In this document: piece by piece, positions 1-64,000 of the stretch
Numbering within the stretch: position 1 is the first letter of the stretch
Layout of the letters: each line of letters starts with the position of its first letter
NCBI GenBank assembly: GCA_907165135.1
Contig: OU015568.1
Coordinates: 15,387,208 to 15,451,207, forward strand
Length of the DNA stretch: 64,000 nucleotides
Reading direction: 5' to 3'
From: Oikopleura dioica
Taxonomy: Eukaryota; Animalia; Chordata
Notes under the pieces: model-generated
Database searches by the model: none
Seen by the model: the letters and a program-made list of their open reading frames with translations, nothing else
Told to the model about the DNA's origin: nothing
Position numbers and translations under genes: made by a program

Positions 1-1484
1 TCAAAACTCCTTTCAGACCCTGACTCAGGTTTTCTTCACAGGTTGACCAGCTAAACCCAACTCTTTTTTTATCTTTGCAGTGTACCTCAGGTGGGAATCT
101 GATTTTTGAATTTCATTAAAAAGCTATATGAAGCTGATATCATCAGCCTGATAGATAAATTCGTTATTCGAAGAAGTCATTGTAGAAATCAGTTTTTCCG
201 TAAAACGTTACCGTAGTTTAGAAAATGGTCTTTCGTTATTTATTTTAGGACTAAGAATCGTCCGGAAATCCAAAAGTCAAAAATCAGGGCTCGATAATGG
301 CCGGTTTATTTTTATAAGCTTGGAAGGCATTTTAATCGATCCCTCTGGCCCCAGAGCTAGAGACAGACCGATGCATTTATAACTCATTAGGGATTGTTTG
401 GCTTAGTTCGAGTGATCACAACATTCTAGCTGCGTTTTTCAGCTTTCGGCTGCGTTTATTTAAACTCACTCATTGCGCTGCATGTTGCTCAATCACGTGA
501 CAACAGTAACATATGCGGCCCACTTTCGTAACAAGGTTTTTCTATCCTCAGGTCGTGGTGGGGATATCTTTACTTAGATATCCAGCCCAAATAGGAGGGT
601 TCCTTTGGGTATTTGTGAATTTTAAGGGTGCCAAAAGGGTGTTCCAAAAGTTTGCCAAAATCGACTTTGACACCCTTAACCATGGTTTTGTTTGGTATTG
701 CAAGTACCCATTTTTTGAGTCAAATGATTACGATGTTCAATTTCCATTCTGAATTGATTATCGCTCGTCAGAATCGCTTGTTGCTATTTCTCGTTACATA
801 TTGTAAGCACTTGCTCCTTATTCGAATCGTTCTTTTCAGCCATTCTTGCATACGAAATTACAGTAATCGTAGGAAACCCTAAAATTTCTTTTTCAGGTAG
901 AGCTTAATTTAAGACGTGTCTCTTTCAGCTTTAATCCCGAGAAGTCCCTTAGATCATAAGATTCATAACCTAGGGTTGTATGACTCGATGACGCCAGAGC
1001 TTTAAAAATTTACTGTTTTTATATCCGGGTCAATCTCCGAAGATCTTTTACATCTTTCTCGTAAAATCATGATTGTCAGAATTCTAGCGCAAAGTCCTTC
1101 ATCTAAATATCTTCTCAAAATTTATTTCTGGAGAGCATTTTTTATTTCGAAGAAACTGATTATAACCGTGTTGTCTAACACAGCTATTTTCATTCTCATT
1201 ATTTTTGATGATAATATTTTCGCAAAACGAACCTGTGTTTTTCGCCAAATGAACAAGACATTCACCATCACTACGAAGAAAATTAAATTATCCATCTCAT
1301 AATTGCAATAAATTGCTGCTTGACCCTCCTTTGTTTTCAGACTCGACCCTATTCAATTGAGAAACACTGTGGATTCTCGTCTAAATTTTAGAGTAAACTA
1401 GCGCTTTATGTAGGAAATGAAAATTAAATCTTTAGACTTATAGAAAAAAAAACGGGGCACCACTTTAACGGGCTAGTTCCTTAA

Positions 1485-2251
1485 GGACCCCCCCTCGTCA
1501 ACAATTTTCCTCAAAAAATCGAAAATTTCAAAACAGCCATATTTTTGCTTCTTAGTGTGCCTGGAAGTTCAATTCATCATAAAAACTTGTTCGGAGCACT
1601 TTTTGACCAATAAAAATCCAAAATTTTTGCAAAAATGGGACTTTTAAGTCATTTTTTGTCAAAATGTTCGATTTTCAAAGGCGATTTTGAGGGTGTTAGA
1701 GTCGAGATAGACCCCAAAAAAATGAAGTCTCAAAAGGAAAAGGAAATATCTGTAATCAGTAATGTTCTTGATTGACTGTTACGTAAGGAATTACACGCTA
1801 AAATGTCTCCCTGCTGCGTAAATAAAGGCTAATAGGAGCACTTAAAACGGGATGGGCCTGGGCAGCGTGGATTCCTTATCACTAGTTGTCAGGATGGGAC
1901 AATATCTTGTCACGAACGAGTGGCCAAAATGCACACCAGCGGCTGTCCGAAACAAGTCATTCGCATTGTAATAAGAAAACAGTAGCTATAACAACAGTCT
2001 GATGACGTTGGTGAAATAATACTAGACGTGGGTAGAAAGGGGGCTAATTGTCAGTTACGAGTTCATTTCTTGACGCAGCAGAATTAACCTCAACACCAGC
2101 ACTTTTTCTCAAGGGCGTGTTTTTTGCGTCTTCTAATTGTACAATTTTTTCGGCTCAACTCTCAGAGGAGCTACAGTAACCCTATTCTTATTGTGCAAGC
2201 AAGAGGAAAGAGTACTTCCTGTAAAAATACCATCAATAACGAGGAGGGCCC
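1485..2251. mobile_element. TTAA-flanked TIR element
   Basis: TTAA|GGACCCCCCCTCGT at the left end and ACGAGGAGGGCCC|TTAA at the right end. Confidence 0.55.
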
Positions 2252-5200
2252 TTAACGTAAGGAAGAAGTATTTAACATTTGTTTTGAGTTCCAATGAGAA
2301 CCTTTTAAAAAGTCAGCCAAAGTGGCGAGATCTAAATTCTGAGAAACTGGGAATAGCGAATTTAAAATTGAACACACTTTTATTTCCAATTTTCCAATTA
2401 GATTCCCGGCTTCAGTAAAAGCTCGAAAATAAGGGGTAATGATCGCATTCGAAAATTGAGTTATTTAACGCGAAAGCTGAGCGAGCGGAAATTGCCGATC
2501 TTACCCGGTTATTTAAAGAATACGCTGCTATTTTCTACCTGCGCTGAAAATAAAGCTGGTTAAATAAGATAAGAAATGATCTGACTAAAAGATAACCGTT
2601 TCATTCTCACTCCCTTATTCTTGCTAAATAAAAGCCAGTGTCTGTATTTTTTTATTTAAAAATGTTCTTTTGAAAAATTTGTTTTCCTCCCCTGAGAAAT
2701 GCGCCGTTTCTTACGGTAGCCAAAACAAAGCGTAAAAAACTCGCGATAAGGATATTTTGATGACAACGAAATTGGCTCCCTTTGGCGCATAATTACCAGC
2801 CGAGCTGAACGTTAGGGTTCTATCGACAGGGCGTTAGGGCACCTGTTGATGCGGGGGACGATTCGCTCGAACGGATGTCGAACTAAAATCGAGCACTAGA
2901 AATCAACGCGAAAGATTGGTATTTGTGAGTCAACAAAGTAGCAACAGCTGGATGCGATTTTCAAGTTCTAAAAATGAGTCAGTGGCAAATGTTACCTGCT
3001 TTCTTGGAAAAAATGAAGAGTGTCTCCGGTTTTCTTTCGATTATTTCATGACTCAAAGGTCTTCCTTAGAAGCATTAGTAGCTTCCGAAATGATTGAATG
3101 CGCTTGCTTCTTTTCAAAAACCAATGACTGCTGGGGAAATCCCCGATCGTAGCGAACCTGGCGGATATCGCTCCGATCTTCTTCCGGATAACCAGCCAGT
3201 AACGTGTTCTTTGAATTAATGTTCTAGCCCCAGAAATACAGGAAAAGCTGAAGTTTTATGGTAAAAAGGGTTCCATTGAAAGTCATTCTAAAGCCGTCAA
3301 TTCTAGCTGTCGCCTATCTCCCAGGATTAGGCGCGAATCAAAGACTCTAAGGCGCTTTTTCCTTACATGTGTCTTTCCAGCTTGAGCAAGATCTCTCCTA
3401 CTTAGTCGTCATTCATTAACATAAACAGCTTCGTAATAGGAAGAAGAGCTGAGGAAGCAGCTCTGAAAATGTTTCGTGGAAATTGAGTGCTCCTTAGACT
3501 AAGGGTTTGTGTTTCCTCCCCAGCAAGTGTTTATTTTGAGCAGTGTTCCGAAAAGACACAGTTATTTTCTCGAAAACCTGGAATTAAAATAGCATCAGGG
3601 CACTTTTAAAGAAGTAGACTCTACTACTGTCTAATTTCGAATGAGGAACTGTAGTTTCTCGTCTAGTTTTCTGAAGAAAAATATAATAAGGGGCCCTCTT
3701 TTTTGTTAATTTCTCATTTTTTTTGGAAAAAAAACTTCGTCTTTTTTGATTTATGCAAGATTTCTTCTGAGCAAGGTTGAGCAATTTTTGCTGCAAGCTA
3801 AGCTTCTGGGTATTTGTTAGGTCGCCTCTCGGCATTATGATTTCATTCCATTGTGAGCTCACTATGTTAGTTTGGATGCCTTTCGAATTTTCGGCCTTGA
3901 TTGAGTGCCATTCTTGGGCGGATGGAAATTCTTCCGCAAAACACTCGGAAGTCTTTGTGTCTTGGCGTGTACCCGAGACGGGCTGCGAAGAATCACCGCG
4001 CATTCCTTTCTCCAACTTTTCCGACTCCGGGTTAGCCATCCCAGCCCATTCAAGAATACTCCAGCTCACTAAGCTTATGCAGTATACAAACCGCCGATTC
4101 GAGCCACTTTCGCTAGAACTACAAATTCTGACTCAACCCCAAATCAAAACCGAATTCGACTCCAGAATCTCAAAAAAAAATCAAAAGCGCTAGAAATTGA
4201 GAATTTTATCATTCAAAAAAGACGAAAAAATGTCCTCAAAATCTTCGAATTTGAAATTTTCTCGAGATAAAACTCGCGAAAATCAAATTGACAGGGAGTG
4301 TTCTTATCTTGCGGCCGCTATCTGTTGCATAATTAGGATTGGTACTGACCTTATCGGCGAAATTCACGGAATAAGGAGCGCCAAGTGGGCAGCTTCCAAA
4401 AGGTTCATTATGTAACACGTCGAGCTCCACGACGCGTTAGATGTATCACCTCTCTCTTTTTTCTCCCGTTTGATGTTGAAATGAAAATTCATTGCAAGTT
4501 CTATTTAGCTAAGCGGCGAAAAACGTGCATTTCTAACGATTCCAAAATATTCCCGAATCTAAGCTAAAATCTTTCATTATTTCGACATAGAAGTTTTTCT
4601 CCTTAGGTTCATCCTAGGTCGTTTAATCTGCTTGTTCTTTGGTTGAACCGGTTAGACCGCCCGCTGGTTGAAAAATTGACAGCTGATCAGACAGAAGATT
4701 TCACAGCGGCTCAAGAATCGATCATTTACGGCGGGAAGCGGCAGCTATTTGTCAGTTCTAGTGGTCAAACCGGGCCCGTTTAGACTTCACATTTCAGCCG
4801 TCACGTTTTTCGCTTTTGAGCTCAATCATAATCTATTCAATCGCCTTCCCCTCCCTTAATTTTGTTTTCTTAAAAGTACAGTAATCAGAAGATGTTTTAT
4901 AATATCAAAGAGCGCGTCAAATTCCGCGATTTGAAATCGCTTATTTTCAAAATAAAATTTCCAACCGCTCCCTACGTTCAACAGCATAGATTTTGGCCGA
5001 TTTAAAAATTAATTTCTCGGAACTTACCGAGCCCCCAAAATGTGCTCAATGACAAGTAAGAGTCTTTATTACAGTCAACTACTCGAATTTCGTCGTTTTT
5101 TTCTTCCGAATAAAATATGGGGCCCCCATTTTTAGGAATTTCTTGAAGACAGCTTAGTCCTTTGAATGGGGACCCCATATTTTAATTTATAAAAGACGCG

Positions 5201-6796
5201 TAGTCCAAGTGATTTCCCTAAGTCGGTTTTCATAACTTCGTTAACACGTTTTTAGGCTACCAACTTTCGTTTATCATTTTTAAAAATGAGATAATTTGTT
5301 TTGCGTAAATGACGATAATGGTAAGCAGTGATCCTTATTTTCCAAAAACACTTCTTATAAAGAAAAGATCGGTGATTACGAATTAGTGTCGATTTTAAGC
5401 AATCATTATCTCCATATTTTTAGTTGATGGAAAAACAAGAATTAATGCCATTGTTTTTGAAATGCGTGTTTTTTGTTGCTCGGGAGCTCGAATTTTGAAA
5501 GTGAAACGGGCTTGCATTGTAAACTCGGCGCATATTTTCAACTGCAACAAGGAAAAAAATGAAAAGAAAGGCAAATTAAGAAGAGCCGCGTTCAACAAAA
5601 ATAAGGGACAGCGAGCTTCATGCGCATATGACGGGTAAAGTACTTGTGAGAGTAAGGGACACCACGCCTCGAATTTCCATATTGCGACAGTCGAACAATC
5701 TTTACACGCTTTCAACGTTTTTGACAAGGGTACAGTCAGCCCTAAAATTGAACTTCATTTTCATAATGACCTAAATTGACAATTTTATTCAAAAGCAAGT
5801 TGTTCTGATAAGGGCGTCACTATGTTAAAGATTTGTAGACTTTTAATTGACCACAAACACAACTTACTTGCTTCCCGCTAAAGATCTTAAGAAGAAAACA
5901 AATGTTTCAATAATTAATTATCTTCGAAAATTAGCACGACGAAAATATTTTCCCAAAATGAAGATATTGTCTGTTTTCACATTTTTAGAGTCGTTAGTTA
6001 GTCCATCCTGACTTTGAAATTTACTCCTACGGCGGCCACGTTTTCGAATCTAGCAACGCTCAAATGACCTGTGCAGCTTTCTGTACATGATTGAATAAAT
6101 CAACGTTAAGGGAATCGACTGATGTAGATTCCAGTGAACGCGGCTGCCCCGTTTCACGGTTCGATTTCGCAGCGTGAGTCCCTTCGAGATCATCCCCCGG
6201 CGACCTTTCCAAAATTCATCCGATCTAGACCAAATCAAGCTTCTACTTCGGTGCACGTCACTTGGAAACGCTTATCACGGCTCACACCATTTCCCGGAAC
6301 TCGCCAAAAGCTTCGATTTCTCCTGAGATTTGGGAGGGAAGTGAGGCTGAAGGAGACAGAAATTCACAATTATTTCTTTTGAATTTCGAATGAAATTCTC
6401 CTGACAAAGCGAAATTCCTCCGATTGAATACTCGTTTTTGATAGTTCAGTGCTCACTGCGTATTACGTTCATTTTTTCGTGAGAAGTGGAAAATTCTAGC
6501 TCTGGGGATTATTTCCGCTTTACACGAAATGGGTTGCCTCGTTGAATCAGGATTAGCATGTGACGCGAATTCGAAATGAAAGACGCGAAACGGGGCCGGA
6601 ATTCGCTCCTCGGTCGGAAAAATGCGGCAAGGCCCAAACCAAACGTTCAGTCAACTCTTGCCTTCGCCGGAAATCTGACGCTTAGATTTTTTCGGGCGAA
6701 TGATTTGGACCGAACCCGCGGAGGAATTTACTTTTTTATATAAGTTCCTTCTAAGAAAATCCGCTTTCAATAAAACGTCAAACCTGAATCCGGCAT

Positions 6797-6940
6797 CCTG
6801 CGTAGAAAACCTGACTCAGGATACAACAAATAAACAGTTATTTAGGCGAAGCCGCTATGCGGCTTCGTTTAAAAAAAAGCCGCCACGCGGCTTTCAGAAA
6901 AAGCTCCATTTGATGAGCCTGACTCAGGTTTTTACACAGG
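6797..6940. mobile_element. CCTGAGTCAGG family MITE with two internal hairpins
   Basis: CCTGCGTAGAAAACCTGACTCAGG and CCTGACTCAGGTTTTTACACAGG. Internal hairpins are GAAGCCGC-TAT-GCGGCTTC and AAGCCGC-CAC-GCGGCTT. Confidence 0.7.
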
Positions 6941-9076
6941 TTACCGGGTGCGGGGAAAATATTGAAGCGATATTTAATTTCTCTCGGCTGAAGGATTTTT
7001 TTCACAATACAGTATTGTGCATTTCTTATCGGAAAATTCAAGACCTGCCCCTTTCGGAGAATCTTTGAAAATGCGCTAATCTCAAGTTGGAGGAAGCGCT
7101 GAGCCGCTTTTTCGCATCGCTAAGATTCCGGAAAGTCCTCTCTCAACGTTTTATCTCGGTAAGAAAAACACGGAGCCAGTGTTATCGAATATTCTTGAAA
7201 TAATTTCTTTTGTCGAGTGGCGGCTCACTTTGCGCGTAAAAATATCTTCGAACTTCTATCACTCCAGTCACGTGGGCAGATACCGTAAAACCGAAAACGG
7301 TTTTTCTTTCGAATTTAAAATCAAACACTTCTCCTGCTTTTAAAACTCCACTGTTTTTCTGGCGACGATCTTGGGCGCGTTTTTCCAAGTAGAAAAGGGA
7401 TCAAAAGTATAAGAGTCTTGATCTTCAAATTCTTCTATCAAAAAGATCAGAAATAATAAATCGCCGCTGAATTTTTTTTATAAATTTATCCCAATTTTAA
7501 GGGGACAAAATAATTCTCCGAAATAACTGATAAAAACGAATAATCAGCTCGAAACACTCTTTATCGGTGAAAAAAAAAACGTAAAGTTCGCGTTTTTGCA
7601 ATTATCGAAAAAACACTTGTCCAGCACGTTGTTCCTTCGGTGGAGATAATAATCGTGTAGAACAAGCGGATTATCTACAAAAGGATACTAATAACGAGAA
7701 ATCGAAATGGTATCAAGAGCAGAGCATAATTTAAGGAAGTCGTCGTCTCCGTCCGGACTCCAATTCTGAAACGTGGGGAGCAGCACTTTCTATCTGATCG
7801 AGAAATGACAACTGTGACGATCTTGGAACGCAACAAATTTTGCCAATTAAATTCCAAGCAAATTGGCATCTTTTAACTTCAAAATTTCTTATTCATTGAA
7901 AAATTATGGGACTTAAATTTCATGTTACGCCGAATTTGGCTTTCTCTGACGTTGTGTGCTTAAAAAAGGATTAAACTAAGGCTTGCTGTCTGAGCCATCT
8001 TTAATCTTCAAAATCCCGTCTGAAAAACTCCTCGCTGAAAGCACTTACTCAAGTCAGATTCCGGTCTCAATTTTTGTCTTGATTTCTGCATCAAAAACTA
8101 AATTCTCCTCATTACTAGAAAAAATAGGGATCAACAATTATAACTTGATTTTTGAATAGAAAAATTAAGCTTTTTTGAAATGATTTTCTTCAAAAAAAGT
8201 AACTCAATCATGAATTCCGTCAATTATAAGCATTTTTTTCTTCATCTATTGATTTTTGCTTTGGCTTGGTTTTTCAAAGTTAGCGACTGTCCTTCTTTAG
8301 AGCTAAAACAAAAAGTGCTTTTAATTTAAGCTTTTCGTTGCGTGTCTATTTTTGCGCTGACCCTTTTGGTTTGGCGCCGCTCAACTCAGATTATTTCCAA
8401 AACAGAGCATTCGCGGAGCAATTAGTCCATCAGCTCTTTTTTGATCTATCGCCGATCAAATATGAAAATTTTGAGTTTTTAGGTTTCAAAAATTACCAAA
8501 GCGACTTCCACGTGAGCGGCGTTTAAGCGACCTCATCCGCTTCCGACAGAAATCATGATCGACTTTCCGCTTTTAACTTGCTTGAATTTCGCTGAAAAGC
8601 GACGTAAGCACTTTTGATGAAAGAATTTTAATTTATGCTTCGCTCAAAAAAAAAGGAAATCCGGAGTTGAGTAACATTATTCATAACGTAAATATTTCAC
8701 GTTCGCTCCAAAGTCCGTCTTTTTAGCACAGTCAGTGTAACACAGTAACATTACATTCTTCAATTATTAAATGCTCAAGAGTTAGCTTCCTCGAACCGCT
8801 CTCGATGCAATATTCTAAAGCGGATGTTGCTGCACTTTGTCCCGTTCAAAAAGATAGTGCCGCGCTTTCATCTTTAAGACGCAAATGCCAAAAAGTGATA
8901 AACAAGGAGAACGTTTCTCAAAGTGAAATTTGAGCATAATAATCAACGTTGGAATATTCCTGAGCCACAAAAGACGAGTTTGAGTAGTCTAAAGCTGCTG
9001 ATAACTGGCCTTATCAACCAGTCCTCGAATGCTTCCAAAAGTAACTCGAAAAGTTGAAGTTTGTTAGAACAGTTTT

Positions 9077-11965
9077 TTATTGTTTTTGATATTTAATTAC
9101 TGCAGACTGTAACATCTTTAATAATGATTCTTCTGAATTCTCTTTCTTTTGGCCTTAAATTAAAAATAAATTTATAAAAATATAAATAAATATCACCTCG
9201 ACCTGGAGTAAGAGTAATCGAAAACGCTTGTTTCAGAAGATACCATTTTTCAGTATCCATATTAAAATTTTCATTCACCAAAGCTGTTATCTCGTTGTTT
9301 GGTCCGAAATCGACGAAATCATTGAAAGTGTTTTTGCAATAAACCATCACTTCGTAAGAAGCGTAGAATTCTCTGGTAAGAGGAATCCTGATCTGAGAGC
9401 CGGAATGGTCGATGAGAGTGTTTTGTAGAATGAATTCGGAGTTTTCGATTCGGTCCAGCACCATTTGGTGGAAAAATATTGATCTGTCGGGATTGAGGTA
9501 GGCGCCCGTGACGGTTAATGGACGGGAGAAGGCGAAGTTGTGGTGGAGGAAGACTAGAATTATGATTTGATGTATCAATAACTGAGTAGTATACAAATAA
9601 TATTCCGGAAAAATAGAATTATTAACCTTGTTTATAATCGAAGTCACCCTTTATTATTCCGAAATATTTGCGTTTTTTAATTATTTCCCATCCACTTGGA
9701 TTCAAATAAGTTTCAAATTTCATTCTTCTGAGAAGCAATTCAATTTCGTTTGTTTGAAATTCTTGCTCTACTTTTTTCGGGTTGAGATTGAAGCCAGCCA
9801 AACTGCGCGGATAAATTATCATCGTCAGAAGAGTGAAGATTTTTTCGAGAGTAAAACTGTTTCTCATTCTCCAATCATCAATTTTCAAATCATTTTGGAG
9901 TGCCCATCGCAAAAGAACAGAAACCGAAATGGGGACACATAAATGGTGATACGGCCTAATTCTTCGGCTTGAAGGCCGAAGGATTGATGCGTATAAGAAC
10001 ACTGATTCTTCGGCAAAAACCGAAGAATAAGTGATAAAAGATACACTGATTCTTCGGCTTAGGAAAATTAATTCACAGATTCCTGAGGAATCATTCCCTT
10101 GCCCCTTACCACGGGGCTCCGCCCCTTAGGTCCTTAAATGCCGGGGTCTAGTCTATGGTTACTTAGGGTTACCTTCGGTAACCCTAACTAACCCTAGCCT
10201 ATCCCCCTCGGGTAAGTTTGCTCTGTCATTTTGCCCAGTGCCCCCTAACCCTAACCTCAAATTATAGAATGTTCTTATTGCTAAAAATGAGTTTTTCTCT
10301 AGAAAATGTCTTTTTTTGCATAAGTTATGACTCACAGGTACAATTCTCAAAAGATTTTCGACAATGGATTCTAGAAAATTTGCCGAAGAATCACTGTCAA
10401 TTTTATCATAAATCCTTCGGTTCAAGGGAATTCCCAATATGCCGAAGAATCAGTGTGAATGAAAGCATCAATTCTTCGGTCTTGCCGAAGAATCAGCCCA
10501 TACCACGACATAAATTGCTTTCTTTTGGTTTAAAACATTCTTCGTCACATTTTCGAAATCGAAATTAATTTGTCTTGTTAGTTTGTGTTTAAGATTGGCC
10601 ATTGCTGAAGACTTCGTTAGATTCGGATCGTCCAGGCAAAAATCAGAAGCCGCGTTTTTTAAAGAAATGATCGTGGAGATTCTTTTGATTTGGTCGATTG
10701 ATGGAGAAAAACGTAACAGCCATTCACCATTACACGCCTAGAAAATATTATTTTCAAACGCGGCAATCAACACTTGCCTTCAGTTCTTCTTTGATTTTTT
10801 GCTTTTCTTCTTTTTCGATCGGTTTGAAGAGAAGACTCCAGGCTGTTTTCCAATCGCAAAGAATCAGAACATGAAGTGGTGTTCCATTTACCGGATCAAA
10901 AGATATTGACTCTCCAAAAAGTTGATTATTTCCCGTATAAGCAGCGGAACCAGCATCTAAGACGAAAAATCAAACATGATCAAATAATTTTCAAAGAACA
11001 CAAGCTCAAAACTTACATAAGAGTTCATCACTTGTATATTTGCTCCCTTTCCTCGCGTAGCCCATTCTGCGATAGCTCTCCCTTCCAGTCGTTTCATAAA
11101 TAGTTCCAAAATCAACCCATTTGCATTGTTCGTTTTTCAATAAAATATTTTCCGGCTTCTTATCGCAGTGCAGAAGTCCAACGCTCTCCAAATACCCATA
11201 TCCCCTTTCCACTTCAATCGCAATCCTTTTCCGTTCTTCCAAGCTCAAATCTTCGTCTTTCAACCTGCTTCTCAAGTCGCAGTCGCACTTTTCCATGATT
11301 GTTATCCATCCAAGGCAGTCCTGCCTCTCCTCGTCTTTGCTCCCATAAATTTCGATGTTGCAAAAGTTCCTGACCACGTTCGGATGAACTGGAATAACTG
11401 AAGCGTCGACTTTTTCCTGGTTTTCAGCGATTTCGTAGTCTTTAATTTTATAATAAAATCCTAATAAGATTTTATGATTACCCTTAGAAAGATAAATCTC
11501 AAAGTCTAACTCTTCATTTTTCTCCGAAAACAGTGCCGAGTCAAACGCCTGAACCCGAACAGCAACATCCAGTTCTTCGAATTTTTCTTCCAAAACAATC
11601 GCTTCTCCTCCAGAAGAAATCATTTTTTGTTTAAGGAACTCATCGATAATCCATTTTCCTGTTTCTTCTTTGAGTTCGGAGCGGTTTATTTTTCGCCCTT
11701 TCACTTCCGGAATTTTGTCGAGAATCATTTTTTGAAATGAAGTTATTGCCCATTCGTTGCCAAAAACTTTTCCTTTCCCATTTTCAATGGTAACCTCTTC
11801 CCAGCGAGCACACCAATAGTCATGAAACTCGAGTCTCTCAACGGACAAAATCAGTCTGTCCAAGTCATCTCTGCTAGTGGTTCTCTTCAATTTCTTTTTA
11901 AAATCTTCCAACCATTCCTCAACAGCTTCTCTTGTCAACTCTTTTGGATGCGTCGTAATTTGCAT
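9077..11965 (-). pseudogene. Paralogous kinase-papain fusion gene, interrupted by a MITE at the catalytic Cys codon
   Basis: Same four intron positions as the 49-51 kb copy (11481-11440, 11016-10957, GC-AG 10777-10738, and about 9625-9553). Motifs SSGGEAIV, VAVRV, HCDKKPENILL, VDFG, NQK-x-SNLCVPIS and HQMVLDRIENSEFILQN. A 1-bp deletion at 10523-10526 and a 563-bp insertion at 9945-10507 disrupt the frame. The last exon is uncertain. Confidence 0.75.
9945..10507. mobile_element. Non-autonomous TIR element (MITE) with an 8-bp target duplication
   Basis: ACATAAAT is repeated at 9937-9944 and 10508-10515. The imperfect 24-bp TIRs are GGTGATACGGCCTAATTCTTCGGC and GCCGAAGAATCAGCCCATACCACG, with subterminal CACTGATTCTTCGGC repeats. 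A GG terminus plus 8-bp TSD resembles Merlin elements (inference). Confidence 0.85.
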
Positions 11966-12727
11966 TTTCCAAAGAACGAAAAATATAATTCAAAAAGTCA
12001 TTTTTTCAGCCGTTTTTTTCAATCGCTAAAGATCGTAAATCGGCGTTAGAGCGCTCACGTGATTCCCTTGTTACGACTTGCTACGGATGATCCGCATTCG
12101 AGAATAACAAAGATTGATATATTTTGGCGGTTAGACACTTCTTCCTCAAAATGGAGTCGCTTCCGTCTCACGTTAAATTCGCAGTTCATGTAATGACTTC
12201 ATAAATCGAACGCTATTGTAATTCAGAAGAGATGATCTCGCGAATTTCATGTCAATCTGTCAGCTCCTTCCAGACGTCGCGGAACCTTTTCAAGCGCGCT
12301 CGAAACCCTCGAACTCAACAAAACGGGCTCATTGTAAGACAACATTCAGAGAGACGCGCTGACGAGCTTTAGCACTTGTCGGAAATTGAATCATTTCAAA
12401 AGAACTTTCATAACTATGGAATAATTTATCGAATTTGTTGACGAAAGATCACTATTTTCAGCAGTCACAATAGCCAACGAGCATTCTAAATGATCGAGAA
12501 GTCGAGTTTAGACTTTTGTTGTAGTCGAGTAAAGTATTAGACTAAAAATATTAAATATATAATATGAAGACTATCAATATAAACATTATTTGTGACTATT
12601 AGACAGATTCCATATTGTAGCCGAATTTTTAGTCAAATAAAGCTTAAAGCCTAATAGACTTTTGAGTTGACTTTAGTCAAATCGAATTGGCTTGACTATT
12701 GAGTTTCTTACAAGAGCTGTTCAACCA

Positions 12728-12759
12728 ACCCTTACTCTAACCCTAACCCTAACCCTAAC
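12728..12759. repeat. Interstitial telomere-like (CCCTAA)n tract
   Basis: CTTACTCTAACCCTAACCCTAACCCTAAC. Related tracts lie at about 10165-10260, 38935-39030 and 57820-57860. Confidence 0.7.
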
Positions 12760-13199
12760 TTATATGTCCTTGATCTTAGATCGTTGATAATGAGTCCTTA
12801 TTATTTGTTTAAAATTATTAAGATTTTCATTTTTTGAAACATCATCTTTGGATTGCCTTTTTATTCAGAACAAAGAAAAGAAATTAGCGCACGTAATTTC
12901 TTTCCTCTTCGAATAACAAATTTTAGAAAGAGCGAAAAATAATCATCATCTTGGAGAATGAAACAAGACTGATTGAGAAACACAAAGAGTTTGAGAGGTG
13001 GTCCTTTTTTAAATGCAGGAGGAGATTGCTTTGTATTACGCTTTCTTTTTTTCTCTTTTTGAAGCCGCGTCAAATCTCCGTCTTTCCTGTTATTTTTGAA
13101 AATAAGCGCGCGTTTGCCAATTAACCGAGCGGTTGAACTAAAACTCGTCGCTGAAATAAACAAAATCGTGGTTTACGGGCTTGCATATTTGTCCTTATG

Positions 13200-14000
13200 C
13201 CAGATCAGCTCCGGACTCTTTCTAAACTATTTAGCACTAGAGTTAAACTTACAATCGGCTTCGATCGATTTTTCGAGCAAGAAAATCAAAGTTCCTAAAG
13301 CAGGTTTTATTCCTTCATCCCGAATTAATCTTTGTCTATAAATTGTTGAAAAATAGAATTACAACGAGAAATTCTCCATCTGAAAAGCTCAATTCCTAGC
13401 AAGACAAAATCTCGAATTCTAGCGCACGCAGTAGCTCCTGAATTTATTGATTTGGATTATGAAACACGAGTAGAAGCATTTCGCACCTGCAGAGTTTAAC
13501 AAAATCGGGAATAGCAAGCTTGATGTTTTTCTCTTCCAAAACATGAAAAAACGATCATTTAAGATTTGAGAAAGTTGCAGTTGAAAGATCATTCAACATT
13601 CCGGGGTATCCAGAAATCCCTGGTTCTCTAAAATGCCAAAGATAGCTTGTACGTTCTAACAAAGGAGCTCGACGCAAATAACTTCTGTAATCTCGAGAGT
13701 GGAATGTCTGTCCCAGAGCCACAAACAACTCAGGTTCAATAAAGCTATTTTCTCCTGAAATGTTTTTTAATCATTGATTTTGCGCCAAATCTTGCAATAA
13801 ATTTGATCGTAAAAATTCAAAAATATAGCTGGCATTTCCAAAAATATCGAGTCGCCTCGGTATTGAGTTGTTAATCTGGTGCTGGTTTATCTTATTGGAC
13901 TCACGATGCTTATATGAACGATTCTGTTTTTGCGAATTTTCTTGTTCGCACAGGCTTACAACAAAAACAACTTCTTCTTACACATATTTTTTCGCGAAGT
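13200..14000 (+). other. Possible degenerate gene with a C-type-lectin-like segment
   Basis: Protein-like frames such as LQREILHLKSS...FRTCR and KDSLYVLTKELDANNFCNLESGMSVPEPQ need a frameshift to join, so the call is weak. Confidence 0.25.
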
Positions 14001-15942
14001 TACAACAGCAACTGTTCACGTTAAAAGCCACTTATCCAGTACAAGAAAGCTTGTATGTAGCTGAAACCTTTTATTCAGAAAAAAAAACGATCCGTTTTTT
14101 ATTCTTTTGAAGTTCGCATCTTCAATGTTCAAAATTCAAAGTGGAATCTTCTGAGATTCCACTGAAATTCGGTACTTAATGATATGGATGTTTACTCCCC
14201 GTTGACTACTTTATTGGGGCCAGAAGGAAGCCGCGGTTGAGAAGGAAAAATATTTGGGGCATTAGAAGCAGCGAAGAAAAAATGGCTGACGGGGAGGGAA
14301 GAGTGTTTGCTGTCGCAGCTGCTCCCAAAACTGGCGAGTGTGACCCCTGCGGATTTTGATGCCGCGATGATCTTTCTGACACTTTTAGAAAAATATACCA
14401 GCGATTTCGTCTTTATCGCTCCTAAGATACTGTCGCTTTCGAACTCAAGAATGTGAATTTTTTATTAGAAGCAAATATCTACAGCAAAAAAATAGAGCTG
14501 GCGGAATTTCTCAGTGGTACGTAAAAATCGTTTCTTTGATGACGATAAGCAATTCTTGAAAGATTTTTGGCGCTGACCTGAAGATAGCCGAATTCCCTCA
14601 GTGAACCCTTTTTTCCGCTTCCTTAGAAATACAGTTTAGATTCTTTTCTACAGTTATTAATGTACTGTACTGCTCTTCTTCGCGATATTTAAGAGAATAG
14701 AGGACAAAATCAACTATTATATTTCTCATATTTTTCTTGATTATACCGTCGTTGCACTAGCAAAAAGTTAAAGCCCCTTTGGCACCCATTTTTGAGGTCA
14801 TTTATCGACACAGGACGTTTTTCGATGCATTTCTATAAGCAGAAAAATAATGTAATACAAGTTCCAGTGATGCATTGAAACACGACCAGGTGACAAAAAT
14901 TAACCTCTTAGGATTACGGCTGCGACCCGTGGAGCCGTCCAACGTACCACAAAAAGTGGAAACTAGCCAGGCGTAACCGCCAACAACGATTTCTTTCTGG
15001 AATTCGCGTCTGTAGATTAGAAACTTAATTTTCAATGAAGAAAGAAAAATGTTGAAAATTCAAAGTTGATTTCAAAGAAAAATGATTTTTTTCTTGTTTA
15101 TACAGAAATAACTTCGTTTCCGAAAATTAATTGTTTAAATTGTTGCGCTTTAAAGTTGATTGCTGGATACAAGTAGTGAACAAATTGGAGCGTTTTGTTC
15201 ACGAAGTAATTTGTCGAAGCGGTGGTATTTTCGGAAAGGATCGTGTCAAAATTACAAAATTAACTTCACCGAGGGCGGATGAAATCCCTCGCAAAAAGTT
15301 ACCCCGCAAGAATCTCGCTTATCTGATCGCTCGTTTTCCATCCTTTCCGGGCATTAAGAATCAACCCATTTTCTAACGTTCATTTTTTCGCTGATCAAGT
15401 TTACGGTGGAAACTTTGCTCTTGAACTTCGACTTTTATAAAGAAAGATATTTTGCAATTCAAAGATCTATGATTGTTTTGTTTACTTCAATTAGAATATT
15501 TTTAGAACTCTGATCTTTTCAACAAAAATGATAATCTCCGGCGGCTTGAAAAACAAAAATGCGCCCCTCTTTTCTCTTCATTTTCTGATCCGATGATGGG
15601 GGCATTGTTCATTTGAGACGCTTTCTAAGGTTCTAGTAATAAGGAGTCGCACAGGCATGCACATGTTGCAAAGGTGCGCCAATGCATCGAAATCTTTCGA
15701 ATACTTTTTTGAAAAGGCATGTTGTGTGGCATGTAGTGAGGTGAGAGCATCGACCATTACGAGCCGAGCAAAGGCCTTTCTCGCCTCGAGAATCTTTGCA
15801 ACTGCGGTCGCTCTCCGCTAATCGAACGCTTAATTAACCACGACATCGATCAAATGCTCTAGTTTTTTGTCTTGATGCGGAATATGGTCGAATTTAATGA
15901 AAAAATGTCTATTTTTGGACAAGTTTATAGATTGGGCTCATT

Positions 15943-16033
15943 AACCTTCAAAGAAAACCTGAGTCAGGGTCCCGAAAAGTGTTGTAAGTTTCTCGACTTT
16001 TTCGGACCCTGACTCATATTTTCTGCAAAGGTT
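15943..16033. mobile_element. Short hairpin MITE of the CCTGAGTCAGG family
   Basis: AACCTTCAAAGAAAACCTGAGTCAGGGTCCCGAAAAG and CTTTTTCGGACCCTGACTCATATTTTCTGCAAAGGTT. Confidence 0.75.
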
Positions 16034-16684
16034 ATTGAATCCAGTGGATGAGTCTACAAAAACTTTCAGAGTTCATGGAACTTACATTACGCAGTTTTCT
16101 AAAAAGGGATGAACAAGAGCACGCCCATTTGGCGCTCAATCATGACACCGAGGGTTCCCACAAATCCCGTTATTTCATACAGATGATTCGGGTATTTGCA
16201 CTATAAGCAGCAGCACCCTTCAATCGTTTTTACAGTAGCTTCTCTTATATATTTTTTAAGAAATACAGTAGCTGGTCTTGCTCTCACGGTGCTTATAGAA
16301 AATCTAAAATCGTTAAAGAAACAGTAAGAAATTGAATGTTTTTATTTGGTTTTAATCCTCATATCTTCCCTTCTGTAAAAAGTAAGTTCTGTCACGTTTT
16401 TATAAGAGAAGTCGTCATTCTTATAATCTTTAATAAATGAAAAACTGTGATGAAAAATTATAAGTTGCTTTTAAATATAATATTTGAGAAGTGAAATCGG
16501 CCTGATTGGCGATTGTGATTTTATACGAACACCGTGACAGACGAAATTCGGAACTTTCTTTCTAAATGAGACGGTTTTCCTCGCCGATTAATATCGATTA
16601 ATTTGAAACATAATTTCAATAAGAAAAGGTCAATTTGATGTACAAAGATCATTTTTTTATTTTTGGAAAGAAATTATTTTGTCT

Positions 16685-17358
16685 TTAATTTCCCTTATTG
16701 TCTTCAGTCACCGGGTCGTTTGTGGATATCTCGCAGGTATCTCCTTCAAAGCCAGGAGGGCAAGAGCACATAAAAAATGTTCCATTAGGCAAAACTGGTC
16801 CATTTTCAAGTTTATGATAAGAGTATAGGAGGTGACATTTTCCACCGTTTTTACATGACTGATCAAAGCAAAGAGTTTTTCGCAAAATGGCCCAGAAAAT
16901 CCGTATTTGCAGTGGCATTTAGGTTTTGGGCCGTCGTGATTGTCGGGATCGGGAATCAAATATGGGCTCATGCACATTCCAAAGTTTTCACATCGCCGAG
17001 TTTCGCACGTTTCCTGATTTTCGACCGCTAATGATTCGGTACCAGATTGCTCAATTTTTGGCGTTGACGGGGAAGAATTCTTGAGCAGCAAGATTGCAGC
17101 AACAATCAGAATAAGAAAGGTAGAAAGAGCTACAATGAACTTCGTTATCTTCGTTATAGAGTTGATCTAAGGGGGTTGACATGAAGATTTTCACGATTTT
17201 AGCATTTTTGTATCAAAGAATTATCATGGAATCAACTCTTCGAGGGGCTAGAGTATTACTACAGTAGAATTGAAAACAGCTGGATCGTAATTCTTTATGT
17301 CAACCCCCTTAGCACGGAGCGAAGGGACTTTTCCCTCCTCAAGCTCGATCGTTTTCAT
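16685..17358 (-). CDS. Type II membrane or signal-anchored protein with two EGF-like domains
   Basis: ATG 17358 gives MKTIELEEGKVPSLRAKG; an intron at 17304-17167 is followed by INSITKITKFIVALSTFLILIVAAILLL (TM). EGF1 is CETRRCENFGMC...CHCKYGFSGPFCE and EGF2 is CFDQSCKNGGKC...CSCPPGFEGDTCE. One frameshift lies in the T5 run at 16876-16880. Confidence 0.75.
17167..17312. mobile_element. Harbinger/Tourist-like MITE that coincides with intron 1 of the EGF gene
   Basis: TIRs CTAAGGGGGTTGACATGAAGA (17167-17187) and TCTTTATGTCAACCCCCTTAG (17292-17312) match at 20 of 21 positions, in a C-TWA-G context. Confidence 0.8.
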
Positions 17359-20300
17359 TTTTGATTCTCTTGAATCCACAGAATAGCTTATTTCGAAGGT
17401 ATGTTCTTTAGATTAAATGAATTATACGATCATTGAGTCGGAAAGATGAATTTTGATGAATATCTAAAATAATATTTTAAGCGATTTTCCGGCTGAAAGC
17501 GTTCTTAAAATATTTTCTTATTAATAAAATAAGGTATTTTTAACCTGTTTGTTTAGGCTCATTTTCAGCTTGAAAATAATTTCTAACTCGCGAGTTTTAT
17601 TTTATAACGTGGAATCTAAAATTGAGCCTTGTCCACTTGAAAAATGAATTGAGCCGAATCCGCAAAAATTGGCGGCTATTACGGCGGATTTCGCCGCCAT
17701 TCGCACTTTTCAAGATTCTGACGGCATCTGCTTGAACCCACTTTGCCCAAACTTGAGCCGCTCGCAATTTACTTGGATACGTATCCCAAGAATCTCAGAT
17801 CTCTTAATCAAAACTAAAGCTTTAAAAATACAAAATGAGAAGAGTTTGCACCTTATTTTTCGACTGAACACCGACTGCTTCATTTATCTGCTCGTTTTTA
17901 TCAGAAAATTAACGTTTTGACACCCTTTTTTTACTTATAAAACTGGATCAACGTTTGATTATCTTTTCAGCGAAAGAAAATATGGGTATCACTTTGTTAA
18001 CTCCGGCTGAAAATGTGAGGAATAATCTCAATTAATGGTGGCTACCCCCTTATTTCAAGTTGCTTCATAACTGATTTTCGAACCTACCAACCCCATGTTC
18101 ATTTTCAAACAACCATCAATTTTCCATTCACTTCAATCGCAAATTCTCAATTTCAGCCTTCTTCCAAATGCCTGCTCCATCAAATTGAAATTAGAATTGG
18201 TCTTCTCAAAAACTTGCAGCGATTAAGCAAAATCGTCAGAAACGAATTTCAATCATTTTCCCCACCAGTTAATTTTCTTTACAAGTTGTTGAACGAATTC
18301 TCGGCTCCGCGAAATTATTCCCAATTTAGCAAAAATGGAATTGGACAAAATTTCACCTTGTCGCTCATAATTTGCGCGGATTAATCCGCTAATAACGAGC
18401 CCACCCATTGTCGGATAATCTCTTATTCGAAATTATACGCTGTATCAATAATCCACTACCCGGCAAAATGTTTCAACTTCGAAATCGAATCAGGACTAAA
18501 CGGCAAAATTTGCAATTCCGACGAAAAAATGCAGCGATCTTTTCATTAAAAACGGAAACCTCTTCCTCTTCCGAATAATCAAGCCACCAAAATAATTAAG
18601 GGAGTCACCAAGATAAGCCCGAAAATCGCCAAAGTAGTAAAGAAATAATTGCTTATCTAGAATGACGAAATAGAAGTCTCAAATAGGCGTTGAAATTTTA
18701 TTTCTAGGAACTCTGTTTGGGCTAGACGCCATAATCAGCCAGACAGCGCAAAATTGAATCATAATTCGATCCGAGTGCAACTTTCACCTTGGTATTTCTA
18801 AAAGCTCTAAGCAAAACTACCCGCTAAATCTGCATTCTTAACCAAATCTGACATTCACGCAATTACTCCCCGAATTTTCACTCAAAAACGATTCTTTTCT
18901 AGCTCTGAAGCTCTTCATAAGAAAAACTGGAGCCATATGTTGCGGGAGGAGTTAAGCCGACGAAGATGCTTTTTCAACCCTTTTCACAAGCTTTATCGGA
19001 TACCTGCGGGAACCTTTTATACGGGGATTTTGTTCGGCGAACATAAAGGTTTTTCCCGAGAAAATCTTCTTCCAAAACGTTGATGCTGCAAAATGAAACA
19101 TATTTTTGATATTTCAGAATAAATTTATTATGTGTTCACAAGTAGGTACGAAGTAGGACTGACAAAACATGCTCAATTGATGCGGGTAATTAAGTCTTCA
19201 TTTAAAAATTATATTTTAACGATTTTATTTTTTATTTTCTTTGTTTTCGATTCTTCATTTTAACCATCTTCATTCTCAACTTAACATTTAAAAATTTAAT
19301 TTTTTATTTGCTCATTTTTCATGACGAAAATACCGGTCGTGATATTGCAAGAACATCAAGCTTTGGCCTCCGGTTATTCTTCTCAGTCAATTCGTCCATT
19401 AAAATCACTAGTAGATTTAAACAAGAATTATTAACCACATATTTTCCTTGAATTTAAAGAAAAATACCAAGTTGTAAAATTCGTTTTACTACTCAAAAAG
19501 CCCTTTTTCTTTTGCCAAGTGAACTCACGTGACCCGTAAATCCAAAACTCTTTAATTTCGTTGTAAAAGGCGACTTTCTTTTAGTAAATTCGGGGGACAA
19601 AGAAATATTTATTGAGCAAACAAGAACAAAAATAAAAAGAAAGTTTAGCTGTTTACGAAATGGGGCTTTCTGTGTGTTGCCGTAATAAACGTGCGGAAAA
19701 GTGGCAGATTGAATCTCTGCGGATCGAAGAGCTCGAAAATCCCTTTGATAAAAACAGCAATTTAAAACTTGAAAAAGAGTAAAACCGGTTCAAGAGCAAG
19801 AGAATTTTTTCTGTTTATGCTTTTTGTTGTAAGATGCCAAAACAAGTAAATAAAAAGTGTTCCGTTGAAATAATTATACAGCGGCTTTTATGGTTAGACA
19901 AAGAATGACTACCGTAATTCAAAGGACATAACAACTGCTTTCAGAAGAAGGAAAATGGATAACGTAGCTGTTGAGAAAATAGAGTTTACTTCAAAAGCCT
20001 CTTTTCAAACTAATCAAAATAAGATGGCAAAATTTTGTAGAAACACTTGTAAATGGAGACCCGAAATTTAATGGTATCAACTCGAAACACTAAATGAATG
20101 GAGGTCCCTTAAATAAAGCTTTGACCAAAATTTGTTCGACCTGGAGGGACATTTCTATTAATTTATAAATCGAGTAATTTAAACATCATTTTTGTGGTGC
20201 TGTAGTTATCATTTCGAAGATCTTTGCTTTCATGTTTTCATCGTAATCGATTCACGAAATGGAAGAAGCATTGTTCATTCTTGTAAATTGCAAGTTTTTG

Positions 20301-20775
20301 TTTTGAGTATTATCTTTTGTAAACGAAGAAGCTCTCGGCTGTCAGTTGGTGACAGATTGGCGACGCCAATTTGGTTTCAAATGAGCACTTTTTACGATGA
20401 AGATACGTTCAGCCTCAAGAGAGCATGTTTTTAGGAATGTGTCAGGGGGCAGTTTGAGTTGCAATTAGCGCTCGCCCGTGCTCCTCGATCCGCCAATTCG
20501 AGAGCGAAAATCTGGAGCTTTAAAGTACTAAGTTCCAGATTTCATAATGCGACTCCTAAATTACCAAAATCATTGCATCGCCGAAAAAGTTATGAGTTTA
20601 TAACTGCGCGCAAATTTTCTAAAAATCTCAATTTTATGCTCTCTCTTACTGTTCCTTGTCACCGTAATTGAGTTACTAAGATATAATTATAATAATATTA
20701 TATATATAAACCATGATATTCTTTTATTTAAAAACAGTTAGATATTTATTAGACGATTATAAGATTTCCTGCTCC

Positions 20776-22740
20776 TCAGCAGTTGGAATTGGTGCTGGCA
20801 TAGATAACTGGAATCCAGTTCTGCGAAGCGTGTCGGTTAATTACTACTGTGTCGATGAAGACATCATTTGCGTCTATTTGAACGCGCTGGACTGCGAATT
20901 GTCCTGTCGAGTCATCTTTTGATCCCGCTGCGGCGTATATATACTGACCGAAAATAGTAGCAGATCCCATGTAGTTAAACAGAAAATTATTAAATTTTGA
21001 GCATGAGAAATGAAATTTCTTACTTCTTGCAACTGCCCAATGAGTGTCCAAGCATCGTTCTTGAGGAGATAAACGTCTTTTCGATAGTCGTAATTATTTT
21101 CATGACCACCGGCCAAGACTAATGCCCCGCTATCAAGTCCTGTTAAGGTATGTCCTTGAGTGTTTCTAAGGGTAAACATTAAAATGCGAATGATTCCACT
21201 AAAACCTTGGAAAATCTGTCAAATAGCTCCAACCCGTCGAAGTGTAACTCTCCGCCTTTGTCCATCCTTCTGCATCTCTACTTCCGACTGTCGCTGGATT
21301 GCCCTGGTAATATCCAAGTCTGCCTCGAGTGTGACTAACTTGAGTAGAGTGAGTAACGGTTACGCTTGTTCCGTCGAAGATTTCACAACTCTTAAAGTCG
21401 TCAGCTGCGTAATAGGGAGAGCAAATGAGTGCTAAAATGAAATTGATGACTTTTTAGAAAGTATTTAAGGGTGTCAACATCGATTGAGTAAGGGTATCTC
21501 TTATGAGTCGAACAATTAATATCAAGTTATCTAGTTAATGCTGATTCCAGAGCTTCTTTCAGATCCGAAATATCTGTTCTAGATCACGAGATACACGTTA
21601 TTCTATGAACGCGCTAATGCACTAATTCTCGGTAGAAATGCACTATAAGAATTGCAATTTTTTAATTTTTGATTTTCTATGTCAAACTTTTTATTTCCTG
21701 AAAGCTTAAAAAATTCTCTTTCTACTGATACCCATATCGTTGAGATCAGGCAAATTTAACATGTTCAAACAGCGCGCCAAAAGTCGCAAACACCTGCACT
21801 TTAGCGCCGGAAAAGGGGATTAAGGGATTAATCAGTGCGCGATCTGAGCACCCTGGGAGATTGTCAAAGGATCAAACCATAATCTCTGGGAAAATGAGAC
21901 GAATAAAATATTAGGAACAGCACTAGAATAACGCTCAAACTAAGCAAAATCATGGTTTCAGATAATGCATGAAAAAAGATGCATGCAATATAAAATTTCA
22001 AAATGTTTTAAATTTATGCTAAATAAAAGTGTTCTGGCTAGCTTCTGTCAAAAAATGAGGAAATTTGAATTTGTAGTTCTTTCGTAATTTTAGTAAGAAA
22101 ATTGGTGAAATTCGACTTTATAGTGTCTTTGAAGCGGCGGTGGGGATTAACGGATTATAAATTTACTATTCTGCCAAATCTATGCTAAATAATTAGGTTT
22201 AATCTAAAACTGGGCGAAAGATCAGATCTTATATATGAGCGGAAGGTACCTTAACTTTTGCAGAAAAAATGCGAAAATCGATGTTCACACCCTTAAAGAA
22301 ACCTTTTGTGCCGCTATCAATCGCAATCGCGTTGGAATAGTCCGTGTATCGGTAATTCAGTGTCGCTGAGTATTCTGTCAATCCACAGCCATCTAGTTTG
22401 GCAATCTAAGAAAGCATTCGATTTCCGAAAATCAAGTTTGCTTTTCCTTTCTCATGTTAGAGTCGCCGCCGAAAATATGGAGAACATCGTTGATAACAGC
22501 AAAAGGTGAATATCTCACAAAGTCAGAACTAGGTGCAGAGATAGTAGTGGACAGTGTCGTTGAGCCATCTCCGGAAATAACATAAGAGTCGCTAAAGGTA
22601 TTCTGCAGTATAAGAAGATAAGTTTCACTCTGAAAATATGATTAAGAATAACAAATAAACTAATGATTTACGGGGCTTATCGGGTTGGTTGTAGTGGATG
22701 TTGTAGTTGTTGAAGTTTGAGTGCTCTTCCATAAAATTGT
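20776..22740 (-). CDS. Kelch-like beta-propeller protein with a Thr-rich N-terminal segment; 5' exons probably extend to about 23.1 kb
   Basis: The spliced frame reads STQTSTTTTSTTTNP | SETYLLILQNTFSDSYVISGDG...LHIFGGDSNMRK | IAKLDGCGL...GTK | ALICSPYYAADDFKSCEIFDG...WSYLTDFPR | NTQGHTLTGLDSGALVLAGG...WTLIGQLQE | YMGSATIFGQYIYAAAG. GG and terminal W motifs are kelch-like. Confidence 0.65.
21469..22292. mobile_element. TTAA-flanked MITE inside the long intron of the kelch-like gene
   Basis: TTAA at 21465-21468 and 22293-22296. TIRs are GGGTGTCAACATCGAT and ATCGATGTTCACACCC. Confidence 0.75.
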
Positions 22741-23158
22741 GCACTGACAGTGTTTTTTTTAAATTGCACAAAAAACGGGCTTCTTGGGGAGCGCTTATTC
22801 TCAGGCTACAGTAATGCTACAGAAGTGCCAAAGGGTGGAAAATGTAGCTAAGGGTCTAATCTAGTGCGTAAGGGGTTTGCCTAGCTCTAGAAATTACTAA
22901 ATCATTGCGTAATCGACGCTTGAAGTTGACCTTCTCTAAAATTGGTGCGGAGGACCCGGAGGACTCTGTGGGAGTCTTCACTGGAAGAAAGAATGAGGAT
23001 GAAAAACAAGTAATTTGACGACGGTAAACTATACTTAAAAATTAAATAGAAACCATAAGAAAATTAAAAATGTGGTATATATAAATTTTTACATCAGATG
23101 GAGGTGGGTGGGGTTGGGGACGCAACTGAGAATGATCAACTCAAGCTTCCCAGCCTTT

Positions 23159-23928
23159 GTCAAGCCCCTTAAATTTAAAAATCAAGGGACGGGGCTGAAA
23201 CGGCCCGAAGGGCCGTCAAGCCCCTTAAATTTAATAATCAAGGAACGGGGCTGAGACGGCCCGAAGGGCCGTCAAGCCCCTTAAATTTAAAAATCAAGGA
23301 ACGGGGCTGAGACGGCCCGAAGGGCCGTCAAGCCCCTTAAATTTAAAAATCAAGGGACGGGGCTGAAACGGCCCGAAGGGCCGTCAAGCCCCTTAAATTT
23401 AAAAATAAAGGGACGGGGCTGAAACGGCCCGAAGGGCCGTCAAGCCCTTAAATTTAAAAATAAAGGGACGGGGCTGAAACGGCCCGAAGGGCCGTCAAGC
23501 CCCTTAAATTTAAAATCAAGGGACGGGGCTGAAACGGCCCGAAGGGCCGTCAAGCCCCTTAAATTTAAAAATCAAGGGACGGGGCTGAAACGGCCCGAAG
23601 GGCCGTCAAGCCCCTTAAATTTAAAATCAAGGGACGGGGCTGAAACGGCCCGAAGGGCCGTCAAGCCCCTTAAATTTAAAAATCAAGGGACGGGGCTGAA
23701 ACGGCCCGAAGGGCCGTCAAGCCCCTTAAATTTAAAAATCAAGGGACGGGGCTGAAACGGCCCGAAGGGCCGTCAAGCCCCTTAAATTTAAAAATCAAGA
23801 GACGGGGCTGAAACGGCCCGAAGGGCCGTCAAGCCCCTTAAATTTAAAAATCAAGGGACGGGGCTGAAACGGCCCGAAGGGCCGTCAAGCCCCTTAAATT
23901 TAAAAATCAAGGGACGGGGCTGAAACGG
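23159..23928. repeat. Minisatellite of 13 complete units plus one partial, about 56 bp each, every unit carrying a GC-rich hairpin
   Basis: Unit CAAGCCCCTTAAATTTAAAAATCAAGGGACGGGGCTGAAACGGCCCGAAGGGCCGT, with very few variants. Confidence 0.98.
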
Positions 23929-23999
23929 CTTAAAAGGGCTTTAAAATGATGTTTGACTCATAATGTTTCGTTTTAAAGAAAAAATCGGGCCCACTTGAG

Positions 24000-24127
24000 G
24001 TCATGTGACCCCAAATGACCTCTATCAAGTATGAATGACAATCATCTTTCAAAACTATTCAAAAATATATATCACTTAATATTTAGAGGCTTTTTATTTA
24101 TATCGAGGTCATTTGGGGTCACGTGAC
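24000..24127. mobile_element. Short inverted-repeat element (MITE-like)
   Basis: GTCATGTGACCCCAAATGACCTC and GAGGTCATTTGGGGTCACGTGAC match at 22 of 23 positions around an AT-rich core. Confidence 0.7.
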
Positions 24128-24399
24128 TCCCCAGATTTCGTGCAATTTAAAAAAAACACTGTCACTGTTTTATTTGAAACATAATACATTTCGTTTAATT
24201 TTATTCTTATCTAGCTTCTATCGTAAAAAAGATAATTTAGTTTTAGTTTTCAAAAATTTCCTCGATTTCAAGTGCAGAATCAACATTTACTTTCGTCGAA
24301 AAGCGTCTGAATTTAAACGAAACAGGGGATAAGGAAATGCCTCCAAGTTTTTGACCATCATCTGTTATCGTGCCATTTTCGAGCAGCGTCACTTTTTCA

Positions 24400-26600
24400 A
24401 GGATTTTTAAGTGATCTTAGCTGATCGATTTGAGCACTGAATCCTTCCCTGTTGTCGCATCGGAGGTGACATTACAGTCGACAAGCTCCCTACTGTGAGT
24501 GAAAGATCGAAAATTGTTTATAAAATTCTAAAGAAAAATTAAGTTCGATCCTTGCTGAAAAGACCATCTTCGGTTTCATTTTTTATTGAAGCTTCGATAA
24601 ACGAACCGAGTGTTTCTCCTCCTTTTAAAAACTATTACAAAATTTAAAACTAAAAGAGTACCTTCAAGTTGTATCGGTACATCCGGAGCAGAAACTGAAA
24701 TTTTTCCATAAAAACTTGGTGTTTGCAATGATCGTGCCACCCTTTCCAATTTTATTGATAGTCTTGGCTCGCAGAAGACATCTTCAAGTCGGTTGAAGAT
24801 TAAATCAGTTTGTTCTGCGGAAATAGATTCGACTACCTGAGCCGTATAATTTGCTAGAAGAAGATGAGGAAATAGTAGTGGTTCTTTGATGACCTGAAAA
24901 CTGGTCGGTAAAATTCGAAAAGCACTTTGAGTATTCCAAAAGCTGGAAGGTTGAGAGAGCACAATCACTCGAGACTGCTCCGTTGTGAGAATCAGCTATC
25001 AAATATAGATTTGATTGATCAGCGCTGATCCCACTTGCGCTGGAATTATGACATGCAAGGTCCTTTAAAAACGGCGTACTAGTTTGTCTGTCTTTTTTTT
25101 CTTACCAAAGTCAATAAAGCTCCTGTTTCTTGGCAATCAACATTGAATAGCGAACAATTTTCAGCTATCGTTATGGAAAAAAGATAGAAGAGAAAATTCA
25201 ACAAATTCATTTATTTTCTCGCTTTATTTTTTCTCTTTATGTTTAATGCATAGTGTCAACTGAGAACGTCACCAAGAAAGTCAAGTATAATACGAGCCTA
25301 GATTTATTTTAATTATCGCTTTTTCTGACGCTGATGAGATGTCAGCGCTTTTAAAATAACGACAGATAATTGCAATTATAACAACTTACCTTGCAAAATC
25401 GAGCATTCTTGGGTCAGTTGGCTTTTCTCGTTGAATTTGAAAATCAACCGCGTTTTCTGGCAAAGCCGATTTAATTGTTAGCGGACGTTCAATTTCTTGC
25501 CCTCGGATAAGAACGTGTATTAAAGTCGAGTACACGTGAGCTTGATTATTAGAAATACTCTTCGCAACTCGAACAAAGAATTTCATCGCATAGCTAACAT
25601 TATCAAAAAATCGAAATCGGTGAACTTTATTGAAAAGAGGATTCGCGAAAAGATTTTTTTGGGAACACCCAACTTTGATATGAAACCAGGACCGGATGCT
25701 TTTGAGGAATTTCCACTGTTCAAGAAATGCATTTTAGAAGCAAAAAATTATTTTTGGAAGCTCTCACTTGAAAAATCGCTGCTGGAATTTCCGCCCAGTA
25801 TTAGCTCTGCTTTCTAAAGATGTATTAAACATTTCTGAAAATTTTACTTTTCGACTTTTAGATTTTCTTAGCCATAGTTCTCAGACATGATTATTTATAA
25901 ATAATGAGTGAATGACTGTTTTTTTCTAAAACATTTCTTGTGAAAAAAAGGTTCCTTTCAAGTGTACTCTGTCATGTTTTACAGTCGGTGCACCTGGCGA
26001 AAACAGTAAACAACGCATTTTTCGGCAATAAGAGCTCAATAACACGTATTTCTCGATTCTTGGAGCATAAGCTTTTGTTTAGAGCACAGGGGCGCGCACT
26101 GCTTTATCCAGTTTTGGGGTCACATCGTTCCATCGTACAAGGGGGGATTATTCTATTCTTCTGTTGGCCTCCTGCTCCGGCGTAAACCATTTTGTAAATT
26201 CGCGCTAGAATTGCGCATTTACGAATATGGATAATGCAATCGCGGTCTTGACCCTTTTTCTGCAGTATTTTAAAAAAATAGAGCAAATTTTCAATCATTC
26301 TCGATGAAGGTTAAAATCTCCGATTTTCGATCTTTCGCTAGGCTCAATTAACCCGGGTGAATTCTTCCTATACTCAGGGGAGTAAGTTTCAGCGGTCAGG
26401 ATATTTCCTGAAGATGCAACTTAGTGGCAAGTTTCAAGGGTCTGATTCTACCACTCAACCTCAACGACCGTAAAACAAACTCACTTCAACTGAGTTCTTG
26501 ACTAGGAGAAAGATGGAATGGTCTCTTTTCGACTCCAATTTTAAAGGTGATCTTCTTTCTTTCTTGCTTCGAGTTTTCACGTTTTCCGCTTGAGGAAGGA
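24400..26600 (-). CDS. Probable multi-exon gene of unknown function; boundaries approximate
   Basis: Several protein-like frames are bounded by GT and AG, e.g. HVLIRGQEIERPLTIKSALPENAVDFQIQ, DLACHNSSASG...KLYGS and DVFCEPRLSIKLERVARSLQTPSFYGKISVSAPDVPIQLE. No family was recognised. Confidence 0.35.
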
Positions 26601-29600
26601 TTCGCGGTTATCTGCTGATTTCGAGAAAGTCGCGACGCAGTGTTTTCATTCCTCCGCTTACTTCCGCCACTTTGACTAGATAGCTCAACCAGCTTCTAGT
26701 CGAGAAATAACATTAAATATTTTTGAAAGGTACTCTCTCAAAAAACGCTTAGAAAATCAAACTACGAAAATCGAAAAAGGTCTTTTTTGATGAAAATATT
26801 TTCCCCTAAAATTTTTACTTCAAATTTGTCTTGTAAAAATGATCATTTTCTAAGCAAAAGTAATTTACATAAAAGGTATGCAAGTTGTTTGACCGATACT
26901 GCGCCCAAAATCCGCTAGGCTTTGAGGGTGGACCCTGTCTCTCTAATCCCCCCATTTTCGGCGCTGAACTGTCAAGTCTACGGCTCGGTAAAAATCGTGG
27001 TTTTCGTTGAACCGTCCGATTCCAATTATGGGCTTTGATCTGTCTGCCCCAGATCACGAGACTTGAGTTGTTCCTCCGCCAAAGTACCTAGTCGCTATAT
27101 CGCGCGAAAAATACGCAACCGCTGACGCCAAATACGCGAAATCGGGAGCTGATAACACCCAACCACTCACTTGATTAAGCCGGATTATGATTTTAGCCCA
27201 GCCGGCCGTTGTTTTCGTGATAAAAGACCCCCTAGTTTAACCATCCTTCGTACTTCCAAGGAGATAAGTTTTGTACTCAGCAAAAGATTTGGGAAGTAGA
27301 CGGCTTAAACTTTGTTTGACTAAAGAAGTGGTCTTAGCAAATTGCTAAGATTATGCTACTCAGATTATCTGAGTAGAAACCTGAGTCAGGGTTCTAACAA
27401 GAAAAAGCTTATTGATTTTGCAAAGTCAAACCCTCGTCTTTCTCATTTCTTAAAATTCAGACAATATGATTGGCAGAGACTTAATCAAATAGCGCCATCA
27501 TTCGGCTGATCAAATTAAAATTTCATAAATAAGAAGCAAAAAAGGTCTGATTTTCAGTGAAAATTCTATTTTGAGATCGAAAAAACCAATAATTTTTCGA
27601 TCCGAAATTGGAACCGAAAATAAAACTTTGTTATTTTTCAAAGTGAAAATTCATCCGCATAGTGTCGGTCCAACATAATGATTATCCTTACAGGAAAGCT
27701 CAGAATATCCACCTTGAAAAAAGAAGAAAGCGATCCTGCTTATCCCGATTGCGAAATCCGCTCCGGCCGGAATTATTGCAATTTTGGCAATTTTAAAGCT
27801 CTAAAAGAAGAGCTTGAATATTTTGGTTTCTTACGGCTGGGGAACAGGATTGAATCATGTGGGGCTTCATTTAATTTTAGTGTTTTGAAAACTTTGGGGC
27901 TAATTAATTGCCCGTTTATTACCAATGCAGATGATACTTTGTAACTTTGAAAATAAAGTTTGTCGAGGGGTGAAATGAGAACATCAAAACTCGTGAGATC
28001 GAAAATAAAAAATATCTTTGAAACAACCCTGTTTGGCACAGTTTACTTCTCTCTCCTTTTTTGATAATAGGCTATTTAATAATATTAATAGGCCATTATG
28101 AGTTGTTATGATCAATATTTGAGCATCGCGAAATTTGTTGATGATAGTATCATCATGATACTGTTTTTTACTAATAATTATTGATGTAACATTTGCATCA
28201 TCCTTTGAGCTTGTTGATCGAATAATTAAACCCAAGTGCCAACAAGAAGATTTTTATTTCGTAGAAATCGATGTAAATGAATATTCGATAATATCTTGCA
28301 TTCAAAACAATATAAAATTAATCATTCTTTGCTAAGTGAGACTTTTTTCTTTGAAAAAAAATATGGATGAATGCCATAAAATGAACAGAAAAAGGGCTAT
28401 TCAATAAATTAAATTAGGGTGTACCCATGTTAAATTTTGGCTAAAAGAGTGAAGATGCTTCAAATTCATCCAGTAAATCTATTGTCTTGAATTAGATTGA
28501 AAGAAAACAGTAAGAAGTCTGTTATAGCGCCTGTTAAAAGTTTCAAGTGGCCGGAAACCATGATTTGACTTGTCTAAGGATTAAATAGAAGTGCTTCTTT
28601 TAAAATTTCGCTAAGGCGAGCACTTAACACGTCAGCTTCCATTCTTTTTCAACCCTTTTCCGCAACGTGCTGATTTTCTTCTCTCAGCTTTTTTGAAGTG
28701 AGATTGAAGGAAGCCCGAGATTTATCTCTAAGCCAGTGCTAGAGATAGCGCCGACTTGTTTCAAATGTTTTTCGCTGATGAAAAACAGGTGCACTCGAAG
28801 TCACCGAAAAATCACACTTTAGCGGGGAGACAAGCCGGATTTGAAGCTCTTGGCGCGACCCAACAAACATGAAATGCGCCGAGCCCGCTTCGTTTATTTT
28901 TGCGCGAGAGGCAGCTCGAGATTTGATCAATGTCGTGCTACAAAAACTAATCTAATGACTCTTTTAATGAGTTGATTAGACGGACAATCCGTTCTCAAGA
29001 TAATCAAAAGTGCATGCGAAGCGATTTGAAAAAGAGCTATTTTTGGGTATTCAAGCCACAGATATCAGCTAAAAAGATATCAGGAAAAAATTGGAGGCTT
29101 AGGAGAAAATCTTCTGCATTACCAAAGTTTCTCATCGTGGGGCGATAAGAAAACCGGAGAAGGGGAGATACTGACGCCATTTGACGTCGCCAGATTTCGA
29201 CCCCATAACGCGATTAATTTGGAAACAAACCCTTGGCTTTAGAGTTTGATAAACTCCTTCCTGCGCTCTGTTTATCGCTCTCAACGAGGAGTCCTCGTTT
29301 TTCTCATTTAATTTTGAGATTTTTAATTGCTAAAACTTTAATAAATATTTCAGCAATTATCTTTGCTAAGAGATACGCTCATTTATATCATTTTTTCATT
29401 GTATTTTGCGTAAATTTTTAGTCATCAAAAGAGCCCCTGTTTATAAGCAAAAGTTTACCTTAGACACAAGGGTGGGCTTCCTACAGATTGTATTTGTTGC
29501 GGCACTAAAGCCTCTCGTATATTTAACTAATGCTAGGGAGTTAAAAACGCAAGCTCTAATGTTTAGGGACCAAGTGAAAGGAACGTGTTCATTCTCGAGT

Positions 29601-30442
29601 TATCCTTGATTCAAAAGAAAGGGTCTTTTCATTTTTATTCTGGAGTTTTATTGATTTTAGCGAAACATTTTTACAACAGCTCATCTGATTTGTTTTCTTC
29701 GAGATCAAAACCGTGCTGGCCGCCGACAGCGCGGAACCGAATTCACCGCAAAGCTCAGAACTTCCGGCAAAGCGCCTTGAGAAACGTAAGCTCATTAAAA
29801 TCAATTGAACGTTGCCTCCAAAATATTGTCACAAAAAGTTAATAAAAGGACATTATCATTTTCTTTGTTTTCAAAAATTTCTTTTTTCTTTTCGTGAAGA
29901 GCAAAATTATAATTTGGTTTAGCTTCGTTGGCAGAAGTGCCACCTGTTCTGGTGTTGTATATGCGGCGGGCAGTGGTCGCTGCGAATAAAATTTCGCAAG
30001 TAAGAGCTTATTGAACATTTTTTGACGGGTAGATTAGCATTTCAAAGCCGTTCAGCTGAGCTAAGAACGCGAGAGTTACCGAACTAGCGCGCGGCACTTG
30101 TGTAGAAGGTCCGCCGCCGCGCCGATGCGGTTCAAAATTTGCATGCGGCCCAGTTCACAACTTCACTCACTGTAATCGTTTAGTCACTCGTGTTATCCCC
30201 AAACGATAACTATTTCTCTCGCGTTAACGTTGTTTAACCAGCCCCGATTTTCGGGAACAAGACTCATCCTCGACACGCTTTTGTTTTAACTCAAAACTAC
30301 AGGAATATGCTCAGATGTGCTCGTAACACGTGCTTTTTATCGAAATTAAATTCAGGGCGAGAATTTGATGATAAGGATTTTGCATCACATAGGCTCTTTG
30401 TACTACCATATTAATAAGGCTTAACCCTTTTTTTTGTCTTAA

Positions 30443-30817
30443 GGAGGGGGTCGACGAGAATCGGGATTTCTGTGACCAAAAATGTGGGAAAACCTGATCA
30501 GATAGGCAAAATCTGAATTTATTTGCAAATAGAAAAGGGTTGAAAAAATTAACCGGCGAGAAGAAGAAAAAATTTTGGCCAGAAAAAATCGGTCAAAAAT
30601 GCCGTCAAAGTAGGGGCATTTTCGCGAAAATGCACCAAAAATAGTCATTTATTTTACATTTTTCTTAATTTCACCCGCTAAATCTTATTTTTATCGAATG
30701 ATTTTAGGCTCAACAGATTCGTGAGGATCTGTAGATTCCAAAAATATATGATTCATGCACAGACCATGTGTATACTCGAAATTACGATCACCCCTGAAAA
30801 ATTCTCGTCGACCCCCC
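30443..30817. mobile_element. TTAA-flanked MITE
   Basis: TTAA|GGAGGGGGTCGACGAGAAT at the left end and ATTCTCGTCGACCCCCC|TTAA at the right end. Confidence 0.75.
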
Positions 30818-32200
30818 TTAATCTGAGAGGAAAAAATGAGATTCAATTTTTGAAAATAACGGTTATTATTTCCGCTGCTCCCAATGGCTTAATCTTTCCT
30901 GGAGGCTTTCGGTTAAACTGGGTTTAACGAGCTCGTTATTTGTTTTCTAAAATTTGGCGTCCATCAAGGAGCGATTAATTGATGCAACGGGCGGAGCCAA
31001 AAAACCGGTGAGCCCAAAATCAAGGGGGCAAGGTCATCTGTTATAATAAACAGCATGCGGTCAATTAAGCGGGTGGAGGAGCCGCAGCAGCGTCGCGATT
31101 TTTCTGAAGCAGCTACTAAGCGTGACTTCAAGTCACTGACTTGTCAATTTTGCGACTGGGAGACGACCCAACCCTTCTGCTAAAAGCGACCAGTTACAAG
31201 ATCCTCTAGCTTGACTTTTTAAGCCTCTTTTCTAAAATTATACAATTCGAAATTGCCTGATTATGCGTAACAGCGATTAGCCAATTAGCCCGATTTCTTT
31301 GTTGAATCTTTTTCAGCTTCGTAAAACTTTAAGCCGCTAGATACTCGGCTGGATAACCTCTTTCGGGGTGAACTTTTCTTCGTCGAAGATTGTATTTTTA
31401 TCTGCACCTGGATGAGCCCAGAATGTGAGCATAGCGTAATGAGGCGATAACGGAAGGATTTTAGTCGTTTTTCACTGTTATATCCGATTTAGCTAAGAAA
31501 CTTGTTCACCTATGAAAACTCAATAAAGCAGCTTAGTCGGGGCCCTGGTAACTACCCAAATTCAGACTCAGGTGGACGGATGGCCGAACAAAAACTGGAT
31601 TTTTTCGATGACTTACCCCCTTATTTCTTGTTTTCGTGTAAAAAAGCTGCTCTAAAAAGCGCCCTAGAAAAAGATAAGAGTTTGTTCTTTTCACATTCCT
31701 TGCTCAATTACTTCTTTGTTGAAAGTAATAGTAATTGGAGGTGTGAGTTCTGTTATCAACAAAACGTTACTTTCTTATCAGCCTCGCTACTTTAGTGAAA
31801 ATTTGCAAGGAAAAGCGAAAAAACCTTCTAAACCTCGTGATCGCTTCTCAAACCGTCGCGAAGTAACGCAACTACCACTGATAAGAAAATTTTAAGGAAA
31901 CCGAAAGCAATCGAAGACGACTCCGCGGCTGCTCAGAAGAGTCTTTCTCGATTAGGTACAGCTGCACACGTGAGAAAGTGAAAAAATGGGTCGAAATTTC
32001 AGCTTATTTTAAGGACGAATCAATCATAAGAAGAATCTTGAGCTCTTTGCGTTTTTCTTGCGCAAATAAGCGCGAAAAATAAGCGGTGAAGTTACGATTC
32101 ATTAGTCATGGCCTCACGTGAGCAGTCTTTTATGTCAATTTTACGATCTTCCGCGATCAAAAAAAAAGTGAAAATCAACGCCAATTGAGAAAATACAATG

Positions 32201-32640
32201 AAGAATGAAGAGTTGAAGTTTGAAATTCATCTCTGAAGGTAATTTTAAAGTTTTATTGAAGACTTATTTCTTATACTTCTTTTAGATTATAAAATGCACC
32301 GTTAATAACAGCCCTCTTACGTGATGAGAAATTTCGTCAACGTCGAGATATTCCAAACCAGTGGCGAGGCGAAACAGGATTGCCTTGGCTGGATCACAAC
32401 CATGGAAAAGTGCGACTGCGATCTTCGAAGCCGACTGAAGAAAGAAGATCTCAACTTGGAAGAAAGAAAGAAAATAGCGATTGGAATACATGAGGACGAA
32501 GATTATTTGAAGAGCGTTGGAATCAAACACATGGACATAAAACCGGAAAATATTTTTTTGAAGTCAAATGGATCGACTTTGGAACTTTTGGATGATGATG
32601 GACTCAAGAAGAAAGAGATAACGACAAATGGGCTACACTC
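32201..32640 (+). pseudogene. Third, truncated and degenerate copy of the same kinase family
   Basis: KNEELKFEIHL is followed by an intron at the family position, then QDCLGWITTMEKCDCDLRSRLKKEDLNLEERKKIA, very close to the 11-kb copy, and HMDIKPENIFL. KWIDFGT lies in a shifted frame, and a stop precedes RQMGYT. No protease part is visible. Confidence 0.8.
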
Positions 32641-33219
32641 CTCAATATATTCAGCACACGATTAAGTCCTTCTCCGCTCTCAATTCATTATTGTTTTAAC
32701 TCAAAATAAATTTTAATATTGAAAATAAATGTGTTTTTAAAATTCAAAAAACTGTTTCTAAAAATTTTGATGCACCCTAAATCTTTCTTCATGTCCTTTT
32801 AATCCGTCTAGATGTCTTTAGATGTCGCCGAAAGTGCATTTTAACATTTCGAGAGCATCACCTGGACGTGAAGAGATATAGTAATTGTAGTGGAGGCTCC
32901 TTAATTCATGTTTTTCGAGCGCAAAGGATTAGCCGAAAATCACGGAGCAGTTTTTCCAATTTCCCGAAAAATCACAAACCGCGAAACTGCTCTTTTCTGT
33001 TCACGTTTTGGGTCCCTTCACGTTCAGCGGTTCTGCCAAAATTGCATTATTTCTTTGCGCAATACTTGCAGACGGCATTCATGCATAATTATTCTGTTCC
33101 TTGAAATACTCGGGCTGGAATTTTTGTCTCGCAATTTTTGAATGAGTTTTTTTTTTGAGAAATTTTTTCCGGTTTCGAGAAAAATCAGAAACAGAGGTCC
33201 AAGTCTTTAATTTGTATCA

Positions 33220-33590
33220 AGCTAATCTAGCTAAGCTGAAAAGAAAAAAAAGCTTAGCTCGCCGATTTTCTTGACAAAAAAGCTATGCTGAAGGATCTTT
33301 TCCCTATGTCTAAAAGATGCTTCAGCCTGGCTAAGATGGTCGACATTTGGACTAAGCTAAGCTGAAATGAAAATAAAAGGGGGTGAGCTAAGCTAGCTTT
33401 GCTGAGGTGGAAATTAAGCTTGGGTAACCGATATTCCAAAACTTAGCTAAGCTAAGCTGACCTGAATTTATTGGAAAATAATTAAGCTAAGCAAAGCTAA
33501 GCTAAGCCTCCTACAGTAGAAGTTCTACTCCTAGACATCTAAGCCTAGTTGTCGTAGCTTGCTAAGCCTATGATTCCTAAGCCTAAAAAT
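33220..33590. repeat. Degenerate (TAAGC)n-rich repeat, with a related copy at about 57240-57370
   Basis: Repeated AGCTAAGCTAAGC motifs on both strands. Confidence 0.7.
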
Positions 33591-36500
33591 CACAGCTCTG
33601 TAGAGAATGATATCTTGTCTGGAATCAAGACTTACTGGTACATACGTCTCGTTGTAAAACTGTTCTGAGAAGCAAAAGTGGCATTTTATGTTTCTGATTA
33701 AATATTATGGGCTTAACAACATTTGTGATACGATTTAACAATGTTGTGATCATGTCAGATCGCGAGCTGGGGTGCGCGAAATCCCTGGCACGCGGTTTTA
33801 GAATGCTCAATTCACTTCAGAAGCAAGAGACATTTATACCTTTTCTTTCTTGAAACTTGTTTTCGTAACAGGTAAAATTAAGCAAAAGGGGTAAACTGGC
33901 TAGGCGCGTGGGAAGGGGCTGCGCTAGAAATTTCTTTGTAAAGAGAGACGTTTGTTTGTCGGATTATATCAGCATACTTTTTCATGCCGCTCGAAGAGAG
34001 TCCAAAATAAATGACGCGCTAAAAATGTCTGTATGTACTCTGGAATGTCGATTCCATGCATTGCAGACGCGACGAAACCACTAAAAGGCCGCGACGATGC
34101 TAAATTTCTACTTTAGGATCACGCGATAAGACATCTGTGACCCTCCAGTGGCCACTAAAAACTACATTGACAAGTTGAAGCTGTTACGGATTCGATAGCT
34201 GTGAGAAGTACAGTTTTCACTTTCGAATATTCAATTTTTTTTTTGAAAAAAAACGACTTTATTAACAATATCAAGCATTCTGATTGGCTCAGATAGGAAG
34301 CCTATAGCTTGACCAATCAGAGGCTTGATTGAAAAAGTCGTTATCCGATGAGACAGTTGTAGCGATTTTATTCATTGGGAGACCCTTAAAATCGAAATTT
34401 AAAGAAGGCCTTCTTACAGTAGTAAAAAAGTAATGCTCTAATCCGTCAAGTAATGAAGGTTTTAGATGGGCCCTTATTGTTTAAAAAGTTGCGCGTCTCG
34501 TTCGTTTTGTAGAAAGAGTCCCTTATAATGATGGTCATCATTTGGTGCGGCGTCGAATAATCACCAGGTGGCGTCAGCTGCATCCTCGAGGGTTTCGTTT
34601 TCGCGATTACCACCGCTGATGATACCTTCTCTTTTGTAGAGCAGAGCATACTTGCGCATTATTACGCATTCTCTAGCTTTTTTTGAAATGCTGACTTTGG
34701 ATAAAGCAAAACGTTAAACGTTTTTGAAACTACTGTGACTCGGTTGTTACAGTTCTTTCCGAATTCTTGAGCAAGAATAGCCAGATTTGCATATTCCCTT
34801 AGTTGGACAGGGCGATTGGAAGTCATCATCAAAAAATCATCGCACGAGTCAGAAAAAAACGCGATTATCGAATCTTAAAAGAGCTCCTCATTAACCATTC
34901 TAATTCATCTTCCCTTCCACTTTTTCCCAAAGCATTTTCTCATTTTGGAACTTCCAAATTCGTGAGTTATTTTGGACCAAATACTTGGCTAAAAGATTCA
35001 AAATAATTTCATTCAGTCAGTCAAATTTACGGATGAAGGCGATTTCCTCTGAAAAATTGACCGTTTTTTCAATCAATAAGGGTGTTACTGCAGTAACTCT
35101 TAAATAAAACCCATATATAAATGACCACAAAAATCCCGATTATTTGACAAACTAATGGATTTTCTCCAATAAAGAATGTAAAAAGATTCTAAATTGGATC
35201 GTCGCTTGCAACAATCCCTTGAGAAAATCGACATGATTAGGTTATTCAACGTGCATGTCCTATCTGCCCGTTGCGACATGGCAACACATGGAATGGATGA
35301 CGGCAATCAAAAGTTATGATCTGGAATTTGGCCCTATCAAGCGCGCAAACATGCTAGAGCCATGCTTGAGTCCTCTCCGCTTTCTCCGAAACTTTTCTTG
35401 CAACATTCACCCATTTTCCTTGAAACTGCTAAAAGGACTCGTCGAAATATAAACTTGATTTTATGTTTTGGTTGTTATACCTCTTCGTGATTGTTCCAAG
35501 GAGAAAAGAACCAGTTTAGAAACGCGTTGTTTATAAATATCAACCGCATCTTTCTTTTGCGACTCCTGCCCAGCTTCTTTCGTTTTTCAAATGTTAATTT
35601 CAGGCTTCTATTTACCTGACCTGCATTCGAGAACAACACTTGGACTTTGAGTATCTTTGAAGAAGCTTTTCGCATTCAACGGAATTCGCGAGGTGTTACA
35701 GCACATTTCTAGCTTCGGTTCAAACAAAGAAGGTCTTATCCCCACGTTTTAAAAGTCGCAATCGCTGCTGATATGCAACAGCGAAAGTTTTTTCCGCTGA
35801 AAATGGAAATATAGGCTTTTTGGAAAAAGCGACGATTTTTTATCATCAAAGGCCCATCATGTTTAATTTTACCCGAAAATAGCGCCACGTGAATGAGTTG
35901 CATAAACGAAGACTTTTAGAAATGGACGATTTTTAACGCCGTAAAACTCCATTTCACGTTTGTTTGAAAAAAGATCAACCCAAGAAGTGCAAATATATCA
36001 ACAATTGAAGCTCAAAGAAGGCTCTAAATTCCCCGAATTTCAAAGCTTGCCGATTTTGTTTGGCAATTTCAAAACAAGGGTCGCACTCTCACTTTATTTA
36101 TTTCCGAAGGATCAACGGGATGGCATTTTTAAGCAAAGTTTATTTTCAAAAATGTGTCTCTGAAAATCAGATTCTGATTTTTTATTCTTCTGAAAAAAAA
36201 CTAAGTAAAAATACAGTTTTTCCCATTCTTTGCCACTTCCGATGCTGCTGGTCTAGAACAACCGCATTGTATTTGCTGCAATCTTTACTCTTGCGCCTTG
36301 ATCGGATGTTGCCCTTACCACAGGTCCTTGACAAGGATGATCGAAGCGATATCGTTCTCCGATCTGAAAAGTTTCCAACCGCTCCGAATTTTTCACCGAA
36401 GATGACTAACAATCCTCAAGTATGCCTTATCCCGATAAGATAAAAGCCAAAGAAAAGTTGGACAACGGAAAATTCAAGATATCAAAAATGAAATCGAGAA

Positions 36501-39500
36501 TGAAGACGAAAGCTAATAATTTATTATTAAAAATTTGAAATTGGTAGCGGCGTATTGTAAAAATTTAAGTGCATCCGGTTGTTTCGGGGCAGACGTGATT
36601 GCATTCACGGAGGAAGCTTAATATTTGTTCACTTTGGGGATCGCCTCATTTTCTAAAAATTTGTCAAAGTGCTGACACCTTCAAATAAATCGGACCTTTC
36701 CTTTCCGAGAAAAACGGCCGGAAAAAAATCATTTTTTTCTTAAATATAACTGCCACGTAATTGAAAGGTTGAAAAATATCTCCATCATCCTTTTTCCTTG
36801 CCGCTTACGCAACAAGAATCAAATTTGGATTTTCGTCGGAGCTGGAAAAACAACCGGACGTTACACCGCAGACAACCGCCCAGACCAAACGAATTTTGAC
36901 GCGAATCACACGTGGAATTTTCGACTCTTTGCTTTTGCTCGTAATGGCTGAGATAATAACCAAGATTGGGGCGGACTAAAATCCGGTCAAATTAAATGTG
37001 AAATTTTGAGTTTTCGGAAAGATTCTTGATGACGACCTTAAATTCGTCTTCAATTTTCGCTTTATCAAGCCACGTTTTTTTATATCTTCAAAATTCCTTT
37101 CCGAAATTGACTTCAGGGATCTGTGATTTATTCAATGAAAATCTTAAGAACTATCCTTTCTAGTTTATTCTGTAATAAACTATAAATATCAACATCAGTA
37201 TCAGCAAAGTGAGCGGGCAAACATAAGACGCATAAGATCGATAATCCGGTGGAGTAGGAAAATTTATGCCGCAGAGAAATTCTCCTTTTTCATTTGGATT
37301 CTGAAATGATCGAATCGTCTCCATCAGAATTGGAAAATCAAGCGATTCAGAGGTCATTTTGTGCTGGACGTTTCGGCCCATTCGGGAAATACTTTCGTGG
37401 TCTTTCAAAGGGGTCTTTTCAGAATCAGCAAAATAAAATCTTCAAGTCAAAATTTTAAACCCTCTTCCCTGTAAATAAGCATAAAGGCGGATCGTTCAGG
37501 TACTGAAATATATTATTATTTTCCCTAAAAAATCCGAATCAGATGGCAAAAATATTTATGAAAAAACGTTGAATCTTGAACAACGTCTTTTTCAGCGAAT
37601 AACTGATCTTGTGTTTATCAACAAAAGCGTCTGTTTTCGTGAGGATTAATGACAAAATTTCGCTCAATGATTTTTACTGTTACAGTACCTGATCAAGAAA
37701 ATATGAGCAGCAAGCGGGCCTTTTGAGCAGTAGAAGACATTCTTCTACTTTTTTCTTTAAAATCTGCACCAAATGAAAACACTAGAAGAAAAACAAGAAA
37801 AGGGTTTTAAAGCTGACGCGAATAAATACAGGCGACGGAGAGAATTAAGCCAACGGAAAGCGACAGTTAAATTTGCGGAGCTTCCAACGGTTCCTCCGTC
37901 GGGGATTTGACCAAATCTCCGCTTGTGATTAATAAAAGCAACTTCGGCGAAGCGCGGTTTACTCCACGAAATCACCGAACAAAATAGGAAAATGCACGAA
38001 GAAAAGCTTTCTTTTCTTTGGTTCTTTTTCGAATGTCAAAAATCGAGCCAAAGAAAAAAATTTAAAAGTTGAATTTTGAAGAGCTTTCTCGTCAAAATCG
38101 AAGCAAAACCGATTTCATGGGTTCTACCCCCTTAAAATAAGAGACCCTTATTTTAATCAAGAGTTTCGAAAGCATTTACGACTAAGAATTAATATCACCA
38201 GCTGCTCGGAAATTCCTCCGTTTTCGATATTTTCCCGCAATTTTGTTAGTCCATACTTACGTTGATACAGAGATCATCCCTGCAACTGGCATGGGAAACG
38301 ATAATGGTCTGAATAGGACTCGGTGTCGTGCTACTAAACACAAGCGAGGATTTTCTCACGTGAGCGGTCATTCAGCTTCTTTTCTCCTTCTCCCTTGCTT
38401 ATTTTTCGCCTCCTGCCGGTTTCTTTCTAAAAGAAAAAGAAAGGAGCTGATGGTGTTTTGAACACAGCAACATGTGTTGTAATTACGTTTGTTGCTTATT
38501 CGGGGCGAATTTTGTTTTTGTCCAAATCAATTTAAATTAGCTCGTTCCATTTTTTATCACATTATCAAAAGCGCTCTATTAAAGCAAAAAACGAAAAGGA
38601 CTATATTTTTCTCTGAAATAAGGATTTGCATAAGCAGGCATTTTTTATCTATTGCGGGTTTTTACTTTTAGACTCAGATACTACTGTAAAGAATCAACAA
38701 TAAGGAGTCTTTAGGTCTGTCAATATCGACAAAACATAATATATGACCATCCATAAAAAGTCTTCATATAAAAAATTCATTAAAAACCTAAAAAACATTA
38801 AAAATATCAACGAATCCTGGACAGAGAAATTTATCTTTTCCTTCAAAAAATTTTAAGTTTTAAATCACTAATTTTGTTAATATTGCGCTTTAAAAAAAAA
38901 TAAAAAAAAAACATTATTTTTTTGCTTTCAAGAACCCTTACCCTAACCCTTACCTAAATCCGAACTCTAACCCTCACCCTTACTTTTAGCAATCTTATGA
39001 CCTTGAGTTTATGCTAACCCTAGCCCTAATTACAAAAAAATAATACCTTTACCAACATACCTGATACTTTTTCTACTTTTGAGTTCTCGCGAAATCGTAC
39101 TGTTTATTAATAGAATATGGGCATTATAACGCGTGCAGCTGCATAATTCAGTCGAATCGATCTGCACACTTCCCTTATTATGTCGACTGGAGTGATGGGA
39201 GGAAATTGAATTAAAAATTTTCTGTTCAGAGTGTCCAATTTATTCCCAAAAGCTGCCCAATCGATTTCTCTACTTGTCAAGCTCGCAAAATGCAGAAAAT
39301 ATGCAGCGCGCTTTTTTTTCAATCAGGGATGAACTCGATTCTACAAATTTTAATTTGGAATGAATAGACTTGAGTCCAGGACCCAGACGTTAATCTAAAT
39401 AATTGCCTCGCTCTTGCCCAGTTCAAAGTTCAACCGATTAATTTCTATTCAAGAATAAAGAAGGAAAGAATTAAAAATAAATCAAAATTTTCCCAAGTCT

Positions 39501-40216
39501 CCGAGACTCAGAAGAATAACCCGAGGCAACAAAAAGTTCAACATTCGTTGTTCCTTGCAGATTTAGAACTAAATGTCGGCGTTGCCGATCCGATGATATG
39601 ATACGCTATCTTCAATTTTATGAGTCCGCCGTTCAAGCGTAAACCTTTCAGTTGAATAAAGAGAAAATTTATAAAATGAAGCACGTGCGCTCTCTGGAAA
39701 TATGAATCTGATGAATTGAGACTTCAAAGAAAAATCATTTATAATCCGTTAAAATTTTGCCAATTTCACAGTTGACGAAAACTCCTGCAACCCTTGAATT
39801 AAATAAAATGATCAATAACTATTCTGTCTGAATTACATTTATTCATTTGACAGGCTCAATGTTTTCTTTACTCAAAACAAAGCGCAGGGAATAATTTTTA
39901 GTAAGTACAGTAATTCAGCTTGTTACTGGGCAGAGGCTACTGGTTTTGAAATTAGCATGCGGAGGTCGATTAAATTTGTAACTGCTTGATTCCCGATTTG
40001 TTTTTTTCTGAAATCGAAAACGCTCCGGAAAGTGGAAAACTCGAATCGCAGTTCTTGAGACTCGGAAGAGCAAAGTGGCCGAGACGATCACGGAAGTGAT
40101 TTTTAGCCGGCTCCTTAAAGCTGCTTTTCAGATGCCAATCTTACTCGACTATTTCTGGAACACGTTCTTAAAAATTCTAAAAAGTAGCAGCTTCAATTTT
40201 ACTCTAAGCTCGACGG

Positions 40217-40331
40217 CCTGTGTAGAAAACCTGAGTCAGCAACCGGTGTTGAATTTCTGATTCAGGATTTTAAGAAGCGTTAATGAAAGAACCGCGCTCT
40301 ATAAAATCCTAACTCAGGTTTTCAACAGAGG
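40217..40331. mobile_element. CCTGAGTCAGG family MITE
   Basis: CCTGTGTAGAAAACCTGAGTCAG and CCTAACTCAGGTTTTCAACAGAGG. Confidence 0.7.
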
Positions 40332-41238
40332 TTGCCGAGCCAAGATTTTAGATCGGTTGAACTTCAACTTTGTCATTTTATTAAACAATGGATCGGCTTG
40401 TTAGTATTTTAGAAAGTTCTGATTTTGACATTGCTGCGAATCAACAACGCGGTGGTCCTCGAAACCGACTGTTTGTTTTGGCGAGAAAATGCGGAATTTA
40501 TTTCGATTTTAAGGCGGCGCTCTCGGTAAAAAGTTGGAGAAATCTTACGTTTTCTGAATATTTGAATATTTTTTCAACGCGTCCGATTCCGAAAATCGAT
40601 CTTCTCAAGCCTCCGGGATTACGTCCAGTCAGCCCTTAATCGCATCCGAAGGTGGTCTTTCTTGAGGTTTCTTGGAGCCTGAGCTGATTATCAATTCCCT
40701 CACTTTTTTTCTTCTCTTTCGCAATTTCATTTTAGGCAATGTTGACTTTGGACCCCCAGAAAATCCCGATTGATTCTGCCCGCCATCTTAAACCGGTTAC
40801 TCTTGTAGCTGCATGCGGAGTATCTGCACGTTGATATGCAAAAATGTGACACTCCGTCGAGATGATAAAAGTAATTAAAATTTCATAAGGAGAACTTGCG
40901 CTTCTAAATTTGCGCTATCAGAAAGTCAAGATCCAATTTGAATCTGATTTCCTTTCGCGCGTCAAATCAGACGGATTTTCTAAACCCCTGCGCTTCCCAA
41001 ACGACAATAAACGTTATTTCCGCTTTTTTCGATAGAAGTCAAAATGAAAGCGTAGTTTGAAAATCCGCCGTTTTGAAAAAAAATTGAGCTCAATGACATT
41101 TTTTTTTAATTTTTTTATTTCCCCGAAAAAGTAATAATGATCTTTTCATGCAGTCATCTCAAATATTTGTCTTTCATGCAGAGCCCCATTTTTTTATTTT
41201 CCTGAGAAATTTCGGACTCTAGCTTTTCTTCTTCAAAG

Positions 41239-41909
41239 ATGTTTTGGGGACCGAGAGAAGTCATTTATACTAATTTTGTAAGTTTGATAGCTTTATAACT
41301 TTGTTAATTCTCATTTAGGGGTTCACAGAAAAGTTCTTACTAGTAGGAACTATTTGCTGTGCTTTATATTTGTTCGAAATGTACCGAGAAGACAGAAAAA
41401 TGTTCGAAGATCGAGTAAAGTTGGATATTCAAGCAATATCTCGTCAAAGGATGTCTTATCCACATCGGATGTCAGAAGACATAACCGCTAGCATTAAAAC
41501 ACAGCATCAACTAAAGACGATGGAAAAAAAGCTCAACTCTATTTCGGCACCTCTTCGAAATGATCATGATGCGATTAATCAGAAAATAAGTGAAGTGCGA
41601 AATGTTGTACTAAATAATCATCATATGATTAATTTGATGGAACATGAGCATCATAAAACGAAAACACAATTAGAAACTATTGAAAGAAAGCTTCAATCTT
41701 TGTCTGATGCTACTAGAAACCAGGGTGAAACTGAGGAGTCCTCCTGCAAAATTTGCTTCGAGCCATTTGATACAGATCTTCATCATCTATCCTGCATCAA
41801 CAAATGCTACCATACATTTTGCATTTCTTGTCTGAGAACTATTGATCCAAAACAATGTCCTGTCTGCAGAAAACAATTCAAAAATTGTCACATTAAAAAG
41901 CTTTACTAA
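41239..41909 (+). CDS. Membrane-anchored coiled-coil protein with a C-terminal C3HC4 RING finger (putative E3 ligase)
   Basis: MFWGPREVIYTNF | GFTEKFLLVGTICCALYLF (TM) is followed by a heptad-rich region and CKICFEPFDTDLHHLSCINKCYHTFCISCLRTIDPKQCPVCRK. Confidence 0.85.
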
Positions 41910-42047
41910 ACAAAATCATTTGATTTTTGCTCATTTTGTCTTTTTCTATGAAATAATTTTTGTAAGTCAATATTGAAAACACCGTCTTGCATAATCGCAA
42001 GTTCAAAAACGATCAGCAAAAGCGTTTTTCAACACTTCTTTGTCAAA

Positions 42048-43930
42048 ATGAAGCTTTTTGATTTTTCAATAATCGTTTGCGTTTTTGCAAATTCAAGACC
42101 GAATGATTTACCAAGCTCAACAATAAAATGTCAACCCAATGCGACAAGAGACTCATTCACTGCAGGAAAATTTCCTGAAAGCTTCAAGAAACAGATAAAA
42201 GATTTCGAAAATATAAGGATTCTTAAAATTGAATTTCGTAATGTTTTCTATTTTTGCTTATCTTGTGAAAGTGGTCTCTAGCAACTGCTGCGTATCAAAT
42301 CGAGGGCGCCTGGGACAAAGATGGCAAGGGCAAAAACATTTGGGATGTGTTCACTCAAACGCCTGGAAATGTGTGGAACAACGAAACGGGAAACGAGGCT
42401 TGTAAATCGTACCAAAATATGGAGCGCCATATTTCAAATTTGAAACAACTCGGCGCCAAAGAATACCGCTTTTCGATTTCTTGGGCTCGTTTGTGCCCAA
42501 CTGGCAAATGTGCTGACGCAAAAGATCATGAAAAACGAGGAATCGATCACTACCACAGCTTTCTCGATCTTCTTCATGCAGCTGGAATCGAGCCATTTGT
42601 GACGCTCTTCCACTGGGATCTTCCGCAAGCTCTTCAAGATGAATACAACGGTTGGGAAAGTGCGAAAATTGTGGATGACTTCGCAGATTATGTCCGCCTT
42701 GTTTTTCGAGAATACGGCGACAGGGTCAAGAATTGGATCACACTGAACGAAGCCGAGGTCATTTGCGACTTTGGATATGGCACTGGCGTTAATGCTCCTG
42801 GAACAAAGGGGTTGAAGTCGCAGTTTGATTGTCGACATCATACTGTTCTTGCTCATGCCAAGTAAAAAAAACTAATCAAAATTGCGATGTTTTTCCTTTA
42901 GGGCGTATCATATTTACGACAAAGAATTTCGAGCGCAGCAAAAAGGCAGTATCGGTATCACCATGAATTCAGATTGGTATGAACCGCTAAATAATTCGAA
43001 GGAAAATAAAGATGCTGCTCAACGATTCATCGATTTTCAGGCAAGCAAACAAAATTTGACTCTCATTAACTGTTGCTAGCTTGGTTTCTGGGCGGATCCA
43101 ATCTACCTGACCGGCGATTATCCCGAATCTATATTGAAACGATACAACGATTCGATTCTCCAGCGCTTTACTGATGAGCAAAAACAACAAAACAAAGGAT
43201 CCGCCGACTTCTTCGGACTCAACACATACACGACTCAACTGGTTACTGACGGAGACAAGGACGGAAGTAGGTTAAAATTGACGAGTTCGAAAATTAATAT
43301 TCTCTTGAGAAAATAAAGGAGTCGATTGGACCGGCCATACTTGTCCTCAGTGGCCTCAAGCTGGGTCCGAATGGCTTTTTTCCGTTCCATGGGGTTTCAG
43401 ACGGCTACTCAAGTACATCGATAACCGATACGACTCCACGGCTGTACCAATCTTTGTCACTGAAAATGGAATTTCATCAACTGGGAACGGCACCGATTCG
43501 AAGCCAGAACTCAATGATCAGTGGAGAATCGACCACTTTACTAGCTATATCGGTAAATAACTCGCATTATGTCGAGGCAGCTATATTCTTTCAGGACAAA
43601 TGAGGCGAGCAATCGAGGAAGACGGAGCTAACGTCCAAGTTTACACGGCCTGGTCTTTGATGGACAATTTTGAATGGTCAGATGGCTACAGGGATCGTTT
43701 CGGTCTGATCTGGACGGACTTTTCTAGCGAAAACAGAACGACTCTTTTCAAGCAATCTGCGCGGTTTTACTCTGATCTTATTCAGGTTTTTCTTTAAAAA
43801 TAATCCACTTAACTTATTTCAGACAAATAATCTGAAATGCGCGAAAGGAACAAATACCTGTAATTCAGCTGCTGTCAGTTCTTCTTATATCTCGACTTTT
43901 TTATTGATGATCTTCAATATCTTTTATTGA
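42048..43930 (+). CDS. Glycoside hydrolase family 1 beta-glucosidase (lactase-like), secreted, with a putative GPI-anchor signal
   Basis: Signal peptide [14 protein letters not shown]; motifs [43 protein letters not shown] (acid/base Glu), FVTENG (nucleophile Glu) and [14 protein letters not shown]; hydrophobic tail [22 protein letters not shown]; short introns. Confidence 0.95.
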
Positions 43931-45678
43931 AAATATTCAATTCTTTTCTTTCTTCAATTTTATGCGGAAAATCAAGCAATGTAAAGAGCAGTTTCTTTCA
44001 TGAAATTAATCATTTGATCGGAACATACAGAAGCTGATTTTTAGAAGCGCTCTTTTGACACCAAAACATATTTTTAAAGCGCGCGCTGAATCAAAGTTGG
44101 ATTGATCCCGTGCCTTGCTAATGCGCATACCGAGAAGTTCTAATGTAATTTTAAAAGTGAAATGTTTACGATAATTGCGCCAGGATTAAAGCAACCAGAT
44201 GGCTAAATAAAATTCGACTTAGAAGCTGCCCGAGCAGGGTAATCAGTCGGTTTTCCGTATTTTGGATTTTTGTTGAATTAAAAAAGAAAAAGCGATTTTT
44301 AGAAATCCTTATGAAGCAGATTTCGTGACCAATTTTGAAATGATCCTTTCCGCTTTAGAATGCTGCCGCCAGAATTGATCTACTAAGTGTTATCTCCTTA
44401 CCTTTGCTCAAAGCACGAATGATCAATTAAGGAGGGTACGCAGAGTCGACGAAGTGTTGCGGGAAAATTGTTGCCAATTTTCTTGCTGGAAATGTTATTT
44501 TTGCATATAACGATTTTACCCGGAAAACCACGCATTTTCAACTATCAAAATTCGTCCTGAAAATTAACTGGCATTTCAGAACATGATCTTACCCGCTTTG
44601 ACATTTGCTAAACAAATTAAATAGAAAAAAATAAAGTGCTCGAAATACAGCTGTTTATCGTTTGTTACTTTGAGTTTGTAAGTTGTCTTATTTTCGAGAC
44701 AAAAAGTGAGTGAAGCTTTTGCTTTGAAAACAAATCATGTTTGATTTTTGAACGTGCGGGGCTAATCCTCTTTGAAAATATTATAAATGCAACCACTGAA
44801 ATCGAATCGAAGCTGGTTTATCTCGGCTTTTGCCTCGTGTCAAAGATTAACATTTACTTTATCGATGATAATACACAACATTGTTCATTTTCCAGCTTCA
44901 AAAATGCATCTTTGCGAAAAGAATATATTTTATACTTTTCTTCGAAAAATCAAGTCGACTCATCATCTTCATAAAAATTGCATAATGCGTCGTAGCAGCC
45001 CTTGAAAACGTTCGCACCTGTTTGATATTACGTGCGAAGTCTCCGGATAATCTTCTTCATTATGAATCAATTGCGTGTAATTATATGTATATAAACGGCG
45101 GCTGGCAATCTCAAGACGTGCAAGGGGTCGAAGATTAAATAAGCAATTTGATTGCGTTCTTTTTTTTTATTTTGATTCTCGTAACACAGATGGTAGTTTA
45201 AAATTAAATTTGACTTTTGAAAAGACACGTTTTTTGACACATCAGGCGTTTAATTTGATTCTTATACTGACGGGGATAAAAGGGTTGACTTTAAATGACC
45301 TTTTTTGACCAATCAAAATTGAAATAATTGTCCTTGAAGTCATTAAAATTGCGCAACAAGGCGGAGCCCTATCTGACGGCTAAAGTTAGTCTGGAACCTT
45401 ATCAGTATTTGTCTTATCGTTCGTTTGGGAAATACGAAAAATAGAAAAGGAGGACCTCAGAACATATTAGCCCCCTAATTATCGTTTTATCAAGCAGCTG
45501 GAAAGAAGCTCATTCTCCATACTTTTCAGCCCCTTTCTTCTAAAATCATTATCCGAACAGGAGCGATCAGAAACTGCTCGTCTACGGAGAAGAGTGAGTG
45601 ATTCTACGAAACTACCGTATTTGCATCGGAAGTGCATGGCGAATACCCCGCTCCCTCAATATATAAAACGGAAAAGAT

Positions 45679-46085
45679 GGGGCGCACTGACTATGTCGTC
45701 GAATGTCGTCGAATGTCGTCATTTTTCTAAAATTCAAAAAATAAAAGAAAAACTCTACTTTTGAAAACAAAGTGTTCTAGAGATTGCAACTAGCCAAACA
45801 GTCGGTTGTCTTAGCAAGAGCGAGAGTTGGGCCCCGCCAACCCAATGAGTTCTCTACCAGAGAATGCGCGCGTAAGGGCCTCTGGCCCGTCGCGTGCTTA
45901 TCAAATTTATGACTTTTTGCTCATTTTTGACGTTTTTAGGGCTCCTGGCAGAGTATCGAATATGTAACACATTTCGATGATTATTTTCTAGAACATACTT
46001 GTTTTTGAAATTTCGTTTTTTTTTTCGCAAGAAACGACGACATTCGACGACATTCGACGACATTCGACGATAGTCAGTGTCGACC
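45679..46085 (+). mobile_element. 407-bp non-autonomous TIR element, copy A
   Basis: TIRs GGGGCGCACTGACTATGTCGTCGAATG and its imperfect inverse ending ...TAGTCAGTGTCGACC, with subterminal (GTCGTCGAAT)n repeats. Nearly identical to 54774-55801. Flanked by GAAAAGAT (left) and AAATAATC (right). Confidence 0.9.
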
Positions 46086-46142
46086 AAATAATCAGACTCT
46101 GCTTACCCGAATCTATTCCCATTTCAGCTTATTTAAAAGATC

Positions 46143-48457
46143 ATGGTAAGGTCATCTTTGCTATTTTTCTTTTATGGGCCCTTAGAAACTATCAACCGCA
46201 ATCCTGACAAGCGTAGCAGCAAGCAGAGTTCGAAATCTGGTAGAAAATCCGTGCTCCCGCTCCCTCCCTGCTCCCTCGACCTGAAAAAAGGGAGCTCCCT
46301 CGTAAAAAACCCGTGCTCCTGCTCCCATTTTTCAAATTTCAAAAATTTTCGAAAGTTTTTCATTTTATTAAGTAAACTCTAAGTAGCAACACCATCGTTG
46401 TATGGTTATTATATAGCGCTGATAAAGAAAGTATAAATAGGCATAATGGCAAATAGGCGAATTTCGTGAATGACTTCAATGTTTTCTTATTAAAATTATA
46501 TAACCAAATCTAGGTCAATTTTAGGCTATTTATTTATATCAAATTTCAGAAGAGACATTTAAAAAATAAATCGAATCAAAAAACGTCTCTTCTAATAAAA
46601 ATCTGAGCAAACACGGTATCTAAATTAATAATTTTGCTTATAATCTGAGAAAAATACATTTTGTTGAAATTATTAAAGTCAAACTAGATGTGATTTTGGC
46701 TAAATATTTATATGAAATTTTAAAAGAGACGTTTATAAATATATCTAGTCAAAAAAACGTCTCTTCTAAGAAAAATACTATAAAGTAAGCGTTTCTCATT
46801 TTTCGGTGCGCAGATAAGATTCTAGACTAAAAATTGTTGATTTTCAAAAAATTTTTTGAAATTGGGAGCAAATTGGGAGCTCCCAATTTACTCCCAACCC
46901 TGGAAACCTGTGCTCCTGCTCCCTCCGTGCTCCCAAAAAAGGGAGCTCCCTTTGGGAGCTCCCAATTTTACTCCCATAGATTTCGGACTCTGGCGACAAG
47001 CCCTTTTCTGGCTGAAAGTCAAGAAGCAAATGCATTTTTGAGCAGAACTCGAGGAGGGGTTTATCGAAGAACTCAAAGACGGTAATTGGGAGCGAGAGTG
47101 CATTGAGGAGGACTGTAACGCAAATGAGGCGTATGAGGTTGTTGATGATGAGGAACAAGGCGAATGATTGTTCGATTTGGTAAATGACTGTAAAGAAAAA
47201 CATAATACAAGGGAGAGTCAAAGCAACTGTGTTGAAAGTGGGATGCCTGCTGTAACTAGAGGCTCTAGTTACTAGAGCTACTGGCTTTCAAACCCCAGTT
47301 AACTGTGGTTCCGATTATTTCAGGCCTGGTGCAGAATGGCCTCTTCAAAATAATCTTGTCGGGGCTCAAAGTGGTACGACAGTCAGAAAATGTGTTTTAT
47401 TTGCTATTTGGATGTTGGAATTAAATATTTTTCTTCCTTTTTAAAACAAGAGACAAGACTCTGTCAAAATAATTTTGGAAAAGATCATTACTTTGCAACC
47501 CTCTTCAACACCGATACCAACCTTCCGGTGTACTCTGCCGTCAAGATTCGGTAAAATTCTCTTCGAAAATTCCTGATCCTAAAATATTAGTCGAGCCAAG
47601 AAAGGTCCAACATATCCGAGACCTGGTAATCCACCAAAGGTGGATGGTGTTTTTAAGTCAATCTGAAGCTACATGTGCGAGGGTCTTTGCGGAACTAACA
47701 CTCCTCCATCTTACACGTCTTTTTATTGCAATCTTGACGAAGTTGAGAGTCCAAATGACTGCGATAAATGGCAACCTCAGGTTCTTTTTTTAAATCTCTT
47801 TGATTCTTATGATAAATACTCAGCACGAAGACTGGGGACATCTCATGCCAAATGCTTTGTTGAACCAAGTCAGAGACGCAGCCAACTCAACCTTCACTCT
47901 CACCAATGTCAGCCCACAACTCGGCGAGTTCAATGAGGGGGCTTGGAATCAGCTTGAATGCATGGTTAGGAAATTCATGGAAGAAGAAATCAACAATGAA
48001 GATTTTGGATCATCGTTGGAACTCACGGGAAAATTCACGTAATGAATGACGAAGAAGACTCTAAGAAGAATAGAATTGATATTCCGGAATTTTACTGGCA
48101 TGCGTTTTGTTACATAGGCATTGGTAAAGAATTATGTCATGCGAGATAACTGTGAATTACGTTGGATAAAGATATCTTTAACCATACTTTACGGGCCCAA
48201 AAACAACAACTATTCATGGGTTTACATGCAAAAGAACGCAAATGACCAAAGACAATCCTCAGGTAGATACGTTCTAACCGGAATTCCTTTCTAAATTTTA
48301 AGGTGATAACTTCATGCCCGTTGAATCCTTCTCCAATACATATTATAACGGAGCGGCCATTTTCGACAGCGTCTGTCAGAAGCCTTCTCGAGGTTTTGGC
48401 AACTGGAATAAGGTCATCACTGATTGGTCTGGCCTCAGACGTCGATGGAACTGCTAG
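46143..48457 (+). pseudogene. Gla domain fused to a DNA/RNA non-specific endonuclease (Endonuclease_NS / ENDOD1-like); disrupted
   Basis: ATG|GTAAG at 46143 (assignment as exon 1 is inferred). Propeptide and Gla: SPFLAESQEANAFLSRTR..FIEELKDGNWERECIEEDCNANEAYE. Nuclease motifs: LCQ, YFATLFNTDTNLPVYSAVKI, DWGHLMPN, STFTLTNVSPQLGEFNEGAWNQLECMVRKF, IDIPEFYWHAFC, IFDSVCQ. Lesions: +G at 47056-59, TGA at 47165, a 16-bp insertion at 47262-77, an extra base at about 47320, and -T at 48003-06. Confidence 0.75.
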
Positions 48458-48528
48458 ATGATTAGACCGTGCAATAAAACAGCTCAAAGCAATATCTTCT
48501 TAATTTTTTTTCTGGAAACTGATCTTAA

Positions 48529-49084
48529 GGGATCCCCCCCACCCCCGATTTCGTCAACTTTGACTTCGAACTACTTTTTTTAGGGCTGAGCTTTTTACCA
48601 GTATGAATGCTCATTTTGAAGCCCGTTTCTTAATGAACAAACTCTTGTATAGAAATTTATTTTCGTAAGGGGAAACATCTTGAAAAAACGGGCTGAAAAC
48701 ATTGATACTCGCGAAAAACACCATTTTGGGCCATTTTCAAAATCGAACTAGTTTTTTCTGCTCTTAGATAGAGCCCTAAATCAATAAAAACTGTCTTCCT
48801 CCATCCCTGATCTACAATCTCTTGTACAGGCATGTGATTCCGTCAAGGATTGTAGAATTTTTGATTTTTACTGATTGATTTACTGGTTAGATATTTTATT
48901 AAATCAATTTTTTCTAAGTAAAATTTTTCGTTAAAATAAGCCATTTTCAAAGCTGTGTCACGGCTTACCACGTGACGGACTCCCTTCGACATAATATATG
49001 AAAATGATCGCCATACAACGGAGATTCCAAAAATATATCACATAAAAGCTCTCGATGATATTATTTAAATCGGGAGGGTATCCC
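48529..49084. mobile_element. TTAA-flanked MITE (Kolobok-like termini)
   Basis: TTAA|GGGATCCCCCCC at the left end and GGGAGGGTATCCC|TTAA at the right end. Confidence 0.65.
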
Positions 49085-49422
49085 TTAAGGAAGTACAGTG
49101 GTGTGTTCAGTTGCTTCACCCCTGACCCGCACTTTTTCTATTGTAGCAAAAGTGAGTGCTGCGTTTCTGCACCTTTTACCCGCTGTCTAGGGGTGCAGCA
49201 ACTCCACACACCACTGTAGGACTAGGATTTGACAATGATGGAATATTAAGAGTTAGGGTGATCTATCTACTGTTCTTTCACTTACATAAAACAAATAATC
49301 AGAGCTTTTTCCTTTTCGGTCAATATTTTGCATCACGAATTCTTTTTCAACGACCAAATAAATTTAATAAATTCTTTAATTCTTTGATTATGGATGATAA
49401 TTTATGAATATAAATGCACATT

Positions 49423-51693
49423 TTAGTCAAGAGCATCTTCGGACAGAGCTAAAGAGATTTCTATAGAAAAGGCTTCGGGGAAAAGATACCATCTTCCAAT
49501 TTTCATGTTTCCGAATTCTTCGTTGACAATTTCCATTGAATATCCATCACCAACAAGAACCGCGGAGCCGTTTTCTTCGAGATTCTCGAAAAATGCTCCG
49601 CCGTAGATGTAATAAGGGTCGGAGACGGGAATTTTGACAACGGGAGCTTCTAGGGGCAGCTCTGATTGAAGAGAAAATTGAGTGTTTTGGAGAATGAAGT
49701 TTCCAGACTCAATGCGGTCGATTGTCATTTGATGGAAAAAGGGTTCCGACTCTTCATCGAATAAGTAGACCCCGGTGACTGTGAGCGGACGGGAGAAAGT
49801 AAACAACGGATGAAGAATAACTATGAGAGATTTTATGAATAAATGATATTTGAGATTATTACCTTTTCTGTAAATGCAGCTCGAGACAATTGGACGTTTT
49901 TCTCGTTCTTTCCCAAGACGTCTGATAATTTCCCAGCCGCTTTCCATTAAATATGTTTGATGACACAGTCGCTGCAGAAGAACTTCGACTTGATTCGTTT
50001 GTTTTTCTTGTTCATCCTTTGTAGGATTCAAATTCAATCCAGACATACTTCTAGGATAAACGATCATCGTCAATGTCGAGAGAATATTTTCGAAAGAGTA
50101 CTGTCTGTAAAACCAATCATCAAAATCAAGGTCTTTCTTGATCGCGTGCCGAAGAAGCGTCGTCACAGATATCGGAACGCAAAGATCACTGCTTTTTTGG
50201 TCAAGAATATTTTTGGTCAAATTTTCCATGTTTAAATTGACGCATTTTGTTATGTTTTCTTTAAGACTTGACATGTTGCAGGATTGGGTCAGATTCGGAT
50301 CGTCTAAGCAAAATGAGGAGTCAGCTTCGTCCAGACAGATGATTTTTGTAATTTCATCAAGAATTAAAAGATTTTTGCTCTCGTGAATGAGATCAGCATT
50401 ACAGCGCTGAAATTTGAAAAAAATAATATCGTTTTTTTTTTCTTACTTTGACAATTTCGTCAATCTTTTTTCTTTCTTCCTCCAAAATTGGCTTATAAAG
50501 AAGCGTCCAAGAAGTTCTCCAATTACAAAACAGAAAATACCAAATATTGTTTGTTCTATAACCATTTCCGTTCGCCAGCTGTAATTGAAAAGTGAATGCA
50601 GGCGAGCCAGCGACTAAATAGTGCTCATTTTAGAGTTTTAAAAAATCACTTACAAAGTATGCTATTTGCATATTTGGACCCTCTTCTGGTGTAGCCCATT
50701 TGTCTGTAGCCTTCTATTCCTGATGTTTCGTTGACCAGGCCAAAATCAATGATTTTTGGGATTCCATCGAGAAGCATAACGTTTGCCATTTTTAAATCTA
50801 AGTGAGTTATTCCGACATCCAACAAATAATTAAATCCCTTTAGAAGGCCCCATCCAATTTTTTTTCTTTGCTCAAGATCAAGTTGATCTTCTTTCAGCAG
50901 GAATCTCAAATCTGTATCTGCCTTTTCCATGATTGTTATCCACCCAGTGCATTCCTCCATTTTTGAGTCCTTTTTATTGAATAACTCGATATTTGCAAAA
51001 TGTTTGATAACGTTTTTATGAAATGGCATCTGATTTTGGTTTTCTGTTTCTTCTTTATTTTCCGCGTGTTCGAAATCTAAGACTGAATAGAAGCCCAAAA
51101 ATCAAAAAGAACAAACCTTCGGCAATGTTTATTTTCCACATAATTGAGTCCAAACCCAAATTATCCGTAAACAGAAAAGGGTCAAAAACTTGAACCCGAA
51201 CCGCAGTTTCTAAACATCCGATCTTATCTCCAAAAACAATCGCCTCTCCTCCCATTGAAATCAATTTAGTTTTCAAAGAACTTCTAAGTTCCCACTCACC
51301 AGTTTCTTCTTTAATATCCCATCGACTGATAAATTTGTTTTTGAGAGACGTATCATTTTCCAAAATCATTTTTTGAGCTGCAGTTATTTTAAAACTTTCT
51401 ATTTTCGTTCTATCTCGGTGATAGATATATCCTCGATCTTCCTCAAAAAGACAAAATTCCCAATGATACGCACTGTTAAATTTCTCGAAGACCATTTTTT
51501 CGATTGTCGAAATCAATCGACACTTCTCCGTCAGCGTCGATGTTCTCTTTAATTGCGGCAAGAAAGAACCAAGCCATGTCTCAATCTCTTTTTTTTCAAG
51601 GTTTTCTTCTTTCAAATCGGCGGAATTGTCGATAAAAAGCCATTTTAAAAGCCAGACGCAAAAGAACGCCGAAAAAAAAATTTCCTCGAGCAT
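49423..51693 (-). CDS. Atypical protein kinase-like domain fused to a C-terminal papain-like (clan CA) cysteine protease domain; intact 5-exon gene, about 702 aa
   Basis: Exons 51693-51117, 51076-50654, 50613-50447, 50406-49863 and 49820-49423 are joined by GT-AG introns of 40, 40, 40 and 42 bp into one open 2109-nt frame. Kinase motifs: SMGGEAIV, TAVRV, HLDLKMANVML, IIDFG. Protease motifs: DQKSSDLCVPIS (Q to C+6) and FHQMTIDRIESGNFILQN (H to N+16). The start codon is uncertain. Confidence 0.85.
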
Positions 51694-51949
51694 TGCTACT
51701 CTATTTCTTCAAATTAAGGAGCTCCTTATTTTTGCAGATGTTATACACGAAAAACTAGTAGCCGTTGCTTAGCATTCCCTTTTTCTTCGAAAAATGCTTA
51801 TTTCTATGGTCCTATTTGTTTTGTGATATTTGCAAGTGTTATAAAAAATCGATAGGAGTCAAACGAAAGGGGGTGTGTTACAGTTATTAACCATAGTTTG
51901 AATATTTCTTACCGCTTTAACTAGCTTAAACGTTTCTAAATAGTTTCTT

Positions 51950-52090
51950 CATGCAAGCTTCATGTCCGGAATAAGGTCATGAATGATTGGGCTGGCTACA
52001 GATGTACATGAAGATGCTAGAAATTTACAAAAGTTTCGTTCAATAAAACGGCTCAATTGATTGACAATATCTTTAAATTTTTCCCGAAAT
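51950..52090 (+). pseudogene. Remnant of the last exon and 3' UTR of a nuclease paralog
   Basis: GGAATAAGGTCATGAATGATTGGGCTGGCTACAGA...GCTAG...CAATAAAACGGCTCAA resembles 48405-48500. Confidence 0.5.
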
Positions 52091-52234
52091 ATTTCTTACA
52101 GATTAATGGTAACATGAAAATAATATTCAGGTTGTCAATAAGGAGTTCTACTGAACTACCACTCAGACAAAACAAATAATCAGAGCTCGGTCCTCTTACA
52201 GATCAATCATTTCAGAGCCTTTTAACTAGAGATC

Positions 52235-52895
52235 AGTACTGAGAGAGGCAATTTTCTGTCAGTTAGATTTTCTGGCAGTTAGACTTTCTGGCAAAGGCGA
52301 AGAGAGTTATCACTAAAATACTATTTTTGGCGAAAATGGTACTAGAAATTAGGAACGTGCAGCAACAACAAAATTTTAGTAAAAAGCACTGTTCTTAGTG
52401 ATAACTCTCTTCAGAGTATTCATACAACCTTCATTTTTTACCCTGCAGGAGAACTGACTATAAGAAACAATTTCCGGCGTCAAACATTAGTCTATCACTT
52501 CTAGAACGAAAACGGCCGGTGACAACGTATTTTCCGGTAACCAGCCGGTAAACCGGTCAATCCTACGAGTTATCAGGAGTTAGACCCATCGTTCGACTCG
52601 TCTTGACGAGCTTAAGAAAACTGCACTTGCAGTTTTTTTACGATTTCCGGCCCCTCAAATAGTTTTTTGAAATCATCCTCAGAAGAATCAGAAGATGAAT
52701 TCCGATCTTTTCTTCTCTCCGTTTTTTACCTTCCAGAATCAATAACTGTATATTCAAAATTAAAAGAGGCGATTTTCTGGAAATTAGATTTTCTGTCATA
52801 TTTGATTTTCTGGCAGTGCCAGAAAATCGCCTTTGCCAGAAAGTCTAACTGCCAGAAAATCTAACTGCCAGAAAATCGCCTCTCTCATCAGTACT
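52235..52895. mobile_element. TIR element with about 65-bp TIRs built from TTTTCTGGCAGTTAG repeats
   Basis: AGTACTGAGAGAGGCAATTTTCTGTCAGTTAG... and ...CTAACTGCCAGAAAATCGCCTCTCTCATCAGTACT. A TA target duplication is plausible. Confidence 0.8.
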
Positions 52896-54424
52896 ATGGT
52901 AGGTTTTCTTTTTTCATAAATTTTTCTTTATCGATTGATAGAAAATTTCCACGACGATTCTCGCAGGAGTCTCAGCAAGTCCATTTCTCGCTGACAGTCA
53001 AGAAGCAAATGCATTTTTGAACAGAACTCGTCGAGCTTGGCAGTTTTTCGAAGAAACCAAAGATGGAAACTGGGAGCGAGAGTGCATCGAAGAGTACTGT
53101 AATGCGAATGAGGCGTTTGAAGTTGTAGATGAAGAAGTGAGAGGAAAGAGGTTGTTTGATTTAGTGACCGAGTGTAAGAAAAAATATCCAGCGACGTAAG
53201 AGCAGGGCGTTTTTCTACCATTTTTTAATGATTATTTAGGGCGAATCAGAGAAAATGTGTCGAAAACGGTCTCCAACCTTCTTGGGGCGAGTGGGGTGAG
53301 TGGTCTGCTTCTTTTGCCACTTGCATCAATCCCGTTACTGGATCCATGGTACAGTTATTTATAGAATTTGTGGACATTTTTTGTCCGCAAGTTTTCTGAA
53401 AAATAGCCACAAATTTGATACAGAGCCCCGAAAAAAATGTCCCAACAATCTTGCTTAAATTATTTTTGAGAAGCAAAAATTGATGATTTTTTTCAAAAAA
53501 TAATAAAAAACGGAACACAAGAAGGAAGTTAAAGACATAAATCTTAACAAAAATTAAGATTATTGACGAAAAAAAGCTCTTTGCATATAAAATTGGCTTC
53601 AATAACTAAAGTTTGACCATTTATTTAGGAGTCAAAGATTTCAATTGACAAAAATGTCCACAAATTTGATACCCTCTCTTTCTAAATGTGTCCCAAGAAA
53701 ACCCCTTAAAATCTAAAAAATGTCCACAAATTTGATGTCCACAAATTCCATAAAAAACTGTACATGAATAAAAAAAAAGGTTGAAAGTAACACCTGTCGC
53801 CTTTCAGAAAAAAACGTTGAAACTGCCAACCTGGAGTTGAATCTCTCACTTGCCAGATCGACGAAATGGCTCGTGGAGCATCTTCAGTTTCTACTAGTGG
53901 CGATAAAGGACAACTCATGCAGTCAGACCTTCAAATATTTCCATTTTTATCTGCTCTTTTCATAGTTGATAGCTCTTGCTAGTCAAAATCCGAGCCTTGC
54001 CAAGCTGAAGAATGCAACCCACTGAAATCCGACTTGGATATTCGCATCAGCAATGGAGACACAATCGTCGCTAGAATGAGCTGGTTTCCGCTCGAAGGAA
54101 TTGTCAGAAACGGAGAGCTGAAGATTTACTAGAGAATCAATAGTGAAGTTTTTGCCAACTACATCGGCCAGGTAACTTCAACAGTTTTTCATCAAAAAAT
54201 GCTCGTTTTTCAAGTCAAAACAATTTTCCTACTACGACACTGCTCCAGCATCTCTCCGAAGCCGTTCAAAAATCACCATCGATGAAAACGGTCGCTGGGC
54301 GGAACTGAGAATCAAGCAAATGACCCCTCAGGACGAAGGAATGATGATTTCGATAGAAATTCACTATGAAGGTTATTTCGATGAACAAGCTGTTGTTGTT
54401 CCCTCTTCTCGACCCGATTACTAA
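52896..54424 (+). pseudogene. Gla domain plus Ig-like domain protein, with an in-frame stop
   Basis: ATG|GTAGG...GATAG| gives MKISTTILAGVSASPFLADSQEANAFLNRTRR-AWQFFEETKDGNWERECIEEYCNANEAFE. Later exons give ARMSWFPL..ELKIY*RIN..RSKITIDENGRWAELRIKQMTPQDEG. The TAG at 54130 occupies a probable Trp position. Linking the exons across the 53.2-53.8 kb intron is inferred. Confidence 0.65.
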
Positions 54425-54773
54425 ATAAACAATTTTTGTCTTGATCCAAGAATCTTGAAGTTTTTTATGTTCATGTTTTATTTCTCGCGGGCTTTATGCA
54501 ATTGTAAATTTGCGATGCTCAAAGGAAGGCTGTCTGAGTTGAAGGTTTTGCTCGGAGGTGTTATCGTCTTAAAATGATATTGATTGAGAAAGTGCTTCAA
54601 AATACCTTGATCGCTGTTTCTTCTGAACTTTCGCTGCCACTTAGTCTTAGGGGAATCGTGATGGAGCTCAGAGACTTTCGATTTTCAGTCAAAATCGACC
54701 AGATTAAACATGGATTTAGGTCTTAGGATTAAACAGTTCCTATATTTAGTCAGTCGTTCAAAAGCAAATAATC

Positions 54774-55801
54774 GGGGCGCACTGACTATGTCGTCGAATG
54801 TCGTCGAATGTCGTCATTTTTCTAAAATTCAAAAAATAAAAGAAAAACTCTACTTTTGAAAACAAAGTGTTCTAGAGATTGCAACTAGCCAAACAGTCGG
54901 TTGTCTTAGACGCGTTTTTTTTAGGTTGGGAACTAATAACTTTTGACTGGAACAAGATCAAGAGGAGGTTAAGGGCGCAAAATGATGCTCAGAAAAAATA
55001 AAAATTTCGCACCGCATTAGATTTTTCGATTTCGGTACCAGACTTCCGGTATTGAAATTCGGTACCAATTTATGTCGTGGTATCGGTACCAAACTAGTAC
55101 CAAAAAAATCTCCAGAAAATTTCATGAAGACTAGTACAAAAAGCTAACTGTAGGAAGTACTTATTTTCATTTGACAGCGCTCTGAAATCACGGTTTTTTG
55201 TTGATTTTGGGCAATTTTGAGGTAAATCAAGGTCCGCTCATTCAGGCCGGAAGTAACGAAGTACTGATATTTTGGTACCAGTCTTCATGAAATTTTCTGG
55301 AGATTTTTTTGGTACTAGTTTGGTACCGATACCACGACATAAATTGGTACCGAATTTCAATACCGGAAGTCTGGTACCGAAATCGAAAAATCTAATGCGG
55401 TGCGAAATTTTTATTTTTTCTGAGCATCATTTTGCGCCCTTAACCTCCTCTTGATCTTGTTCCAGTCAAAAGTTATTAGTTCCCAACCTAAAAAAAAACG
55501 CGTCTTAGCAAGAGCGAGAGTTGGGCCCGCCAACCCAATGAGTTCTCTACCAGAGAATGCGCGCGTAAGGGCCTCTGGCCCGTCGCGTGCTTATCAAATT
55601 TATGACTTTTTGCTCATTTTTGACGTTTTTAGGGCTCCTGGCAGAGTATCGAATATGCACATATATATACACATATATATACACATTTCGATGATTATTT
55701 TCTAGAACATACTTGTTTTTGAAATTTCGTTTTTTTTTTCGCAAGAAACGACGACATTCGACGACATTCGATGACATTCGACGACATAGTCAGTGTCGAC
55801 C
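54774..55801 (+). mobile_element. Same TIR element, copy B, carrying a nested foldback insertion
   Basis: Direct repeat of copy A plus a 596-bp insertion. Flanked by AAATAATC (54766-54773) and GAAAAGAT (55802-55809). Confidence 0.9.
54909..55504. mobile_element. Foldback element with about 225-bp TIRs and a TTA target duplication (PIF/Harbinger-like)
   Basis: Near-perfect inverted repeat, 54909 to about 55132 against about 55280-55504. The empty site in copy A reads GGTTGTCTTAGCAAG, showing TTA duplicated in a C-TTA-G target. Confidence 0.95.
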
Positions 55802-56529
55802 GAAAAGATTGGCCAACCACGGTCCCACATGGGGATAAGCTATCTGCGGCGATGTTAATAACGCTTGTACAACAACACTGATCACCACCGGATATCTACC
55901 ATACAGTATGGTCCATACTCGCCAAATTCAGCGCTTCAAATTGAAGCCTTCAATACAACAAAATGAGGCCTTCAACTTCTGCTCGGTATCTGAACACGGA
56001 AAGCTTAGTTGAAAAATCTTTTAAGACCCAGAAAATAAAATGAAACTAAAAAATTGCATAAAAGAATTTGAATCTTCCAGGAAGAGTGTTTTCAACGCGG
56101 CGGAATAAAATCACGCTAGCAAAAGAATCGTCAAAACAGGATCGGTAACACAATTATTCCAATCGTTTCAAGCTTGATTTAGCTTCGATTGGCTAAATTA
56201 ACCCATCTCGCAGAGCATTACGGATTATGCCATGCGATTTTGCCTCACCTGCTTTAGAAGCGCGCTTTTTGGAGCGTGTTCAATTTTGGAAATTTAATTT
56301 TTGAAAATCTTATTTCTTAATCACAAGCGAAATTTTTCTTATTAAATTTTTTTCGTTTTCAAAAATCGATTTTATAGAATAATTCTTTACTTTGAATGAA
56401 ACAGCCTTTTCTCCACCCCGAATTTCAAATTTCGGCCAATCAGAATACTGCTTTTCTCCCGTCGACGAATCAGAACCAAGAAAACCTCAACATTCAATTT
56501 GCGGCATATTTGTCGTTTTTTTTTACACT

Positions 56530-56908
56530 CGCGTGAGAAATTTATTTACAGTCGCGCTTTCTGGCTGTCTACAGATAACTTTGTTACTGTAGCTTTCAGT
56601 AATTCGACTTCCATGACTCTTCGAACTATTTTTCGTCTCTAAGCCGCAGATGTTCCGTCCAATGTGTTGAATCACTCCGTTCCAATCGTACATCAAAAAC
56701 AGAATCGAAAAGAAAAGGATGAAAGCTGGAAGACCAAGAAAACCGATAATCAGAAACCATTGCTTCATTTCTTCTTCTTCGCGCGGGCTAGAATTTTTTA
56801 GTAGTGATTTTGTCCTGAGCGAAGAAGCTGGACTTACTCGACTCCATCGCTAGCATCGAAAACTTTCATTTCTTTTCCATTTTCCAAGAATTTTTGTATC
56901 TCGTTCAT
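56530..56908 (-). CDS. 5' exons of a single-pass membrane protein gene, probably continuing towards 55.8 kb
   Basis: MNEIQKFLENGKEMKVFDASDGVD|PREEEEMKQWFLIIGFLGLPAFILFFSILFLMYDWNG..., with a GT-AG intron. Confidence 0.45.
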
Positions 56909-58497
56909 GTACTCTGAAAATGATTTTTGAAATAGGAAGGATTTATTGATCGGTTTTTATGGGAAAGTAACGTGAATGCTAAAAATTGCATCATAGAATT
57001 GGTTAACATGAAATTTGTCTAAGTCGCTGTTTTTTCGAGCGCTCATTTAGAAACATGTCATGCGCCGGGCACTCCCTCTCGAAACAGGTCCCGAATGACA
57101 GGTACGTTTAATTCGGCTGCCAGCTTCCAAGAATCTCCTTCGGAATCTTGTTACCAAAGAGATCTATTAAAAATCGGTTAGTCCAGTTTAGATCTGGATT
57201 TTTGAATTTAGCTGTCTCAATTTTTAGCTTATTTTGGCTCGAAAAATGATAAGCTAAGTCAATTTTTGAGCTAGCTTAGCTCAGAGTTTCCGAAATTCAG
57301 GATTTTTTTCTGAGCTAAGCAAGCTGAGCTAGCCCAAAAATCGACTAGGCTTAGAATTTTTGAGCCAAAATGAGCTTTAAAATAAGGCGGCTAGGTGCAA
57401 CTATGTTAAAAAAAACCTGAAAAGCTTAATTTTAAAAGGCTTCATTTTTTGGAATACCTTCGCTATCGTAGTGAAAAGCATCATTTTTCTCAGATCGGAT
57501 CATTTTTTCTAAAAAATCGAGTAAAATGATCGACAGATCCTTGGAAATACTCGCTGCAACTGTCGCTATTATCGCTATTTTTAATAATTGATGAAGCTAC
57601 TATTCGATTCGTTAATCGCTGCTGATTCGCGTTGAAATTCAAAGTTATTTTTACAAATTGAGACAGAAAGTAGACATTTAACTTTTGTAAAAACTAGCTG
57701 TTGATTTAGACAAGTTCGTTTTGATAGAACATGCGTGTAATTAGACGAATTTAGCTCAATTTAGTTCAATTTAATCAGGTCAAGGAGTTTTGTTCTTCAA
57801 AGAAAAGCGATTTTTACGGTAAGGGTTAGAGTAATGGACTTTAAGTTAGGGTTAGGGTAAAGATTAATAAGACAATATTAAAACTGTGTGTTGGCGTTAT
57901 GAGATAGAGGTGTCGCTATGTTAGCTATGCGAAAAGATATTTCGTAGGACAGTTTTGCTGGAATCTGATTGGCAAGCTGGTCGAATGAAGCTCTCTGATT
58001 GGTTAAAATGGGCGCAAAAATATAGGGGGCTTTCATTTTTGACCTCTTTATCGCTTTTTCGAGACAAAAATTTCGAATTCATGATTTGCTACTCACCATT
58101 ATAATCATAATCGAACTGTACTTTCTCCAGCATTCTTTCAAGACTCTTATTTTTTGTTAAGCCCGAATGTGTCTCTGCCTTGCTCGATGCTTTGTTCAAT
58201 ACGGTGTCTGTTAAATCTGGCAAGTTGGAAAGAAGATCTGTCAGGATTGGTGAGCATTGCCGCTTGATCTACATTATCCGCTCGAGTCGATCTACTCGAA
58301 TTTATTCTTTCACGTGGCAGTTATACATCCCGCTCTATATTATTTCAAATCAATGATTCAAACGTGAACTGCCGCCAATATCGTCAATTTAATGTGCTTG
58401 AGTGAAGACAGAACGTTTTCGAGAAAGTTCTCTTTTCAATCAAAATAACGGGGCGCCACGGCGAAATGGAAGGCTAAAAAAGGGCTGGACTAGACTA

Positions 58498-58584
58498 CCT
58501 GTGTAGAAAACCTGAGTCAGGGTCCTGGCAGAGCTTTTTTTCGTTGAAGCTTTTTCCGGACCCTGACTCAGGTTTCAACACAGA
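58498..58584. mobile_element. Short hairpin MITE of the CCTGAGTCAGG family
   Basis: CCTGTGTAGAAAACCTGAGTCAGGGTCC and GGACCCTGACTCAGGTTTCAACACAG. Confidence 0.8.
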
Positions 58585-60859
58585 TTTCTGAGGCTACTAA
58601 AAATGAAGGAAATTCACAACTGCGTCGCGAGAAAATCCTTTCTCGGATAAAGACTACGTGTTACCGATAAGGACGAAATTGGCCTTATCGCGACGGTAGT
58701 CCCACTGCCAAGGTCTAATTATCGCAAAGGAGAAAACGTTGAGGCTTTGTTGCGACTATAAGAATTCGACAACTCAAATCTGTGACACTTTGACTTTGAT
58801 TTTTACGTTGAGTCTTGGTCTATTTGACTTAATTAAAGGCTTGAAATTGATAAATTTAAAAAATGTATGAAGACTTCCTTCATTCTATAGATTGGAGAAT
58901 TTCAGCCAATCAGAAACCTGCATGGGGCTTTGCCTGCTAGAAAGAATGACACAAGAGAATTTTTGTTTTGATAAGAAGTTATACAAGCTTAGTTTATTCC
59001 ATAAGTCTCAACCAACTAGTTTTTCAATAAAAGCGAAATCTACTTGCTTGAGGCTGACAGTAGTAAATCAAAAAACTCATTAAACTGTTACATAATCGGA
59101 GAAACTTGAAAATTTACAGGTAGGAATTTTTGCCTTTTTCTTGATCAAAAAACAACATCTTCAAAAAATAATTCCATCATAAAATAATTTCAATTTTCCT
59201 CGCTAAGGAGCACCCTGCCGTTATTTTCTAAAACAAAAATGACGGAAAGGGGGTCCTTAGAAATGAAAAATTGAAAAATATTTTTCAAAGAATCATAGTT
59301 ATTTATCCAGCCTAGATTTGATGGAAATAAAATTTTGAGGAGTCGTTTTTTCGCAAGATTAAATCAGTATTTACAGGTTGGAATTTCAGTTTTTTATTAT
59401 CTTCACTTTCTTCGTAAAGTGCTGCAGCAGTACTTCGTTGTTGAGCAGGAGATTGAATGATCACGCGATCACGGTTAATTGGTTAAATCCTAAAGGTTTA
59501 AAAGGCTGAACTCAATTAAACCGCTAGTTTCAAAATATTCTAAAAAATTTTATAAATTAAATATTTTAGTAGAATAATTTAGTTAGTGGGAATAATTTAT
59601 TTATTTTTATTGGTCAAAACAGCCTCTTTTCCCTTGATCCCCGAATATGGGCAAAAAGGGAAAAGTGGCTATTTTGACCAATCTAAATTAATTATTACTT
59701 CAAGAATAGTTAAAAATGTACTATCTCCGTCGTCATCCTCTTCTGCTTGTACTTGAGCAAAATCTAGAAAAAGAAAACTAAAAAGCTGAAAAGTGGTTAT
59801 TTTGTCATTTTTTGGTCTTTTTTGAATTGACCAGAATTCATTTCTGGACAATGAAAATAACGTGCTCAGGCGCGTTTATATGGCCTGGTTGTCGGGCAAA
59901 ATTATTAATGCCCCCAGAAGCAGGTTGTTTGAGAATATAAAAATTGAAAGTTTTTTTTTTGAGCGATACTTTGATTGATGACTATTGAATTAGATTTGTT
60001 TATCTTAAAATCTATCATAATTTTATGTTTAAATTTCAATCTACATCTGAATCTAAAGATAAAATATATTTTCATCGATCGACTTGATTGGCCGATTGGC
60101 TCGACCAATCAAATTGACGGATGAAAATATTCGTTATCGGGAAACGCCAGTGTAAGAATTTAAACTATGAATACGATAGAATAACTGACAGAAAACAAAT
60201 TAATTGGTTAATTGATAAGTTCGAAAATATTGTGATAAGGATTTCTGCTCAATAAAATTTCGAGGAGATACCCTTAGCGTAAAGAAAATAGTGTTGCCGT
60301 AAAAATCATAATTTTTTATGTTTTTTACAATTTTGAGATTTGAAAAGTCGAGTTTGAAATACGTATAGTTGCTCAGAATTTTGGAAAAAAAATTTTGGAA
60401 GTTGTCGAAATTTTCGATATTCGGCGCGCTCGAATTATTCGGCAGCAGCTGAGAATTTCTTCTTTTGTTGGATTTTCGTATTGAAGACCAATCAAAGGTT
60501 TTTGAACTGGCTTGGTTGCAGGTTACAGGCAGGAGTTTGGCGGTTCTTTTTTTTTCTTCGGTTGAGTTTCGACCAATTTTTTGATTTATACTTAATTTCG
60601 CCGGTTTTACCACTTTTAAAAATATTTACAAAAATCGTGGAGTTTGAGCTTAGAGTCTTGAGATGCAGCAAATTGCGCCATCTAGCGGAGCGTTGAGCTG
60701 GATGTTCGTAGACTTGTGCTCGTCGTGAAATTCGAGCTGAATATTTATTTTATAATTTGTAAAATCTTAAAGAGTGAGAGAAGGAATTTTTTTCTCCCTA
60801 TGGTAAATTTAAGGGTATATCGACATATTTTTACCTGAATGGCCCGAAATCTTCAATGA

Positions 60860-63800
60860 GTTTGATGACTGACATCTCGTAGAAGTATTTGTCCTCCATG
60901 ATGCGCTCCTTTAAAAAATAAGGATGGTGAAAAAATCAATGACATAGTGAGTTTGGTCGTCGATTCAAACCTTTCGGACATTAGCCGACCATCCGGAAAG
61001 CTCCGAAAAAATGAAATAATCGCCCCTGTAAGTGAGCTCTTGCTCAACAAGGCTCAGGACTTCCGACTTTTTTAGGGTTTACAGTGCTTTTGCTTCTTAT
61101 CTAACCCTCAGAGAATCATTGGTATTAAAATGTACATTCGGTCATTTTTGACTACTTTTAATATTTCTGGACATTTTTGTCAATTCGAAGCTTTTTGAAA
61201 AACCCTCCTTGTATTGCATCATCTCGCAATCGCCATAATTTTCATCCAAGAACTCTTGTGTATCAGTAGTTGTGACGACATCAAGCGACCAGCCTTCGTT
61301 TTCCAAAATACTCTTTGCAGAAAGAACGATACTCCTCATCTTTTCCGCTTCGCTTGGAGGAGTCGAGACGTAAAGTGCTAAAATAATATTAACAATCAAT
61401 TAACATACAGGCCAAAAACGGCCACGTTCAATAATTAGATAAAATCGAAACAGAAAAAATCAAAGAAACGTCAGAATGTCGTGTCCTGACCAGAATAGCG
61501 GTTTCCCTTTTTTGACAGACTTTGCATTTTGACCCGTTTGGGCACATATCCATATCAATTTGCCCCATTTAATTTCATGCTCATATCCATTTTGAATTTT
61601 CGAACAGACAGAGTTTTCGCTCGGGTTACGATACGATAATTACTCGGGAGAAAGTACGTACGCTAAAAGTCCCGTGATCCTCGAAGAAAAGTGAATATCT
61701 AATCTGAAGGCATTGGACTTGGATTTGTGTTTTATCCCGAGCGATATCCCTGGCGTTATCCAAATTCCCAAGTAGGTGGGCCTAATCCTCCAGCTAAGTA
61801 CTTACTCCCGGGGATCGCAAAGAAACACGACGAAAGAGATATTTTCGCGGCTCGAGTTTCAAGCTGATTCTATAGAACGCGAAGAAGAACGCGTGTTCGG
61901 TACCAGAAAGATTTCGAAAGCCTCCGGTAGTTATTAAGAATCAAGTCAAAAGTACCTGAGTGTTTTTGAGTAGCTCCAGTTAAAAAGGCATTGGTTTGGA
62001 GAATAAATCGGGCGAGAGCAAGTGCAAGTCCTTTTGATCCAGTCTTCTCCAACACAGTACAAACCTGTAATTCAGAGTTGTTTTAATTTGAGAAAAAATG
62101 AATTTGAGTTATTGAAAAATTTTTTATCAATAATGAAAGAAAGAAAATCTCGGTAAAACAGGTTATGGCTGATTCGCAACAAGCCTCTTACAAGCCTTTT
62201 GATTGGCTTGAAGTTAAAATCAAGCATTTTGATTGGCTAACAATATGTATTCGAACGATGTTATTGCAGATAACATTAATTCTGATAAATTATAAGAATG
62301 GAACTTGCCTCTCCCTTTCTGCCTTGTTGGGGCTTTGAGCAAACGCTTGACCATTCTCCAGCATCGTATCGGTAATGAAATGCAATGTAGGGTCCATTGA
62401 TGAACTTCTGCTGGAACTTTGTTGCGATTTCGCGAATGTACTCTGGCTTGCGAGTGTGTCCAACAATCTGAGAAAAAGAGTTAGTTTAACTGTTTCTGTT
62501 ACATAGCCTTATGGAAGTCAAAGCAATGTTGACACCCTTATTTAGGCGCCAAAATATCATAAAAAAAGAAATTCGTATTATAAATTGAATATTTTTATAA
62601 ATCTTGACCTCTCGATGACGTTTTATTCCGGTAAAAGTTGCTCTCAGCAATTATAAGTAGCATAATCATCAACAATCAAACACTGCTTTTTATGTTTTGA
62701 GATTAAATAATTATAAAATGATTGGTCTGTTGTGTCAGTAAATTCAGTAAAGAGACCTTATTTACTTTACGCATTATCTTAGGGGCAATAGAGCTTTTAA
62801 TAGGACTACTTTGTAAAGACGTGTTCTTAGATAGCAAACGCGATTTTATTACAGTAAAACTGCCTTTTCCACTGCTCGTTTTAATGTCAATTTTGCAAAA
62901 ACAAAACACGGGATAAGAGTAAACCTCGGATATCCTCGACACGCGGCCGTTAAAGCTACGGAAATCGACAGTTAAGATTTAGAAATATTTAATAAAGCCA
63001 ATTAGGATCTATGACCGTCTTTCCAGATATTTCATTTTTTGGAGATTTGCAAAGGATAGATTCTAATCCTTGAAATACAGTTTGTTTGTTTTCGAACCGG
63101 TTACTCAAGAAAAAGAAGGGAAATCTTGCGGGTGTTTGCAAAATTTCAGCTTAGCTCGGAGCGGTTATCTGGCTAGCTTGATAAGTCGGGATCTCCTAGG
63201 GGATTATCCCACCCATCGGGCATGGTTATGTAACGCGCTTTTACCTGGTAGAAGAACTGCTCCCCCGATGTGAGCGGCGAGTCTTTTGCAGACCAAACAA
63301 CTGGGTATTTGTAAGTGTTGTACGGGAACAGCCAGGCGGCGCAGGGCTCAGTTGAGTTGTACAGACTTTGAACCAAGTCAGAACGGTAGCTTTTTAGGCG
63401 TTTTACAATGTTGATTTATCAATAGGAATAATATCAATCTTTAATTTTTGAGCAGAGCCAATGGGCTACTGTTTTGTAAGTATTCCGCTTATATTTTTAG
63501 TCTTAGTAAGGGAAGCTGTTTCAAAACCCAAAGCTTCCAATTTCCAAGTGCTCATAAAGCTAGTGACTTGGGTTAAAGGGACAATGCTCTCGTTTTTTTT
63601 GGAAAGAGTTATTACAAACGTGTTACGCGGGGTTGAAATAACTCAATAAACCAAGAATTGGAAATGTTCTAAAGCCCTTGGCAGCTTTTTAAATTCAGTA
63701 TTTCCTGAAATACGCGTGCTTTGGACAGTATTTTTCGTTAAAAAAATTGTGATTTTTCGTTTTTCAGTGAATTGTAAAAACGTTCCTAAGTTGAACTCCA

Positions 63801-64000
63801 GCGCCGGAAACCTTCGGAGATCGAGTAACGGGAATTGCAGTATCTAAGAAAGGTGCATTTTCGTCGAGCTAAAAATGATAATTAGTCTACTAAAGTGCTT
63901 TTTTATTCAATAAGGAAAAATTGCAAAAGGAAGATAATTTTAAATTAATCGTTTTCCGATTTTTATTTTATGAAAAATAAAGCTTACCTCATCATCGTCA
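60860..64000 (-). CDS. GDP-fucose O-fucosyltransferase-like protein (O-FucT fold), 5' end outside the window
   Basis: Spliced motifs GPYIAFHYRYDAGEW...C, ALYVSTPP, VVTTTD and VLSLVEQELTYRGDYFIFSELSGWSANVR match the O-FucT pattern. A donor GAG|GTAAGC sits at the window end. Confidence 0.7.

What the first reader, a model, noticed from the sequence alone, without database searches (positions are those of the whole stretch)
17167..17312. MITE that forms an in-frame spliceosomal intron (introner-like intron gain) in the EGF gene
Seen on the minus strand: CGT GCT AAG GGG|GTTGACAT...ATGTCAACCCCCTTAG|ATC AAC. The left TIR supplies a GT donor and the right end an AG acceptor. The 138-bp intron contains an in-frame TAG, so it must be spliced. 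GT splicing adds one Gly; a GG donor after AAG would restore the ancestral RAKIN exactly. The flanks are C-TAA-G and C-TTA-G, and the TTAG version is the better acceptor. Known: TE-derived intron gain has been reported in appendicularians. Inference: Harbinger-type insertion into CTWAG sites is pre-adapted to create introns.
Basis: partly seen in the sequence, partly recalled or inferred. Interest (0 to 1): 0.8.

Follow-up and report, generated by a model that had tools for sequence, protein, structure and literature searches.

The report
Transposon in exon, possibly new intron
A small cut-and-paste transposon sits inside the first coding exon of a small EGF-domain membrane protein gene of a planktonic tunicate. 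Related gene copies lack it and it could be spliced out in frame as a young intron, but no RNA could be read and a nearby frameshift means it may be a broken allele.

Summary
A 138-bp core, GGGGG...CCCCC (17171-17308), carries 24-nt inverted ends (17167-17190 / 17289-17312). It interrupts a minus-strand ORF between ...PSLRAK and INSITKITKF, and it contains an in-frame TAG.

- **It is an insertion.** An orthologous contig (L040) and an intronless paralog (L075) both read straight through the site.
- **It is transposon-derived.** The element is single-copy, but its ends belong to a genome-wide inverted-repeat family. GGGGGTAGACAT occurs 34 times, against 2 in the control.
- **It is not Harbinger-type.** The family is flanked by TTAA in 22 of 30 ends and has GG termini, so it looks Kolobok-like.
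- **It could be spliced in frame.** A GGGGGT end landing at TTAA|G allows GG-AG removal with no footprint, or GT-AG removal that adds one Gly.
- **There is a second case.** Another copy of the same subfamily (L007) splits a 473-codon ORF in the same way. In both copies the acceptor reads TAG, not the AAG expected from TTAA|G.
- **Splicing is unproven.** Four RNA runs laid no reads. The donors are weak and lie inside a 16-bp stem. An A5 run puts EGF2 out of frame.

I put "young intron" at about 0.45 and "broken allele" at about 0.38. The scan has noted similar cases elsewhere in this genome.

The parts
17305..17358 (-). Exon 1: ATG (17358-17356) to GGG, encoding MKTIELEEGKVPSLRAKG. The last codon, GGG (17307-17305), is transposon-derived.
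   Evidence: The coding frame is conserved with the ortholog (MKATDVEEGEVPSLRVK). dN/dS for exon 1 is 0.38.
17289..17312 (-). 5' inverted arm in gene orientation, CTAAGGGGGTTGACATAAAGAATT. It holds both candidate donors: AAG|GG at 17307 and GGG|GT at 17304.
17171..17308 (.). Core of the non-autonomous TIR element, GGGGGTTGACAT...ATGTCAACCCCC, 138 bp. It is single-copy as a whole, but its termini belong to the GGGGGT[A/T/G]GACAT family.
17248..17250 (-). In-frame TAG inside the element. An unspliced message would end after 43 codons.
   Evidence: ORF 17248..17379.
17167..17190 (-). 3' inverted arm in gene orientation, ...ATGTCAACCCCCTTAG. The candidate acceptor AG is at 17168-17167. The flank is TTAG where the family has TTAA(G).
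16876..17166 (-). Exon 2, frame A: INSITKITKF, a transmembrane segment (FIVALSTFLILIVAAILLL), then EGF-like domain 1 (CETRRC...PFCEK).
   Evidence: Pfam EGF is weak here (15.5 bits), but the six-Cys pattern is intact. 64% identical to P0001.
16876..16880 (-). A5 run where the reading frame changes by one base between EGF1 and EGF2. It is either an assembly error or a real frameshift.
   Evidence: The paralog L075 has the two EGFs contiguous (FCELTPCSENPC).
16685..16876 (-). EGF-like domain 2 in frame B (TLCFDQSCKNGGKC...GFEGDTCEISTNDPVTEDNKGN), with its stop codon at 16685-16687.
   Evidence: Pfam PF00008, 26.1 bits, E = 1e-5, above the 21.5-bit cut-off.
17429..17444 (-). Upstream non-coding block TTTCCGACTCAATGAT, conserved with the ortholog contig. 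It shows that L040 is genomic DNA of the same locus.

Best explanation
A 138-bp non-autonomous cut-and-paste element landed in the first coding exon of a small type-II membrane protein gene. The gene encodes a short cytoplasmic N-terminus, one TM segment and two EGF-like domains. The genome looks like Okinawan Oikopleura dioica.

The element belongs to a TTAA-flanked, GG-ended, Kolobok-like family. It begins with GGGGGT, and the duplicated target was followed by G. That geometry lets the spliceosome remove it in frame in two ways:
- AAG|GG...TTAG|ATC (141 nt, zero footprint, gives RAK-IN).
- GGG|GT...TTAG|ATC (138 nt, one extra Gly).

I think it most likely now behaves as a young lineage-specific intron. 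The 3' flank was later changed from TTAAG to TTAG, which gives a TAG acceptor where the unaltered target would give AAG.

Shown: the insertion, its transposon ancestry, its absence from the ortholog and paralog, and the in-frame geometry.
Inferred: that it is spliced, which donor is used, and that the acceptor change was selected.
For: - **Insertion.** Ortholog P0001/L040 reads PSLRVK|VNSLTKITKF without interruption. L040 includes the conserved upstream non-coding DNA, so it is genomic. The paralog L075 is a single 174-codon exon through the site.
- **Transposon ancestry.** The arms are 24 nt. GGGGGTAGACAT occurs 34 times against 2 in the control. The 16-mer with up to 3 mismatches occurs 668 times against 320. 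Terminal similarity reaches 35 nt with L067 and 23-28 nt with L039 and L029. Other members are 64-400-bp elements with TTAA at both ends, such as L027, L032, L067 and L068.
- **TTAA flank.** 22 of 30 ends.
- **Geometry.** In-frame GT-AG and GG-AG options exist.
- **Constraint.** dN/dS against the ortholog is 0.33 at dS 0.74. All 12 EGF cysteines are intact.
- **Parallel case.** L007, of the same subfamily, reads ACT TTC AAG|GGGGTTGACATC...CCACCCCTTTTAG|CTA ACA. Taking it out leaves a 473-codon ORF whose spacing matches its own second module and homologs P0002-P0004 (GDRTF-x-L). In both exonic copies a G follows the target; the background rate is about 20%. In both, the acceptor is TAG, not AAG.
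- **Literature.** TIR-derived introns are documented in the larvacean Fritillaria borealis (PMC11282704; bioRxiv 10.1101/2025.08.15.670264). 11% of introns in the Okinawa O. dioica assembly are non-GT/AG (PMC8008620).
Against: - **No RNA evidence.** The four RNA runs offered laid 0 reads on 16551-17450. They may be another cryptic lineage, or the gene may be silent in them.
- **Weak donors.** GGG|GTTGAC and AAG|GGGGTT match the U1 consensus poorly.
- **Buried sites.** The donor and acceptor pair with each other in a perfect 16-bp stem. The hairpin energy is -52.4 kcal/mol, z = -7.3.
- **Frameshift.** An A5 run (16876-16880) puts EGF2 out of frame. This fits a dead allele better than a working gene, unless it is an assembly error.
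- **Imperfect flanks.** They are CTAA and TTAG, so a TTAA origin needs two later changes.
- **Ortholog also interrupted.** L040 carries a different MITE inside EGF1 that no G*-AG intron could remove in frame. The gene may therefore tolerate disruption.
- **No family-wide trend.** Most family copies do not lie in coding flanks.
Confidence: 0.45

Rival explanations
1. Broken allele or young pseudogene. The transposon disrupted the exon, is not efficiently spliced, and the gene copy in this haplotype is non-functional. The in-frame GT...AG / GG...AG geometry is a by-product of the GGGGGT end and a TTAA|G target.
For: - The A5-run frame change lies between EGF1 and EGF2.
- The donors are weak and both splice sites sit in a 16-bp stem.
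- 0 RNA reads were laid.
- The ortholog contig also carries an unspliceable-looking MITE in EGF1.
- No frame errors appear in about 650 codons of L007 and L075, so an assembly error here is not the default expectation.
- Earlier notes on this genome describe similar insertions, one of them segregating.
Against: - Apart from one frame change, the gene is undecayed. There are no stops in either frame segment, all 12 cysteines are intact, and EGF2 still scores above Pfam's cut-off.
- Both flanking target copies are altered, so the insertion is not brand new. An old dead gene should show more decay.
- The same acceptor change (AAG to TAG) and the same following G are seen in L007, which interrupts an otherwise intact 473-codon ORF.
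Confidence: 0.38
2. It is an intron, but with different boundaries. An internal donor outside the stem, such as GTA|GTAATA at 17259 or ACT|GTAGTA at 17262, would join to the AG at 17167. That would exonise 15-16 codons of the transposon (GVDIKNYDPAVFNSTV) and leave a 93-96-nt intron.
For: - One search lists these as in-frame, stop-free combinations lying just before the TAG.
- GTAATA matches the general GTAAGT consensus better than GTTGAC.
- These donors are not sequestered in the terminal stem.
Against: - It would add 15-16 residues to a short, conserved cytoplasmic tail, which is contiguous in the ortholog and paralog.
- There are no RNA data.
- The parallel copy L007 has a different interior, so a shared mechanism would more likely use the shared ends.
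Confidence: 0.1
3. One reading: a PIF/Harbinger (Tourist-like) MITE with a 3-bp TWA duplication in a CTWAG target.
For: - At this one locus the insertion is the core plus 3 nt (141 = 138 + 3).
- The flanks C-TAA-G and C-TTA-G differ at a single base.
- This is the most parsimonious reading if only this locus is considered.
Against: - Family ends show TAA 26 times and TTA 2 times next to GGGGG. TTAA occurs in 22 of 30 ends.
- Complete copies have TTAA at both ends.
- L007's insertion is the core plus 4 nt.
- TTAA with purine termini fits Kolobok/T2-MITE (PMC6004289).
Confidence: 0.05
4. It is not a transposon. The hairpin would have arisen by local inverted duplication or DSB-repair filler. The right arm contains GTCAAC, which is also the ancestral exon sequence after AAG in the ortholog.
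For: - GTCAAC occurs in the arm and at the ortholog junction, AAG GTC AAC.
- The element is single-copy.
Against: - The arm matches a dispersed family over 16-35 nt, including subterminal bases.
- Three other loci carry the exact 12-mer in the same TIR context.
Confidence: 0.02

Closest known systems
MITE/introner-derived introns of the larvacean Fritillaria borealis (Henriet et al. 2019, as summarised in PMC11282704 and bioRxiv 10.1101/2025.08.15.670264)
   Same: Both are appendicularian tunicates. A non-autonomous TIR element sits at a lineage-specific position in coding sequence. The splice sites coincide with the terminal inverted repeats, and a hairpin brings the ends together.
   Different: The Fritillaria introns are mostly AG-AC / AG-AT, number in the thousands, and have been shown to be spliced. 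Here the candidate sites are GT-AG or GG-AG, the element is single-copy, only one sister case was found, and splicing is unproven.
Introners of algae, fungi and dinoflagellates (Huff et al. 2016; Gozashti et al. 2022, PMC9860276)
   Same: A DNA transposon whose end plus the target duplication supplies the splice sites, so that insertion into an exon can be neutralised by splicing.
   Different: Introners are defined by many near-identical intronic copies. Here the family is old, heterogeneous and mostly outside coding flanks.
Kolobok superfamily / T2-MITEs (Xenopus; PMC6004289)
   Same: A TTAA target site, purine-purine (AGG/GG) termini, and short non-autonomous copies.
   Different: No transposase was linked to this family here. 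The TIR sequence (GGGGGTAGACATC) differs from the Xenopus subfamilies. At this locus the flanks read CTAA / TTAG.
Earlier notes of this scan on the same genome (s1-409169, s1-367542, s1-330336, s1-393139, s1-336586)
   Same: TTAA-flanked, GG-ended elements inside coding exons that could be removed as GG-AG introns. None has RNA proof.
   Different: - They involve different genes. Where I looked (L090, L091), the TIR sequences also differ.
- This case has altered target copies.
- It has an intron-less ortholog and paralog.
- It has a same-subfamily sister case.

Membership tests
Transposon-derived spliceosomal intron (introner-like) | Transposon hallmarks (TIRs, target duplication) coincide with the intron ends | tested here: met
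   The 24-nt arms end at 17167 and 17312, and the candidate donor and acceptor lie inside them. The target copies are imperfect (CTAA / TTAG).
Transposon-derived spliceosomal intron (introner-like) | Removed from the mRNA by splicing | tested here: inconclusive
   Runs X4, X5, X6 and X1 laid 0 reads on 16551-17450. There is no evidence that these runs are of this lineage.
Transposon-derived spliceosomal intron (introner-like) | Position absent in orthologs and paralogs (a recent gain) | tested here: met
   L040/P0001 and L075 are uninterrupted at the site.
Transposon-derived spliceosomal intron (introner-like) | Many similar copies acting as introns in other genes | tested here: not met
   The element is single-copy. 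One sister copy sits in a coding ORF (L007). The remaining family ends (34 of the 36 examined) show no enrichment of coding flanks.
PIF/Harbinger (Tourist-like) MITE | A 3-bp TWA direct target-site duplication | tested here: not met
   TAA 26 times and TTA 2 times on oriented ends; TTAA in 22 of 30. At this locus TAA and TTA are not a direct repeat.
Kolobok-like / T2-MITE | TTAA target duplication | tested here: met
   Met at family level: TTAA in 22 of 30 ends, and TTAA at both ends of L008, L027, L032, L067 and L068. At this locus each flank matches 3 of 4 bases.
Kolobok-like / T2-MITE | Purine-purine (RR / AGGRR) termini | tested here: met
   The ends are GGGGG...CCCCC. The hallmark is taken from PMC6004289.
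Kolobok-like / T2-MITE | Mobilised by a Kolobok DDE transposase with matching TIRs | not tested
   No autonomous partner with these TIRs was found. The 3.9-kb element of note s1-357721 ends in TTAA-GGACCCCC, which is a different TIR.
piggyBac MITE | TTAA target with CCY...RGG termini | tested here: not met
   The termini are GGG...CCC, the opposite polarity. The piggyBac terminus rule is from my own knowledge.
EGF-like domain protein | A six-cysteine EGF fold that scores above Pfam's threshold | tested here: met
   EGF2 scores PF00008 26.1 bits against a 21.5-bit cut-off. EGF1 is below threshold (15.5 bits) but has the C-x4-C-x5-C...C-x-C-x8-C pattern.

The most novel reading that the evidence does not exclude
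In Oikopleura dioica, a superfamily of TTAA-targeting elements that begin with GGGGGT is pre-adapted to make introns. Any insertion at TTAA|G can be removed in frame at once, either exactly (GG-AG) or with a 3-nt footprint (GT-AG).

Selection would then tune the 3' target copy from AAG to TAG, as seen independently at this locus and at L007. Such elements would be a continuing source of the species' lineage-specific and G*-AG non-canonical introns.
Probability: 0.25. Interest if true: 0.75.

Novelty: new member of a known kind. Interest (0 to 1): 0.5.

Why it matters
How new spliceosomal introns arise is a long-standing question. O. dioica is famous for massive lineage-specific intron turnover and for about 11% non-GT/AG introns, yet I found no demonstrated source for them in the papers I could reach.

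This locus is a datable candidate. It has a clear 'before' state (the ortholog and paralog), an identifiable transposon family, and a simple geometric reason why the reading frame survives. It also has a sister case that shows the same acceptor change.

If junction reads confirm splicing, the cryptic O. dioica lineages would let intron birth be studied between very close relatives. If they do not, this is an ordinary gene-breaking insertion.

Tried and rejected
- **RNA evidence.** The look-up of sequencing runs returned only runs with the same species label. Read laying on X4, X5, X6 and X1 laid nothing, so this is no test.
- **More orthologs.** A metagenome scan by protein alignment and another by a conserved 28-mer were both empty. 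The word search with exon 2 found only P0001.
- **Searching with a joined model.** Not done.
- **Splice-site weight matrix.** Two ab initio attempts on about 0.2-0.3 Mb of fetched sequence gave no consensus. Donor and acceptor strength is therefore judged only by eye against the general consensus.
- **Autonomous partner.** The region of note s1-357721 has a different TIR.
- **TA (Tc1/mariner-type) duplication.** Considered and rejected: T at position -4 is conserved in 25 of 30 ends.
- **Pattern search for further acceptor-tuned copies.** This gave 8 hits against 4 in the control.
- **Big HMMER search and third word search.** Not used. Representatives at 50% identity would merge all the orthologs.

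Full report
**Organism and place.** The window is G000:C1:15387208-15451207 of a 64.28-Mb assembly in 19 pieces. That matches the published OKI2018_I69 assembly of Okinawan Oikopleura dioica, which is 64.3 Mbp in 19 scaffolds (PMC8008620). Earlier notes of the scan name the same species. This identification is an inference.

**Observation.** Searches confirm inverted arms at 17167-17190 and 17289-17312. They are 24 nt long and 92% complementary, and the outer 16 nt are perfect. On the minus strand:
- The ATG lies at 17358-17356.
- The frame reads MKTIELEEGKVPSLRAKG up to 17305, and GTTGAC follows.
- The element ends ...ATGTCAACCCCCTTAG at 17167.
- ATC AAC TCT... then continues in frame into a transmembrane segment and an EGF-like domain.
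- Read-through stops at TAG 17250-17248.
- The core GGGGG...CCCCC spans 17171-17308, which is 138 bp.

The TIR 12-mer occurs twice in the window against 0.11 expected.

**The gene.**
- Exon 2 (17166-16876) encodes INSITKITKF, a TM helix and EGF1.
- EGF2 (16876-16688, stop at 16687-16685) passes Pfam's EGF threshold.
- EGF2 lies one base out of frame with EGF1. The change falls in an A5 run at 16880-16876.
- A paralog 1.24 Mb away (L075:1255-1779, minus strand) is a single 174-codon exon with the same architecture and contiguous EGFs (FCELTPCSENPC).

The frame change in the window is therefore either an assembly error or a real frameshift. I could not test which.

**It is an insertion.**
- The word search with exon 2 found one relative, P0001, 64% identical. 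It is encoded on a 742-nt ENA metagenome contig, L040.
- L040 aligns with the window through the upstream non-coding DNA, including the block TTTCCGACTCAATGAT. It is therefore genomic DNA of the orthologous locus.
- L040 reads CGT GTA AAG GTC AAC (RVK|VN) where the window has CGT GCT AAG [141 nt] ATC AAC.
- The paralog is also uninterrupted at the site.
- dN/dS between the window and L040 is 0.33 at dS 0.74. The gene was therefore constrained for most of the divergence.

**It is transposon-derived, but not as classified.**
- The 146 bp as a whole is unique in the genome. The exact 12-mer occurs only five times, two of them here.
- Allowing mismatches shows a family. The 16-mer has 668 hits against 320 in the control. 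The one-base variant GGGGGTAGACAT has 34 exact copies against 2.
- Similarity to the window's element extends 20-35 nt inward: L067 80% over 35 nt, L029 86% over 28 nt, L039 91% over 23 nt.
- Members are 64-400-bp elements. L027 and L035 are 88% identical over about 390 bp.
- On 30 unbiased ends the outside 4-mer is TTAA 22 times. The 3-mer next to GGGGG is TAA 26 times and TTA twice. A direct TWA duplication would give equal numbers, so the Harbinger reading fails.
- TTAA with purine termini is the published hallmark of Kolobok/T2-MITEs (PMC6004289). The lead to Kolobok came from earlier notes of the scan. No transposase was linked to the family.
- At this locus the flanks are CTAA and TTAG, and the insertion is the core plus 3 nt. 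A TTAA origin therefore needs one substitution in exon 1 and the loss of one A just before the AG. A TAA/TTA reading needs one substitution. I prefer the former because of the family data, but the locus alone cannot decide.

**Why the frame survives.**
- Consider an element beginning GGGGGT inserted at TTAA|G.
- A cut after the first G and after the second ...TTAAG removes the element plus one target copy exactly (GG-AG).
- A cut before GT leaves GGG behind, which adds 3 nt (GT-AG).
- Both options exist here: 141 nt from 17307, or 138 nt from 17304.
- One search also lists other in-frame G*-AG pairs. One is the internal donor GTA|GTAATA at 17259, which lies outside the stem and looks stronger.

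**A sister case.** Of the few other copies with the exact GGGGGTTGACAT end, one sits inside a long ORF: L007, G000:C4 at about 5.969 Mb.
- It reads ACT TTC AAG|GGGGTTGACATC...CCACCCCTTTTAG|CTA ACA.
- Taking out the element plus 4 nt leaves 473 open codons.
- The junction (GDRTF-K-L) has the spacing of the protein's own second module. It also has the spacing of homologs P0002-P0004 (GDRTFGL), which match at E down to 9e-65.
- As in the window, a G follows the target. The background rate is about 6 of 30.
- The 3' flank is no longer TTAAG. It reads TTTTAG here and TTAG in the window. In both, the acceptor has become TAG rather than AAG, and in L007 the pyrimidine run is also longer.
- Two independent loci with the same change hint at selection for splicing. 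This is two of two and post hoc, so it is only a hint.

**Against splicing.**
- No RNA read was laid from four runs. Those runs carry only the species label, and the species is a complex of cryptic lineages, so this is no test.
- The terminal donors are poor matches to the general consensus.
- The donor and acceptor pair with each other in the hairpin (-52.4 kcal/mol, z = -7.3).
- The A5 frame change argues for a dead allele, unless it is an assembly error. L007 and L075 show no such errors in about 650 codons.
- L040 carries its own element of about 270 bp (TIR GGGCTCGGCAAGCTGA) inside EGF1. Only CC-AG or AG-AT cuts would restore its frame. The gene may therefore tolerate disruption.
- Most family copies are not in coding flanks.

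**Verdict.**
- The insertion, its family and the in-frame geometry are solid.
- The intron status is open. I put the terminal-site intron at 0.45, a broken allele at 0.38 and an intron with an internal donor at 0.10.
- Transposon-born introns are known in many eukaryotes and in the larvacean Fritillaria borealis (PMC11282704; bioRxiv 10.1101/2025.08.15.670264). The scan has already noted similar cases in this genome.
- This is therefore a new member of a known kind, of moderate interest.

**Method notes.** I made no search with a joined exon model; exons were searched by reference only. In scripts, exons were joined only to check reading frames.

Noticed in passing
window 16876-16880 (minus strand): An A5 run sits where EGF1 (frame A) and EGF2 (frame B) are one base out of register. 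EGF2 is otherwise intact, and the paralog has the two domains contiguous. This is either a homopolymer assembly error or a very recent frameshift.
   Followed up: partly
L040:431-705 (ENA contig of the ortholog): The ortholog carries a different TIR element of about 270 bp (GGGCTCGGCAAGCTGA ... TCAGGTTGCCGAGCCC) inside the EGF1 exon, after CENFGECNS, flanked by ATAGCC repeats. No G*-AG cut restores the frame; only CC-AG or AG-AT would. The same TIR family occurs in this genome (L077:1591-1689, and beside the copies in L013 and L023).
   Followed up: partly
L007:1355-1512 (G000:C4, about 5,968,865-5,969,022), minus strand: A second exonic copy of the GGGGGTTGACAT subfamily splits a 473-codon ORF of a two-module protein with no Pfam match. 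Homologs P0002-P0004 match at E down to 9e-65. It shows the same AAG|GGGG|GT...TAG| geometry.
   Followed up: yes
L015, L025, L028 (G000:C1 at 0.38, 13.05 and 16.84 Mb): TTAAGGGGCTTGACAT marks the edge of long arrays of a 55-56-bp tandem repeat (AAGGGGCTTGACGG...). The satellite apparently grew out of, or ends in, a related TIR.
   Followed up: no
L075:1255-1779 (G000:C1:16,627,966-16,628,490), minus strand: An intronless 174-aa paralog with a TM segment and two EGF domains, 1.24 Mb from the window's gene.
   Followed up: partly
window 17429-17444 (minus strand): A 16-nt upstream block, TTTCCGACTCAATGAT, is identical in the ortholog contig about 70 nt before the ATG. It is a candidate promoter or 5'-UTR element.
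   Followed up: no
window about 18038-18051: A lone family-like end (AAGGGGGTAGCCAC, 3 mismatches) lies about 740 bp upstream of the element. It may be chance or a decayed copy.
   Followed up: no
L090 near 285-299, L091 near 270-300: The ends of the elements in earlier notes s1-409169 and s1-393139 read TTAA-GGGGGTGGTGGTCG and TTAA-GGAGGGGGTCAACG. They are TTAA-flanked, G-rich termini, related in style to this family but not identical.
   Followed up: partly

What the first reader, a model, noticed from the sequence alone, without database searches (positions are those of the whole stretch)
45671..55809. Swapped target-site duplications: an 8.7-kb gene cargo inserted as a composite or cointegrate via a circularly permuted intermediate
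Seen: two direct copies of one TIR element are arranged GAAAAGAT-[A]-AAATAATC...cargo...AAATAATC-[B]-GAAAAGAT. Each 8-mer flanks the opposite side of the other copy. Inference: the two cargo ends were once joined at a single AAATAATC insertion site, so the cargo was circular or tandemly duplicated. It then entered the GAAAAGAT site either by recombination with a resident copy or as a macro-transposon. The cargo (46086-54773) carries the Gla-nuclease gene, the intact kinase-protease gene and the Gla-Ig gene. This would be a direct footprint of MITE-driven gene relocation, relevant to the genome scrambling reported for Oikopleura.
Basis: partly seen in the sequence, partly recalled or inferred. 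Interest (0 to 1): 0.87.

Follow-up and report, generated by a model that had tools for sequence, protein, structure and literature searches.

The report
Transposon pair with swapped target duplications
Two near-identical copies of a small transposon in the Okinawan Oikopleura dioica genome bracket an 8.7-kb three-gene block and carry each other's 8-bp target duplications, which suggests that the element and the DNA on both its sides were inserted together as one unit; this is not yet confirmed by reads.

Summary
Copy A (45679-46085, 407 bp) and copy B (54774-55801, 1028 bp) are direct repeats. B is A plus a nested MITE and a microsatellite. The flanks read GAAAAGAT|A|AAATAATC ... AAATAATC|B|GAAAAGAT, exactly (chance about 1e-9). 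A and B differ by one substitution in 406 aligned bases.

The window is O. dioica OKI2018_I69, PAR chromosome (window position + 15,387,207). This is a Nanopore assembly with no gaps here.

Evidence for insertion as a unit:
- The AAATAATC site and its surroundings match an uninterrupted paralogous promoter module upstream of the second Gla gene. The two cargo ends were therefore probably once joined, though the support on the c2 side is only about 6-7 bases.
- A homology break in the middle of an exon at 51967|51968 is a candidate internal junction.
- Contigs of two other Okinawan runs hold AAATAATC plus the cargo start with no element in front.
- Two further runs hold the left flank but no unique cargo at 90% identity or more.

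Not shown: none of the four junctions was seen in the read output shown, and no empty site or donor locus was found.

Best reading: a composite insertion from aberrant transposition, as known for maize Ac/Ds. The rivals are circle integration by recombination, a macrotransposon, ectopic gap repair, and an assembly artefact.

The Gla-nuclease copy here is broken.

The parts
45671..45678 (.). Left copy of the outer 8-bp duplication, GAAAAGAT (site X)
   Evidence: identical to 55802-55809.
45679..46085 (+). Element copy A, 407 bp, with imperfect TIRs and subterminal GTCGTCGAAT repeats
   Evidence: Multicopy in reads.
46086..46093 (.). Inner 8-mer AAATAATC (site Y) to the right of A. It is part of the promoter module of the Gla-nuclease gene.
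46094..54765 (.). The 8.7-kb block between the two copies (the 'cargo')
   Evidence: No second copy in the window.
46143..48461 (+). Gla plus non-specific endonuclease gene. In this haplotype it is disrupted by a MITE in exon 2 and by a frameshift near 47055.
   Evidence: Pfam Gla and Endonuclease_NS. Translation compared with the read allele.
46224..46992 (.). 769-bp hAT-like MITE (TIR CAGAGTTCGAAATCT; 8-bp duplication GCAGCAAG/GCGACAAG). It is absent from X1 and X2 contigs.
   Evidence: joint 46219->46997.
48497..49218 (.). Multicopy repeats (small MITEs) downstream of the nuclease gene
   Evidence: Depth; inverted repeats.
49423..51693 (-). Kinase-domain gene made of three long ORF-exons of 212, 150 and 283 aa. 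It belongs to an expanded O. dioica family.
   Evidence: Pkinase in the middle exon; no Pfam hit for the other two.
51967..51968 (.). Abrupt start of homology in the middle of an exon; candidate junction of the two cargo tracts
   Evidence: the 80 nt upstream are 23/80 identical (random), and the first 13 nt after the break are identical.
51968..52212 (+). Remnant of a nuclease 3' end plus a second copy of the promoter module (contains AAATAATCAGA at 52174)
52240..52887 (.). MITE with 61-nt TIRs and a 9-bp duplication ATCAGTACT, directly in front of the ATG of the second Gla gene
52896..54424 (+). Stop codon at 54422-54424.
54766..54773 (.). Inner 8-mer AAATAATC (site Y) to the left of B
54774..55801 (+). 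Element copy B, 1028 bp. It equals A plus a nested MITE, a 21-nt microsatellite, two small indels and one substitution.
54910..55501 (.). Nested 592-bp MITE with 228-nt TIRs inside B (5-7-bp duplication)
   Evidence: (I1).
55802..55809 (.). Right copy of the outer 8-bp duplication, GAAAAGAT (site X)

Best explanation
This is a composite insertion.

Starting state (inferred): one copy of an 8-bp-duplicating TIR element sat at AAATAATC in the promoter of the Gla-nuclease gene, directly downstream of the second Gla gene. The native order was therefore Gla-Ig then Gla-nuclease.

The event (inferred): in one aberrant transposition, the left end of the element on one sister chromatid (or copy) and the right end on the other were used together. 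Each end stayed attached to a whole element and to the DNA beyond it. Both ends inserted at GAAAAGAT, 1.9 kb downstream of a GH1 beta-glucosidase gene. The two dragged or re-copied flank tracts were then joined by end joining, probably at 51967|51968. One tract is about 5.9 kb (Gla-nuclease and the kinase gene). The other is about 2.8 kb (the second Gla gene).

Result: element, right flank | left flank, element, bounded by the new duplication.

Shown here: the exact swapped 8-mers, the near-identity of the two copies, that the element is multicopy, and the promoter-module homology, which spans AAATAATC but reaches only about 7 bases onto the c2 side.

Inferred: the order of events, the use of sister-chromatid ends, re-replication or repair synthesis, and the position of the internal junction.

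My odds: about 0.65 that element plus cargo entered GAAAAGAT as one unit by some route, and about 0.38 for this particular route.
For: - Exact reciprocal 8-mers at identical element boundaries, with a chance probability of about 1e-9.
- A and B differ by 1 substitution in 406 aligned bases, two small indels, a microsatellite and a later MITE. This fits two copies made from one element.
- A sequence rebuilt from the last 200 bp left of B (ending at 54765), AAATAATC and the start of the cargo right of A aligns continuously with the region upstream of the second Gla gene. The alignment runs from 7 nt left of AAATAATC through promoter, ATG, intron, signal peptide and Gla exon.
- There is an abrupt mid-exon homology break at 51967|51968.
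- X1 record 3 carries 46085-46219 joined to 46997-47237, preceded by 1032 letters that match neither element A nor the 1.7 kb of left flank. The contig does not break at AAATAATC.
- X3 and X4 hold the left flank at 1-9% divergence but no unique cargo at 90% identity or more.
- No scaffold gap lies in the window. Copy A is 407 bp, which I believe is shorter than the assembler's minimum overlap (that figure is from my own knowledge), and the assembly used 221x Nanopore coverage.
- The same architecture (transposon end plus its flank | flank plus transposon end, bounded by an 8-bp duplication) was produced experimentally by Ac/Ds alternative transposition with re-replication. Such insertions can later move as macrotransposons.
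Against: - No read or contig shown bridges any of the four junctions.
- At 46130 and 46137 both X1 and X2 show only the non-window base. X1 is otherwise identical to the window and may be the assembled individual, yet it shows no element in front of the cargo start.
- The identity of the 1032 upstream letters is unknown.
- The cargo start is present in more than two copies in X2 (depth 675 against about 205), so the element-free contig may be a paralogue rather than an allele.
- In X1 the unique cargo has about the same depth as the flank (47 against 56), which does not fit a retained donor plus a new copy in that individual.
- The break at 51967|51968 borders a 71%-identical, old duplication and may be ancient.
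- No autonomous element or transposase is known for this family, and its TIR does not fit the hAT consensus.
- Single-element sister-chromatid events with re-replication have not, to my knowledge, been described in tunicates.
Confidence: 0.38

Rival explanations
1. Integration of a circle by homologous recombination. An extrachromosomal circle held one element copy at AAATAATC plus 8.7 kb of its surroundings. It recombined with a resident copy already sitting at GAAAAGAT. The result is resident-left/circle-right (A) and circle-left/resident-right (B).
For: It gives exactly the observed flank pattern. The Genome Research 2024 paper on O. dioica scrambling notes that few interspersed repeats suffice for rearrangement by homologous recombination. 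The 163 bases (136 + 27) at the left end of the element are identical in A and B, and the small differences lie further right. That pattern is compatible with a crossover.
Against: It needs two independent family copies that were almost identical (1 substitution in 406). It also needs a circle formed from exactly this segment and a 407-bp homology target. No solo element at GAAAAGAT was seen in any run.
Confidence: 0.15
2. Macrotransposon from a tandemly duplicated donor. The segment containing the element was first duplicated in tandem at its native locus, giving element-cargo-element with AAATAATC on both inner sides. The outer ends of the pair were then used for ordinary cut-and-paste transposition into GAAAAGAT.
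For: The outer ends are intact and bounded by an 8-bp duplication. The region is built from old tandem paralogous modules. Ac macrotransposons that excise and reinsert are documented. Single-copy depth of the cargo in X1 fits cut-and-paste.
Against: It needs an extra step, a recent tandem duplication, for which there is no trace. X1 shows cargo at flank depth, not doubled.
Confidence: 0.12
3. Two-ended ectopic gap repair. An element excised from GAAAAGAT. Both broken ends copied the element from the sister chromatid, switched template to the copy at AAATAATC and ran on into its two flanks. The diverging new strands were then joined by microhomology.
For: It yields the same topology without a circle. 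O. dioica is reported to rely on microhomology-mediated end joining. The near-identity of A and B fits copying.
Against: It needs 5.9-kb and 2.8-kb synthesis tracts and a resident element at GAAAAGAT. The donor should persist, so the cargo should be duplicated, which X1 depth does not show.
Confidence: 0.12
4. Assembly artefact. The elements at GAAAAGAT and at AAATAATC are at two different loci or haplotypes, and the haploid Nanopore assembly of a 3.6% heterozygous male joined them wrongly.
For: Median read length was only 840 bp and heterozygosity 3.6%. Neither X1 nor X2 matches the window over the whole stretch: X1 differs at 46085-47237 and X2 at 44658-45553. No junction-bridging contig was shown.
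Against: An assembler would also have to join the two far ends of the cargo, which are not adjacent unless the block is really circular or tandem. Copy A (407 bp) is short compared with the reads that were used. There are no gaps. The unique 3%-diverged segment must come from real reads.
Confidence: 0.13

Closest known systems
Composite Insertions made by Ac/Ds alternative transposition with re-replication in maize (Zhang et al., eLife 2014, PMC4270019; Sharma et al., Genetics 2022, PMC9910405)
   Same: Transposon termini lie at both ends, bounded by one 8-bp target duplication. The interior is made of DNA that flanked the donor transposon ends, with the two tracts joined at an internal junction. 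Sizes are 5-20 kb. The product can behave as a macrotransposon.
   Different: In maize the ends come from two different elements (Ac and a fractured Ac) in reversed orientation, and the short segment between them is lost. Here both ends are complete copies of one non-autonomous element, and the two inner flanks are the two halves of a single target duplication. This is an animal genome, the transposase is unknown, and nothing was tested experimentally.
P-element hybrid element insertion in Drosophila (ends of one element taken from two sister chromatids; from my own knowledge, and mentioned in papers listed)
   Same: A single 8-bp-duplicating element is involved, with its left and right ends taken from different chromatids. 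It inserts nearby and produces duplications or deletions next to the element.
   Different: The described products are flanking duplications or deletions and recombinant chromosomes. They are not a block carrying both flanks between two complete copies at a new site.
Bacterial cointegrates and IS26 translocatable units (my own knowledge)
   Same: The arrangement is identical: target duplication, element, cargo, element, target duplication, with the donor's flanks facing inward.
   Different: These are made by replicative or targeted conservative reactions of IS6-family transposases on circular replicons. No such enzyme or replicon is known here, so it is an analogy of structure only.
Exchange of target duplications by ectopic recombination between two transposon copies (Galileo inversions in Drosophila, PMC2775673; seen as a title, the paper was not read)
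   Same: Swapped target duplications are used as the footprint of a transposon-mediated rearrangement.
   Different: As I recall that work, the copies there are inverted and the product is an inversion. Here the copies are direct, which for a linear chromosome requires insertion of a circular or circularly permuted unit.

Membership tests
Composite insertion (alternative transposition product) | Two transposon ends in normal outward orientation, bounded by one target duplication of the length typical for the family | tested here: met
   GAAAAGAT lies on both outer sides of A and B, and the element boundaries are identical.
Composite insertion (alternative transposition product) | The interior consists of DNA that flanked the donor element, with each tract still attached to its own end | tested here: inconclusive
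   The inner flanks are the two halves of one AAATAATC duplication, and the rebuilt site matches an uninterrupted paralogous module. The donor locus itself was not seen.
Composite insertion (alternative transposition product) | An internal junction joins the two tracts (end joining or recombination) | tested here: inconclusive
   There is an abrupt mid-exon break at 51967|51968 and a second break near 49331. Their age is unknown, and X1 and X2 contigs cross them.
Composite insertion (alternative transposition product) | The structure is absent from relatives, which show the empty target | tested here: inconclusive
   X3 and X4 keep the left flank but lack unique cargo at 90% or more.
hAT superfamily non-autonomous element | 8-bp target duplication | tested here: met
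   Both duplications are exactly 8 bp. This could not be repeated on a simple insertion of the family.
hAT superfamily non-autonomous element | Short TIRs starting with the YARNG-type consensus (CAG/TAG) | tested here: not met
   The termini are GGGGCGCACTG and GGTCGACACTG. In contrast, the 769-bp MITE at 46224 starts with CAGAG. P-like or Merlin-like affinity is equally open.
hAT superfamily non-autonomous element | Mobilised by a hAT transposase (autonomous partner) | not testable with these tools
   There is no coding copy in the window, and the rest of the genome is not searchable here.
Replicative cointegrate (bacterial type) | Formed by a replicative transposase between two replicons | not testable with these tools
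   Only the final arrangement is the same. No such system is known in animals (my own knowledge).
Compound transposon / macrotransposon | Two independent insertions flank a native segment, so the inner flanks are unrelated to each other | tested here: not met
   The inner flanks are the same 8-mer in the reciprocal position. A prior tandem duplication would be needed.
Inversion by ectopic recombination between copies | The copies are in inverted orientation with exchanged duplications | tested here: not met
   A and B are direct repeats.

The most novel reading that the evidence does not exclude
A young composite insertion in a chordate, still polymorphic within one laboratory culture. A single MITE carried both of its flanks (three genes, 8.7 kb) to a new site in one step. 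If so, this is a caught-in-the-act mechanism for the small-scale gene-order scrambling of Oikopleura dioica. The strongest version is that the intermediate was a real extrachromosomal circle that re-integrated.
Probability: 0.45. Interest if true: 0.72.

Novelty: new member of a known kind. Interest (0 to 1): 0.6.

Why it matters
O. dioica lineages differ by thousands of small rearrangements, and their mechanism is unknown. The authors of the scrambling study only speculate about transposons, microhomology-mediated repair and recombination between sparse repeats.

A block of genes bounded by two copies of one MITE with reciprocal target duplications would be a sequence-level footprint of one such move. 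It would show that aberrant transposition of non-autonomous elements can relocate or duplicate whole genes in this genome. Until now this has been documented mainly in maize genetics experiments.

The claim is directly testable with existing Nanopore data and with PCR on the Okinawan culture. If it proves to be an artefact, it still flags a locally unreliable, hypervariable stretch of the reference.

Tried and rejected
- **Other assemblies via proteins:** the 283-aa kinase-family exon found only paralogues at about 50% identity, in unrelated Bergen contexts. The RING-like gene left of the site found nothing. The GH1 exon led back to the window's own genome, which identified the source but gave no independent locus.
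- **Exact look-up of ten window ORFs:** none is in the protein collection, so Logan contigs of the O. dioica runs cannot be fetched that way.
- **Exact-pattern scans:** scans for the predicted donor junction, the empty site and the TIR core in metagenome and viral contigs were all empty.
- **Non-coding RNA:** Rfam and tRNA scans of 44-58 kb found nothing relevant.
- **Gene across GAAAAGAT:** the idea that a gene spans the rebuilt site was rejected, as there is no meaningful ORF.
- **BLAST of the rebuilt donor junction:** the match to 49288 and 52169 alone was not significant (E = 1.3). It became meaningful only as part of the long module alignment.
- **Chance and inversion:** chance was rejected as the explanation for the 8-mers. 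Inversion was rejected because the copies are direct.
- **Single read-laying run:** it covered only the A side (44000-49999). The B side, the right flank and the loose-end letters at 46085 could not be obtained.
Full report
**What is there**

Reading the sequence and running repeat and BLAST analysis confirm two direct copies of one terminal-inverted-repeat element.
- Copy A is 45679-46085 (407 bp).
- Copy B is 54774-55801 (1028 bp).
- Both start with GGGGCGCACTGACTAT and end with ATAGTCAGTGTCGACC. Both carry three to four subterminal GTCGTCGAAT repeats on each side.

A global alignment shows that B equals A with these differences:
- a nested 592-bp MITE (54910-55501, 228-nt TIRs);
- a 21-nt CA/TA microsatellite;
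- a 1-nt and a 2-nt indel;
- one substitution in 406 aligned bases.

The eight bases outside the boundaries are GAAAAGAT|A|AAATAATC and AAATAATC|B|GAAAAGAT. The probability that both partner 8-mers match by chance is about 1e-9. No other copy of the element is in the window.

**Source**

A locus fetched through the neighbouring GH1 beta-glucosidase gene is 100% identical to window 32419-53797. The window is therefore Oikopleura dioica OKI2018_I69, chromosome PAR (OU015568.1), with window position + 15,387,207 giving the record position.

That assembly came from one male. It used 221x Nanopore reads (median 840 bp, maximum 166 kb), Canu, Racon and Pilon, at 3.6% heterozygosity. A second male of the same culture (I28) and a Hi-C pool were also sequenced. 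There is no gap in the window.

**The block between the copies**

Pfam confirms the following:
- a Gla domain and an Endonuclease_NS domain in the first gene (46143-48461, + strand);
- a protein kinase domain in the middle exon of the minus-strand gene (49423-51693);
- a Gla domain in the third gene (52896-54424, + strand).

The 'protease' and 'Ig' parts gave no Pfam hit. The 283-aa exon does have many O. dioica relatives.

Several small transposons sit in the block:
- a 769-bp hAT-like MITE at 46224-46992;
- multicopy repeats at 48497-49218;
- a MITE at 52240-52887 with a 9-bp duplication, directly before the ATG of the third gene.

**Were the two cargo ends once joined?**

I rebuilt a sequence from the last 200 bp left of B (ending at 54765), one AAATAATC and the start of the cargo right of A. 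It aligns continuously with the region upstream of the third gene, after the MITE there is removed. The alignment runs from 7 nt left of AAATAATC through the promoter, the ATG, a short intron, the signal peptide and the Gla exon. A third, truncated copy of the same module lies at 49266-49331.

AAATAATCAGA is thus part of a duplicated promoter module that is uninterrupted in the paralogues. This is what one expects if the element inserted once into that site and the two halves of the insertion site now lie 8.7 kb apart. The support on the left side is short (6 of 7 bases). On the right side it is long.

**Internal breakpoints**

Homology between the 3' end of the nuclease gene (48405-48508) and 51968-52082 starts abruptly in the middle of the last exon. 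The first 13 nt are identical, while the 80 nt upstream are at random identity. The truncated promoter copy ends abruptly near 49331.

The kinase gene is therefore bracketed by an old (71-78% identical) direct duplication. Their age cannot be told from the window.

**Reads of other individuals**

Four runs hold both sides of the structure. All are kept as short-word contigs, so none can bridge a multicopy element. What they show:
1. The element region has 8-60 times the depth of the flank, and shorter end-to-end derivatives exist. It is a real repeat family.
2. In X1, a 1414-nt contig holds window 46085-46219 joined to 46997-47237. These are preceded by 1032 letters that match nothing in 44000-49999, so they are neither copy A nor the left flank. 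The contig does not break at AAATAATC, so X1 has no second predecessor there.
3. At 46130 and 46137, X1 and X2 show only the non-window base.
4. X1 is identical to the window in the left flank (601 nt) and in the cargo from 47208 on (1364 and 811 nt). Its cargo depth (47) is close to its flank depth (56).
5. X3 and X4 hold the left flank at 1-9% divergence up to about 45.2-45.5 kb. They have almost no unique cargo at 90% identity or more.

Points 2 and 5 fit an element-free donor arrangement and a cargo that is not fixed at this place. There are three caveats:
- The 1032 letters could not be read.
- The cargo start is present in more than two copies in X2, so a paralogue is possible.
- The output shown (which lists only the longest pieces) included no contig that supports the window's own four junctions.

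**Interpretation**

For a linear chromosome, direct copies with reciprocal duplications mean two things. The sequence left flank-GAAAAGAT-right flank was once continuous. The sequence cargo end-AAATAATC-cargo start was also once continuous. The element plus the circularly permuted cargo now lies inside the first site.

Single crossovers between two ordinary insertions give deletions, duplications or translocations with only one hybrid copy, so they do not produce this pattern. Inversion is excluded because the copies are direct.

Four routes give the observed structure:
1. **Aberrant transposition.** The two ends of one element are taken from two sister chromatids, each end dragging its flank, followed by re-replication or repair and end joining. 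This architecture has been produced experimentally in maize as 'Composite Insertions', bounded by 8-bp duplications and 5-20 kb long, and these can later move as macrotransposons.
2. **Recombination of a circle with a resident copy.**
3. **Macrotransposition from a tandemly duplicated donor.**
4. **Two-ended ectopic gap repair.**

The near-identity of A and B favours routes in which both copies descend from one element. I therefore rank route 1 first (0.38) and give about 0.65 to unit insertion by any route.

An assembly artefact (0.13) would also have to join the two far ends of the cargo. I consider that unlikely, but the lack of read support for the window's haplotype keeps it alive.

The Gla-nuclease copy in this haplotype is not intact. 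A hAT-like MITE sits in its signal-peptide exon. Even with that MITE removed, the reading frame breaks near 47055. The allele seen in X1 and X2 contigs (five extra bases and five substitutions) reads through a normal signal peptide, an RTRR propeptide site and the Gla domain. The public annotation calls only a 108-aa nuclease fragment here.

A true replicative cointegrate is not required.

**Novelty**

The kind of structure is known from maize Ac/Ds, from P-element hybrid insertions and, as an analogy, from bacterial IS26 units. I found no description of it in a tunicate; the two O. dioica genome papers I checked mention MITEs only as a repeat-annotation step. It bears on how O. dioica gene order gets scrambled.

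Earlier notes of this scan record other hAT-type MITEs, and one note's title mentions a composite hAT-like element elsewhere in this genome. I did not find this structure noted before.

Noticed in passing
window 46224-46992: A 769-bp hAT-like MITE (TIR CAGAGTTCGAAATCT; 8-bp duplication GCAGCAAG/GCGACAAG with two changed bases) is inserted in exon 2 (signal peptide) of the Gla-nuclease gene. Contigs of X1 and X2 join 46219 to 46997 and so lack it. No exact GT-AG removal is possible.
   Followed up: partly
window 46143-47185: The assembled Gla-nuclease allele is frameshifted near 47055. The allele in X1, X2 and X3 contigs has five extra bases (GCCTG) and, in X1 and X2, further substitutions. It reads through the signal peptide, the RTRR site and the Gla domain. 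The NCBI annotation calls only a 108-aa nuclease fragment.
   Followed up: yes
window 52240-52887: A MITE with 61-nt TIRs made of GATTTTCTGGCA-like repeats and a 9-bp duplication ATCAGTACT is inserted immediately before the ATG (52896) of the second Gla gene. It gives weak, sub-threshold miRNA-precursor-like Rfam hits.
   Followed up: partly
window 46086, 49293, 52174: There are three copies of a promoter/5' module containing AAATAATCAGA. The two Gla genes share promoter, ATG followed at once by an intron, signal peptide and Gla exon, so they are old tandem paralogues with different C-terminal domains.
   Followed up: partly
window 48405-49331 and 51968-52212: The kinase gene block (49332-51967) is bracketed by an old direct duplication of about 180-245 bp (nuclease 3' end plus promoter start, 71-78% identical). 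Both edges are abrupt, as if the kinase gene had been inserted there long ago.
   Followed up: partly
window 54910-55501: A 592-bp MITE with 228-nt, 99% complementary TIRs is nested in element copy B and absent from copy A. The duplication is ambiguous, either 5 bp (CTTAG) or 7 bp (GTCTTAG).
   Followed up: no
window 45815-45898: The central part of the element has far higher read depth (3000-8700) than its ends. Many contigs leave it at 45815/45832 and 45871/45898. This roughly 80-bp core is therefore shared with other, more abundant repeat families.
   Followed up: no
window 49423-51693: The kinase-family gene, with three long open exons, is not among the genes listed for the public record in this stretch. 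Only three genes were listed for the 21-kb stretch fetched.
   Followed up: no
window 44000-50000 (reads): The locus is hypervariable within one laboratory culture. X1 matches the window in the left flank but not at 46085-47237. X2 is homozygous for another left-flank haplotype at 44658-45553 and holds the window-like cargo at about one haplotype's depth.
   Followed up: partly

What the first reader, a model, noticed from the sequence alone, without database searches (positions are those of the whole stretch)
46975..48457. Gla domain fused to a secreted non-specific endonuclease
Seen: a propeptide with Ala-10, Leu-6 and a basic cleavage site, and a Gla motif (EExKDGNWERECIEExC). After removing the lesions it continues in one exon (AVTRATGFQTPVNCGSDYFRPG) into an Endonuclease_NS domain that retains the GH catalytic motif (DWGH) and the NxxPQ...FNxGxW motif. 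Known: Gla domains bind phosphatidylserine membranes in a Ca-dependent way after vitamin K-dependent carboxylation. I know of no Gla-nuclease architecture. Inference: a nuclease targeted to apoptotic or damaged membranes or vesicles. This copy looks dead, but a functional paralog should exist.
Basis: partly seen in the sequence, partly recalled or inferred. Interest (0 to 1): 0.75.

Follow-up and report, generated by a model that had tools for sequence, protein, structure and literature searches.

The report
Broken Gla-tagged secreted nuclease gene
In the Okinawan Oikopleura dioica genome the calcium- and membrane-binding "Gla" head of clotting factors has been fused to a secreted DNA/RNA-cutting enzyme, a combination I found nowhere else, but the copy in this window is a heavily damaged pseudogene and the only other copy is also broken.

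Summary
Pfam finds a Gla domain (47057-47164) and an Endonuclease_NS domain (47824-48003) on the + strand, both above the curated cut-offs.

The fusion is real. In the chr2 paralog, one uninterrupted 147-codon ORF carries the signal peptide, a carboxylase-type propeptide (…ANAFLSRTRR), the Gla domain, a linker and the conserved N-terminus of the nuclease.

Eight true lesions remain:
- a 769-bp TIR element in the signal-peptide exon;
- a 5-bp deletion;
- two TGA stops;
- a frameshifted linker with TAG stops;
- a mutated splice donor;
- a 33-bp deletion that removes the Arg of DRGH ("DWGH" is its scar);
- a 1-bp deletion.

Short-read contigs from two other samples reproduce 47208-48571 exactly but lack the first three lesions.

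The chr2 copy has a TGA and a lost splice acceptor, so no functional paralog was found. dN/dS of 0.25 and conserved exons against diverged introns indicate the fusion worked until recently.

No database protein or paper shows this architecture. This scan had already noted it at the chr2 copy. Expression and the presence of GGCX were not tested.

The parts
46143..46145 (+). Start codon mini-exon (ATG), followed directly by a GTAAGG donor
   Evidence: It is conserved in the chr2 paralog. The same ATG|intron layout occurs in the neighbouring Gla genes.
46146..46187 (+). Intron 1 (42 nt, GTAAGG…TTAG)
   Evidence: The frame of exon 2 is closed just upstream by the TAG of the acceptor, so splicing from the ATG is required.
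46188..46223 (+). Exon 2, first part: signal peptide (M|KLSTAILTSVAA…)
   Evidence: Read from the sequence. It aligns at 91% with L001:5003-5143.
46224..46992 (.). Lesion 1: a 769-bp non-autonomous TIR element inserted in exon 2. It has 15-nt terminal inverted repeats (CAGAGTTCGAAATCT / CAGAGTCCGAAATCT) and an imperfect 8-bp target duplication (GCAGCAAG at 46216-46223, GCGACAAG at 46993-47000).
   Evidence: One search shows the TIRs. One search shows the paralog has the empty site. Searches show X1/X2 contigs joining 46219…|46997 directly. In one search the element's interior has a depth above 1000, and another copy ends exactly at 46992.
46993..47055 (+). Exon 2 continued: carboxylase-recognition propeptide (…SPFLAESQEANAFLSRTR)
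   Evidence: The paralog's version aligns with the human prothrombin propeptide.
47055..47056 (+). Lesion 2: 5-bp deletion (GCCTG) that shifts the propeptide out of frame with the Gla domain. The neighbouring 47053 C>G change turns RTRR into RTRG.
   Evidence: the paralog has GCCTG. (X1/X2 contigs have GCCTG and C at 47053).
47057..47164 (+). Gla domain (GFIEELKDGNWERECIEEDCNANEAYEVVDDEEQGE)
   Evidence: Pfam PF00594, E=1.2e-9. It is 93% identical to the paralog.
47165..47167 (+). Lesion 3: in-frame TGA within the Gla domain (AGA in the paralog and in the X1/X2 contigs)
47168..47256 (+). End of the Gla module: disulfide loop C…C and the start of the linker (LFDLVNDCKEKHNTRESQSNCVESGMPAVT)
   Evidence: In the paralog it aligns with the prothrombin loop CETARTPRDKLAAC.
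47257..47285 (+). Lesion 4: rearranged linker, 11 nt shorter than in the paralog, partly palindromic (CTAGAGGCTCTAG), with in-frame TAG stops and a frameshift
   Evidence: Reproduced exactly in the X1 and X2 contigs.
47277..47386 (+). End of exon 2: family-specific N-terminus of the nuclease (ATGFQTPVNCGSDYFRPGAEWPLQNNLVGAQSGTTV-R)
   Evidence: tblastn with P0010. It aligns with the Gla-less O. dioica nuclease P0156.
47387..47457 (+). Intron 2. Its first base is A here (AA…AG) where the paralog has GA…AG. This is a probable donor lesion (lesion 5). An alternative in-frame GT at 47374 with AG at 47450 exists.
   Evidence: The public model P0159 uses the GA-AG junction.
47458..47550 (+). Exon 3: start of the Endonuclease_NS domain (LCQNNFGKDHYFATLFNTDTNLPVYSAVKI)
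47551..47590 (+). Intron 3 (40 nt, GT…AG)
47591..47780 (+). Exon 4, carrying lesion 6: TGA at 47664-47666 in place of a conserved Trp codon (TGG in L001 and L003)
   Evidence: Reproduced in X1/X2.
47781..47823 (+). Intron 4 (43 nt, GT…AG)
   Evidence: The public model P0001 uses it.
47824..48122 (+). Exon 5: catalytic core. Lesion 7 is a 33-bp deletion between 47833 and 47834 that removes YKGNTQDLSID and the Arg of DRGH, leaving 'DWGH'. TNVSPQ and FNEGAWNQLE are kept. Lesion 8 is a 1-bp deletion between 48003 and 48004 that shifts the frame before WIIVGT.
   Evidence: Pfam PF01223. Alignments. Catalytic positions mapped by alignment of the paralog to Serratia nuclease. Reproduced in X1/X2.
48123..48171 (+). 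Intron 5 (49 nt, non-canonical GG…AG), conserved in the metagenome relative L003. The paralog L001 has lost the AG.
48172..48262 (+). Exon 6 (ISLTILYGPKNNNYSWVYMQKNANDQRQSS-G)
48263..48302 (+). Intron 6 (40 nt, GT…AG)
48303..48457 (+). Exon 7 and the stop codon (…DNFMPVESFSNTYYNGAAIFDSVCQKPSRGFGNWNKVITDWSGLRRRWNC*)
   Evidence: 39% identical to the C-terminus of P0010

Best explanation
Window 46143-48457 (+) is a pseudogene copy of a lineage-specific Oikopleura dioica gene. In that gene the 5' module of a vitamin K-type Gla gene replaced the signal peptide of a secreted Serratia/EndoG-type DNA/RNA non-specific nuclease. The module comprises the promoter-proximal region, an ATG mini-exon, the signal peptide, the carboxylase-recognition propeptide, the Gla domain and its disulfide loop.

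Inferred working of the intact protein:
1. The signal peptide takes it into the ER.
2. The propeptide (Ala -10, Leu -6, Arg -4 and -1) docks the gamma-glutamyl carboxylase, which converts about ten Glu residues to Gla.
3. A furin-type cut after RTRR releases the mature N-terminus (AWGFMEEL…).
4. The Ca2+-loaded Gla domain tethers the enzyme to anionic (phosphatidylserine-exposing) membranes or another Ca-rich surface.
5. The beta-beta-alpha-metal nuclease cuts nucleic acid there, using the His of DRGH as general base, the Asn of TNVSPQ as Mg2+ ligand, and the Glu of WNQLE.

Shown here: the two-domain gene in one reading frame (in the paralog), the exon-intron structure, the eight lesions in this copy, the two lesions in the chr2 copy, and past purifying selection. 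Inferred only: carboxylation, cleavage, membrane binding and nuclease activity. The copy in this window can make no such protein.
For: - Pfam finds both domains above cut-off.
- The paralog L001:5105-5545 is one open 147-aa ORF from signal peptide to nuclease N-terminus. Its propeptide, Gla domain and loop align with human prothrombin (E=4.9e-11).
- The paralog's exon 5 (P0003) aligns with Serratia nuclease and keeps DRGH, N and E. Its Pfam score is 77.7 bits.
- The public model chr2.g5010 (P0159) already joins the Gla domain to the first half of the nuclease.
- The full-length Gla-less relatives P0010 and P0156 guide the seven-exon model.
- The lesions were read from the window-paralog alignment and from the three-way alignment with L003.
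- Window 47208-48571 is reproduced with 0 differences in contigs of two other samples.
- dN/dS between window and paralog is 0.25 (dS 0.51, 397 codons). Exons are 75-91% identical and introns 56%.
- With L003 as outgroup, the window branch has 10 synonymous and 1 non-synonymous change, and the L001 branch 16 and 6.
- A similar SP-propeptide-Gla module with the same ATG|intron layout starts the next gene downstream at both loci.
Against: - No RNA evidence. Two oligo-dT RNA runs with the same species label gave 0 reads. This is no test, because the organism was not shown to be in those runs at 90% likeness or more.
- No intact copy was found anywhere, so function rests on selection signatures alone.
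- GGCX and VKOR were not looked for in this genome, and no paper covers them.
- Lesions 1-3 are missing from the X1/X2 contigs. They may be private to the assembled haplotype or, for the small ones, assembly errors.
- The parsimony counts use only codons where two of the three sequences agree, which favours conserved codons.
Confidence: 0.85

Rival explanations
1. The locus is a live gene. The apparent lesions are introns, non-canonical splicing or assembly errors, and an intact Gla-nuclease is made from this locus in at least some haplotypes.
For: - Five of the frame changes did turn out to be short introns, one of them a non-canonical GG-AG intron conserved in L003.
- Lesions 1-3 are absent from all X1/X2 contigs.
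- Depth arithmetic hints at a further allele or copy that leaves the window's sequence at 47238, just before lesion 4. The 5' contig has depth 75 against 47 downstream in X1, and 171 against 70 in X2.
- The window branch shows 10 synonymous changes to 1 non-synonymous.
Against: - The linker frameshift with TAGs, the TGA at 47664, the 33-bp deletion of catalytic-core residues and the 1-bp deletion all lie inside exons.
- No in-frame splice bypasses them.
- All four are reproduced base for base in short-read contigs of two samples.
Confidence: 0.07
2. These are two separate neighbouring genes, a small Gla protein and a nuclease, as the public annotation has them. The apparent fusion is a reading artefact.
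For: The annotation splits the chr2 locus into g5010 (Gla), g5009 (nuclease) and a third piece. At this locus it calls only a nuclease fragment, PAR.g12831.
Against: - In L001 the Gla domain and the nuclease's conserved N-terminus (VNCGPDYFRPGAEWPLQ, as in Gla-less P0156 and P0010) lie in one ORF with no stop or splice between them.
- g5010 itself runs on into the Endonuclease_NS domain and ends only at the premature TGA.
- g5009 starts at an internal Met inside intron 4/exon 5.
Confidence: 0.03
3. The chimera was born dead. The duplication that placed a Gla 5' module on a nuclease never gave a working protein, and both copies have drifted since.
For: Both known copies are broken. No intact copy, transcript or ortholog with the fusion was found.
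Against: - dN/dS is 0.25 over 397 codons at dS 0.51.
- Exons are far better conserved than introns.
- Both branches show a synonymous excess.
- The lesions of the two copies are all different, so they arose after the duplication.
Confidence: 0.05

Closest known systems
Vitamin K-dependent Gla proteins of vertebrates (prothrombin, factors VII/IX/X, protein C/S, Gas6, PRRG)
   Same: The N-terminal layout is the same: signal peptide, carboxylase-recognition propeptide ending in basic residues, a Gla domain of about 45 residues with the ExxxExC core, then a short disulfide loop. The paralog aligns with human prothrombin across the propeptide, Gla domain and loop.
   Different: What follows the Gla module is a DNA/RNA non-specific nuclease, not EGF/kringle plus a serine protease, laminin-G or a transmembrane segment. 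Position -16 of the propeptide is Leu, with Phe at -17. Carboxylation is untested.
Secreted DNA/RNA non-specific endonucleases (Pfam Endonuclease_NS: Serratia nuclease, EndoG/EXOG; Oikopleura 'Endonuclease' P0156)
   Same: The family and conserved core are the same: DRGH, TNxxPQ and FNxxAWxxLE in the paralog. It shares with the Gla-less O. dioica protein P0156 and the plankton relatives P0010 and P0151-P0155 the N-terminal VNCGxDYFRPGxxWPL, the Cys pattern and the C-terminal tail.
   Different: Those relatives start with a plain signal peptide. Here it is replaced by the SP-propeptide-Gla-linker module. In this window the catalytic Arg and 10 neighbouring residues are deleted and the ORF is broken eight times.
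The chr2 copy of the same fusion (OKI2018_I69 chr2 g5010+g5009; earlier scan note s1-409162)
   Same: The gene, the seven-exon layout and the two-gene block (Gla-nuclease followed by a Gla/TSP1-like gene) are all the same. DNA identity is 76% overall and 91% in exon 2.
   Different: chr2 has only two lesions: TGA in exon 4 and AG>AC at the exon 6 acceptor. This PAR copy has eight different ones, plus 4.4 kb of extra DNA between the two Gla genes.

Membership tests
Gla domain / vitamin K-dependent protein | Sequence match to the Gla domain profile (PF00594) above the curated threshold | tested here: met
   38.6 bits against a cut-off of 27 in the window. 38.4 bits in the paralog.
Gla domain / vitamin K-dependent protein | Signal peptide plus a carboxylase-recognition propeptide (hydrophobic at -16, Ala -10, Leu -6, Arg -4/-1) directly before the Gla domain | tested here: met
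   The paralog has KLSTVILTSVAAS-SFLAESQEANAFLSRTRR|AWGFMEEL, which aligns with the prothrombin propeptide. In the window the element insertion, the R>G change and the 5-bp deletion disrupt it.
Gla domain / vitamin K-dependent protein | Glu residues actually gamma-carboxylated; GGCX and VKOR present in the organism | not tested
   No GGCX or VKOR sequence was available by reference. No paper on Oikopleura GGCX or VKOR was found. The only indirect hint is that the propeptide is conserved between the diverged lineages P0160 and P0161.
Gla domain / vitamin K-dependent protein | Ca2+-dependent binding to anionic phospholipid | not testable with these tools
   Needs protein biochemistry.
DNA/RNA non-specific endonuclease (Endonuclease_NS, beta-beta-alpha-metal) | Sequence match to PF01223 above the curated threshold | tested here: met
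   Window exon 5 scores 46 bits against a cut-off of 23. Paralog exon 5 scores 77.7 bits.
DNA/RNA non-specific endonuclease (Endonuclease_NS, beta-beta-alpha-metal) | Catalytic DRGH (His general base, Arg), metal-binding Asn and the Glu of the WxxLE helix | tested here: not met
   Window: His, Asn and Glu are kept, but a 33-bp deletion removes the Arg and the preceding strand, leaving DWGH. The chr2 paralog and L003 keep all of them.
DNA/RNA non-specific endonuclease (Endonuclease_NS, beta-beta-alpha-metal) | Uninterrupted reading frame over the domain | tested here: not met
   Window: TGA at 47664 and a 1-bp deletion at 48003/48004. Paralog: TGA in exon 4 and a lost exon 6 acceptor.

The most novel reading that the evidence does not exclude
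An intact Gla-nuclease still exists in nature, either as an allele in Okinawan O. dioica or as the ortholog in a sister lineage. For the allele, the X1/X2 haplotype lacks the three 5' lesions, and read depth hints at a form that diverges just before the linker lesion. For the ortholog, the metagenome contig L003 carries an intact-looking, closely related nuclease. Such a protein would be a vitamin K-dependent nuclease, an enzyme class never seen with a Gla membrane anchor. It could plausibly clear DNA or RNA from phosphatidylserine-exposing dying cells, vesicles or prey membranes.
Probability: 0.25. Interest if true: 0.7.

Novelty: new variant of a known kind. Interest (0 to 1): 0.45.

Why it matters
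Outside vertebrate clotting and the Gas6/protein S/PRRG proteins, few uses of the Gla module are known. A Gla head on a nuclease would be a new way to aim a nucleic-acid-degrading enzyme at calcium-binding or phosphatidylserine-exposing surfaces. It would also show that in Oikopleura the Gla 5' module behaves as a mobile "address label" copied onto unrelated secreted proteins. Other notes of this scan list Gla-ZP, Gla-kelch, Gla-PLA2-like and Gla-kinase genes in the same genome; I did not test those.

The pair of independently broken copies, with clear past constraint, also gives a dated example of birth, duplication and death of a chimeric gene. The value of this particular window is limited, because it holds the more decayed copy and the architecture was already reported from the chr2 copy.

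Tried and rejected
- **RNA reads.** Two oligo-dT runs with the same species label gave 0 reads on 46800-48600. This is no test of expression, because the organism was not shown to be in those runs.
- **Search for the fusion elsewhere.**
  - phmmer of the 80-aa catalytic exon against 1.84 billion representatives gave 195 hits. None of the best 150 has a Gla motif or matches a Gla HMM.
  - A word search with the full-length relative P0010 (length range 177-563 aa) gave 10 hits, all nuclease only.
  - A word search with the paralog's exon 2 ORF gave only OKI g5010, the downstream Gla gene and its ortholog.
  - Of two JGI metagenome scans, one found nothing. The other found only L005, the ortholog of the downstream Gla/TSP1-like gene, with no nuclease in the 1.6 kb upstream.
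- **Clusters.** P0001, P0003, P0159 and P0006 are all singletons.
- **Papers.** Nothing was found on Gla plus nuclease, or on Oikopleura GGCX or VKOR.
- **Splice bypass.** I looked for in-frame splices that would skip the linker stops and found none.
- **Joined model.** dN/dS was summed over per-exon codon blocks.
Full report
**What is there**

Three-frame translation of 46900-48520 shows, on the + strand:
- a propeptide-like stretch (…SPFLAESQEANAFLSRTR);
- a Gla motif (GFIEELKDGNWERECIEEDCNANEAYEVVDDEEQGE);
- pieces of a non-specific nuclease further on.

Pfam confirms both domains above its curated cut-offs. Gla PF00594 scores E=1.2e-9 on 47048-47164, and Endonuclease_NS PF01223 scores E=6.7e-12 on 47800-48039.

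**Source**

Exact look-ups place the window on OU015568.1 of assembly GCA_907165135.1, which is Oikopleura dioica OKI2018_I69, 'PAR'. The public annotation calls only a 108-aa fragment here (PAR.g12831, P0001). I tested its claims myself, as described below.

**The paralog proves the fusion**

A phmmer search of the catalytic exon against 1.84 billion representatives found P0003, 83% identical. Its locus is L001 on chr2 (OU015567.1). L001 aligns with the window over the whole gene, at 76% DNA identity.

In L001, positions 5105-5545 form one uninterrupted 147-codon ORF: KLSTVILTSVAAS-SFLAESQEANAFLSRTRR-AWGFMEELKDGNWERECIEEDC…DCKEKHNTRESQSNC…linker…TPVNCGPDYFRPGAEWPLQNMLVGAQSGKTVR.
- The first 95 residues align with human prothrombin across the propeptide, Gla domain and disulfide loop (E=4.9e-11).
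- The last 35 residues are the conserved mature N-terminus of the Gla-less Oikopleura-type secreted nucleases P0156 and P0010.

The Gla module and the nuclease are therefore in one exon and one frame. The public model chr2.g5010 (P0159) runs on by splicing into the Endonuclease_NS domain and stops only at a premature TGA.

**Gene model in the window**

The model was guided by P0010, P0156, the paralog and the metagenome relative L003.

| Feature | Coordinates | Note |
|---|---|---|
| Exon 1 | 46143-46145 | ATG only |
| Intron 1 | 46146-46187 | |
| Exon 2 | 46188-47386 | split by an inserted element |
| Intron 2 | 47387-47457 | |
| Exon 3 | 47458-47550 | |
| Intron 3 | 47551-47590 | |
| Exon 4 | 47591-47780 | |
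| Intron 4 | 47781-47823 | |
| Exon 5 | 47824-48122 | |
| Intron 5 | 48123-48171 | non-canonical GG…AG, conserved in L003 |
| Exon 6 | 48172-48262 | |
| Intron 6 | 48263-48302 | |
| Exon 7 | 48303-48457 | |

The exons were never joined for a search. All searches were exon by exon, by reference.

**True lesions of this copy**

1. A 769-bp TIR element at 46224-46992, with 15-nt inverted ends and an imperfect 8-bp target duplication, sits in the signal-peptide part of exon 2. The paralog and the X1/X2 contigs have the empty site.
2. A 5-bp deletion (GCCTG) after 47055, plus C>G at 47053, destroys RTRR and shifts the frame.
3. TGA at 47165-47167, where the other sequences have AGA.
4. The linker at 47257-47285 is rearranged, 11 nt shorter, frameshifted and carries TAG stops.
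5. The first base of intron 2 is A instead of G.
6. TGA at 47664-47666 replaces a conserved Trp codon.
7. A 33-bp deletion at 47833/47834 removes YKGNTQDLSID and the Arg of DRGH. 'DWGH' is the scar of this deletion.
8. A 1-bp deletion at 48003/48004 lies before WIIVGT.

These were read.

**Independent DNA**

Contigs of two other samples with the same species label (X1, X2) reproduce 47208-48571 with zero differences. Lesions 4 and 6-8 are therefore not long-read errors.

Over 46997-47180 the same samples carry a different version. It has no element, it has GCCTG, and it has AGA instead of TGA. It matches the window upstream (the 30-mer at 46190-46219 is exact) and from 47180 onward, and it resembles the paralog only at 47053-47165. 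Lesions 1-3 are therefore either private to the assembled haplotype or, for the small ones, assembly errors.

Contig depths hint at one more form that leaves the window's sequence at 47238. The 5' contig has depth 75 against 47 downstream in X1, and 171 against 70 in X2. RNA runs gave no reads, which is no test.

**The other copy is also broken**

L001 has TGA in exon 4 (ECD*WQPQ; the window has AAA and L003 has CAC). It has also lost the AG acceptor of exon 6 (…CGAC|TTATC against …AAAG|ATATC in the window and …AAAG|ATATC in L003), with no alternative in-frame AG. It keeps DRGH, the metal-binding Asn and the Glu, as mapped by alignment with Serratia nuclease. 'A functional paralog should exist' is not borne out in this assembly.

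**Was it ever functional?**

- Between the two copies dN/dS is 0.25 (dS 0.51, dN 0.13, 397 codons). Exons are 75-91% identical and introns 56%.
- With L003 as outgroup, single-step codon changes are 10 synonymous to 1 non-synonymous on the window branch, and 16 to 6 on the chr2 branch.
- All lesions differ between the copies.

The fusion was therefore under purifying selection after the duplication, and both copies died recently and independently.

**Origin**

At both loci the next gene downstream is an intact Gla/TSP1-like gene (window about 52896-54424, PAR.g12832, P0160; L001 6923-8038). Its signal-propeptide-Gla module is 73-77% identical to that of the fusion, and it has the same ATG|42-nt-intron start and upstream motif. 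The simplest reading is that a copy of that 5' module was placed on a neighbouring secreted nuclease gene, and the two-gene block was later duplicated between chr2 and PAR. In a metagenome contig of another O. dioica lineage (L005), the 1.6 kb upstream of the orthologous Gla gene holds no nuclease. This is weak evidence, given how scrambled these genomes are.

**Novelty**

No Gla module occurs in any of the nuclease-family proteins fetched, apart from g5010 itself. No fused protein turned up in the length range 177-563 aa. No paper in the library combines the two domains. O. dioica is known to have Gla proteins (PMC9643190). The architecture looks new, but it was already flagged by this scan at the chr2 copy, and here it is a pseudogene.

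**Mechanism (inferred)**

The intact protein would have worked as follows:
1. ER entry through the signal peptide.
2. Propeptide-guided gamma-carboxylation.
3. A furin-type cut after RTRR.
4. Ca2+-dependent tethering through the Gla domain.
5. Mg2+-dependent non-specific cleavage by the beta-beta-alpha-metal site.

Carboxylation, the presence of GGCX/VKOR, membrane binding and nuclease activity are all untested.

**Verdict**

This is a new variant of known kinds. Interest is moderate, because both copies are dead and this is the worse of the two.

Noticed in passing
window 46224-46992: A 769-bp non-autonomous TIR element with 15-nt inverted ends and an 8-bp imperfect target duplication (hAT-like length). 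Its interior, and the sequence right after the gene (48508-48600), have contig depths above 1000 in X1/X2. That marks a very high-copy MITE family in this genome. The insertion is polymorphic, because X1/X2 have the empty site.
   Followed up: partly
window 52896-54424 (+); L001 6923-8038; L005 1700-2840: An intact Gla gene (PAR.g12832, P0160) lies downstream: signal peptide, propeptide, Gla domain, then a WGEWxEWS (thrombospondin type 1-like) stretch. It has a chr2 paralog and an ortholog in a JGI marine metagenome contig, with the propeptide conserved across lineages.
   Followed up: partly
window 48458-52895: On chr2 the Gla-nuclease stop and the next Gla gene's ATG are about 235 bp apart. 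In this window they are 4.4 kb apart. The extra DNA holds the minus-strand kinase-like and papain-like ORFs (49423-51693) that another first-stage note treats as inserted cargo.
   Followed up: no
window 48123-48171; L003 629-667; L001 5548-5629: Non-canonical introns are needed to keep the frame. A GG…AG intron is conserved between the window and a metagenome relative. A GA…AG intron in the chr2 copy is the one used by the public gene model.
   Followed up: partly
window 47257-47285: The broken linker contains a near-palindrome (CTAGAGGCTCTAG…CTAGAGCTAC). It looks like a small duplication or a transposon-excision footprint rather than simple point decay.
   Followed up: no
window 47164-47165 and 46218-46219 vs 46995-46996: Two differences are swaps of adjacent bases: TA to AT, which creates the TGA, and AG to GA between the two target-duplication copies. 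This could reflect a mutational quirk or a consensus error of the long-read assembly.
   Followed up: no
L003 (ENA metagenome contig, 769 bp): An intact-looking close relative of the nuclease part, 75% identical in exon 5, with DRGH, the conserved Trp and no frameshift. It is probably the ortholog in another O. dioica lineage. The contig is too short to show whether a Gla exon precedes it.
   Followed up: partly

Follow-up and report, generated by a model that had tools for sequence, protein, structure and literature searches.

A gene of Oikopleura dioica that joins an atypical kinase-like domain to a predicted papain-fold cysteine-peptidase-like domain, and its family of about 100 loci

A single gene of Oikopleura dioica appears to encode, in one chain of 704 residues, an N-terminal domain, an atypical kinase-like domain and a C-terminal domain predicted to have the papain-like fold of the clan CA cysteine peptidases. 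The gene lies in a 64,000-nucleotide stretch of DNA (the window, C1:15387208-15451207 of the 64.3-Mb, 19-contig assembly that was used for the genome searches). The best explanation, to which roughly even chances are given, is that it represents an intact copy of a family confined to Oikopleura, with some 100 loci or more, whose proteins combine the N-terminal domain and the kinase-like domain with a new clan CA peptidase-like family that works as a peptidase or isopeptidase, the kinase-like part having a regulatory or scaffolding role. The building blocks are familiar, yet no described family was found that joins them in one chain, and a full-text search of an incomplete library found no literature description of this family or of any kinase-papain-fold fusion.

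The gene is read from the minus strand in five exons (Table 1). The four introns measure 34, 40, 40 and 42 nt and all begin with GT and end with AG, and the joined exons form one open frame of 2115 nt that encodes the 704 aa. This frame is closed only by the exon 3 acceptor TATTTAG/TC at 50614/50613, which restores the string FAGSPAF, the counterpart of the family consensus fagtPGF. A more obvious acceptor for the same exon, ...ACAG at 50579, was rejected; it breaks the frame. Very short introns are a feature of the window DNA. Over residues 34-695 the protein is 47-54% identical to O. dioica proteins that are annotated at full length (692-707 aa), and in 30 paralogous loci the matches are interrupted at the same exon borders (residues 192/195, ~333/337, 391/392 and 572/573). 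The sequence-only reading that preceded this analysis had proposed an intact five-exon frame fusing a kinase-like to a papain-like domain. The 704-aa frame, its collinearity with the paralogs, the Pkinase match and the model of the C-terminal domain, the last two described below, bear this out; that one gene encodes both domains is supported at the level of sequence.

Table 1. Positions in the window of the gene, its predicted domains and motifs, and the related copies
Feature	Position	Strand	Basis or remark
Whole gene, 704 aa + stop, 5 exons	49423..51693	-	Spliced frame; collinear with annotated O. dioica paralogs
Exons 1-5	51693-51117, 51082-50654, 50613-50447, 50406-49863, 49820-49423	-	Spliced frame
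N-terminal region, residues 1-145	51259..51693	-	Family consensus; motifs KCRL..VER, QK.iL
Kinase-like domain, about residues 146-391, probably to ~418	50447..51258	-	Pfam Pkinase, PDB sequence match, fold of paralog model
Gly loop SMGGEA	51258-51241	-	Motif coordinates
Arg166 (beta3 Lys position, 'AVR')	51198-51196	-	Motif coordinates
Catalytic loop HLDLKMAN	50804-50781	-	Motif coordinates
DFG	50747-50739	-	Motif coordinates
Linker/helical segment, residues 392-459, conserved motif fCLDDpNLTKS	50203..50406	-	Family consensus; low pLDDT in model
Predicted papain-fold (clan CA) cysteine-peptidase-like domain, residues 460-704	49423..50202	-	AlphaFold model, structural matches, residue conservation
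Gln461 codon	50199-50197	-	
Cys467 codon	50181-50179	-	
His602 codon	49734-49732	-	
Asn618 codon	49686-49684	-	
Diverged paralog, 38-58% identical by piece	9207..11965	-	tblastn
566-bp MITE in this paralog, between Gln and Cys codons	9950-10515		Inverted-repeat ends, genome copies
Truncated copy, 80-aa kinase fragment matching residues 217-296, 46% identical	32321..32560	+	tblastn

The kinase-like domain is recognized by Pfam Pkinase (PF00069) in exon 2, at 49.3 bits where the cut-off is 31.7 (E 5.6e-13), and TTK/Mps1 is the best PDB sequence match of the kinase part (E 6e-9). The motifs H286-L-D288-L-K290-M-A-N293 and D305-F-G307 are present, and the family consensus retains 'GI.H.D.K..N' (HxD.K..N) as well as 'DFG'. 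The Gly loop reads S-x-G-x-x-A (family consensus 'S.GGEA') and not the GxGxxG of competent kinases, and Arg replaces the VAIK Lys at the beta3 position ('AvR') in at least 90% of the family members. Motifs and consensus agree with the earlier description of a kinase that keeps the catalytic-loop Asp and Asn and the DFG but has Arg at the beta3 Lys position and a degenerate Gly loop. The Arg does not prove a loss of phosphotransfer.

A full-length paralog, P0137 (707 aa, 54% identical), was modelled with a 56-row alignment; the model has a mean pLDDT of 82 and a pTM of 0.84 over the 707 aa, and the equivalent of Arg166 sits on strand beta3. Foldseek matched this model to kinases at E ~1e-7 to 1e-6, e.g. 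IRE1, CDPK1 and DAPK, and an exhaustive structural aligner gave Z 10-11 to BRAF, ULK4, PINK1, Mps1 and RNase L. The structural alignments cover whole kinase domains (449-720 in BRAF) and reach about residue 420. The short C-lobe that had been read from the sequence is thus not supported; in the model, the lobe is not clearly short. The pTM of 0.84 suggests that the three parts of the protein would pack as a single integrated body.

At the N-terminus, residues 5-21 form a hydrophobic stretch and the remainder of residues 1-145 is a conserved domain. This region matched nothing in Pfam, and an Atlas feature search with it remained at chance level. The hydrophobic start (~20 residues) is found in the 49423-51693 copy and its nearest relatives, is absent from the other subfamilies, and forms a first helix of low pLDDT in the paralog model. 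It could be a membrane anchor, so that a cytosolic location of the protein is no more than plausible.

The last ~250 residues matched no Pfam family and, whether searched as a single protein or as a profile of 79 sequences, no PDB sequence. Their structure was predicted by AlphaFold from a 79-row alignment that combined HMMER matches with loci of the same genome. The model is numbered on a 327-aa translation of 49426-50406 (minus strand), in which the in-frame 42-nt intron 4, which splits the domain at 49862-49821, is read as a 14-residue loop. It has a pTM of 0.74, and 176 residues have a pLDDT >90. The conserved Cys (model residue 76) starts a long helix (76-92 by DSSP), the conserved His (225) is on a hairpin strand (223-233), and the conserved Asn (241) comes after the partner strand.

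Foldseek found nothing significant in the PDB for this model, and the fold was revealed only by the exhaustive aligner. Among 48,161 PDB representative chains, the top 50 matches were all clan CA papain-fold enzymes. Matches to the model include xylellain (Z 8.5, 161 aa aligned, 3.6 A), Der p 1 (Z 8.2), cathepsin B (Z 7.9-8.0), the C39 domains of PCAT1 and ComA (Z 7.1-7.6), IdeS and staphopain (Z 6.6-6.9), and UfSP, ATG4 and ZUFSP (Z 5.4-6.2). Because Z 7-8 is common for unmatched models by the aligner's calibration, which makes even Z 8.5 only middling, the case for a papain fold rests on the uniformity of this list and on coverage of the whole domain (model residues 67-320). The ESM Atlas neighbours of the domain are clusters of C39, C10 and C1. 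A papain-like clan CA fold is well supported as a prediction.

Many of the structural alignments, among them those with papain (19-212), ervatamin C (19-208), cathepsin L (19-220), cathepsin B (23-255), PCAT1 (15-144) and ComA (11-141), have Gln461 (model residue 70) as their very first position, and that with Der p 1 (27-222) begins at model residue 69, bringing its Gln28 onto residue 70. In papain, cathepsin B and Der p 1, the glutamine of the oxyanion hole is Gln19, Gln23 and Gln28, respectively, and the catalytic Cys follows six residues on. Because the alignments start at the oxyanion Gln with the Cys at +6, the model would place Gln461 and Cys467 at the positions of papain Gln19 and Cys25, the former in a loop that has a pLDDT <50 in both AlphaFold models.

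Cys467 is at +6 from Gln461 and Asn618 at +16 from His602; these spacings, and the positions of the Cys and His codons, are exactly those quoted in the sequence-only reading. Across paralogs of ~40% mean identity, the Gln is kept in 44 of 46, the Cys in 47 of 48, the His in 39 of 40 and the Asn in 37 of 42 sequences (88-98%), and on this alignment the set of four is not a chance pattern. Other conserved motifs of the domain are 'YPRS.aGLNLNP', 'GW', 'RPLTVTG' and 'WYL.P.AYS'. The helical lobe of the protease domain is the best conserved part of the protein (mean pairwise identity 0.67, against 0.59 for the kinase part and 0.55 for the N-terminal domain). Pairwise Nei-Gojobori estimates on the exon that carries the Gln and Cys gave dN/dS 0.2-0.45 for paralog pairs with dS 0.27-0.86, every pair that includes the 49423-51693 copy being saturated (dS >1.2). 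These ratios indicate purifying selection on the paralogs, and no diversifying selection was seen in the pairwise comparisons of this exon.

The domain had at first been assigned to C1A, the papain family itself, and this label did not survive either PF00112 or profile-profile comparison. PF00112 gave no match at E<=1 on the gene pieces; a genome-wide scan with it at E<=1 retrieved ordinary cathepsins only and zero family loci; and hhalign, run with the family profile on the cathepsins of the same genome, returned a probability of ~0. Pfam found no I29 prodomain on the pieces N-terminal of the C-terminal domain, where the kinase domain lies instead. There was likewise no match at E<=1 to Pfam C39 (PF03412/PF13529), and no Pfam match to the deubiquitinase and ubiquitin-like-protein protease families (UCH, USP, OTU, Josephin, UfSP, ZUFSP). 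The spacing of Q to C at +6 and H to N at +16 is common to C39 and other clan CA families and therefore cannot identify C1. The domain is best called, from its predicted structure, a new family within clan CA and not a member of C1.

The C-terminal domain matches at least 129 places in the genome, or about 100 loci, which lie on C1, C2, C4 and C5 and are frequently clustered. In the majority of the 30 best loci, the N-terminal region, kinase and C-terminal domain follow one another in the same order. HMMER over 1.84 billion representative proteins gave 123 matches at E <=0.001, which are 24-73% identical in the part that aligns, and those that were traced are O. dioica proteins or come from short marine metagenome contigs. 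All named public relatives are from O. dioica, the others being unassigned marine metagenome fragments; their labels read 'unnamed protein product [Oikopleura dioica]' or 'Protein kinase domain-containing protein', and none annotates the C-terminal domain. Among the long metagenomic relatives, P0064 has diverged most (31% identity); it retains the fusion and the Gln, Cys and His, but its Asn is replaced. No protein outside the family was detected with the C-terminal domain in Pfam, in PDB sequences or by HMMER over the 1.84 billion representatives. Across these searches, the family is seen only in O. dioica and in marine DNA fragments, with at least about 100 loci.

Two more members are found in the window. 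The diverged paralog at 9-12 kb is interrupted by a 566-bp MITE that has at least 16 full-length copies elsewhere in the genome (83-90% identity). The flanks of the element are in different frames, and none of the GT/AG pairs tried by eye to remove it restores the frame; from its sequence, this paralog is probably broken. All four catalytic-type residues had been described as conserved in it. The four codons do exist, but the MITE parts those of the Gln and Cys and the frames on its two sides differ. The truncated copy at 32.3 kb matches Pkinase weakly, its 24.2 bits falling short of the cut-off. With about 100 loci in the genome and these two copies beside the intact gene, the earlier picture of a large family, with intact, MITE-hit and truncated copies within 42 kb, is confirmed. 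Among the window neighbours that were run against Pfam are one ORF with a RING finger and one of glycosyl hydrolase family 1; neither is related to the family.

It is very unlikely that the 49423-51693 copy is a silent or decaying pseudogene, or that its five pieces do not form one transcript. What speaks for this is that four RNA runs sharing the species label yielded no read of at least 95% identity on 49000-52300 (3.3 kb), that the adjacent family copies are broken, and that intron 1 is merely 34 nt. The same runs contain only partial matches (88-95% identity) over conserved motifs. The overhang of one such read translates in frame to the family motif KFTFDKILTI; therefore paralogs are transcribed, and those reads are not from the 49423-51693 copy. 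Because no read of that identity lies on the gene, its splicing rests on sequence logic and on collinearity with the paralogs. However, the 2115-nt frame is open, with all the family motifs and canonical splice sites, its exon borders are common to the paralogs, and the RNA runs, known by species label alone, may come from a diverged O. dioica lineage. It is also rather improbable that the papain fold serves here for something other than proteolysis, be it catalysis of the transglutaminase, amidase or acyltransferase type or binding by a catalytically silent module that is attached to an active kinase. The clan CA fold does house non-protease enzymes, phytochelatin synthase and pseudomurein endoisopeptidase are among the structural matches, and the domain has no sequence similarity to characterised peptidase families. 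But peptidases classically combine an oxyanion Gln at -6 with the Cys and the His, all three of which are near-invariant here, and the best structural neighbours are true peptidases.

Where signalling proteins contain an intracellular clan CA domain, it is often an isopeptidase, and the C-terminal domain might be a deubiquitinase or ubiquitin-like-protein isopeptidase, with the family acting in the ubiquitin system; this is considered unlikely. UfSP, ZUFSP and ATG4 are found among the fold neighbours at the Z scores given above, and two of the 11 UBA (PF00627) matches in the genome, at C1:7141428 and C5:4552582, lie directly 3' of family C-terminal domains on the same strand, each with the motif 'MGFEEE' and apparently behind one more short intron. 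In a minority of the copies, these tails hint at a ubiquitin link. However, the matches to UBA are weak (25.7-25.9 bits) and concern two of about 100 copies, with none in the 49423-51693 copy, and no deubiquitinase family fits the fold as well as the C1 and C39 peptidases do. A predicted complex of the C-terminal domain with the genome's own ubiquitin scored 0.01, a value that counts neither for nor against binding. Low probability is also assigned to a cytosolic immune sensor-effector that evolves by birth and death, in which the kinase-like or N-terminal part would sense a pathogen cue and release the protease. The pattern of copies fits such turnover: i) there are some 100 loci or more, clustered and on several chromosomes; ii) intact, MITE-hit and truncated copies lie inside 42 kb; and iii) the family is lineage-restricted. 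But the dN/dS of 0.2-0.45 gives no sign of diversifying selection in the tested exon, the N-terminal domain is, on the identities given above, no more variable than the kinase part, and large lineage-specific families in a fast-evolving genome need not be immune. The birth-and-death turnover proposed earlier thus fits the copies, but the ratios show purifying selection; from the turnover one may reasonably guess at a role in defence or conflict.

The preferred reading, a C-terminal enzyme attached to a regulatory or scaffolding kinase-like part, can be put in terms of residues. The C-terminal domain would be a working intracellular cysteine peptidase or isopeptidase. In the predicted structure, Cys467 at the N-terminus of its helix would act as nucleophile, with His602 as the base and Gln461 providing the oxyanion hole. 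The kinase-like module would act mainly as a nucleotide-binding unit that regulates or scaffolds this enzyme, by analogy with IRE1 and RNase L, in which a kinase or pseudokinase gates a C-terminal effector enzyme. A bolder scheme, drawn from the same analogy and rather unlikely as it stands, is a single-chain switch in which the nucleotide-binding kinase-fold module would gate the built-in papain-fold protease through dimerisation or a ligand, the ~100 copies forming an intracellular repertoire for defence or surveillance. A lineage-restricted family of ~100 copies under purifying selection in a very compact animal genome implies a real function. Its protease part has diverged beyond the reach of every sequence method, and databases label the proteins 'protein kinase domain-containing' only, which leaves the protease half invisible to annotation-based studies.

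Several known systems resemble parts of this protein. The C1 peptidases (papain, cathepsins B and L, Der p 1, xylellain) are the best structural neighbours of the C-terminal domain (Z 7.8-8.5, 150-165 residues aligned). They share with it the two-lobe layout, the order and spacing of Gln-x5-Cys and His-x15-Asn, and alignments that start at the oxyanion Gln. The Oikopleura domain, however, has only ~8-14% identity to them in structural alignments and lacks sequence similarity, the CGSCW motif and a match to the I29 prodomain. In addition, C1 enzymes are normally secreted or lysosomal zymogens, whereas the Oikopleura domain is fused behind a kinase. The C39 domains of the bacterial ABC exporters PCAT1, ComA and LahT match nearly as well (Z 7.1-7.6, rmsd 3.2-3.6 A), and for this reason C1 is not singled out by the fold. 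C39 domains have the same Gln/Cys...His/Asp spacing, and they too are protease domains built into a larger nucleotide-binding machine. They differ in being bacterial and shorter (~130-150 aa), without the extra helices and strands of the Oikopleura domain. Their partner is an ABC transporter and not a kinase-like domain, and the Oikopleura family has no Pfam C39 match.

The kinase-like part has its own counterparts. In KSR-type pseudokinases, Arg replaces the beta3 Lys; the Oikopleura family likewise has Arg for the VAIK Lys and retains the catalytic loop and DFG, but KSR-type proteins are an unrelated family without a protease domain. In IRE1 and RNase L, both among the fold neighbours of the kinase part, a nucleotide-binding kinase-fold domain is followed by an effector enzyme in one chain, as is proposed here. 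Their effector is a KEN-domain RNase, and they have no sequence relationship to the Oikopleura family beyond the kinase fold; regulation of the effector by the kinase part is, for the Oikopleura family, only inferred. If the kinase-like part does gate the protease, the family would provide a new instance of the design seen in IRE1 and RNase L, one in which the output is proteolysis.

The 704-aa product of the five-exon gene begins with an acidic MLE(E), after which some 20 residues form a hydrophobic stretch. The same hydrophobic start is common to its closest annotated relatives, P0137, P0136 and P0139; the paralog in the window and the other subfamilies are without it. This stretch may be a membrane anchor. 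At the opposite end, two family paralogs, on chromosomes C1 and C5, appear from sequence matches (25.7-25.9 bits) to carry a C-terminal UBA-like tail, placed directly after the protease-like domain and behind an extra short intron. In another public O. dioica family member, P0159 (568 aa), an annotated fucosyltransferase domain (PF00852) adjoins the kinase; this model probably represents two adjacent genes fused by the gene predictor.

Intron 1 of the five-exon gene is short even by the standards of the O. dioica genome, and its position agrees with an exon border in the paralogs. The Gln and Cys codons of the paralog in the window are parted by a MITE, and ATTTATGT on either side of the element is a possible duplication. 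At least 16 near-full-length copies of this MITE (83-90% identity) are scattered genome-wide, and a central piece of roughly 170 bp recurs far more often still.

Features in and around the fusion genes
Feature	Coordinates	Strand	Details
RING-finger ORF	window 41370-41909	+	weak match, under Pfam cut-off
Glycosyl hydrolase family 1 exon	window 42347-42865	+	E 2.6e-57
Hydrophobic N-terminus	window 51693-51625		residues 1-23
Intron 1	window 51116-51083		34 nt, GTTTGT...ATTCAG
MITE	window 9950-10515		566 bp; terminal inverted repeats (core TGCCGAAGAATCAG), internal palindromes
UBA-like match, family paralog	L031:3629-3706 = G000:C1:7141428-7141505		MGFEEE motif
UBA-like match, family paralog	L032:783-857 = G000:C5:4552582-4552656		MGFEEE motif

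The neighbouring RING-finger ORF and glycosyl hydrolase exon are unrelated to the fusion family. In three oligo-dT RNA runs, reads align at window 49888-50220 only over the cores of the conserved motifs, with 88-95% identity. One read overhang runs on beyond the motif core as in-frame family sequence, so other members of the family are transcribed.
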